A program made the position numbers and the translations under genes. Below, piece by piece: positions 1 to 64,000 of a stretch of 64,000 nt of DNA; the first letter of the stretch is position 1, and every line of letters starts with the position of its first letter. This stretch comes from Salpingoeca rosetta (lineage: Eukaryota > Protista > Choanoflagellata). Below the pieces are notes generated by a model, which saw only the letters and a list, made by a program, of their open reading frames with translations, was not told where the DNA came from and did not search any database. Location: positions 74,432-138,431 of the forward strand of contig JAWQFM010000017.1 of the NCBI GenBank assembly GCA_033442325.1, written 5' to 3'.

Positions 1-10263: not shown

Positions 10264-13200
10264 ATGGAGCTGCTGCTGCTTCTTCTTCTGACAACCGCCT
10301 TGAGCCCAGTCAAGGCCGCCACCACCACCTACGAGACGGTGGACATCACGCTGATTTCTGACACTGGAGCGACTGTCGTGTTTGAGCAGACGTTCGAGCT
10401 TTTGGACGATGCCAACATCTCCACCGTCGTGCCATCATTTGGACAAGTGGGAACCCGCGTCACCGTCTCTGGGCAGCTGCTGCTTGGCGGTGGTACTCGC
10501 ATCTCCGGCGCCACGCTGGCTGGCGTCCCCGCGCGCCGCATCCTCTCGTCCAACAACACCTTGGTTGTTGTGGAGGCTGCTGCCAGCGACCCAACGCCCG
10601 TCGGAGACATTGTCCTCACCGCAGACACGGGCGCGCTCACCACCATCCGTGACGCCTGGACATACCGGCCCCAGGGCAACGTGTCCGCCATCACGCCCAG
10701 CAGCGGCCAGCGCGGCACCCACGTCACCATCACGGGCTCCAACTTGCTTGGCCACGCCACGCGCCTCGCTACCGTGACGCTCGGGTCCGTGCAAGCGCGC
10801 ATCCTCGAGGCCGCCAACGAGCGCGTCGTCGTGCGTGCCGCCCCTGCCCCGGCCGGTAACGTCGACGTCTTGCTCAAGGCAGAGTCTGGCGCGGAGGTGG
10901 CTGTTCCCGGTGGGTTCGACTACACACCGCAGGGCGTCATCACGGGCGTCCAGCCGTCCTCGGGACAGCTGGGCACCTTCATCACGGTCACCGGCACAAA
11001 CCTGCTCGGCGCGGCGCCCTCCCTGGCTACCGCCGCCTTTGGCACCGCCCAGCCGTCCCAAGCCACCATCCAGTCGGCAACCAACACGCAGGTGGTCCTG
11101 CGCGCGGGCGCAGAGCCGGCGGGGCCCGGCCAAGGCCGCACGAACCTCACCCTGACGCTGACAGCCTCCACCCACGCCATAATCGACGCCAACGACACCT
11201 TCTCCTACGTGGACGCCAGCAGCATCGACACCGTGGCGCCGTCTTCGGGCCAGGTCGGAACCCGCGTCACCATCACCGGCCAGCGCCTCTACGGCCTCGG
11301 CTCCAGCATCGTCAGCGTCACCTTCAACGGCGTTGAGGCCCGCGACATTGTGGAGGCGTCCCCGACTCGCGTCGTTGCCATTGCCCCGTCCGCGCCGGCC
11401 ACCACGGGCCTGGCAGACGTCGTCGTCACCGCAGACACGGGCGCCACCGCCATCGCCTCCGCAACGTGGACGCAGCTCGAGGAGTCGGTCGTCTCCAGCA
11501 TCAGCCCTTCCTCCGGCCAGCAAGGCACGCGCGTCATTGTGACGGGCTTCCGCTTCTTTGGCGGCGGCTCCCGCATCGTCAACGTCACGCTTGCCGGCGT
11601 CCCCGCCACCATTGTCATTGCCCTGCCGACGCTGGTCACCCTCGACGCCGGGTACGGCGCAAACTCCACGGGCGACCTGCTCATGATCGCAGACTCGGGC
11701 GCGGAGACGCGCGTCGTCGACGGCTTCACCTACCTCGACCCTGGCGTCATCGCCGCCGTGCGGCCGGCAACCGGGCGCGTGGGCACCCGCGTCACCATCA
11801 CGGGCAAGAACCTGCTTGGCGGCGGCACTTTTGTGGAGGCCGTGTCCCTTGCCGGCTTCCCGGCCGAGCTCGTCTCCGCCACCAACTCGCGCATCGAGGT
11901 CGTCACCGCGCGCGGGCTCGAGGGCACCGGCGACGTGGCCATCAGCACAAGCACCGGCGCCACCATCGTCCGCCCAAACGGCTTCTCCTACCTCTCTGCC
12001 GGCCAAGTTGAGACGGTCGTGCCAGACATGGGCCAGCTCGGCACCCGCGTCACCCTGGCTGGCCGCAACCTCCTCGGCGGCGGATCCACCCTCGTCTCCG
12101 TCAAGCTCGTCGGCGTCGAGGTGCAGGAGATTGTGTCTGCAAACAACACGCAGGTGATTGTGGTCGCCGCCGCACCCGCGCCGGGCTCCTTGCCCTCCCC
12201 GGCCATTGGCGACGTTGAGTTCGTCGCAGACACGGGCGCGCGCTTCACGGCCATCGCCGCCTGGCGCTACCGCACACCCGGCGCCATCACAGACATCTTG
12301 CCCACGTCGGGCCAGGCTGGCACGTTTGTTCGCCTCACGGGAACCTCGCTCCTGGGCGGGGGCACCGCCGCACGCCGCGTCACCTTTGGCGCCAGCGTCA
12401 CCGCCGATGTCATCGCCCAAAGCAGCACCGCGCTGGTGGTGCGCATCAACGTGGACGAGGCAACGGCGCTCGTTGCGTCAGACGCCGTTGTCGACGTCAC
12501 CATCGAGTCAAACACGGGCGCCATCGTCACCCTCCCAGCCAGCTTCGCCCTGCGCGCCACCGGCCGCATCGACTCTGTCTCCCCAGCCACGGGCCAGGTC
12601 GGCACGCGCGTCACCATCGCGGGCTCCCGCCTGCTCGGTGGCGCAGCGGCGCTCGACCGCGTCGTCCTCGCTGGCACTGACGTGCAGGCCATTGTCTCCG
12701 AGTCTGACACGCAGGTGGTGGTCATTGCGGGCGTCAACGTGCCCAGCTCCGGCGACGTGGAGCTGCTCGCCGAGTCTGGTGCAGTCGTCACCCTCAGCCC
12801 CAACGCCTTCACCTACGCGCCCGTCAACGCCGCGCCCGAGGTGCAGGCGCCGGCCGCCGTCACGCTGGACGAGGACGCCAGCCCCGTGCCCGTGGACGTC
12901 ACCGTGGCCGACAGCGACGCGGAGGAGTACAACGGCACCATGGTCACCAACCTGCGCTGCACGGAGGGCACCATCTCCGTTGACGGCGGCCTTCGCCGCA
13001 GCAGCCGCATCACCGTGGTCGGCCAGCTCCGCGTCATCAACCACCAGCTCAACGGCCTCACGTACAAGCCCAACCCAAACTTCTTCGGCAACGACACCCT
13101 GGTGGTGGATGTTGACGACAGGGGCAACAGCGGCTCCGGCGGCAACCTCACCGCGTCCGCCAACGTCACCCTGCATGTGCGCTCCGTCAACGACCAGCCC

Positions 13201-16200
13201 GTCCTCTCCACCACCGCCGTCGCCGTCCTGCCCACCATCAACGAGGACGTGTCGGAGGACATGAACGAGGGCGCCACCGCCGCCTCCCTCCTCACGGGCC
13301 TGGTCACGGACCCCGACGACGCCATGTTCGGCATGGCCATCGTGCACATTGCCAACTCCTCGGCCGCAGGCACCTGGCAGGTGGTGCCGGCTGCCGCAGG
13401 CGCTGCACCCGTCAACCTGACCGCGGCCGCCACCACCCCGGCCAACGCCACCCTGGTTGGGCCCTACGACCACCTGCGCTTCCTCCCCGCGCCCAACTTC
13501 AACGGCCGCGCCACCCTCACCTTCCGCGCCTGGGACCTCACCCAGCACGCGCCGCTGGCCGTGGTGGACACGACGCAGGCCGCCTCCACCGCGTCCTCGC
13601 CGTTCTCCCGCGACACCACGCGCGCCGTCGTCACCGTCGTCTCCGTCAACGACGTGCCGGAGGTGCTGCTCAACACGCCCTCGGGCAACTACCGCGCCAC
13701 CTTCCTGGAGCAGTCGTCCACGGGCGCGCTCATCCTCCCGTCCTCGCTCACCATCACCGACGCCGACCACGCCACGCTCGACAGCGCGCGCGTGGAGATT
13801 GTCAACAGGGAGGATGGCGAGGCGGAGTTCCTGGCCGCAAACTCGGTCGTCACCGCCAACATGGGCCTGTCCCTGCTGGTGGAGGCCAGCAACACCACCT
13901 ACACCATTGTCATCCGCTCCCGCAGCGCCGCCCGCATGCCCATCTCCAACTACGCCACGGTCCTCAAGTCGTTGCGCTATGTCAACGCCGCCGACGAGCC
14001 AAACCCGGCCACCCGCTCCATCGCCCTCACCGTGAGCGACGGCATCGACGCGTCGCCCGTCGTCCACACCTACGTCGACATGCAGCTCGTCAACGACCAC
14101 GCGCCCGTCATCACCTACACGCAGACGCAGCCGCTCGTCTTGCGCGAGCCAAACACCAGCCTTCCGCTGCTCGACACAGACCCGCTCACCGTGACGGACC
14201 AGGACCACGCCTCCTTCCTCCTCGTGTCCGCGCAGGCCTCCATCACCGCAGACTCCCTGCGCGACCCGGCACACGAGCGCCTGGCCGTGACCACCCCGGC
14301 CGGCTTTGGCTTCACCGTCACCTTTGGCAACGGCTCCCTCGCCGTGTCCGGCCTCGGCACCGCCGAGGAGTACACCGCCATCCTCAACTCGCTCGTGTAC
14401 GTCAACGCCGCGGAGGAGCCCACCCCGGGCCCGCGCCGCGTCAGCGTGGTCGTGCGCGATGCGGACTTTGAGAGCGAGCCTGTCGTCATCAGCGTGGACG
14501 TGCAGGTGATCAACGACCGCGCGCCGGAGGTTGACCTGAGCGGGCCCTCGCAGCCCGGCATCGACTCTGCCGTGGACTTTGTGGAGGAGGGCCACCCGGT
14601 CCGCATCGCGGCAAGCGACGCCACCGTCACGGATCCGGACAGCGGCAACTTCACCATGGAGGCTATGTGGGTGCGCATCGACGATGCCCTCGACGGCGAC
14701 CTCGAGTCCCTCGTGCTGTTGCCGCCGCCGGAGCTCGGCCTGGGCACCGCCGTCATCAACGCCACCGTCCTCGGCAGCAGCAGCAGCAGCGCGCCCGTGC
14801 AGCTTGGCCCGCTCTCCGCCTCCTACGATGCGGGCTCGCACACGCTCATGATCGCGGGCTCTGCGTCGCCGGACGTCTACACGGCGGCCCTGCGTGCCGT
14901 GGCGTATGCCAACGTGGCGGACCTCCCCAGCGGCGTGAGCGCCCGCACCATCTCCGTGGTTGTGTGGGACGGCGGCTTCAACTCCACAGTGGCCCGCGCC
15001 GCAGTCCACATCATCATGATCAACGACCCGCCCATGCTCAACGTGGGCGGGCCCGCCGCCGACGACCACAGCAATGTGGTGCACTACCGCGAGGGCGGCG
15101 CCCCGCTGGCGCTCGTTGACCCAGATGCCCTGCTCTCCGACGAGGACCACACCGTGCTGGCCTGGGCGCGGCTCCTCCTGGTCAGCGCCCCAGACTACAC
15201 GGACGAGGTGCTCGCCGTCGACACCACAGGCACCAGCATTGTGGCCTCCTTCGAGCACACGGTCAACGAGGACCGCGGCCCGGGCGAGGGCAAGGCAAGC
15301 ACCACCGCGGAGATTGAGCTTGCCGGCGTTGAGGCGTCCGTGTGGGCGGCCGATGCCGTCCTCCCATCGCAGTTTGAGAACATCACCGCTGACCTGCTCA
15401 ACCACGAGCTGGGGCTCCCCGGCGGCAACGAGACGGTGGTCGTGCGCGTGCTCAACGCCACGGCGTCTGCGCTGGACGTCAACGGGCAGCCGGCCTCCCG
15501 GCCCATTGCCCGCATCTCCCTGCAGGTGGTGGCCGACGACCGGTTCCTCAGTGTCATGTCCAGCAACCTCACGCGCGTCGTGTCCTCCTCGGGCCTGCTG
15601 CTGACCTCCCTCAAGCAGCACTCGGGCGCGTACTTCTACGTCAACACCATCCCCTTTGTTGTCGAGCCGCAAACGCGCGCGTTTGACGTGGTGGAGTTTT
15701 ACGCCACCCTCACCCTCACGGGCCCAGATGCGCTCGACAACTTCCTCAAGGTCCTGCGCACGGCCACGTACCAGAACCTCGAGTCGCGCCCGGGACAGCC
15801 CAGCACCCTCACCCGCACCGTCGAGTTTGTGGTCAGCGACGGCAACCTCACCAGCACGCCCGTGTACTCGTTTGTCACGTTTGCGGCAGTGAACGATGCC
15901 CCGCTCGTGGACCTCAACGGGCCCACCGAGGCCGGGAACGACAACACCATCACCTTCACGGAGGAGACGGAGCCCGTCCCCATTGCCGCACCAAACGCCA
16001 CCCTGCGCGATGTCGACAACGCCACGCTCGCCTGGCTCACGGCGCGCATTGTCAACAACCTCGACGGCGCTGGCGAGGTGCTCAGCGCGGGCCCAGACGT
16101 CCCCAGTGCCGTCCAGGTCTCGTACGCGGCTGGCACCGCAACGCTCACCTTCACGGGCGTGGCGTCCACCCGCCGCTACCAGGACATCCTGCGCGGCATC

Positions 16201-19200
16201 ACCTTTGTCAACACGCGCGACGAGCCGGACCCGACGCCACGCGTGGTGGAGGTGATTGCCAGCGACGGCGACCGCGCGTCGCTCTCGCGCTTCACCACCG
16301 TCAACATGGCCTTCACCAACGACCCGCCCGTGCTGGCCCTGGGCACCGCGCAGGCCACCAACTGGACCACCGCGTTTGTTGAGGACGAGCGGCCCGGCTC
16401 GCCCATCGCGTCCCCAGACACGCTCATCACGGACGACGATGACACGCACCTCACCTCCGCCCTCATCCGCATCACCAACGTGCAGGACACGCCCGCGTTT
16501 GAGGTGCTCACCGTGCCCGCAAGCGTGGTGCCGTCCGGCGGCAGCGCCACGGGCAACAACACGGACACGCTGCTGCTCTCCTGGCCGGCGACGCTGGCGC
16601 AGTGGGCGGCCGCCCTGCAGGAGGTGCGCTACCTCAACCTGGACAACGATCCCGAGGTCGACACACCGCGTGTCGTGGCCGTGTCTGTCGTGGACGCCGC
16701 AGCCACGGGCGCCGGCGCGCCGCAGCAGCGGTCCAACACGGGCGTTCACCACCATCGACCTGACTGCCGTCAACGACGCTCCGCAGGTGGGCTTCAACGG
16801 GTCCACAGACGCGCCGATGCACACCACGTTTGTGGAGGGCGGGTCCGCCGTGGCCCTGACCACGGACGCGCTGCGTGTCTTCGACTACGACGACGACTAC
16901 GTCCAGTCCGCGCTCGTGCGCATCGAGAACCTGATTGACCGCACCCTCGCCAACACGTTTGAGGTGCTCTCCGTCAACGCGTCCGCTGCGCCCGCCCTGA
17001 GCGTGCAGTACTTCCCGGACGGCTTCCTCTCCATCACGGGCAACGCCACGAAGCAAGCGTACCGCGCGCTCCTGCGCACGCTCACGTACGAGAACACGTT
17101 CCCCAACCCGTCGACGCAGCCGCGCATCGTGTCGCTCGTCATCAACGACGGCCGCCTCACCAGCGAGCCCTCGTACGCTGTGGTCGCCATCGACGCGCAG
17201 AACAACGCCCCCATGCTCGACCTCAACGGCGTGCTGGCGCCCAGCGTCAGCTCCTCGGCGCTCTTCATCCAGGGCCTGGGCGACGTCCCCGTCACCAGCA
17301 GCCAGTCGTATGTCACAGACTACGAAGGCGACCTGGTGCAGGGCATGAACGTCACCATCACGCCGCTCCCCGACGCGCCGTCAGAGCAGCTCTTCCTCAC
17401 CTACACGCCGCCTCCCCCAGGCCACGTCGAGACGCTGTCCACGTCCACGCTCAACGCAGCCATCGCCTCCTCCTGCGCCACCGCGCCCACGTCGTTCTGC
17501 ACGTCCGCCGTTCTCACCAGCGGCAGCGCAGGCGCCACCGTCTCCGACGTGCAGGTGGTGGTGGACATTGACCACCCGTACGTGGGCGAGCTCATCCTCA
17601 CCCTCTCGCACGCAGGGCGCTCCGTGCAGCTCGTGGCCAACCCGGCCAGTGCCAGCGGCGCCTCGGGCCAGTGCGCCCTCGCCGACTTTGTCAACCTGCA
17701 CTTTTCTGATCGCGCCAGCCAGAGCGTGACCACGCGCTGCGCCTCCGCAGAGGGCTACACGGGCTCTGTGCGGCCCGAGAACGCCCTCAGCGCCTTTGAC
17801 GGCCTGGACATGGGCGGCGACTGGGTCCTGGAGGTGCAGGACACGGTGCGCTTCTTCTCCCACGGCTCCCTGCGCAGGTTTGCCCTCATCCTCACCTCCG
17901 GCACACGCACGTACACCACGTGGTCCGCCTCGCAGGCCGTGTCGCCGTCTGCGCCAAGCTCCATCCCGCTCAGCGTGTCCAGCGCCAGCGCCGTGGTCGA
18001 CGCAGACGTGCACGTGCACCTGACCTCCGCCTCTGTGGAGGACGTGCGCGTGTCGCTCACGTCCGCGGCCGGCGCAGACGCGGGTGCCGCCCCCGTGGTG
18101 CTCAAGGACTTTGGCGCCGTCAACGGCCCTTGCTCAACCGCCAGCACGGGCTCCCTCGTGTTCGACACGCGCGTCGACAGCACGGCCGCCGGCCACGTCG
18201 CAGCAGCGGACACCTGCCCCGCATACCCGACCTCCATCCTGCAGCCCGCAGCGCCAGCGCAGCCCCTGCACGACCTGGTTGACCAGGTGTCGCTCGGCAC
18301 GTGGTCCGTGCTCGTGGAGACGCGCGCGGGCGTGACGGCGACCGTGCACTACGTTGAGCTGCGCCTGGCGGAGCGGCCCAACGTTGAGGTTGGCTACGAC
18401 GCGGCCCAGGGCCTGCTCACCATCCGTGGCGCAGACTCCGCCGACGTGTACACGTCCCTCCTGCAGACGCTGCGCTACAACAACCAGCAGGTTCTCCCCA
18501 CCCCCGTGGAGCGCGTGCTCAGCTTTGTCGTGTCGGACGGCCAGGACAGCAACGCGGACGCCAACATCACCCTCACCACGCACAACCAGCCCATTCTCGA
18601 CTTGGACACCGCCTCTGGCGACACGTCGCTGGACACGAGCGTCGTGTTTGTGGAGGGCGGCGCCGCGAGCCCCATCCTGCTCACGGACCAGTCCAGCCTC
18701 TCCACGGACGGCCTCTTCCAGATCCAGTCGGCACACGTGCGCCTGGACAACCCGCTCGACGGCGGAAACGAGACGCTCTCCTGGACCCCGACCAACGCCA
18801 GCACTGCCGCGGGCATCACGGCGGTAGCTCTCGATGCGGAGGCGCACGAGCTGCTGCTCACGGGCCTGGCGGGCCCAGGGGACTACCTCACGGCGCTGAC
18901 AAACGTGCACTACCACAACAGCGACCGCAACCCGCACGCGGACCCGCGCGTCATCACCACCACCGTCACGGACACCGCCACCCTCACCAGCATTCCCCGC
19001 ACCACCACCGTTTTTGTGCACCCGGTCAACGACCCTCCGGAGCTGTACAACGCCTCCCGCGCGGCCGCCGATGCCGTGTTCGTGGAAGGTGCTGCTGACG
19101 GCACGCCCGTCGTGTCGGAGGACCTGTTCGTCTTTGACGCCGACAACGCCTTCTTCACGCGGGCCATGTTTGCCATTGTGAACCCGCTCGACGGTGCGGG

Positions 19201-22200
19201 CGCGGAGTCGATTGTGCTGGACTCCCCCACCGCCACGGACCCCGCCGTGTTCACCGTTGCGGACGCCAGCAGCTGGCCATCGTGGTTTGCACCGCCGGGC
19301 AGCGTCGTCGTTCAGGCCACTGCCGTGGGCAACGTTACCCTCGACCAGTTTGTCGACGTGCTCCTCGGCGCCAAGTACATGAACACGGCCATCGAGCCCA
19401 ACATGACCACGCGCCACGTGCGCTTCTTCATCCGCGACACGCTCAACGCATCCAACGTCGTGGACTCGTACATCTCCGTGCAGCTCATCAACGACAACGC
19501 GCCCGTGCTCTCGCTCGTGCCGCCGCCGTTTGACGCCACCTTCTTTGAGCCAAACGGCTCCTGCGTCCTGCACTGCACGGAGGCGCCGGTCTTCAACGGC
19601 AACTTCCTCATCACCGATGACGACCAGAACGACGTGTTCCCGCTGTACGGCGCCATGGTTGCCCTTCCCAACAACAGCGCCGACCTCGCCCTGGAGCGCC
19701 TCAGCGTCAGCGCCGCGCTCCTGGCACAGACCGGCCTCGACGCGCTGTACGTGCCGGACAACGGCACCCTCATCATCACCGGCGAGGCCACCGTTGGCGA
19801 TTACACGCGCGTCCTGCAGACGCTCACCTACCACAACACGGCCGAGGAGCCCGACCCGGCGCAGCGGCTGCTGGCCCTGACTGTGTTTGACGGGCGCTGG
19901 GCCAGCAACGGGCTGTTGGTGCCGCTCTCCATCGTGCTCATCAACGACCAGACCCCGGTCATTGACCTCAACACGGCCACCGCCGATGCCAACATCGACA
20001 CGCGCGTTGCGTTTGTGGAGGAGCAAAGCGCGCCCCTCCCGCTCGCACCCACGGCCCTGCTCTCCGACGCCGACTCGGGCTTCCTCCTGCAGTACCCGAC
20101 CAACATCTCGCACGTCGTTGTGAACCTGACTGACGCCCGCGACGGCGCGCTCGAGACCATCGACGCCACCGCATCACCGGCGGTTGCCGTGCAGCGCGCC
20201 GGGCCGCACCTGCTGCGGCTCCAAGGGCCTTCGTCCCCCGCGGAGTTCACCGCTGTCCTGCGCACGGTGCGGTACACAAACGTGGCCGACGAGCCGCGGT
20301 ACCCGCGCCATCGCGCCATCGCCTTCACCGCGTTTGACGCAGACTTTGCCAGCGACCCGGCCTATGCCATTGTCGACATCATCTCCGTGAACGACGTTCC
20401 CCGCGTGTTCCTCTCGGGCGGCACGCCGCCACCGACGCCAGCAGACGTCAACACAGCCTTCCTGTACACGGAGGGCCAGGGCGCCCTGCGCGTGGCGCCG
20501 GACGCCGTGCTGGAGGACGACGACAACACGCAGCTGCAGTGGCTCGATGTTGAGCTCGTCTCTCCCCCAGACGGCTTGAGCGAGAGTTTGAATGCCAATG
20601 CCACCGGCCCGGACGCCAACGTCACCGTGGTTCCTGCCACCGCTGCACACCATATGCTCAGGCTGCAGGGGCCGGCATCGCTCGCAGAGCTGCAGGCCGT
20701 GCTGCAGACGCTCACCTACACGCACAGCGAGTACGGCCCGGGCAACCCGGACACCTCGCAGCGCCAGGTGCGCGTGGTCGCCTTTGACGGCACAAACACC
20801 AGCGTGGTTGCCGTGGCGTTTGTGGGCTTTGACAGCGTCAACGACGCCCCGATTCTCAACCTCAACGGCGGCGGCGCCGACCCAGACTTCTCCGCGACGT
20901 TCACAGAGGAGCAGGGCCCCGTGCCAGCCGTCTCCGCGGCCCTCACCATCATGGACATTGACGGGCCCATCATCGATGCCGCTCGCGTCGCGTTCACCGT
21001 GCGGGATGCCGGCCTCGAATTCCTGGCCGTCAACACCACGAACTCCAACCTCACGGCCGCATACGACCCGGCAACGGGGGTGCTCGACATTACCGGCAAT
21101 GCCACCACGCGCGAGTACGCCAGCGTGCTGGCCACCCTCACCTACGACAATCGCGCAGACGAGCCCACGCCGACCCCGCGCGTCCTCACCGTTACGGCAA
21201 GCGACAGCATCGCCTGGAGCGTGCCCGTGTACAGCACGGTGGCCATCGTGCTTGTCAACGACCCGCCACGCCTCTACTCCCCGGTCGTCGGGCGCACCTG
21301 GAACGTCACTTTCGTGGAGGACCACGCGCCCGCGGCCGTTGTCCCAGCAGACACGGTTGTGGAGGACGACGACGACGCGTTCTTCGTGCAGGTGACCGCC
21401 GTCCTGCACGCCGCACCGGACGCTGAAGCGGAGGTGATGCGCGGCAACACCACCACGGCCTCCGGGAACGCGCTCAACGAGACACTCACATATGACGCAG
21501 GCACGGGCGCCACCACACTGCTGGCGCAGGGATACGTGTCGCTCGACGATGTCATTGACTATCTGCGCAGCCTCGTCTACGAGAACCTGTCCGATGCACC
21601 CACGCCGAGCGTCGTGCGTCGCATCACCACCACCGTGTCTGACCCGCACTTTGCCCCCTCAAACGCGTTTGTCACCAACATTCGCGTGCAGCCGCACAAC
21701 GACGCGCCCGTGCTCACCGCAGCCACGACGGAGCTCGACGCCATTGCCGAGGACGCGTCCCTGCAGGAAAACAACGGCACAGACGTCTATGCGCAGCTCC
21801 GCTCCCTCATGCAGGACTTTGACGCCGCGCCGCAGTTTGGCGTGGCCGTGGTTGGCGTGGACACGTACGGTGGCGAGTGGCAGGTCGCTGTTCCGGTTGT
21901 ACCTGTCGACACGGGCATGTCCTCCGGCAGCAGCAACGCCACTGGCATGTCTGCAAACGCCACCACGGCAATGCCAACGACAGTGCCCACTGGCCCAATG
22001 TTCCGGTGGCAGGCCGTTCCCGCCAACGCCAGCATCACGTCCGCCTTCTTGCTGCCGCTCACAGATCCGTTCACCATTCGCTTCGTGCCCAAGAAAGACT
22101 TCTTTGGGCGCGCCGACCTCACGTTTGTGGCCTGGGATCACACACAGGGCGCACCCCTGCAGGCCAACGTGGACGCGACGTACGCATCCGACGGCGCTTT

Positions 22201-25200
22201 CAGCCGCGACACGAGCGTGGTCGCCATCGACGTTGAGTCTGTGAACGACGTTCCCGTGGTGCTGCTGGAGGGCCCCGCGGCAGCCGCTGCGCGCAACGGC
22301 GACGGCAACGCCACAGCCACGTTTGTGGAGCAGGGCGGCGCCGTCTCCATTGTCAACAGCACGGGCCTGTCGCTGTGGGACGTGGACAACTTCCAGCTGC
22401 AGTACGTGGACATTGACGTGACCAACCCGCGCGACGGCGACGCAGACGTGCTGCTGATCCAGGCTGAGACGGAGATTGAGGGCCTGGTGGTGGAGCGCAT
22501 TGACGCGTGGCACGTGCGGCTGGGCGTGGGGGCGTCGCCATCCAACGCCAGCCACGCGCCGCTGTACGACGACCTGCAGTACCGGGACAACCAGACGGTG
22601 CGGCTGGAGGCGGCGCTGCGCAGCCTGGCGTACAACAACACGCTGGACGAGCCAAGCCTGGAGACGCGCGTGGTGCGCGTGGGTGATGGTTCCAGATAGA
22701 TCGTCGATAAAGACATCTTACGGCACCGAAGATTGCCTTCTGGCTATCGACTGATCAAAAAGCCCGGTTATGGCCGCTTGCATATTAATCGGCTTCGCAC
22801 GCATTCGTCTGAAATTTTCATGTTACAAGGAGCGCAAGACGTACGTGGGAGCACGGCGGGCCTGTGCGGCTGCTGTCTGCGGGTGCGTTTGGCGTTTCTG
22901 ACGAGGACCACGAGGCCGAGTTCCCGATGCAGGCTGCGAGCGTGCGGTTTGTGTCAGCGGGAGACGTTGATGCCGCGGACGAGGCGCTGTGGGTTGACGC
23001 GGGCGTTGTCGGTAGCGTGCCTGGGCTGAGCAGCTGGTACAACGCGACGACGCGGACGCTGAGCGTGCGTGGGCCTGCGCCGTACAGCGCGTACGCGGCT
23101 GTGCTTGCGACGCTGACGTACAACAACAGCGCCGAGGAGCCTGAGCCTGGCCCGCGGGCGGTTGAGATTGTTGTTGACGACGGCGTGTTTGAGAGCGCGC
23201 CAGCGCGCGTTGACTTTGACGTTGCTGTGATCAACGACCGGCGGCCCGTTGTGTATGTCGGGGATGCCGGGAACGGCGTTGTGAACGCGAGCGTGGTGTT
23301 TACGGAGGAGGGCCCAGCGGTGTCTGCTGTTGGCGCAGATGCCGGGATCACGGACGCGGACAGCGGGGACCTTGCGCTTGCTGCTGTGCGTGTTGTGCTT
23401 GTTGACGGACGGGATGGTGTGCTCGAGGAGCTGTCTGCGACGGACGGCGGGAGCAGCAACATCAGCGTGGAGTACAACAGCACGGCGGACCCGTATGTGC
23501 TTGTGCTGCGCGGGCCTGCGCTGCGCACCGAGTTTGTGGCGGCGCTGTCGACGCTGACGTACCGGAACGTTGCGGATGAGCCGAGCGGGGCTGATGTGGT
23601 TGCTGACGGAGACGACGGCAGCGCGCGGCGGACGCTGATGGTGACGGTTGACGACGGCCTGTTTGTGAGCGAGCCCGCCTACACCCACATTGAGATTGCC
23701 ATGGTCAACGACGAGCCGCTGTTTGACGCCGGTGGCAATGGCATGCCGGACTCGACTGTGACGTTCTTTGAGGCGTCTCGCCCTCTGCTGCTGTTCGACC
23801 CGCAGTCGGCTGTGACAGACTCCGACGACACCATCCTGCAGAACGCCAGCATTGTGCTCTCTCCAACACCAGACTCGCCAGACGAGTACCTCATTGTTGC
23901 TGACCAGGGCACCTCCATCACCGTCACGGCCACCAATGACGACACCGTGTTTGAACTTCGCGGTCCTGCGCCGCTGAGCGAGTTCACTGCCGTGCTTCGT
24001 GCCGTTGCGTATGTCAACACAGTGACAGACCCGCGCAAACCCACGGGCGGCTCCCGCATTGCAACGGTGACGCTTGACGACGGGCGCGCGCGCTCCGAGA
24101 GCACCGCCACCATCCAGTTCCAGGCTGTCAACGACGAGCCCGTGCTGGACATTAGCGGGCCAGCGGTGCCTGGTCGCCAGTACGCGACAGAGTTTGTCGA
24201 GGAGCAGGCGTGGCCCGTGCCCGTGGTGAGCGAGAACCTCACCCTGACCGACTCTGACAACACCACACTTGTTGCTGCCCGCGTTGTGATGCAGCCTGTG
24301 CCCGACCAGGAGAACGAGACGCTGCTCTGGGACACGACGCTTGCGGCTTCCGCTGGCCTGACTGCAGCCTACAACGTGTCGAGCGGCGAGCTGACCATTG
24401 GCGGCGAGGCGGCCGTTAGCGACTACGAGGCCCTGCTGCGCACGCTCGCGTATTTCAACAACGAGGACGAGCCATCCCCTGCAGATCGCCTTATCCGCAT
24501 CTCTGCCTTTGACGGCCTTGCGTGGAGCATTCCGCGCACAACCACGCTGAAGATTGTGCTCACCAACGACCCGCCGCGCCTGTACTACCCGGGCGATGCA
24601 CCCGACGTCAACTACGTCGAGGACGCGCCCCCGGTGCTTGTATTTGACCAGGGCCTGTACCTGCAGGACGACGATGACCTGGACATGCAGACGGCGATGG
24701 TCACCATCGACAACGTGCAGGACACGGATCACGAGTTCCTCACGTTCGCTGACAGCCCGGTTGCCACGGGCATCACCGCCTTCCGCACCAACGACACCAC
24801 CCAGCTCAGCTTTGCTGGCGTCGACAGCATTCAGCACTACCTGCGTCTGCTGCGCTCGGTTCGCTACCGTAACACCGACCAAGGCCCCACCACATCCGTG
24901 CTGCGCTCCATCACCCTGCAAGTTCGCGATGCGCAGGGTGGCCTGAGCAACCTCGTGCAGGTCTACGTCAACGTGAGCGCCGTGAACGACGCACCTGTCC
25001 AGGATGAGCACACCACACAGCTGCCTGCCGTGCCGGAGGACGTGGGCACCAGCAACACCGCCAACCCTGGCCTGCCCATCCTGAACGCGATTGTGGACTC
25101 GACGGATGTGGACGACGACGCCGTGATGGGGATGGCCATCTTCTCTGCCGACTCCGCCAACGGCACCTGGCAGTGGCAGCCCGCCACCGGCAGCGCTTGG

Positions 25201-28200
25201 AACGACGTTCCCAGCGACACCAGCGTGACCAACGCCGTGCTGGTTGCCGCTGGACCCGCGTCGCGCCTGCGCTTTGTGCCCAACGCCAACTACCACGGCA
25301 GCGCGGCCCTCTCCTACTACGCCTGGGACCAGACGCAGGGCAGCGAAGGAGACCTGGTTGACGCATCCGTTCGTCCGCAGACCGGCGCCCTCTCCGACGC
25401 GCCGAGCCACGTGGCCATCACCATCCTCAGTGTCAACGACCGCCCTGTGCTCGACGCAGCGCGTGTTGCCAACTTTCCCACCGTCCTGGAGGACGTCCCG
25501 CCCAGCAACAACTCTGGCCTGTCCATCCCGGAGCTGCTCAACGGCTCGGTGTTCGACCCAGACCTGCTGCTGCACAATGGCGTGCGCCTTCCCGATACCA
25601 GCGTGGACGGCATTGCGGTGACGGGCGCAGACAGCGCCAACGGCGTGTGGGAGTGGTCGTCTGACGGCGGCGCGTCCTGGACCGCCGTCGACACGGACGT
25701 GGCCCCCGCACAGGCGCTGCTGCTGCTCTCGGAGCCACGGTTCCGCCTGCGCTTCCTCCCTGCCGCGCACTTCCACGGCACCGTGCCGCTCACCTTTGTT
25801 GCGTGGGACGGCACCCGCGGTACGTGGGGCCAGACGGCCAGCACGCTCTCATCGGACGCAGACGAGCCCTTCAGCCTCGCCTCCGCCACCGCCCACCAGG
25901 AGGTGGCGTCGGTCAACGACCAGCCGGTCCTGCAAGCCGGAACACAGACGGAGGCCATCTTCGAGGACATCCCCGATGCGGAGAACGCTGGGCTGTCGAC
26001 CGCTTACCTTCTCCAGCAAGGGTCTGCGGCCGACAACGATTCGGATGCCACGCTGGGTGTTGCACTTGTCCGCCTAGAGTCGCTGAACGGCGAGTGGCAG
26101 TTCACCCTGGACAGCAATGCAACGTCCGTGACGTGGACGCCCGTGTCGGCCAACACGTCCGACGCGCGTGCAGTTGTGCTCACATCCGCCGACACGGTGC
26201 GGGTGCGCTTCGTGCCCAACCCCAACTACTACGGCAGTGCTGAACTCGAATTCCGCGCCTGGGACCAGACAGATGGCGCGGCGAGCGGCTCCGTGACTGG
26301 TGTCAGCCTCGTCAAGACAGTCGCGCTCAAACCGGCCTTCAGCGATGACACGCGTACCCTGCACCTCAACGTGACGCAGGTCAATGACTCACCCGTTGTC
26401 AGCACGAGCCTGGTCACGCTGCCGACCATCGACGAAGACACGCCGCCCGCAAACATCACGGGCGCCACGTTTGAGTCTCTGCTGGACGCGGACGTGAGTG
26501 ACGTTGACGACTACTCGGACTACGGCGTTGCCGTGATTGCGCTCGACCGCCGCAATGGCGAGTGGCAGTTCCGCAACGGCTCGCACACCGCTTGGGTCAC
26601 CTTCCCTGGTGGCATCGCAGAGACCTCTGCAATGCTCCTGAGCAAGACCAGCACCGTGCGCTTTGTGCCATTCAAGGACTTCTACGGCATCGCTGACCTT
26701 CAGCTGCGCGTGTGGGATATGACCCAGTACACGCTTGGCCAGCAACACGTGGACGCACAAAACACCAGCCCATTTGACAGCTTCAGCGCACAGGTTGTGG
26801 ACGTGCGAGCACCGGTTGAGTCTGTGAACGACGTTCCCGTGGTGCTGCTGGAGGGCCCCGCGGCAGCCGCTGCGCGCAACGGCGACGGCAACGCCACAGC
26901 CACGTTTGTGGAGCAGGGCGGCGCCGTTTCCATTGTCAACAGCACGGGCCTGTCGCTGTGGGACGTGGACAACTTCCAGCTGCAGTACGTGGACATTGAC
27001 GTGACCAACCCGCACGACGGCGACGCAGACGTGCTGCTGATCCAGGCTGAGACGGAGATTGAGGGCCTGGTGGTGGAGCGCATTGACGCGTGGCACGTGC
27101 GGCTGAGCGTGGGTGCGTTGACTTTGACGTTGCTGTGATCAACGACCGGCGGCCCGTTGTGTATGTCGGGGATGCCGGGAACGGCGTTGTGAACGCGAGC
27201 GTGGTGTTTACGGAGGAGGGCCCAGCGGTGTCTGCTGTTGGCGCAGATGCCGGGATCACGGACGCGGACAGCGGGGATCTTCCGCTTGCTGCTGTGCGTG
27301 TTGTGCTTGTTGACGGACGGGATGGTGTGCTCGAGGAGCTGTCTGCGACGGACGGCGGGAGCAGCAACATCAGCGTGGAGTACAACAGCACGGCGGACCC
27401 GTATGTGCTTGTGCTGCGCGGGCCTGCGCTGCGCACCGAGTTTGTGGCGGCGCTGTCGACGCTGACGTACCGGAACGTTGCGGATGAGCCGAGCGGGGCT
27501 GATGTGGTTGCTGACGGAGACGACGGCAGCGCGCGGCGGACGCTGATGGTGACGGTTGACGACGGCCTGTTTGTGAGCGAGCCCGCCTACACCCACATTG
27601 AGATTGCCATGGTCAACGACAAGCCCGTTTTCGACGGCGACGCATACAGCGGTGCCCCTGTGGTCGTGGAGTTCGTGGAGGGCGAGGGCCCGTTGCTGCT
27701 CTTTGCGAACGGCACACTGGCTGACGCCGACGACACCATCCTGCAATCTGCCGTGGTGTCGCTCAACGCTCGCCCCGATGGCGATCAGGAGTTTCTGCTG
27801 GTCAACCTAACGGGCACGGCGCTGACACGCGTGGATGTGTCTGACACGGTGCTGCGCCTGCAGGGACCCGATACCGTGGCCAACTTTGAGCGCGCCTTGC
27901 GCTCCCTCGCGTACAACAACACGATTGCGCGCCCAGGGAAGCCCACAGCCATCACCCGCATCGTCACCGTGACAGTGGACGACGGCCGGCGCAACAGCTC
28001 TGCTGTAACCGCCACTGTGACGTTTGCCGCCGTCAACGACGCACCCATCCTCGCCCTGAGCCCAACGTCCTTTGACTTTGAGGCGACGTTCGTGGAGGAA
28101 CTGGGGCCTGTCCTGGTCGTGTCGCCGGCGCTCTCCCTGGTGGATGTGGACAACACGTCCCTCAGCTGGGCCAGTGTCACGCTCAGCCCCGTCCGCAACG

Positions 28201-31200
28201 GCCGCAACGAGTCGCTCTGGGTCAACGCGTCTGACACCGGCCTCACCTGGTCCTATGATCACGGTTCTGGGGAACTGCGCATTGTCGGGCCGGCGCCCGT
28301 TGAGTCCTTTGAGCAGGTTCTGCGGACCACGCGCTACAACAACGAGCTGGACGAGCCAGATGCCACCGAGCGCACCGTGACGTTTGTGATGAGCGACGGC
28401 CTGGCCGACAGCATTGCGCGGCAGACGCGCCTGAACATCTCGCTCACCAATGACCGCCCGTTTGCGGACTTTGAGTGGGAGACATCGCGCCAGCGCGCCG
28501 ACTACAATGCATTTACGCACCTGCCGACCACGCCGGCGCTTCGCACGTTTGTGGAGGGCACGGCACCGGTGCCAGTGGCCGACAACCTCCGCGTTGGTGA
28601 TGACGACAACACACGCCTGATCCAGGCCACGGTGAACATTGCTAATGTCTTGGACGCGGGCCTGGAGGTGCTGTACTACTATGAGACAGACAGCCGCATT
28701 GTCAGCTTTGCCTCCAACGGCACTCACACGCTGACGCTGAGTGGGCTTGCGCCCGTGGCCGCGTGGAACCGTGTCCTCTCCTCTGTCGCCTACGCCAACC
28801 TGGACACGAACCCAGACACGTCCGCGCCACGTCGCATCGACATCACCGTCAGCGACGGCGAGCTGACAAACGTGGCTACGGAGCCCGCACTCGTCACCGT
28901 GGTTGCACGCAACAACGTGCCGCACGTTGTTCCCAGTGCTGTTGGCAGCACGCACCTGACCACCATTTTGGAGGACGAGACGGAGAACGACGGCACCCGC
29001 GTATCGAGTGTTGCCGTGGACAGCGTGCAGTTTACGGATGCCGACGAGACCACCGCGTTTGGTGTCGCCATTGTCAACGCCAGCGATACCCTCGGCACCT
29101 GGCAGGTGGCGCTGGCCAGCGAGAGCGCTGTTGCTGGCAACGGCACCGTGATGTACACCTGGGTGGACGTCGATGCGTCGTCGCTTGCCCCGTCCTCTGC
29201 AGCCATCCTGCTTGGGCCCAACGACCGCGTGCGCCTCGTTCCCAACACGCACGCCAACGGCGTCACAGGCCTGGATGTGCGCGGATGGGATCTCACGGGC
29301 GGCGTCAACGCGTCCACTTCTCCCCAGGACATTTCTGTGCTGCTTGCCGACACGGAGCGCGGGCCCTTCACGGCCGACGTGCTGCCCGTGCAGCTGACGG
29401 TGACGGCGGTGAACGACGCGCCGTGGTTTGTGACCATGACGAACGTGACCACGCCAGAGGACGTTGCCCTGACGCTGCCGCAGGTGGTGCTGAATGACGT
29501 GGATGCTGCCGAGGCACCTTCCTCGCCCTACACGGTGACGGCGGCTGCGTCTGTTGGCGGCCTGCGCGTGAACGATTCGGACGCGTTCCAGCCCCAACTC
29601 ACCTTCTCGCGGCCGCTGGCCGAGGCAAACGCCCTCCTGGCGAACCTTGCTTTCCTTGGGCCCGCCAACTACCATGGCATGGCCACCATCACCATCACCG
29701 CCAGTGACAACGGCATCGCGGGCGTTGGCCAGCCGCTCGAGGCTGCCACCACCGTGCACGTGCGCGTGCTGCCTGTGAACGACCAGCCCGTGTTTGAGCA
29801 CGCGCTTGCGTCGCCCTTCGAGGTGTTTGAGAACGACGTCGCCGACGGCACGGGCTCCCGCATCTCGGACAACGCTGTCGTGATTGGCGTTGGCGCCAAC
29901 GTGACGGGCGAGGGCGTCTTCTCCGATGTGGACGAACCCACCGCTTCGGCGCTCGGCCTGGCGCTCACGGCTGTCGATGCCACGCACGGCAACTGGTCTT
30001 ACCGCACCGCAGACATGCCTGCCGGTGTGTGGACGCGCATCACGGCTGCGGATGCCATCGGGGAGGAGAACGCGCTTGGCCTGCCGCCATCCGCCTTGCT
30101 CCGCTTCGTGCCCACGGCCTTCTACTATGGCCCGGCCACGTTCACCGCCCGAGGGTGGGACCAGGGCGAGCGCTCAGCCGCCGCGCGTGCCAGCGGCACT
30201 GCGGTCACGAGCCTCAACGCGACCACGTCCCTTGTGCGTGCTGACGCACCCTTCAGCCAGCAGCCGCTGGTGGCCACGGTGCAGGTCTTGCCCGTGAACA
30301 ACGGGCCCGAGGCGTTTGCGCCGGCCGCCCTCACCATGTGGGAGGACATGGGGCCCTTCAACGTCACGGCCGTGTCCGTGTTTGACCGCGACGCCGATGT
30401 TGCTGGCGGCGTGACGACGACCGTGCGCGTGAGCACCGGAACGCTGGCCACAACGGCAACTGCTGGTTGGAGCTCCCAGCTGGTTCTGGCCGGGTATGTG
30501 GCGGACGTCAACGCCGCACTCGCCACCTTGCAGTTTGACCCGCCCCAGGACTTTGTGGGCGATGCCATTGTGACCCTGAACGTGACGGACCACGGGCGTT
30601 TCGGCGCCGGTGCTGGCCCCAAGACAGCTGTGGCGCAAACTACCATCACCGTGCAGCCGCTCAACGACAGGCCCGTGTTCGCCACCACCGACCCCGTGCC
30701 ACCGCCGCAAGCGCTGCGCTCCATCCTTGAGGACGTGCCCGTCGCTGACAACGACGGCACGCCCGTGCAGGACCTGCTGGCGCTGGCATCGGACGTGGAT
30801 GCCGGCACCGTGCTTGGCGTGGCCATCGTGGAGGTGCACAACGCGTCCTTGGGCGTGTGGCAGTACCGCGCAAATGCGTCCGCTGCTCCCGGCTCCCCCG
30901 ACGCGCAGTGGCGCAACATGTCTGCCATGGCGACCCGCGACGACGCCGCCCTGCTGCTGGGTAGCGAGGCGTGGGTGCGCTTCCTTCCGTTCCTCAACGT
31001 GTTTGGCACCGTGCAGCTGCGCTTCAAGCTGTGGGACCAGACGGACGGCGGCGTGAGCGGCCAGGACAACGCGGACACCACGGGGCCCGCACCCACCAGC
31101 GCTTACAGCCTGCAGACGGCGACGGCGCTGCTCGACGTGCTGCCCGTGAACGACGTCCCCGTCGTCTCCAGTACGCACCCCACCAACGTGTTCACCTTTG

Positions 31201-34200
31201 TCGAGGACGGCGCGCCCGTGCGCGTGGCGCAGGCCGTCTCCGTGGTGGACGTCGATGACACCACGCTCACGGAGATGCGCTGCGTCGTGTCCGGCATCCG
31301 GGACGAGGGCAGCGAGGCATTGCTGCTGGACAGCCCCGCGCACGGCCCACACGCCCTCAGCATCACCCGCACCGCCACCACGTTTGAGCTGCGCCTGAAG
31401 CCGTTCAACAACGGCGAGCGCACGCTGGCGCAGGTGCGCGACTGGATTGCGGCTGTCCGCTACGTCAACACGGCCGACGAGCCAACACGCGGCCGCCGCA
31501 CTCTCACCTTCACCGTCCTGGACCACGTTGGCGAGAGCCTGCCGTTTGTCACGTCCGTCGTCATGTCCATGATCAACGACCACTTGCCCGCGCTCGCGGC
31601 TGAGGCCGACGGCGCCACCATCACGTTTGTGGAGGGCACAGCCGGCGACAGCGTGGCCCTGCTTGGCCCGGGCACCGTCAACGTGTCTGACGCGGACCAC
31701 GCGGACCAGTTCTACATCCAGCGCGCCGTGGCCACACTCACCCCTGCACCGGACGGTGATGCCGTGGAGCAGCTGAGCGTGGACGCGCAGAACCTCACTG
31801 CCACATATGCCAGCGCGGGTGGCGTGGGCGTGCTCGAGGTTGTGGGCGCTGGCGCGTTTGGCCTGTACGAGCAAGTGCTGTCCAGCCTGGCGTACGTGAA
31901 CAGCGCTGAAGAACCGACGCTTGGCGATCGCACAGTCTCGCTGGTGATCAACGACGGCTTGTTCAACAGCACGCCGCCCGTCACCCTCACCGTGAGCGTG
32001 GTTGGCATCAACGACCAGCCGCCCACCGTGCTCTTTGCTGGTAACACGCCCACAGGCACGGCAGCCTTTGTGGAGGAAGGCCCCGCTGCGCCAGTCATGC
32101 CCGCGGTGACGCTTGGGGACGCCGACTCGGGCGTGTCTGTGATTACCGCGGCTTGGTTGCGGCTGCCTCAGCACGTGGACGGTGCCGGCAGCGAAGCGCT
32201 GGCCCTGAACAGCGCGGCGCAGTCGCTGGCCAGCAGCGAGGGCGTTACCGTCTCCATTGGCGACGATGGCGCCGCTCTCAACCTGACTGGCACGGCCACA
32301 CCGGCCACGTACCAGGCCATCCTCCGCGGCGTGTTGTACGACAACACGGCGGTTGAGCCAAACCACCCGGACTGGCGCGAGGTGCAGGTTCGCGTGTCTG
32401 ACGGCGACCTCCTCAGCTCCCCAACGCACGTCAACGTGTCCATTGTGCGTGTCAACGACGTGCCCACGCTCGACCTGGGCGGCAGCGCCCTCCCCGGCGA
32501 CGGCTTTGTGCTGTCGTACACGGAGGGCGATGGCACCGTCCGCGCCGTTGCTGCCGACGCGGTGGTTGGCGACGTCGACAACACCGTGCTTGAGGCACTG
32601 GAGGCGCGCCTGTCCCCGTTCCCGGACGGCGCCGCGCTGGAGATGATCAACATGACCGTCAACACCCCGGCAACGCCCAACCTGTGGCTTGCTTCCGGCA
32701 CCAACGCGACGCGCGTGGTTGTGCGCGGCCCGGCACCGCTGGCAGAGTTTGTCACGGCGCTGCGGTCGCTCACATACACGCACGCGGGCGCCATGCCTGG
32801 CAACCCGGACACGCGGCCACGCGCGATTGAGGTGCGGGCGAGCGATGGCGATGGCTGGTCCGCGACGGCCACCTCGTCCATCGTCTTCACAGCCGTCAAC
32901 GACGCGCCGCGCATTGATCTCAACGGCAAGGCGCCCGGTATCGGCTACCAGACCACGTTTGTGGAGGAAGGCGATGCGGTGGCCATTGCCAGCACCAACG
33001 CGTCCTCGATTGTGGACGTGGACAACTCCACGCTGGCCTCGTTGACCGTCACCATCACCAACCCGCTCGACGGGCCTGCCCAGGAGGTGCTTCGGGTCGA
33101 CACCAACGCCTCCGCCGCCGCAGCCATCCCCACAGCGCAGATTGCGGTGGCGTACGACGTGGCCACCAGCACGCTCACGGCAAGCGGCGTTGCCCCTGTT
33201 GCCGGCTACGTGGCTGTCCTGCAGTCGCTTGCCTACCAGAACCTGGCGGATGAGCCCTCGCCGCAGCCGCGCATCCTGCACGTGGTGGCCAGCGACGCGC
33301 TGCGCGACTCCCTCCCTGCCGTGTCGCAGATCAACATCCAGCTCATCAACGACGCACCAGCGCTGCACCTTGGCGCCGCCAGCACCGACCCGCAGGCCCT
33401 CAACTTCTCCACCGTCTACGTGGAGAGCACGAGCCCCGGCGCCGCGCTTGCCGCCACAGCCAGCGACCTGTACCTGAACGACGACGACAACGCACAGCTG
33501 TCGCGCGCCACCGTTGAGCTGCTCAATGCGGCAGATGGCGCAGACGAGGGCCTGTACCCGCCCGTGACCGGCTTGAACGGCGGCGTCGCCGTCGGAACCG
33601 GAACGCACATGCTCGAGCTGAGGCTGAACGCGTCGCTGGCAGACTGGCGCGCCGTCCTAGCCGCCACCACCTACAGGGACGCGTCCGAGAACCCGACAGT
33701 TGGCGACGACCGCGTGCTTCGCGTGCGCGTGTTTGATCCTGTTGGCGCCGGGTCTGCGCCCGCGTACGTGCACGTGCGCATTGCACCAGTGAATGACGCG
33801 CCCATGTTCTCGTACACGGCCTCCTTTGGTGCCGCCGCACCGACCCTCAACTACACAGAGGACGCCTCGCCACTGCCGCTTGCGCCGTCTGGCGTTGTCC
33901 GCGACTACGACAACACGCACCTTGCGCGCGCCACGTTCGTCCTGGAAAACCTGCAGGACGTTGGCCTGGCGCAGCAGACGGAGGTGCTCTCCGTTGACCG
34001 CGCCCTTGCGCAGGCCAACGGCATCTTCGTGGACTACGACCGTTCCGGAACGCTGCGGCTCGTTGGTGACGCGCCCGTGGCCGCATACCAGGCGCTGCTG
34101 CGCACGCTCACCTTTGTGCACTACAGCCAGAACCCCACGGCAAGCCCGCAGCGGCGCATCTCGGGCTACTTCTCCGACGGCATCGACAACGGGCTCATGC

Positions 34201-37200
34201 AGCTCGTGTTCGTCAACGTCATTCCCGTGAACGACGCGCCCGTCGTGAGCGCTTCGGGCAGTGGCGTCTTCATCCAGCACGGCGAGCCCGTGCGCGTGTT
34301 TGATGCGGTTGCCCTCACTGACGAGGAGAACAACCACCTGCAGAACGCGAGCGTGTGGATTGCCGATGCGCAGGACGACGCGCTGGAGAACCTCACACTC
34401 ACCTACACCCCGCCGCCCATTGAGAACAGCGCCGCTGGCCGCAAGCTCGGCCTTGCCACCACCACCGCCATCGACACGCCGTGCGCGGACGAGCCAGGCT
34501 TTCTGTGCGCCGAGGACACCATGTCCCTCGCGGCGTCCGCCAGCGCGCCCAACACGGGCGCGGTCTCTGCCGTGTTTGTGTCCATGCAGCTGCAGCACGA
34601 CATGCTGGGCGATGTTCGCGCATACCTCGAGCACGACGGCGTGCGCGTGCTGTTGTTTGACCGCCTCAGCGCCTCCACCAGCACCGCAGCAGGTGCGGGC
34701 GACTGCCAGGCCACCACTGCCCTGTTCCACTTTGCAGACGGCGCGGGCACGCGTGCCAACCAGGCCTGTGCCCGTGACACGGGTGCTGGGGAGCCGCTCG
34801 CGTCCTCCATCGAAGGCAGCTTTGCGCCCGCATCGTCGCTGGCCGCCTTTGTTGGCCACGCTGCCGACGGTGACTGGACGCTGCAGGTTGTCGACACGTA
34901 CCTGCCCTACCGCTTTGGCCAGCTGCTCGATTGGTCTCTCGTCGTCACCGTGGGCACGCGCAACATCACGCTGTCGCCCGAGCTCGTTGCCGCCTCGGGC
35001 CCACCAGCGGTTGCCCTGCCCACGACTCCGTACACGTCGCTCTCCGACGTGCCGCACTCCGGGGTGGTCACGGACGTGGACGTGGCCGTGTTCCTCAGCC
35101 TTCACGACAGCGCCACGGAGGTGCGCCTTCGCCTGGCCCACCCCGACGGCACAGCCGTGCAGCTGCTGACCAAGATTGGCGGCGGGTGCGCCTTCCAGGG
35201 CACCGGCGCCGTTGTCCTTGACGGCAGCGCCGCGTCCCCCATCACCTTCAACCAGCTGTGTGTGGACCTGAGCAGCGGCCGCTACTTTGCCAGCGAGCCG
35301 CTGTCCACCTTCCACGACAAGCTCGCCGCGGGCGAGTGGTCCCTCACCGTGGACCAGGTCGATGTCGGCTACGTTGCCCTGCACGGCTGGGCGCTCTCCC
35401 TCACCACGCGTCCGAACGTCGGCGTGTCGTACTCGGCGTCCCAGCACGCACTGTCGCTTGTGGGCGAGGACACGCTCGAGGTGTACAGCGTGCTGCTGCG
35501 CTCCATCACCTACCGCAACGACCGCTACCGCCCCACCGGCACCAGCCGCGACGTGCGCGTGCGTGTTGCCGATGCCGACCCATCCAACGTGGCAGGCGTC
35601 ACCGTCCTCGTGCACCGCGCCGCTGTGGTGTCGCTCGGCGCAACGCCAGCCATGCTCAACAACACGGCCGCCACATTTGTGGAGAAGGGCCCTGCCATCA
35701 CCATTGCCCCAGCGGCTTCCATTGAGTACGACGACGTGTTCGTGCTGTCTGGCGCCACCGTGCGCATCACCAACGTGCTTGACAACGGGTTTGAGAGCTT
35801 GGCCGCGAACGTCTCCCACCCGCTCCTCACCGTCTCAGCGGCCACACAAGACAGCACCGAGCTGGAAGTGAGCGGCGAGGCGCCCGTGGCCGTGTACGAG
35901 GACTTGCTGCGGAACATCCTGTACACCAACCTGGATCGCGACCCAGACAACACGACGCGCCTGGTGGCCGTCACCGTCCGCGATACGGCCAACCTCTTCA
36001 GCGACGTGCACTTCTCCCACATCACCATTGGGCCTGTCAACGACCCACCAGAGCTTGTTGTCGGCGCTGGCGATCCATATACGCTGGCGACGAGCGAGCA
36101 CGTGGAGCACGGCGGCCCAACGCAGGTCCTTCCCGTCGGCGCAACCTTGTTCGACGCAGATTCGCCAACGCTCAGCTCGGCCACCGTCAAGCTCCTGAAC
36201 AGCCTGGACGTGTCAATGGACACGCTGCAGCTGAATGACCCGGCCTTTGTCTCGGATGTGTCCACGACCGTCGTGCTGTGCGCGTCCATCCCGTCTTTCG
36301 TGCCGTGCCCGCACAGCCTGCCCCAGACGGTGCTCACGCTCACCCCGGCCCCGCAAACAACAGCGACCGTGGCGCAGATGCTGCAGGCCCTCTCGTCCGT
36401 CACGTACAACAACACGGCGGACGAGCCAGACCCGGGCCCGCGCTACTTTGAGCTCTCCGTCTCTGACGGCGAAGACACGAGCATCCTGCAGTACGTGCGC
36501 ATGGACATTGTCCTCGTCAACGAGAACCCGCCCAGCCTCTCGCTGGACCCATGCGAGTGCACTGGGCAGACATTGGCCGGCGCACCAGAGGGATACGGCT
36601 CGTTTTGCTTCAACCACGCAAACCCGTTCCCGGACGAGAACGGGCCCTTCTGCTTCGTGCGCCCGTCATGTCCAAAGGCGCAGGCGACAGTGCAAGGCCT
36701 CTTCTTCGCGTACTGCTCTGAGCTGCAGTACACCGAGGGGCAGGCGGCGCTTCGCCTGGCTGGAAACGGCTCCATCTCCGACAACGACGACCCTGCCCGC
36801 TTCCCGCTGTACAGTCTGCAGGCTGTCCTGGTCGACGCTGAGCCACAGGAGCGGCTCTTCCTTCTGGAGGACGTGGCCACACCTGCCGGCCTCAACGTCA
36901 CCTACAACGCAACTTCGGGCACCTTGCGCGTTGCTGGCGAGGCGCACCTCTCCACATACGTGGCCGTGCTGCAGCAGCTCGCGTACACCAACAACGCGGA
37001 GGAGCCTCTCGACCAGAACCGGCGCGTGCTGGTCACGGTCTACGATGGTGCATCAGACAGCAACACGGTTTCGCGAATCATTGAGGTCAACCTCATCAAC
37101 GACCAGACGCCCGTGGTTGATCTGAGCGGCGACGCTGCTGCGGGCATCGACTACGACAACGTCACCTTTGTGGAAGAGGGCGCGGACGTCAGCGTGGTGG

Positions 37201-40200
37201 ATGCGCAGCGCCTGACGGTGCGCGACGATGACTCTGGACCTTTCCTCATGCAGTGGGCCAGCGCCACCATTGTCAACGGCCAGGACGGCAGCGCAGAGCA
37301 GCTGTACGTCACGGCAACGTCGCCCAACATCACGTCCGTGGTGTACACGCCAGCAAACTACACGCTGGAGCTGCGCGGTGCGGCGGAGGCGAGCGAGTAC
37401 GAGCGTGTGCTGCGCACGCTCATGTACGGCAACAGCGCGGACGAGCCGCAGCCGCCGACAGAGCGCAACATCAGCGTTGTGGTCGCAGACGACAGCCACG
37501 TGAGCGCGGCGGCGGTGAGCAGGGTGCGCATTGAGCTGACCAACGACGCACGCTGGCCTTTCGACCTAAGAACCTCTCTTGCTTCAGCCCCTTAACACTT
37601 AGATGCCTGGTTTGATTAACCAGGTGCAACTATGCGGTATGAGTTATCGTGTATAGCTCACAGCTGCTATATACTCCTGGTGGCCACCGACTCTTTCCGA
37701 GGTGTATGTTACACTAGATGGCACCCCAGTCTGGTAATGCGGCAGGATCCCCTGTAGCTGAGACGTGGCTTCTGTGATCACGCGACCTCAGGTATTCGGT
37801 TAGACTAACGGGGTCAAAAGACGTGACGTCAGGGTCCCCTATACGATCTTTAGGGAATCAGGGCACTGCCGGATCCCACGACGCCGGTCGGACACCACTG
37901 CGCGGATGTTTGTTGCATCAACTTTTCCACAGTAGTCTGATTTGGGTAGTAACTCCGAACCATAGGAATGACAAGGTATCCAGTACAAGAGACATCGCAG
38001 CTGGACGCGGGCTCGTGAGCGCATCGCATATTGATGGAGCGCGTGGCACAATAGCAGAATGGTTCGTCCCGGGCGGCGGCGTGTCGCTGCAGTCGACGGC
38101 GTTTGTGTCGTTTATGGGCGTGAACGATGCGCCGATCCTCGACCTTGACGCGTCGTCGCCCGGCAGCGGGTACAAGGCGGTGTTTGTTGAGGAGCAGGGC
38201 GCGGTGGCTGCTGTGTCGCCAACGGACCTTGTGCTGATTGACGTGGACAACGCGACGGTGTCTGGGGCGTGGGCGCGGCTGTGGAGCGCGGAGAGTGCGA
38301 GCAACGCCGACGCGCAGGAGCTTGTGACCGACACGAGCGGGACGGGCCTGTCGTGGTCGTACGACAGCGCTTCCCGGGTGCTGAGCGTGAGTGGTGTTGG
38401 GACGACGGCTGAGTATGCGACGGTGCTGTCGCGCGTGCAGTACAACAACATGGAGGATGAGCCGCACCCAGCGAACCGCACGGTGACGTTTACGGTGTCT
38501 GATGGGCTTGCGACCAGCACGCCCGTGAACAGCACCATCCGCATCCTCCTCACCAATGACCCGCCGCGCCTGTACCTGAATGGCAGCGCCATCGTCCCCG
38601 ATACCAGCATCGTGTATGACGAGGGCGAGGGCCTGCGGCAACTCTTTGACAATGTGCTCGTGCAAGAGGATGACGTTGGCGACCTCATCACTCAGGCTGT
38701 GCTTGAGATCACCAACCCGCAGAACGGCAATCTGGAGAGCATGGCGCTCCTCTCGTTTGTGGGCGCATCCGTTCAGCTTGGCCCGGCCTCGCTGACCCTG
38801 ACCAAGCCCGACGGCGTCGCGGCGTGGATTCAGATTCTGGAAACGGTCGCATACACCAACGACGCCAAGGCCCCGCGCGGCGAGGTGCAGCGCGTCATCA
38901 CCGTGCGCATCAAGGACCTTGCAGGCGCGTGGTCAAACACGGCGTCCTGCTTTGTCACCATCATCGAGCGCAACGACTCTCCTGTGCTGACCAGCACCGC
39001 ATTTGCGCTGGCGGACGAATTCGAGGATGAGACAGACACCACCGCAACACCTCTGGCCGCGCTGATTGGCCCATCCATCACAGATGCTGACGCAGATACC
39101 CTCGCTGGTATTGCTGTCACGGGCTTTGACACAGATGGCGGCCGCTGGCAGCTGTTGGTGAACAACACGCTGTGGGTGGACATCCCCGTTGTGTCGCCAG
39201 CATCCGCACTGCTGCTGCCACTGGACGACGCTGTCATTCGCTTCGTGCCCTTGCCAGACTTCAATGGCGTGCAAACGCTCTCCTTCCGCGCATGGGACCA
39301 GACAGAGGGCGAGGCTTACAACTACACGGACACGACGGCCGCAGCAGCATCGGCATTTAACGCCTTTAGCGCCTCTGTCGGCACGCTGTCCATCAACGTG
39401 CTCCCACTTAACGACCGCCCACTCCTCAACGCCACCCGCGTTGCCGCCTTCCCAGACATCAACGAGGACGTTCCTGTTGCCGACAACACTGGTGCGTCGC
39501 TGGCTTCGCTCGTCGTGGGCGCTATCGACGACATTGACGCGGGTGCTGTGCCTGGCGTGGCTGTTGTGGAAGCAGACGTCAGCAACGGTGCTTGGCAGTT
39601 CTCCCTGGACGGGGGCTCATCCTGGACAACCGCAAACGTGAGCAGCGCGCAGTACCTGCTTCTGGACGCCTCCAGTGCACAGACGCGCCTGCGCTTCCTG
39701 CCAAACCTGCAGTTCCACGGCACCACGTCCCTCACCGTGCAGGCCTGGGATCAGACCGACGGCGAGGCAAGCGGCTCCTACGTCAACTCGACACGTGCCG
39801 ATGCGCCAACGTCACCGTTCAGCCTGGCCCACGCCCGCCTCTTGCTCACCGTCCTGCCTGTGAATGACCAACCCGTGCTCAACGCCACGGCAGCCACGGC
39901 AGTGAGCCTCACCCCGATCATGGAGGATGTCCCGTCAGCCGCCAACACCGGCGACGCTGTGTCATCGCTGCTCGAGCGCGTGGTGGTGGACTTTGATGCG
40001 GACGCCGTTCTGGGCGCCGTCGTGACCGCTGTCGATGACACCAACGGTATCTGGGAGTACCGGGGCATGTATGCCAGCGCGTGGCGCGCCATGACGCCGC
40101 CCAGCGGCAGCGGTCTGCCGCTCCTGCTCAAGGGCACTGCGCGCGTGCGCTTCCGCCCCGGCCTCAACTTCCATGGCAATGCCACGTTCACCTTCCACGC

Positions 40201-43200
40201 GTGGGACCAGAGCAGCAACTCCACAAACGTCACGTCCGCGCTTGGCGACATGACGGCGGCCATCAGTGACGCCAGCGCCATGGCAGCAATCACCGTGCTG
40301 CCCGTCAACGACGCGCCAACCTTCACCGGCGTGCCGCTGCGCCTCAACAGCATCTTCGAGGACGTGCCTGCACGCAACAACTTGGGCACGACCATCGCTG
40401 ACATTGTCGACGCCGGCGTGATGGACGTGGACGAGGATACGGAGCTTGGCCTCGCGGTCGTCGACTCGAGGGTGGAAGGCGGCTCATGGGAGTACCAGGT
40501 GGTTCCTGGTGGCAACTGGTCCACCTTCTTCGGCACCATCCTCATCAACGGTGCGCGCTACCCCGAGTATGCGACGGAGCGCCGTGCAACGCTGCTTGGC
40601 CCCGACGCCCGCATCCGCTTCCTGCCCGATCGCAACTTCAACGGCGTGGCCACGCTTGTTGCCAAGGCCTGGGACATGACCGCTGGGTACTCTGGACAGT
40701 TCAACGTCGACACGCGAAACGCAGTGCCCACAGGTGCGTTCAGCCTGAACACGACGCAGGTCAGCATCGACGTCGAGTCCGTCAATGACATCACACAGTT
40801 GCAGCTCAACGCAACGGGCAACGCCACAAACGCCTTTGTCACGTTTGTCGAAGGCTCTGACGGAACCCTGGTGACGGAGGGTGTCACCCTCACGGATGAG
40901 GACGACACGCACCTGGCCTGGGTCGAGCTGCTCCTGGCTGACATTGAAGACGGCACAGACGAGACGCTCACCGTGCACATGGTGAACAGCACGGCCAACG
41001 TCACGCTGACAGCGGTGCGCATGGGCATCAACAACGACATGCTGCGCCTGACCCTGAGCGGCAGCGGCCTGTCCCTTGACATGGCTGCGTTGCTCCTGGA
41101 GAGCACGACGTACAGCAACGCGGCGCTGGAGCCTGTCGTGGGCGAGCGTGTTCTCACCGTCTCCGTGAGCGACGGCCTCAACCCGGTCTCCGCACAGACG
41201 CGCATCAATGTCGTTCCCATCAACGACAACGCGCCCCTCATCTCCAACGTGACCACGGACCTCGTTTATGACGAGAACTCTGGGTTCGTGCACGTTTCCC
41301 CCTGGCTGCAGCTCTCGGATGACGACCACAACGACCTCTTCTTCATGGATAAGGCGCTGCTGGAGCTGGAAGACCCACGCACAACCGAAGTGCTGCGTGT
41401 CGATGCGCAGAGTGCAGCTGCATCCCTGCCTGGACTGCAGGCGTCATTCGCCAACGGCGTCCTCACCCTCAACGGCCCTCTCTCCGTCAACGACATGCAG
41501 GCGGTGCTGCGAGAGGTGGAGTATGCGGACGAGGCGGAGGAGCCCGATCCGGACGCACGCCGTATCCATCTCACAGTCCTGGACGATGACTTCATCTCAA
41601 ACGAGGTGGTGTTTGAGCTCGAGATGGCTCTCATCAACGACCAGACGCCCGTGGTTGATCTGAGCGGCGACGCTGCTGCGGGCATCGACTACGACAACGT
41701 CACCTTTGTGGAAGAGGGCGCGGACGTCAGCGTGGTGGATGCGCAGCGCCTGACGGTGCGCGACGATGACTCTGGACCTTTCCTCATGCAGTGGGCCAGC
41801 GCCACCATTGTCAACGGCCAGGACGGCAGCGCAGAGCAGCTGTACGTCACGGCAACGTCGCCCAACATCACGTCCGTGGTGTACACGCCAGCAAACTACA
41901 CGCTGGAGCTGCGCGGTGCGGCGGAGGCGAGCGAGTACGAGCGTGTGCTGCGCACGCTCATGTACGGCAACAGCGCGGACGAGCCGCAGCCGCCGACAGA
42001 GCGCAACATCAGCGTTGTGGTCGCAGACGACAGCCACGTGAGCGCGGCGGCGGTGAGCAGGGTGCGCATTGAGCTGACCAACGACGCGCCCGTGATTGAC
42101 CTGAGCGGGCCCAGTGTGCCTGGGCGCGACGTTGTTGCGCAGTACCGCGAGGGCCAGGGCGCGCTGTCGCTCGTGGACAGCAGCGCCGCGCGCATCTCGG
42201 ACGACGATGACACGGAGCTGGCGTACGTGAGCGTGTCGATTGTGCCTCGCCCGGACGCGGAGGCTGAGGTGCTTGCGTTTGACGCTGGCGTCCTGAGCGG
42301 GGCCGGCAGCGGCATCACGGTGAACGCGACGAGCGCAGGCGTGGTGCTGCGTGGCCCCGCAAGCGTGGGCGCGTTTGAGGCCGTGCTGCGGACGCTGACG
42401 TACGAGAACACAATGGCCAAGCCCGGGCGGCCGAGCACGGCGCTGCGGCACGTGGAGGTTGTTGCCGAGGACGTGCGCGGCGGCGTGTCGCTGCAGTCGA
42501 CGGCGTTTGTGTCGTTTATGGGCGTGAACGATGCGCCGATCCTCGACCTTGACGCGTCGTCGCCCGGCAGCGGGTACGAGGCGGTGTTTGTTGAGGAGCA
42601 GGGCGCGGTGGCTGCTGTGTCGCCAACGGACCTTGTGCTGATTGACGTGGACAACGCGACGGTGTCTGGGGCGTGGGCGCGGCTGTGGAGCGCGGAGAGT
42701 GCGAGCAACGCCGACGCGCAGGAGCTTGTGACCGACACGAGCGGGACGGGCCTGTCGTGGTCGTACGACAGCGCTTCCCGGGTGCTGAGCGTGAGTGGTG
42801 TTGGGACGACGGCTGAGTATGCGACGGTGCTGTCGCGCGTGCAGTACAACAACATGGAGGATGAGCCGCACCCAGCGAACCGCACGGTGACGTTTACGGT
42901 GTCTGACGGGCTTGCGACCAGCACGCCCGTGAACAGCACCATCCGCATCCTCCTCACCAACGACCCGCCGCGCCTTGCCGCCTCGAGCAACCTTCGCAAC
43001 GTGTTTGAGGACGCGGCGTTGGCCGTGTTCCCCGACCTGGTTTTGGAGGATGACGACAGCGACTCGCTCTCCTCTGCTGTGTTCCGCATCCTCAACCCCG
43101 TCGATGGCGTTCTGGAGCGAGTGTACCTGCCTGCTGATGTTGCTGTGCCTTCTGGCCTTGAGCTGCGGGACAACGACACCAACAGCATGAGTGTTGTCGG

Positions 43201-46200
43201 TACCGCGCCTCTGTCAACGTGGCAGGACGTCCTCTCGTCCGTCCACTACCGCTCGCTCTCACAGCAGCCATACCCGGCTATTCGCGAGGTGACACTGCAG
43301 GCGCGTGACGACATGAACGCCACCAGCAACACGGTGCGCGCGAACATTGGTGTGTCGACGCAAAATGACGCGCCGCGCCACCGCTCCAGCTACCCGTACG
43401 ACGAAACAGTGTCTGTGCTTGAGGATGGCGTGCTCGTTCTGCCCTCGCTGCGGTACTTCCACGATCCGGACGACGTGCTGCAGCCGAGCGGCGTCGTCGT
43501 GACGCCTTCACCCCATCACGGTACAGCCCAGGTGAACATGACCAACGGTGATGTTGTGTACACGCCCGACGCCAACTACTTTGGCAGCGACTCGTTTGGC
43601 TTCCTCGTGTGCGACAGCAAGCAGGCGTGCTCCCCAGCCACCATTGACGTGGCTGTGCAGCCTGTGAACGACCGACCAACGGCCGAGAACCTGACGGTGA
43701 CCGGCCCCGAGGACACGCTGTTTGTGATTGATCTCCTTTCGCTGGTGGACGACGTGGAGGATGCTGCCGAGCTCTGGCGCGGCCTGAGCATTGTGAGCGA
43801 GCCCGGCCGCGGGCGCCTCGTTGGCTGGCTTGCAGGCGACGGCACCAGCACCACCACATCCACCGCTGCATCGACGCTGTCTTCAACGACGATGGATGGC
43901 TCTGGGATGGACGCCACCATGCCCCCGATGTCCGGTGACGGTGGTTCTGGCGATACAACCACCACCGCCACTACCACTACCACGAGCACGAGCACGACAG
44001 CAACGACGACGACGACCATGACCACGTCCTCTTCGTCGTGGTCACTGGACATGGGCTCTGGTGACACTTCTTCTTCTTCTTCTTCAACAACGACAACGGC
44101 CACGACAACAACCACAGGATCTGGTATGTCACCACCAGTGTTCAGCACGACAACTACCACGACAACCACTGCACCGGGCAGCACAACGGCCTTTGCTGGA
44201 TCCGTGACGCCCGCACCCCCGACAGAACCCACGCTGCCGGACACCCTATTTGAGCCGACACTTGGGCTTGTGGGGTACATTCCCGATGCGCACTACCACG
44301 GGGAGGACGCGTTCCGCTTTGAGGTGTGCGATCCAGAGGGCCTGTGCTCGCAGGCTGTGATCTCACTGGTGATTGAGAGCGTCAACGACGTGCCTGTCGC
44401 CGTGAGCATTGCGCTGACCACCGAGGAGGACATGGCCGTTGCTGTGGACGTTGGCCCGTACGTCGCTGATGTGGAGGATGCCGACACGTCCCTGGCGCTG
44501 ACGGTGACGCAACCAACCAGCGGCACGGGCATTGCTGCCGGCAACACCATCACATACCAGCCAAACGCGCAGTTCACGGGCCAGGACGCCTTCACGTACA
44601 CGGTGTGCGACCGCGACGGCGCGTGCGCAACGGCAAATGTGAGCGTGTTCGTGCACGCCATCAACGACCGCCCGCGCGCCGCCAACATCACTGGCGAGCT
44701 GCTTGAGGATTCATCGCTGACCCTGAACCTCGTAGACCTCGTGTTTGACGTGGAGGACCAGCTCGACGGCATGGACGTCACCATCACCGAGGACGTGCAG
44801 AGCGGCGCGCTCACGTACGACGCCAACTCGGGCATTGCGCTGTATGTGCCCGATGAGAACTTCAACGGCTGGGATGGCTTCACGTACCGCGTGTGCGACA
44901 CGCAGGGGCTGTGCAGGGTTGGCCGCGTGGACCTGACGGTGTGGGCGATGAACGACGTGCCCGTGACCTCCACGGCGACGCTGACGGTGCGCGAGGACGA
45001 GGCACACGCGCTGGCGCTGCGCCCGTACGTGTCCGATGTGGAGGACAACGCGGCGGACCTGCAGTTCACCGTGGCCGTTGCCCCACTCCACGGCACGGCC
45101 AGCATCGACGCCAGCACGGCCGTGCTCACGTACACGCCTGCCAGCGACTACTCTGGCCTGGACACGGTGCGCTACCGTGTGTGTGACACGGAGGGCGCGT
45201 GCGCGCGCGGCGAGGTCGACATCACGGTGACTGAGGTCAACGACGCACCGGTGGCGTCGGATGTGGCGACCACCACGCCGGAGGACACGCCACTGCTGCT
45301 CCTCGCAAGGGACTACGTGGTGGACGTGGACGACGACGTTGCGGACCTGTCCGTGACCGTGGGCGCGCCAACGACGGAGCATGGCACGCTGCGCGTGGAC
45401 ACACGCACGGGTATCATCTCCTACACCCCGGACGACAACTTCCACGGCACAGACGCGTTCAACTTCACCGTGTGCGACCTTGCTGGCCTGTGCGACACTG
45501 CCAGTGTCAGCGTGGAGGTGCTGAGCGTCAACGACGCACCCACCGTGGCCGATGTGCAGGAGAACGTGCTTGCAGGCACGGCCATTGTGCTTGACGTTGT
45601 GTCGCTTGCGGAGGACGTGGACGAGGAGCCGCCGTCCGACCCGAACCACGTGCTCAACCCGCTCTCCGTGCGCGTCACGCGCCAGCCGGAGAACAACCTG
45701 GCCTTTGTGGAGGTGGTGGACGGGCGTGCCGTGGTGACATACGTTGCGCAAGAGACCACGTCCACGTACGGCTTCTTCGGCACGGAGACGTTTGAGTTCG
45801 AGGTGTGCGACAAGTTCCAGGAGTGCGCGCGCGGCACGGCGACCATCACAGTTGACTTTGAGGGCCCCGCCGTGGCCTCGGTTGTCGCATCTGACCCGGA
45901 CGACGGCGACTTCACCTTCTCCACCGGAGACGAGATTGTGGTCACGTTCAGCGAGGCCACCAACATGCCGTTTGGCACCTCGCTTGACGAGGAGGACGTG
46001 GCGCAGCTCCTTGAGCTACCGACCGCCCTCGCCTTCTCCGGCCGCTTCACGGGCGCATGGGCAAGCCCGACGGAGCTCGTGCTCACCGTGGCGCAGTGCC
46101 TCACGTGCCGTGGCGAGGAGACGGGCTTGCAGTTTGACACAACACCGCCGGCCGTGAGCCTCATCTTCATGGACCAGTTTGCTGGCGAGCGCATTCGCGT

Positions 46201-48043
46201 GCGCGCCGAGGGCGGCCTGCGCAACGCCGCAGAGACGTCGCTGCCGTCCACGGCGGTGGCACCGCGCTTCACGGGCGACTGGGGCCGTGCTCAGCCGCAG
46301 GTCACCACGATTGAGGTGAGCTCGCCAACGGACGTGAGCCCGTCCGAGGCCGGCTTTGCGCTGCCAACGGGCACGCAGCTGGTGCTGTCGTTCAACGGCC
46401 CTGTGAACCGCCTCGCGTGCACGGAGCTGACGGCCGAGGACTTTGACCTGGTGTTCCTGCAGCAGGTGCTGAGCCGCGGCGACGACGACGCGCTCACGGC
46501 TGACCTCGGGTCCGTTGTTGGCCGCTGGGTGGTGGCTGGCAGCGACGAGTGCCCGCTGACGGAGGACGAGGCGATGCAGCTGGGTGCAAACGGCGGTGCT
46601 GTGACTGCACGACGCCGCCGCGCAGCCAACGTGCCCACGTACGCAGACTCACTCATGCTGTACGTGGTTGACGCCAGCACACAGACGCTGCCGTCTGTGT
46701 CTGACCTGACGCTCTTCCTGAGTGTGGATGACACGTCGCTCGGCACGGAGTTCAACAACTACCTGCAGTCGTCCTCGCAGACCACGCGCAAGGTGATTGA
46801 CGTCATGGACCCGAACTTCGACCCCGTGACGGATGCGTCCACAACCAACGAGGGCGTGTATGTCGTGACATTTGTGGCCGCCGACCCCGACAACCGCGAC
46901 TCGGAGTTCTCCGTGGGCGACACGCTCACGCTGACGTTCAACACGGCCGTGGTGAGCAGGGACGTGAGCACGAAGCGCGCCATTGACGAGGCACTCGTGT
47001 TTGAGCAGGAGGGTGTGGCCGTGGACATTGCGGATTACGAGGGCGAGTTCACGGCGCCAGATACGCTGGTGATCACCGTCCTCAACGCGACGAGCAACAT
47101 TGTGCCTGCTGTTGGCGGGATGCGCGTGCGCATGCTGCCGGAGACGTTCGTCGCCGCAAACGACGAGAGCGTGGTGAACGTGCAGTCCGGCCGGCTGCTG
47201 GAGGGCGACTTTGGCAGCCCGCGCGAGACCAGCGCCATGTACTACGTGGCGCCCGTGCTGCTGTTTGTGATTGCGGGCCTGTTTGCGCTGTTTGCCCTCT
47301 TCAAGCAGAAGCGCGCGGAGGACAAGCGCAAGATGTCCGCAGCCGTTCTCACGAGCGGACAGGAGCAGACGTGGATGCAGCCGCCACCAGCGGTCACCAT
47401 GCGCAAGACACAGGACCCCTTCACCAACTTTGACACGCTCGGTGCCAGCCAGCACGGCAGCGCAGCAGCAGCGGCGGCCTCGTCCACAAAGCCACAAGAG
47501 AAGCGCGTGTCTGTGCCGCGGCTGTCGTTTGACGCCAACGCGCACCGCTCGCTGCCTCAACCGCCGTCGCAGCAGCAGTTCTCGCCGCGCCGCCGCCCAT
47601 CACTCATCGCTCGCTCGGGATCAACATCCTCCCAGCAGCAGCAGCAGCAACAGCAGCAGTCAAACCCGCTGTCTCCAGTTGCTGTTCCGCCCCTGCGCCG
47701 GGACAGTGCAGGCGAGGGCGCCGTGCCCCGCCGCTCCAACATGCCCAAGGGCTCACTGCCACCACTTCGCACGCAAGACCCCTTCCGTGCTGCCAGCGGG
47801 GCGCCGCATTTCCTGCCGCCACTGGCCAAGCGGCCTGGCGCAGGCACCACGCGCCCGCCAAGCCTGTCCCGCCCGCCGCCACCAGCAGCTGGTCGGCTGG
47901 CGTCGCTCTCACGTGCACCGGGACAGGGCGGGGCCAAGCGGCCGTCACTCGCTGCACCGCCACGCCCGTCGCTGCCGAGCCTGAGGCGCGGGCCACCAAC
48001 CATGAGGCCGCCGCCAGGCACACGGGGCGACAGCAAGCAGTAA
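10264..48043 (+). CDS. Giant type I membrane protein (~12,500 aa): signal peptide, 9 IPT/TIG, dozens of cadherin-like/bacterial-Ig NDxP modules, 4 P-domains, 7 tandem-95-like repeats, single TM, Pro-rich tail
   Basis: Five abutting same-strand ORFs (10171-16938, 16256-22699, 22864-27138, 27090-37595, 37823-48043) share one repeat vocabulary and continue each other mid-module. Only the first has a signal peptide (MELLLLLLLTTALSPVKA, ATG 10264); only the last has a TM (YYVAPVLLFVIAGLFALFALF-KQKR) and tail. Breaks at ~16741, ~22684-22848, ~27114 and 37550-38072. No microsatellite introns inside. Confidence 0.85.
10410..12820 (+). repeat. Nine IPT/TIG domain repeats (~90 aa)
   Basis: Consensus IxxVxPxSGQxGTRVTITGxxLLGGG...VTLAGV...GDV...ADTGA...F/WxY occurs nine times. 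Confidence 0.9.
17480..18375 (+). other. Tandem pair of proprotein-convertase P-like domains
   Basis: VSDVQVVVDIDHPYVGELILTLSH...LSAFDGLDMGGDWVLEVQD...GSLRRFALIL, followed by a degenerate second copy (VVDADVHVHL...GTWSVLVE). Confidence 0.8.
22232..27620 (+). repeat. Near-identical internal duplications: 22232-22530 = 26815-27113 and 23207-23712 = 27115-27620
   Basis: Direct comparison shows only a few substitutions (cgcgac/cacgac, gtctcc/gtttcc, ctgggc/ctgagc, gaccttgcg/gatcttccg). Confidence 0.95.
34500..35410 (+). other. Second tandem pair of P-like domains
   Basis: VSAVFVSMQLQHDMLGDVRAYLEH...LAAFVGHAADGDWTLQVVD...GQLLDWSLVV and VTDVDVAVFL...LAHPDGTAVQL...AAGEWSLTV...GWALSL. Confidence 0.82.
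37092..42975 (+). repeat. Near-identical internal duplications: 37092-37549 = 41630-42087 and 38073-38571 = 42477-42975
   Basis: Direct comparison; few substitutions (tacaag/tacgag, gatggg/gacggg, aatgac/aacgac). Confidence 0.95.
43366..45860 (+). repeat. Seven ~95-aa tandem-95/Big_9-like repeats, each with a VCDxxxxC cysteine pair
   Basis: NDxP..ED..DVED..YTPxxNFxGxDxFxYxVCDxxGxC repeated 7 times; the second carries an S/T-rich insert. Confidence 0.85.
47236..47303 (+). other. Transmembrane helix of the giant protein
   Basis: MYYVAPVLLFVIAGLFALFALF followed by basic KQKRAEDKRK. Confidence 0.9.
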
Positions 48044-48895
48044 TCGATTTGGGTGTGAGGAAGTGGGTGGTGATCTTTGTGTGACGTGACAAGGGTGAAG
48101 TTTGTTGTTGATGTGTGAGTGTGCGTTGTGTACTGTGTTCGACTTGTGTTTGTGTTCCGTGTGTTGTGTTTGTGTGACCTGGGAGATGAATGAGCAGTGC
48201 TGAGGTGAGCTGCGGTCTGGGATGTGTTGTTTTCGCATGTGTACGAGCGTGTGTGGAGTGATATGATGACGTGACGTGAGTGATGTGATGATGTGATTCG
48301 TGTGACATTCCCATTTCGTTGAATATGTTCTTTTACTTGTGTATTGTGTCGTTTGTTTTCCTGTCATTCTGCCTTGTGACCCCCCACTCTTTGCCTGCAA
48401 GCAAGCGGTGCAGTGTGGCTTTTGATGTCGGTTCCGTCCTTTCTTTTTGTCATTGATTTGTTGTGCCCATTGTGTTTGAGTGTTGGGTCTCATCTGACTG
48501 TTTGTTGTTCTGCCCTAACCATGAGTGCGCAAGTGGCAAGAGTGAGCTGAGAATGACCGGGGCATGTGGTGTGCGGGCGTGGGAAGCAACAGCTGTTGTC
48601 TCCACACCTCCGCCATCTCGTTCGCGGCGTCTCTCGCTCTGGCTCTCACTTGCGCCATTCATTGTCAGTAAACAGCAACACTGCATTCACTGAGCACGCA
48701 CAACGACTTTGCTATGGGGTGGCGGTACGTTTTGGGTGTAACGTGATGGACTTGATTTCACACCACTGCTTTGGTTCTTTTACTGTTTGCTGTGTTGTTG
48801 CAGAAGAAGGGAAAGAGGTGGGGCGGGGAGGGGAGACACGAAGGAATGACAAAACAACAAAAGTTACACCCAACACCACGTCGCAGTGCAACGAG

Positions 48896-51568
<2,673 letters not shown>

Positions 51569-51676
51569 CTCCGCCAACAAACGCACAAACAGCAAGGCAA
51601 GCGACAAGCCGAGCAACAGGGAAGAAGTGTGTGATTTCCTCCTCTTCTTCCTCTTCGCACAAATCCAAACAAGAAG
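51569..51676. promoter_or_regulatory. Probable compact bidirectional promoter / shared 5' region
   Basis: 108 bp between the CSN5 ATG (51568, minus) and the candidate ATG at 51677 (plus), which is followed by an AG|GTGGGG donor-like site at ~51855. Confidence 0.5.
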
Positions 51677-52473
51677 ATGGAGGCGAAGAGAAAGACAGCA
51701 GCCACAGCAACTGCTGGTGGTGGTGGTGGTGGTGCGCGCACACCGCGCACGCCCCAACAGCAGCAGCAGCAGCAAGCGCAGGGACGACCGGCGTCTTCAA
51801 GCAGCAGTGGCAGCTCCACAACAGGGTCTGCTCGCTCTTCTCGTCGTCGCACAGGTGGGGTGTTTTGGGAGAAGCAGAGTACGAGAGCACGTTGATCGCG
51901 TTGACCGTGTGATAGTGTGGTTGCAGTTGTTCTGCTGTATCGCATGCAGCATCTTGCCAGCATCCACAATGATGCATGCACACACACACACACACGCACA
52001 TACACTCATCCACACACGCACATGCACTCACACTCGCTCACACACATGCACTCACACACACACACACACACACTCTCTCTCTCTCTCTCTCTCTCCTCTC
52101 TCACCGAACCACACATATCGCACTGCCTCCAACAGGCCGCCGTTTACCAACACCAGGTCAGTAGTGCAGTGCAATGTGACGATCCGATCGCTGTTGTAGT
52201 GTCACCCCCCCCCACCTTCTCATCATAGACACAAAGACGCCGACTCTCATCCTTTGTTGCACGCATGCATGCACCTGTTGGTGGAACCAAAGGGGCGAAA
52301 GCGCCAGCGACAGCACGGACGCCATCCAGCAAAGCTCGGCCTGGCAGCGGCTCATCTGCGGCCGATGCAGAAGCACGGCGCAAACGCATGGAGGAAGCGC
52401 GTGCGCGCAAGAAGGCAGAGGACAAGGCTCGCCACGAACACATGGTCGCTCTCGCACAACAGTCCGAGGTGTG

Positions 52474-52521
<48 letters not shown>

Positions 52522-53109
52522 TCACTCCGGCTTCAGTTGTCTTGTCCACGACGTCTTTGCTATCCCTTTCCATTCTCGCCCCCCCCCCTCACCACCGCCA
52601 CCATCATGTGATTACAAAGGCTCGAGCGGCCAAGGCAGCACAACGGCGTGCAAAGCAGCCGTCCCCGAAACAACAGCAGAAGCAGACACACGCACCTACA
52701 TCCCCGACTCCCTCGCCAGCAGCGAAACACCCAAAGACTGCCAAGACCACACGTTCCCCAGCCAGCAGCACTTCCGCAACCACAGCGATCGCTGCTGCAG
52801 CCACCAAGAAGGACAATGCCAAAGCAGATAAGGGGAAGGAGAAGGGGAAAGAGAAAGGAACGGGGAGAACAGGCCTGTTCCGCGCAGCCCGCATGTCAAA
52901 GGGGAAGGAGGATAAGAACGGCAAGCAAGACAGCAACAAGAAGAAGGCCGATGTGCAGGTGTCACTCATGGAAGCGACAACGGCTGGTGCAGCAGCATCC
53001 CAAACGGCGAGCACCAAATCGCATGCAGCGCCGCCATCGCCGACGCGGCCCACGTTTTCTCGCTTCTCTCAACTCGACCCAGCGCCATCCACGGTACGCT
53101 GTATGGATG

Positions 53110-53185
<76 letters not shown>

Positions 53186-53241
53186 CGCGCATGTGTGTGT
53201 ATGTGTGTATGTGTGTGTGTGTGTGTATGTGTGCATGTGTG

Positions 53242-53279
<38 letters not shown>

Positions 53280-54599
53280 TGTGCCGTTTGTGGGCGCATT
53301 TTTTCCTTCCTCACGTTGCGCGCAAGCAACCCTCCCTTCTTACCCACTTTGCACACTCACGCACACTCACAACACACCCCGTGCACGCTGCCAGCCCACC
53401 ACGAGTGCGTCATCATCGCGTCGCAGCAGCAAGAGAGATACGCGCGCCTCCAAGGACGTCGGCAGGGCACAACCTGCCAACGGCGAAGCAGCCGATGAGG
53501 ACGTCGGCGGCACACGCGACCGTGATCGTTCCAACACTGGTGCCGACAGCGACAGCGGTGAGGGCGAGGATGACGAAGTGACGAGTGCACGCGGGTCTGG
53601 CGGCGGCGGTGAGCACACCTTCTCCCGGAGCGCGAGCGTCCGCAAGCAGATACAGTACACGCTGCGCCGGCAGGAGTCTGAGGCGCTGATACAGGAGCTG
53701 TTGGACGGTGATGTGGCGTCGGCATCGTCATCCACATCATCTCCATCGCTCTCACGCACGCAGCACGCCCGCCACAGTCAGCAGCAGAAGCTGAACGAAC
53801 TCGGCGAAGAGGAACAGCAGCAGCAGCAGCAGCAGCATCATCAGCAGCGGAGGGAGGTGGATTTGCGGCTTGGCGGGAGTGTTGGTGATGATGCCGGTGC
53901 TCGCGATGGCAGCGGCAGTGATGAGGACGAGGAGGAAGGCCCGCCACCGCCACTTCCAACATCATCGCCACCGCCACTCGATGTGCACGAGGAAGCGGAT
54001 GAGGAGGAAGCACGTTTGGACGATGCAGATGCAGGCGCGAAAAGGGATGATGCGGAGAAGAACGAAGAACGGGCCGCGACGACAATGGGTGGTGATCACG
54101 GCGCCACTTATGGTGGCGAACGTGACGCAAAGGCGACGCACACGGCCGCACACGCTGCCGACACAGGAACGTCAGCAGAGAGCGAGGCCGCTGCGTCACT
54201 GCCAGCAGAATCCCGCGTACACACGCGCGATGAACGACCACTTGTCCTGGCGGAACGCAAAGCTTCACTGCGATCGGCACTGGCCGACCACCTAGGCGGT
54301 GGCGGTGGCAGTGGCGATGATAACCAAAAACAGCAACAACAACTGCTGCAGCCTGGTGAGCAGGAGCCAAAGCTGGTGTGGAAGAAGCATCAGCTGCACA
54401 TCAACAAAGGCCACGGTCCCCTCGGTTTTGCCATCAAGAAGAAACGCAGCACAGATCTCCCGTACCACCTCTGCACAGGTAACACTTTTAATTGTGTGTG
54501 TGCGTGTGTGCGTGACTGTGGGTGTATGCACATGTGTGTGTGTGTGTTCGTGTGCGTGACTGTGGGTGTATGCACATGTGTGTGTGTGTGTCTGTGTGG

Positions 54600-54658
<59 letters not shown>

Positions 54659-56284
54659 TCGGTGCACCTTCGTGTGCAAGCACCTTGCTTTTGTTTCCGC
54701 TTCCAAGATTGCGTTTTGCGTTATTGGGGCCGGCTGCCTTGCTCATATCCACCGCCATCACCACAACCATCACCTGCCGCCGTGTCAGGCACGGTGAAGG
54801 AGGGTGGGGCTGCGCGCCACGCTGGACTGCGCACAGGGGATGTGCTGTGCCGCATCAACGGCCGTGATCTGAGGTCAACCAGCAAGGAGCAGGCCACGTC
54901 GCTGCTGCGGCACGCATCCGGCACCGTCGCCATCACCGTGTACAGGCGGCAGCTGGCGAGCGAGACAAGCGGGCCGACAACACCGCAGATGGTGCGGCGA
55001 CAGCGATTCATGGCAGCCCAGCAGCAGCAGCAGCACCAACACGATGCCGACCAGCATCGGCAGGAGCGTGACCAGCACCAACAGTACGGGGAAGTGCCAC
55101 CGTCGCCGGCGTCTGTGGTGACGGCCACATCACCGCTCACGCCATCGGGCGACGCGACGGGCGCAGAGGAGAAGGAGGATAGCAGTGATGCAAAGGGCGC
55201 TGGCGCAGTGGTGGTTGACTTCACGACGCCCAAGGAGCAAGAAGAGACGATTGCAGAGATGCGTGATACAGAGCAGCGGGAGACGAAAGAGGCAGGAACA
55301 GCACAAGAGCAAGAAGCAGAAGAAGGGAAAACAACAGAGTCAACAGCGACGACGGATCGCGTGCAGACCGAAGCAGAACAGCGGCAACAGCTGCGGACAG
55401 AAGAGGCAGAAGAGAGGGCGGAAGCAAAGGCCGCCGCCTCCGACACGGCCGCCGCTGCTGCTGCTGCTGATGGCACCACCGACCAAGTCATTGACGAAGA
55501 CGATGATGATGATGATGACAATGAAGATGATGACGAGTTCCATGATGCTCGAACAGGTGAAGAGGAGGATGAGGACGACGACGACGACGATGAGAAGTAC
55601 TGCGGTTTCCCATCGTCGCCCGACCAGCGGGAAGCGCACGCAACTACCGTCACAAGAGCCGGTGCTGGTGACCATGATGATGTTGGTCGTGGCAGCGGGC
55701 GTGGTGGCATGGCGATGTCTGGCCCTCCGTCGCGTTTCTCCGGTCCGCGAACGGAATATCTCCAGCGGCAGGTGAGATAACATGGAAGCAGTGCTGACGT
55801 GATGGCAACACGCTGGGTCTTTGCCTTACTTAACTGTGACATGCTGTTGTGTTCTTCGTGTGCATAGTGTTCTTCGTGTATATGCCCACGTCCACGCTCA
55901 CATGTGCGTGTGTGTATTTGTGCGTGAACAGGTGTCGGCCATGCGTAGTGTTGACGAGGAAGAGATGCAGCAGCAGTTTGAAGAGGCGCTTGCATCCACC
56001 GCTCGTCCGCAGGTGCGAACACACCACGCGTACTGCAGTTGATGTGTTCGCTCGTGCAAGCCGTCCAGTCACAACCACACTGCGATGGTCACTCAAGCAC
56101 AACTTGGCGCGTGCTTGCTTGCATGCATGTATTCATGTTTGTATGGGTAGGAGACGCGTGTACATGTGACAACTGAGGGCGGGGAACCAATGCCCATCGA
56201 CGCTGCGTTTGTTTCTGGCGCCGTGGACAACAACAGGCGTTACATCATGTCCCAGGTTGGCGCTCGCGTCCGTGTTTTGTGGTG

Positions 56285-56367
<83 letters not shown>

Positions 56368-56920
56368 ATCACCTTGTAATTTGTTGTGTTGTGTTACAGG
56401 TTCGTGCTTGTGGTGTCGTTTCATGGACACTTCCGTTCCTTCACCGCGGCGCACAAGCAATCGCTCACTCGTTTGCACGCGTCACTCACACCACCACCAC
56501 CGCAGCCACCGACCGAGGACACGGCAGCCGCCTTCTGGCAGATGGTCTGGGATCAGGATGTCAGAGCCATCATCGCTGTCTCGGACAGCAACAGCGGCGA
56601 CGACAGCACCGGCGTATCGTGTGTGCCCAACACACTAGCAAGCGAAACGTACGGACGCGTTGTGGCGGGTCTTGTATCCAAAGGAGAAGAGGAGTGGTGG
56701 GTACAGCGACAACTGCTGATTGAGTGCGATGGCCGCCGCCGCCCAGTCCTGCACATGACCGTGCACATACCGACACCGGTGTCAACACATCGCCAACACC
56801 TTCAATCCCTGACAGCCCTCGTTCGCCACCTCCGCACCCTCGCCGCAGCCGCCGAAGGTGTGAAGCAACCGTACACGTGCGTGGGTGTGCTGTGTGTGCG
56901 TGCGTGTGTGTGTGTGCGTG

Positions 56921-56966
<46 letters not shown>

Positions 56967-59152
56967 TGAATTTCGTGCCCACATCTGTGTCTGTGTCCGC
57001 ATGTGTCCGATTCTGCCCACCTGCGTAACAACCGGCTTTGGTCTCGCAGCATTCACGCACACTCATTCACTCGCTCGCCCTTTGCAAACTCAACACACCT
57101 TCGCACACACCTGCACACGCGCCAACAGGTCCGCTGCTGGTGTATGAGACGAGCGAAGCCGAGCAAGAACAAGATGGTGACAATGACGAGGAGAGCCGTG
57201 GTGCCTCGGGCCTTGCTGGTGTTCTTGTCGCTGTTCACCGCATGTACGACGCGATTGCGGCGCAGCTGGAGCCCATCAACACCGCCGCCACCATCGCCGA
57301 CATGTGTGCACAGCGGGAGGGCGCCGTGCGGACGCGTGAGCAGTGCGCAACCGTGCACGCAGCGGTGCTGCTGCTGTTGGAGATGGAACAGAGCGAACTG
57401 CAAACGCAGCTGGAAGCAACAGAGGAGCGTGCCCACTCACGACAACAGGCGTGGTCAGATGCCAGCAGCAGCACGGCCACAAAGGACCAACAGCAGCACG
57501 AACAACAGCCGCCATCCAAGTCGTCGCCTTCTGCAGTCCATCCTGCACCACCCAAATCCTCCACCGCAACACCGTCATCAACAACAGCAGCAGCTGCTGC
57601 GTCAACAGCAACATCAACAGCAGTGCGTGCACTGGAGACGGGCACGGCGTATGGGCCAACGCGTCCCATGAACGTGACGCAGGAGCAGCTGCAACACTTG
57701 CGGCAGACCCCTGTACAGCGCTGGCGGCACAACGACGTGCTGCTGTTCCTGGCGTACCTGGACCTGTCGTGCCTGCAGGCACACCTCTCGTCCAAGAAGG
57801 GGCGCAAGGGGCGCAAGGTGAACGGGCGCGTGCTGGCCTCTCGACCGCACCAGCTGCTGGCGTGTCTCGGCACCAGCGTCGCCAGCCACCACCGTGAGCG
57901 GCTGCTCGCCGGCGTCTCCGCCCTCTGTGCGCGCGATTCCCGCCTCCTCTTCACGGCCGACCGCGATGCAGAGCTGATCAAGCACACGGGGGCGCACCAG
58001 CTCTCGTGCGGGGCCACGGCACTGCCTGCATTTGTCAAGCGGGGTGGCGCCGTCGCCGTGCGCATCGACTGCTCAGACGTGTGTGCAGGCATGGGCCGCG
58101 TCATGTATGTCATGCAGCCAAAGGCAGAGGCAACGACGGAGGATGTGCTGGCGTTTGCGGTTGGCAAGTGCAACCTCGGCACCATCCCACTCACGGCGCT
58201 GTCGTGTGTGCTTTACTCGCATACCCACGACACGGCACGTGAGATTGGGCCGTCACCGCGTGATCTCCGCGACGCCGCCCTCCGCATCGTGCACTCGTGC
58301 GGGGAGGAGGACATGTGCATCCGCTGGCGACACACGTGCGCAACCGGCATGAAACGCGTCCACGTCGACATTTCCACCCTCACTGGCGCAGCTGCCACCG
58401 CCGCTGACACAGCAGACCGCACAGGCAACAGTACTCGTGTGTCTGTGATGGCGGGGCCAAGGACACCGGTGTCGACGGTGATTGCATCCGTGCTCGCCGC
58501 TGCTGCTGCTCCTGAATCTGTGGAGTCGTTTGCTATCGAGTTCTTTGACACGCGGCTCATGCCAACAGATGCCCTCGCACCGGCCTTTGCCAATGGTGTG
58601 TGTATGTGTGTGTGTGTGTGTTGAGGGGGGGGGGGGGTTGTGTTTTTTCGGGCCTGTGTGTGCCTGTGTGCCTGTGTGTTCCTGTGTGCCTGTGTGTGCC
58701 TGTGTGCCTGTGTGTCTCGTGTGTGTGTGTGTGTGTGTGTGGTGTGTGTGAATGTGCCTGGACCTGGAATTTCACCGAAATATTTAAAAAACCCAGCCAA
58801 TTGTTTCTGACACTGGTTGTTCCGCATTTGAATTCCTTTTAAAGTTTAAAAGGGAGGGGCGGGGGATCCTAAAAATAAGACCGGGCCGAAATTTNNNNNN
58901 NNNNNNNNNNNNNNNNNNNNNNNNNNNNNNNNNNNNNNNNNNNNNNNNNNNNNNNNNNNNNNNNNNNNNNNNNNNNNNNNNNNNNNNNNNNNNNACACAC
59001 ACACACACATATGCAAACACATACACGCGTGTTGGCTGCGTTCGCCATTTCAGGCGGAGAATGCGCAGTTGCGCCAACAGCTTCAACAGCAGGCTGATGT
59101 TGATGACCTCAGACACCAGGTGTGCGAAGGGCGTACTTTCAACGCTTGTGGA

Positions 59153-59233
<81 letters not shown>

Positions 59234-62200
59234 TGCAAGCAGGCATATTTGAAAGCTTCCAGCCCCTCATGCCATGTCATGCCACCGCCTTGTGCAACGT
59301 ATGGTCGTAGGTCGCTGCATATGAACAAGAGATTGCACAGCTGCGGCAGGAGTTGCAGTCAAGCAACAACGAACGAGCCCAAGCAGAGGCAAAGGCAGCA
59401 GAGAAGACGGATGACGACTCAACGCTGCAGGCGAAACTCAAGTACAGATATTGAAGTGCTGTCATCACACTCACTCACTCACTCACTCACTCACTCACTC
59501 ATTTGAGTTAACCTAATTCATGCACTCGCTTACATACACACCACACTCACCATGACAGCGCGGAGGTGGCTGCCCTTGAGGCGCAGGTGGCGGCGGCGCA
59601 GGAAGAAGCGACGAAGCAGCTAGCAGCAGAACGAGCAATGCGTGAGGAGATGGAGCAAGCGCTCACATCTGCAGTGCACAGCGGCAATGATGAAGCACTG
59701 CCCGCTGCCGCTGCCCTTGAGGTACAAATCCCTGTCATTCTGACCCTGGCAAGGGCGGTAGTGGTCACTGTTGTGTGCAGTGAAGGCACGCGGGCGTACG
59801 TTCTTTTGAGCACATACATACGCTTACAATCACACACACGCACACACATTTACACACCCATATTCACACACACACATATTCACACGCACACCAACGACCC
59901 ACCACCACCGTCAACCAGCGTGCTGCGTCCGCCCGTGACGCGATGGTGCGTGACTTGTCTGCGCAGGTGTTTGCGCTGCGCCGCGCGTGTGTCGAGAAGG
60001 AGCGGCTGCGGTTTTCAGAGCAGAGCAGCGACTCGCCCGAGGCGAAGGAAATCCAGGCCATGCTCGACGAGAAGCTGAAGCTGGCGGTATGTGGTATTGG
60101 TGGCGGTGGTGGCGGTGATGGTGGCCGAGTCATGTGATCGATTGTTCGTGTTGTTTGATTGTTGATGTTGTTTGCCATGTTGTTGTTTTGTTCAGTGTTT
60201 TCCACGAGATGGTGGCATCCGATATGGCAGCTGTGATGTGGGACAGATGAGTGCTGTTTGTTGTGCTTGTTTGGACGCGCACACCACACTTGTCTCACAT
60301 TCAACATTTACATACGCACATACAATGCACGCGCAAACACACACACACACATGCAACACACATGCATTCATGCGCACAACCCGTTCCCCTGCATTCGACA
60401 TTGCAGGGCGAGGTGCAGACGTTGACTGCGCGCGTGTACGAGCTGGAGACGGAGCAGGAGGCGACAACACGATCACGCATGGCCATGAGCCCGGCGTCCC
60501 ACGTCGCATCGGTGTTTGGGGACGCGTCAGCGCGCAACTCACCCGCACTCTTCCGCCGCGCGAACAACGACCGTGAAGGCGACAGCGACACGGGCGCCAG
60601 CAGCGACGTGGTTGGGCCAACGGCGGCTGTGCCTGCAGGCACAAATGGTGATGGCGGTGGCACCTTGACGCAGCTCTTCAGCATCATCCAGTGCAGTCTT
60701 GTTCTTGCTGTGGAAGTGGAGAAGGCGGATGAACCGCTGGGCATGGCCCTTCGGTCGTCACGGTTCGGGTCAGACTCCAACGCCCTGTCGGTGATTGCTG
60801 TTCGCGGCGTCACGCCAAACGCGGCCGCACACCGGGCCGGCATTGAGAGCGGCGACCTGGTGGGTGGCGTTGTTTGTTTGTTTGTTTGTTTGTTTGTTTG
60901 TTTGTTTGTGTGTGTTTGTTTGTTGTGTGTGTTTGTGTTTGTTTGTTTGTTTGTTTGTGTTTGTGTGTGTTTGTTGTGTTTGTTTGTTTGTTTGTGCGTG
61001 TGTGTACATTAGTGTGTGTGTGTGTGTGTACGTTAGTGTGTGTGTGTATGTTTGTCTGTCCGTCTTGTGTGTGTGTGTGTTACTGTGTGCGTATGTCCAT
61101 ATGTCCGTGTCTGTATCTGTGTATTCATCCATCAGGTACACTGCCGCGCACACGGCGTACAAATTGCAAACACCTTTCCCCTTTCCCTCGCCCCCCCCCC
61201 CCCTCACCACAACCCAACCTGCACACCCCACAGCTGTTGCAGATTGACGACGTGTATCTGGTCGACGCCACGAAGCGACAGGCCGTGGCCGCGGTGCAGG
61301 CAGCCGGCGACCGCGTGCGTATTGTGCTCGCCCGTCCCGGTGGGCTTGACGTCGCATCCAGGAAGGCAAGTGCACCGCCGACCGCAACCGCAACGACCAC
61401 GACCACAACAGCCGATGTTACGATGGGTGCCGCTGGTGGCACCAGCGATGGTGATGGCGATGGTGCTGTTCCCTCGGCGGGCAGTGGCAGTGCGCTGAAC
61501 GACGACGCGGAACAGCTGTTGCAGCGGCTGCGGGAGAAGGAACGGGAGACAGAGAGCCTTCGTGCGCGCCAGAAGTCGCTGTTGAAGCAGCACGACGAGC
61601 ACGTGGCCGCACTGCAGCGGTACGAGAGAGAGCGCGATGCTGTGCTGAGAAAGGCAGCCAGCACCCGTGCCCGCCTCAGCCGCAGCAGTGGCAGCGACAG
61701 CACGTCGCACATCACGACCGCCACGAGTGCTGTGAACACACCGTCACCGCCGCCCAACAAGGGCGATGAGGGAGAGGCAGGAGAAGAGCACGAAGAAGAA
61801 GAAGAGGATTTCCAGTCCCGGGTGTTTGGCGTGCTGGAGACATCGCAGCAGAATGCAGTGGAGGTTGAGCGACTGCGCGGTGAGGTGGAGCGGCTCAAGG
61901 CGAGTGTGCAGGAGTACAGCGACGCGCTGGCGAGTGCACAGGCGACGCTGGCAAAGGAGAAGGAACTACACACGTCCGCATCCGACACGCGCGCGCGGGA
62001 AGAGCAGCTGCGACGTGACCTCGCTGCAAAGACGATGGAGTTGGATGTGCTCAAGGGGACAGCGGCCGCGATTGAGGAGTCGCTGCAGGAGGCGCACAGC
62101 ACCATCAGCGGTCTGCGCACAGAGAACTTGCAGCTGCACGAAAAGCTCAACAGCGAGGGCGGCTCCCCGAAACAGGTGTGTGTTTTTGTGTGTGTGTCGT

Positions 62201-62307
62201 TGTGTGTGTCGTTGTGTGTCTGTGTGTCTGTGTGTCTGTGCGTGTGTCTGTGTGTCTGTGCGTCCGTGTGTGCGTGTTTTTGTGTGTGTGTGTCGTTGTG
62301 TGTGTCG

Positions 62308-62350
<43 letters not shown>

Positions 62351-64000
62351 AGTGTGTGTTTTTGTGTCGGTGTGTCGGTGTATCTGTGTGTGTCTGTGTG
62401 TCTATCTGTGTGTCTGTGTCTGTGCGTCTGTGCGTCTGTGTGTGTGTGTGTGTGTGTGTGTGCGTCTGTGTGTCTGTGTCTGTGTGTACCTGTGTCTGTG
62501 TGTCTGTGTGTGCGAAACCACATTTCGCTCCCCGTTCGCCCATGCTTGGGATTCATTGGCCACACGCTTTCCTCCCCCCCCCCCTTTTTTTTCTTATCAA
62601 TCCCACGCTTCCCCCCCCCCCCTTCCACCCAACACGCACGCACGAATTGCAGACGGCCAAGCTGAAGGAGGTGATGGCGAAACACAACCAGGAGAAGGCC
62701 AAGTACCGGTCCCAGCTCGATGCCATGAAGAAGAAGGTGAAGGAGGCAGAGGCACGCCAACGCGGCGACACCAAGCGGCTGCAAGGCGAACTGACACGCC
62801 TGCAGAAGGCGCTGGCTGATGAGGAGGGGCGGGCGGCGCAGTTGGAGGAGAAGGCACGCGAGTTGCAGCAAGAGCGCGACGAGCTGCAGTCACGCGTGCA
62901 CAAGCTGGAGACAGACGCATCGACGCTCACGGCGCAAGCTAAGGAGGCGGCAGATGTGCAGCAGCGCACAGAGGCCGCGATGAACACGTCCATTGGTAGT
63001 CTGGACCGCGACCTGCAGGCAAAGACGGCAGAGGCGGAGCGGCTGCGAGCGCGTGTGCAGGAGCTGGAGAAGCAGGTGGGGCAGCAGCGCAGCAAGCTCG
63101 ACGGGCGTGCAGCCGACTTTGAGACGGGGAAGAAGGAGTACAGGGAGGAGATGAACGCGCGTGTTGCGGGTGCGGAGGCGGCGGCGACAGAGGCACGGCG
63201 GGAACGCGACAAGTCTCTACAGGAGCTGGCGCAGCTGCGAGCTGAACTGCAGGCGAAGGACTCACTGGTGTCATCACTACAAGAGGAGCGCCATCAGTTG
63301 CTGCAGCAGGTGCAGCCCGGTGCAACAGCACGCCGTGGTGATGGTGGTGATGATGGTGGCCACAGCGGCCAGGCGAAGAACGGCAACGGGAAGCCAGCGT
63401 CATCAGAGGTGAGCGTTTGTACGTGTGTGTGTATCTGTTGTATGTGTGTTGTGTGTGCGAGTGTGTGTGTGTATGTGGTGTGTGTGTGTGTATGTGTGTG
63501 TGCGTGTGTGTGTGTGTGTAGGAAAGAGTTGTGACTTGAGACTTCATCGTGTATTCATGCACCTGTCTCACACTCGCGTTCTCACAATGCACTCGCTCCC
63601 TCTGCCACCTCTCTGTCCATTTTGTTTCTTGCTTGTGCAGCTGTGGGACATTGTGTGCAGCAAGAGCAAAGAGGAGGTGCTGAAGATGCTTGAGGACCGC
63701 GACGAGGAAGCGGAGCGGCTGCGCACGTACATCGAAGGCCTTATGGAGGTCATCATCGACAAGTCGCCAGACATCCTGGAGCACGTCAACAAGCTCAACG
63801 TCTCGGTACGCGTGCGTGGCAGGGTGTTGTCGAATCCACCATGCTGTGTGCATTGTGCTGCGTGGCTTGCTGTCTCGCTACACTGTCGGTGTGCTCACTC
63901 ACTCATGAATAGTACTCACACGTGTTTGACGACTTTGCACGACCTTGTACGTGACAGCAACACGGCTTTGTTGGGTCGCTGCGTCGCTCACACCGCCGAT
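51677..64000 (+). CDS. Multi-exon scaffold: low-complexity N-term - PDZ - acidic linker - pseudo-PTP - SAM - RA/Ubl-like x2 - coiled coil - PDZ - coiled coil - FIP-RBD-like; 3' end probably just outside window; could be two genes
   Basis: Same-strand exons separated by GT-AG microsatellite introns (e.g. donors 52469, 53093, 54479, 55772, 56255, 62176, 63409). PDZ: [10 protein letters not shown]|[28 protein letters not shown]-like: IDAAFV..YIMSQ|[32 protein letters not shown]: [28 protein letters not shown]2: [25 protein letters not shown]|LLQID. RBD: [39 protein letters not shown]. Confidence 0.75.
54388..54950 (+). other. PDZ domain 1 (two exons)
   Basis: [18 protein letters not shown]... 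| [53 protein letters not shown]. Confidence 0.9.
55933..57385 (+). other. Protein-tyrosine-phosphatase-like domain lacking catalytic motif
   Basis: Degenerate equivalents of YINA, YIATQGP, TxxDFWxMVW, PILVH and QRxxxVQTxEQY motifs in the right order; no HCxAGxGR and no WPD. Confidence 0.82.
58895..58994. other. Assembly gap (100 N)
   Basis: Run of N. Confidence 1.
60700..61338 (+). other. PDZ domain 2 (two exons)
   Basis: [14 protein letters not shown]...[20 protein letters not shown] | [34 protein letters not shown]. Confidence 0.88.
63641..63805 (+). other. Rab11-FIP-type Rab-binding domain (FIP-RBD)-like exon
   Basis: [22 protein letters not shown] matches the FIP pattern LxxYIDxLLxxIMExxPxILE, at the end of a long coiled coil. 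Confidence 0.8.

Follow-up and report, generated by a model that had tools for sequence, protein, structure and literature searches.

Class II Rab11-FIPs (FIP3/FIP4 and Drosophila Nuf) have a long coiled coil followed by an RBD-FIP near the C-terminus. The original prediction for the locus described here took the animal RBD-FIP to be paired with C2 or EF-hand domains; the pairing is not limited to these, since animal ELKS/ERC also carries an RBD-FIP, and we know of no animal FIP with PDZ, PTP, SAM or RA modules. Among phosphatase-fold proteins, PTPN13/PTP-BAS and PTPN3/PTPN4 join a classical PTP and PDZ domains in a cytoplasmic scaffold, and HD-PTP/PTPN23 holds an inactive or impaired PTP-fold domain within a large endosomal sorting scaffold that has Bro1 and V domains and binds ESCRT. 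No group is more closely related to animals than the choanoflagellates, whose very large phosphotyrosine toolkits are of largely unknown cell biology.

Here we describe a locus of the choanoflagellate Salpingoeca rosetta that appears to combine these elements, located near the end of the window (the whole stretch of 64,000 nucleotides that was analysed). In our reading, positions 52265-64053 of the + strand form one gene whose product carries PDZ1, a dead PTP, SAM, RA, an RA-like domain, a coiled coil, PDZ2, a FIP3-like coiled coil, RBD-FIP and a basic tail; the gene would belong to a family known to date only from choanoflagellates, and the protein would work as a Rab11 scaffold. We give this reading as a whole a probability of about 0.72. 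Literature searches yielded no description of the architecture, and an annotated S. rosetta protein for the gene was not recovered in any protein search.

Gene model and domain order

The gene model has 18 visible exons with GT-AG borders and is in frame throughout, giving ~2,559 codons (~7.7 kb of coding sequence) on the + strand. Domain and homology searches were made exon by exon, and exon junctions were checked by GT-AG borders and phase. Region-wise alignments were used, because exon peptides added as fragments to an alignment of full-length orthologues left the coiled-coil exons scattered. The gene ends differ from the 51677-63805 originally predicted: the start is the ATG at 52265, and a final exon (63958-64053) lies beyond 63805, with the stop codon ending 53 bases past the window. 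A start at 51677 was rejected, since the ORF opening there is a separate one of 72 codons that stops at 51895 and is matched by nothing in the orthologues.

All the motifs of the original prediction were found on the + strand in the predicted order, from the first PDZ to the RBD-FIP. Exon 1 (52265-52468) begins at the first ATG past an in-frame stop and holds a basic motif homologous to the N-terminus of Barroeca monosierra; exon 2 (52620-53093), a low-complexity region rich in basic residues and Ser/Thr, is an open frame with AG/GT borders in phase 0. Exon A (53434-54478), whose acceptor is either 53434 or 53455, encodes an acidic, disordered stretch that leads into PDZ1, of which it contains the first half; it was placed by tblastn to Barroeca and S. 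infusionum together with a phase check. Exon B (54789-55771) completes PDZ1 and continues into an acidic linker. The intron-split PDZ1 (54370-54478 and 54789 to ~54950) scores 34-36 bits against a Pfam PDZ cut-off of 23.2 (in exon B, PDZ 34.4 bits and PDZ_6 34.7 bits), and the Barroeca protein, whose sequence runs on here without interruption, confirms the A/B junction within it.

Downstream of the phosphatase, exon E (57129-58597) encodes a Ser/Thr/Ala linker, SAM, RA1 and a truncated RA2, as assigned by Pfam, protein search, an AlphaFold model, Foldseek and VIA-align. HMM scans bore out only part of the predicted layout in S. rosetta: PDZ1, a weak Y_phosphatase and RBD-FIP scored above their cut-offs, and Pfam called neither SAM in exon E, even at E 10, nor RA in the exon-wise scan. 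We therefore name SAM and RA by fold. In the AlphaFold model of the SAM-RA region (pLDDT 78), model residues 17-99 align by VIA-align with the SAM domains of DGK-delta, Shank3, CNK and liprin (Z 7.1-7.5, rmsd 1.9-2.1 Å, 21-25% identity); the Z range is middling and supports with moderate confidence a SAM fold at 57689-57937. RA1 (58043-58339) matches the RA domains of Rasip1, PLC-epsilon and AF-6 with Z of 10.2, 10.0 and 9.8, and Foldseek returned RalGDS-family RA matches with TM up to 0.77, to the Rgl2 RBD. Pfam RA exceeds its cut-off only in the second domain of the Hartaetosiga gracilis orthologue (27.6 bits vs 21). The RA-like calls at ~58040-58590, which had been considered weak, thus appear to hold at the level of the modelled fold; the second beta-grasp (58352-58597) is cut off where exon E ends.

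Two coiled-coil stretches (59054-60500 and 61500-63300, +) flank the second PDZ domain. The first coiled coil is encoded by exons F (59054-59119), F2 (59311-59441), G (59559-59721) and H (59919-60086), which were modelled from frames and phases and are homologous to a single ORF and the contig of Barroeca. In exon I (60407-60859) the coiled coil ends and a linker leads into PDZ2, whose first half lies at 60713-60859; exon J (61234-62175) holds the second half (to ~61344) and further coiled coil, which continues at length in exon K (62653-63408). Exons I and K were placed by Pfam, tblastn and comparison with the Barroeca contig, and exon J by comparison with orthologues. The first half of PDZ2 alone reaches 14.3 bits, below the Pfam cut-off, and is collinear with clear orthologue PDZ domains scoring 28-66 bits; the proposed identity of PDZ2 in S. 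rosetta rests on orthology. Both PDZ domains have an intact GLGF-type loop.

Relatives of the scaffold in other choanoflagellates

We found the layout in at least four other choanoflagellates, in keeping with the predicted lineage-specific adaptor. Three species have it on single transcriptome ORFs: S. infusionum (2,349 aa, PDZ-PTP, further sequence, then PDZ-CC-RBD-FIP), Choanoeca flexa (1,766 aa, PTP-RA-PDZ-CC-RBD-FIP) and H. gracilis (1,421 aa, RA-PDZ-RBD-FIP). The H. gracilis ORF is without PDZ1 and PTP, and shorter forms of the scaffold may therefore exist. In Barroeca, contig L008 contains one uninterrupted 679-codon ORF that runs from the end of the PTP through SAM, RA and RA into the first coiled coil; downstream and in the same orientation, this ungapped genomic contig goes on to encode PDZ2, coiled coil and RBD-FIP. 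The public Barroeca protein model is truncated.

A search of the SAM-RA exon against 1.84 billion proteins returned six matches, four of them choanoflagellate and two fragments from metagenome or sequencing-run assemblies, so that every named match is choanoflagellate. As far as searched, the scaffold family is to date known only from choanoflagellates. Word-index protein searches with exon E and with Barroeca residues 1230-1700 gave no matches, for which low-complexity words and low identity are the suspected cause, and these blanks are not counted as evidence of absence.

Loss of the phosphatase active site

The PTP domain is spread over four exons (55932-56012, 56151-56255, 56506-56884 and 57129 to ~57400, +). 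Its N-terminal helix is assigned to exon B2, an open frame with AG/GT borders in phase 0 whose resemblance to orthologous sequence was assessed only visually. Exon C covers Pfam profile positions 16-48 (12.4 bits alone) and is collinear in the region-wise alignment. The core with a degenerate WPD region lies in exon D, which gives the best match to PF00102 Y_phosphatase (29.7 bits vs a cut-off of 20.9, E 6.4e-7), with weaker collinear pieces in C and E; exon E contributes the P-loop, an acidic insert and the Q-loop.

Several catalytic elements are missing in S. rosetta. The P-loop has no Cys, and the segment is interrupted by the acidic insert of ~12-20 residues, a length that depends on the alignment. 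The WPD position is without Trp and Asp, and the KNRY segment is missing between exons B2 and C. These losses agree with the predicted dead PTP, and the domain is, on its residues, predicted to be catalytically dead. HCX5R is kept in C. flexa, where the PTP is canonical, and in S. infusionum, and Barroeca keeps the P-loop Cys and has Trp in place of the Arg. The series from the canonical C. flexa domain through loss of the P-loop Arg in Barroeca to loss of Cys, WPD and KNRY in S. rosetta shows a probable stepwise passage from enzyme to pseudoenzyme. By this comparison, inactivity of the PTP is predicted to have arisen on the S. rosetta/Barroeca branch, from an ancestral PTP that would have been active.

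The Rab11-FIP-type tail

The C-terminus was predicted to match RBD-FIP, and it does so above the Pfam cut-off. Exon L (63641-63805), which is 73% identical to Barroeca, holds the RBD-FIP at 63665-63784 with a PF09457 score of 31.4 bits (cut-off 23.3; E 1.7e-7; 30.7 bits in a genome scan). The domain is preceded by ~650 coiled-coil residues and followed by ~38 residues, which end in a conserved basic tail encoded by the last exon (63958-64000, continuing past the window to 64053); the H. gracilis and C. flexa proteins end in matching sequence. No C2 or EF-hand was found by Pfam in any exon or long frame of the gene. The S. rosetta genome has two further PF09457 loci, and a Pfam scan of the long frames adjoining them likewise gave no C2 or EF-hand match.

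One gene could be present as we propose and still not encode a Rab11 effector, if the FIP-type helix only dimerises or binds another GTPase. A dimerisation-only role or a different GTPase has been discussed for the FIP-RBD of ELKS/ERC. In S. rosetta, this alternative gains from the other two PF09457 loci, from the modest E-values (0.02-0.08) of the PDB sequence matches, and from the Glu that replaces Asp in the Tyr-Ile-Asp of human FIP3. However, those PDB matches are to Rab11-FIP3 RBD chains only and are gapless, Tyr-Ile and Pro-x-Ile-Leu are kept along with the hydrophobic face, and the Pfam score exceeds the cut-off. A weak Rab11-FIP3-like coiled-coil match also lies upstream in exon J (PF25450, 18.9 bits, below the cut-off of 31.9), and the RBD-FIP is kept at the C-terminus in all five choanoflagellate species. 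We therefore regard a tail that does not bind Rab11 as unlikely.

The assembly gap and the integrity of the gene

The intron between exons E and F (58598-59053, +) contains an assembly gap at 58895-58994, across which continuity had been called unproven. The gap is a run of 100 N of nominal length; GT/CA repeats lie 3′ of the exon E donor and again immediately 3′ of the gap. The GT repeat 3′ of exon E supplies possible donors in all three phases, so the in-frame join of E to F is uninformative. The best evidence for a single gene is comparative. The Barroeca 679-codon ORF and the single transcriptome ORFs support continuity, and, with 58650-58717 masked to N, orthologue proteins align by tblastn collinearly along 53.5-63.8 kb on either side of the gap.

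The same comparison indicates that the join is incomplete. A conserved block of ~55-60 residues is present in all four orthologues and wanting in S. rosetta exactly at the gap, so the gap probably hides an unsequenced exon of ~55-60 codons, and the S. rosetta reference probably is without one coding exon at this place. Neither the Barroeca segment nor a four-species profile located the block in the rest of the S. rosetta assembly, although sensitivity was low, as the Barroeca segment query also missed known homologous regions. Eight runs, drawn from two studies, contain 0.54-0.57 of the words sampled across 59000-63900, and the share of wholly exonic 31-mers in the model is 0.535; indirectly, this agrees with spliced RNA containing all the exons downstream of the gap.

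Because the junction is hidden by the gap, the locus could instead have undergone fission into an upstream PDZ-pseudoPTP-SAM-RA gene and a downstream coiled coil-PDZ-RBD-FIP gene, and the H. gracilis ORF indicates that N-terminally shorter products are possible. We consider this split quite improbable: exon E stops inside a beta-grasp domain without a stop codon, exons F and F2 directly after the gap lack Met, the orthologue regions homologous to them are internal, and the sister species Barroeca reads through the same point in a single ORF. A single gene that is decaying in S. rosetta could account for both the missing ~55-60 residues and the PTP score, which is ~30 bits as opposed to 162-239 in the orthologues. 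However, all 18 exons are open with consistent phases across the full coding length, PDZ1, SAM, RA and RBD are still well formed, and the word share in the eight runs fits spliced RNA, making a pseudogene very unlikely. A scaffolding artefact in which the nominal, repeat-flanked gap joins unrelated contigs into a false fusion is barely credible, given the same domain order on single transcripts of three species and one ungapped Barroeca contig, and a strand and order collinear with the orthologues.

Discussion

With a single gene as the preferred reading, the domains of the S. rosetta protein predict, as its most likely role, a scaffold that dimerises, acts as a Rab11 effector and sits on recycling endosomes. 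Dimerised in parallel through coiled coil and RBD-FIP, the scaffold would bind GTP-bound Rab11 and so be brought to these endosomes. The two PDZ domains could hold membrane cargo by its C-terminal motifs, the RA domain(s) could take input from a Ras/Rap-type GTPase, and SAM could contribute oligomerisation. The phosphatase-fold domain of S. rosetta would be a docking module only, and in species with an intact PTP site the cargo could be dephosphorylated along the recycling route. We infer from this that the scaffold would tie phosphotyrosine and small GTPases to recycling endosomes.

A conserved protein with PTP, PDZ and RA modules ahead of a Rab11-FIP tail suggests that phosphotyrosine signalling is coupled directly to endosomal recycling, a link for which we know of no animal counterpart. 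More tentatively, an active PTP in the ancestral choanoflagellate may have been tethered to Rab11 recycling endosomes by the FIP-type helix, with PDZ and RA inputs, and later become a pseudophosphatase scaffold in S. rosetta and Barroeca; we hold this history to be possible but rather doubtful. If true, it would amount to a dedicated dephosphorylation station on the recycling route, of which no animal counterpart is known.

The known systems each share part of this architecture. The scaffold resembles PTPN13 and PTPN3/PTPN4 in pairing PTP with PDZ, but no FERM or KIND was detected in it, the domain order is different, the site is dead in S. rosetta, and a predicted Rab-binding tail is present. 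The C. flexa PTP is closest by sequence to LAR/PTP-sigma-type domains, so orthology with PTPN13 is not supported. With HD-PTP/PTPN23 the likeness is a PTP-fold pseudoenzyme in a large scaffold; the architecture, compared outside the PTP fold by description only, is unrelated. The RA fold finds its top structural match in the Afadin/Radil/Rasip1 group, adaptors that also have tandem beta-grasp domains and a later PDZ, but sequence identity is only 11-14% and neither FHA nor DIL was detected here. GOPC/PIST, a trafficking adaptor with PDZ and coiled coil, is the nearest named ESM-Atlas cluster (0.88, to be taken as a lead only) and is without RBD-FIP. ELKS/ERC shares the long coiled coil and C-terminal FIP-RBD and is without PDZ, PTP, SAM and RA. 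The tail of the S. rosetta scaffold is laid out as in class II Rab11-FIPs, without detected EF-hands and with PDZ, PTP, SAM and RA added.

Structure of the scaffold gene

Using open frames, GT-AG sites and phases, we built a + strand gene model of 18 exons in which every exon junction is in frame and which sums to ~2,559 codons. The 5′ part comprises exon 1 (52265-52468), exon 2 (52620-53093), exon A (53434 or 53455 to 54478), exon B (54789-55771), exon B2 (55932-56012), exon C (56151-56255), exon D (56506-56884), and exon E (57129-58597); the least certain splice sites are the donor at D/E and the acceptor of exon A. Beyond the gap intron (58598-59053) lie exon F (59054-59119), exon F2 (59311-59441), exon G (59559-59721), exon H (59919-60086), exon I (60407-60859), exon J (61234-62175), exon K (62653-63408), and exon L (63641-63805). 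The window is G000:C17:74432-138431 of the S. rosetta genome, which is 55 Mb; the G+C content in the region is 55-65%, and most introns of the region carry runs of (GT)n or (CA)n that translate as Cys-Val repeats. Long microsatellites of this kind begin or sit in nearly every intron of the gene (e.g. 54490-54660, 56270-56370, 56890-56960, and 62180-62500). Sequence searches with the scaffold were run one exon at a time.

Both ends of the gene differ from the original prediction, which placed it at 51677-63805. The start codon is at 52265, the first ATG following a stop, and aligns to the N-terminus of the Barroeca monosierra protein. Position 51677 instead opens a separate 72-codon ORF upstream of it (51677-51895, +), rich in Gly, Gln, and Ser, for which the orthologues have no counterpart; it could belong to the 5′ UTR, be a uORF, or have arisen by chance. 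At the 3′ end a last exon, M (63958-64053, +), follows 63805 and extends past the window, and its sequence was taken from the genome; the Hartaetosiga gracilis and Choanoeca flexa proteins end in a basic tail that matches the one it encodes. The conserved motif of this tail, Val-Gly-Ser/Thr-Leu followed by an Arg-rich run that includes Arg-Arg-Ser, looks like a site for a basophilic kinase or a patch that binds membrane. The last ~40 residues of a Salpingoeca infusionum orthologue (P0003) hold a tail-anchor-like hydrophobic stretch after the RBD, where other species have the basic Arg/Ser-rich tail.

Domain content

Scanning with Pfam, first over open frames and then exon by exon, gave matches above cut-off for the first PDZ domain, Y_phosphatase, and RBD-FIP, but called neither SAM nor RA in S. 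rosetta. An intron divides the first PDZ domain (34-36 bits) into 54370-54478 and 54789-54950. Exons C, D, and E each carry a piece of Y_phosphatase, and these follow the profile in collinear order at positions 16-48, 50-139, and 181-233; the highest score among them is 29.7 bits (cut-off 20.9). Half of a PDZ domain was matched within a single exon (60713-60859; 14.3 bits), coiled-coil families gave many weak matches, including a Rab11-FIP3-like one below its cut-off (18.9 bits), and RBD-FIP was matched at 63665-63784 (31.4 bits; cut-off 23.3).

Since Pfam called no SAM or RA domain, residues 171-489 of exon E were folded using an alignment of eight relatives, yielding a model with a mean pLDDT of 78 and a pTM of 0.69. 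When compared with 48,161 PDB representatives in VIA-align, model residues 17-99 matched SAM domains (DGK-delta and Shank3, Z 7.5; CNK, 7.4; liprin, 7.1) with an rmsd of ~2 Å and 21-25% identity, and residues 135-233 matched RA domains (Rasip1, Z 10.2; PLC-epsilon, 10.0; AF-6, 9.8; NORE1A, 9.3). Foldseek agreed on the RA domain (Rgl2 and RalGDS, TM 0.65-0.77) and also returned tandem-ubiquitin matches, consistent with a second beta-grasp. The RA-like call, originally weak, is thus upheld by the predicted fold. From the Pfam and fold matches together, we count every predicted motif as present on the + strand in the order proposed: PDZ, PTP, SAM, RA, PDZ, coiled coil, and RBD-FIP.

Relatives and loss of the phosphatase site

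An exhaustive protein search with exon E returned six relatives, of which four carry source names, all of choanoflagellates: S. infusionum (2,349 and 2,387 aa), C. flexa (1,766 aa), H. gracilis (1,421 aa), and B. monosierra (a gene model of 1,818 aa). The proteins of the first three are each a single transcriptome-assembly ORF, and Pfam orders their domains as PDZ, PTP, PDZ, coiled coil, and RBD-FIP in S. infusionum; PTP, RA, PDZ, coiled coil, and RBD-FIP in C. flexa; and RA, PDZ, and RBD-FIP in H. gracilis. The H. gracilis ORF (P0002), marked complete, begins just 5′ of the RA domains and lacks the first PDZ domain and the PTP; it could reflect a shortened isoform, transcription from an internal promoter, or an assembly that is incomplete.

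The C. flexa PTP is a canonical classical phosphatase, with WPD, HCSSGVGRTG, and Q-loop motifs and matches to LAR and PTP-sigma (E 1e-94 to 1e-98). HCX5R is kept in S. infusionum, and Barroeca keeps the P-loop Cys with the Arg changed to Trp. In S. rosetta the P-loop segment has an acidic insert and no Cys, neither Trp nor Asp stands at the WPD position, and the KNRY segment is absent between exons B2 and C. By these absences the S. rosetta PTP is dead, as the original prediction held, and its inactivation is derived and stepwise.

Continuity across the assembly gap

The assembly gap (58895-58994) left continuity between exons E and F unproven in the original prediction. Judging from sequence, we put the probability that the scaffold is one gene across the gap at roughly 0.85. 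The strongest item is an 8,522-nt Barroeca genomic contig (L008) free of N, in which one unbroken 679-codon ORF (1296-3335) runs from the PTP C-terminus through SAM, RA, and RA and enters the coiled coil. This ORF includes the counterparts of exons E and G, each with a tblastn match, and that of exon F is visible by protein alignment. Counterparts of exons H to M follow downstream on the same strand, and the RBD-FIP among them shares 73% identity with exon L. The public Barroeca model (P0007, 1,818 aa) breaks off at the point where this ORF enters an intron and is truncated, since the contig continues with the second PDZ domain, coiled coil, RBD-FIP, and basic tail. Additionally, tblastn matches of three transcriptome proteins are collinear over 53.5-63.8 kb on either side of the gap, exon E ends without a stop codon, and neither exon F nor exon F2 has a Met. 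The in-frame join of E and F is uninformative because the GT repeat provides a donor in any phase.

Region-wise alignments show ~55-60 residues between the counterparts of the exon E end and exon F start in all four relatives and none in S. rosetta. In the Barroeca model (pLDDT only 41-71 here) this block completes the second beta-grasp with its last strand and then passes through a linker into the opening turns of a long helix that carries an invariant Arg-Asn; the model of S. rosetta exon E stops mid-fold. No frame of 58598-58649, 58718-58894, or 58995-59053 yields a block of this kind, the intronic 58650-58717 is repeat-rich, and two low-sensitivity searches elsewhere in the assembly gave no match. 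The simplest reading would be an exon of ~170 nt hidden by the gap, which is unsequenced and has a purely nominal length of 100 N. GT/CA repeats adjoin the exon E donor (58598-58640) and the 3′ edge of the gap (58995-59010) and probably caused the assembly break.

Indirect evidence of expression comes from the 3′ side. Eight runs from two studies held 0.54-0.57 of sampled 31-letter words from 59000-63900, and three other runs held 0.83-0.87. Under the gene model, 0.535 of the 31-mers there are wholly exonic, so the eight lower-share runs look like spliced RNA with every exon 3′ of the gap, a signal that does not link its two sides.

Proposed function and relation to Rab11-FIPs

From the established behavior of these domain families, the scaffold would form a parallel coiled-coil dimer recruited to recycling endosomes by Rab11-GTP. 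Its two PDZ domains, each with an intact GLGF-type loop, could hold cargo tails, RA would receive Ras/Rap input, and SAM would drive self-association. In S. rosetta the PTP fold may serve as a docking surface, and in relatives whose site is intact it may act as an enzyme.

Two further PF09457 loci occur in the S. rosetta genome, both on the − strand: G000:C16:1326773-1326892 (25.9 bits) and the intron-split G000:C20:1099080-1099157 / 1098627-1098671 (19.9 and 18 bits). Long frames near them gave no C2 or EF-hand match. The layout of the scaffold is undescribed in the literature searched, and the orthologous proteins are already in public sets, uncommented. The only PDB sequence matches of exon L are Rab11-FIP3 RBD chains, to which it aligns without gaps, keeping Tyr-Ile (followed by Glu, not Asp) and Pro-x-Ile-Leu. 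We rate the scaffold as a putative variant of the FIP-type Rab effector.
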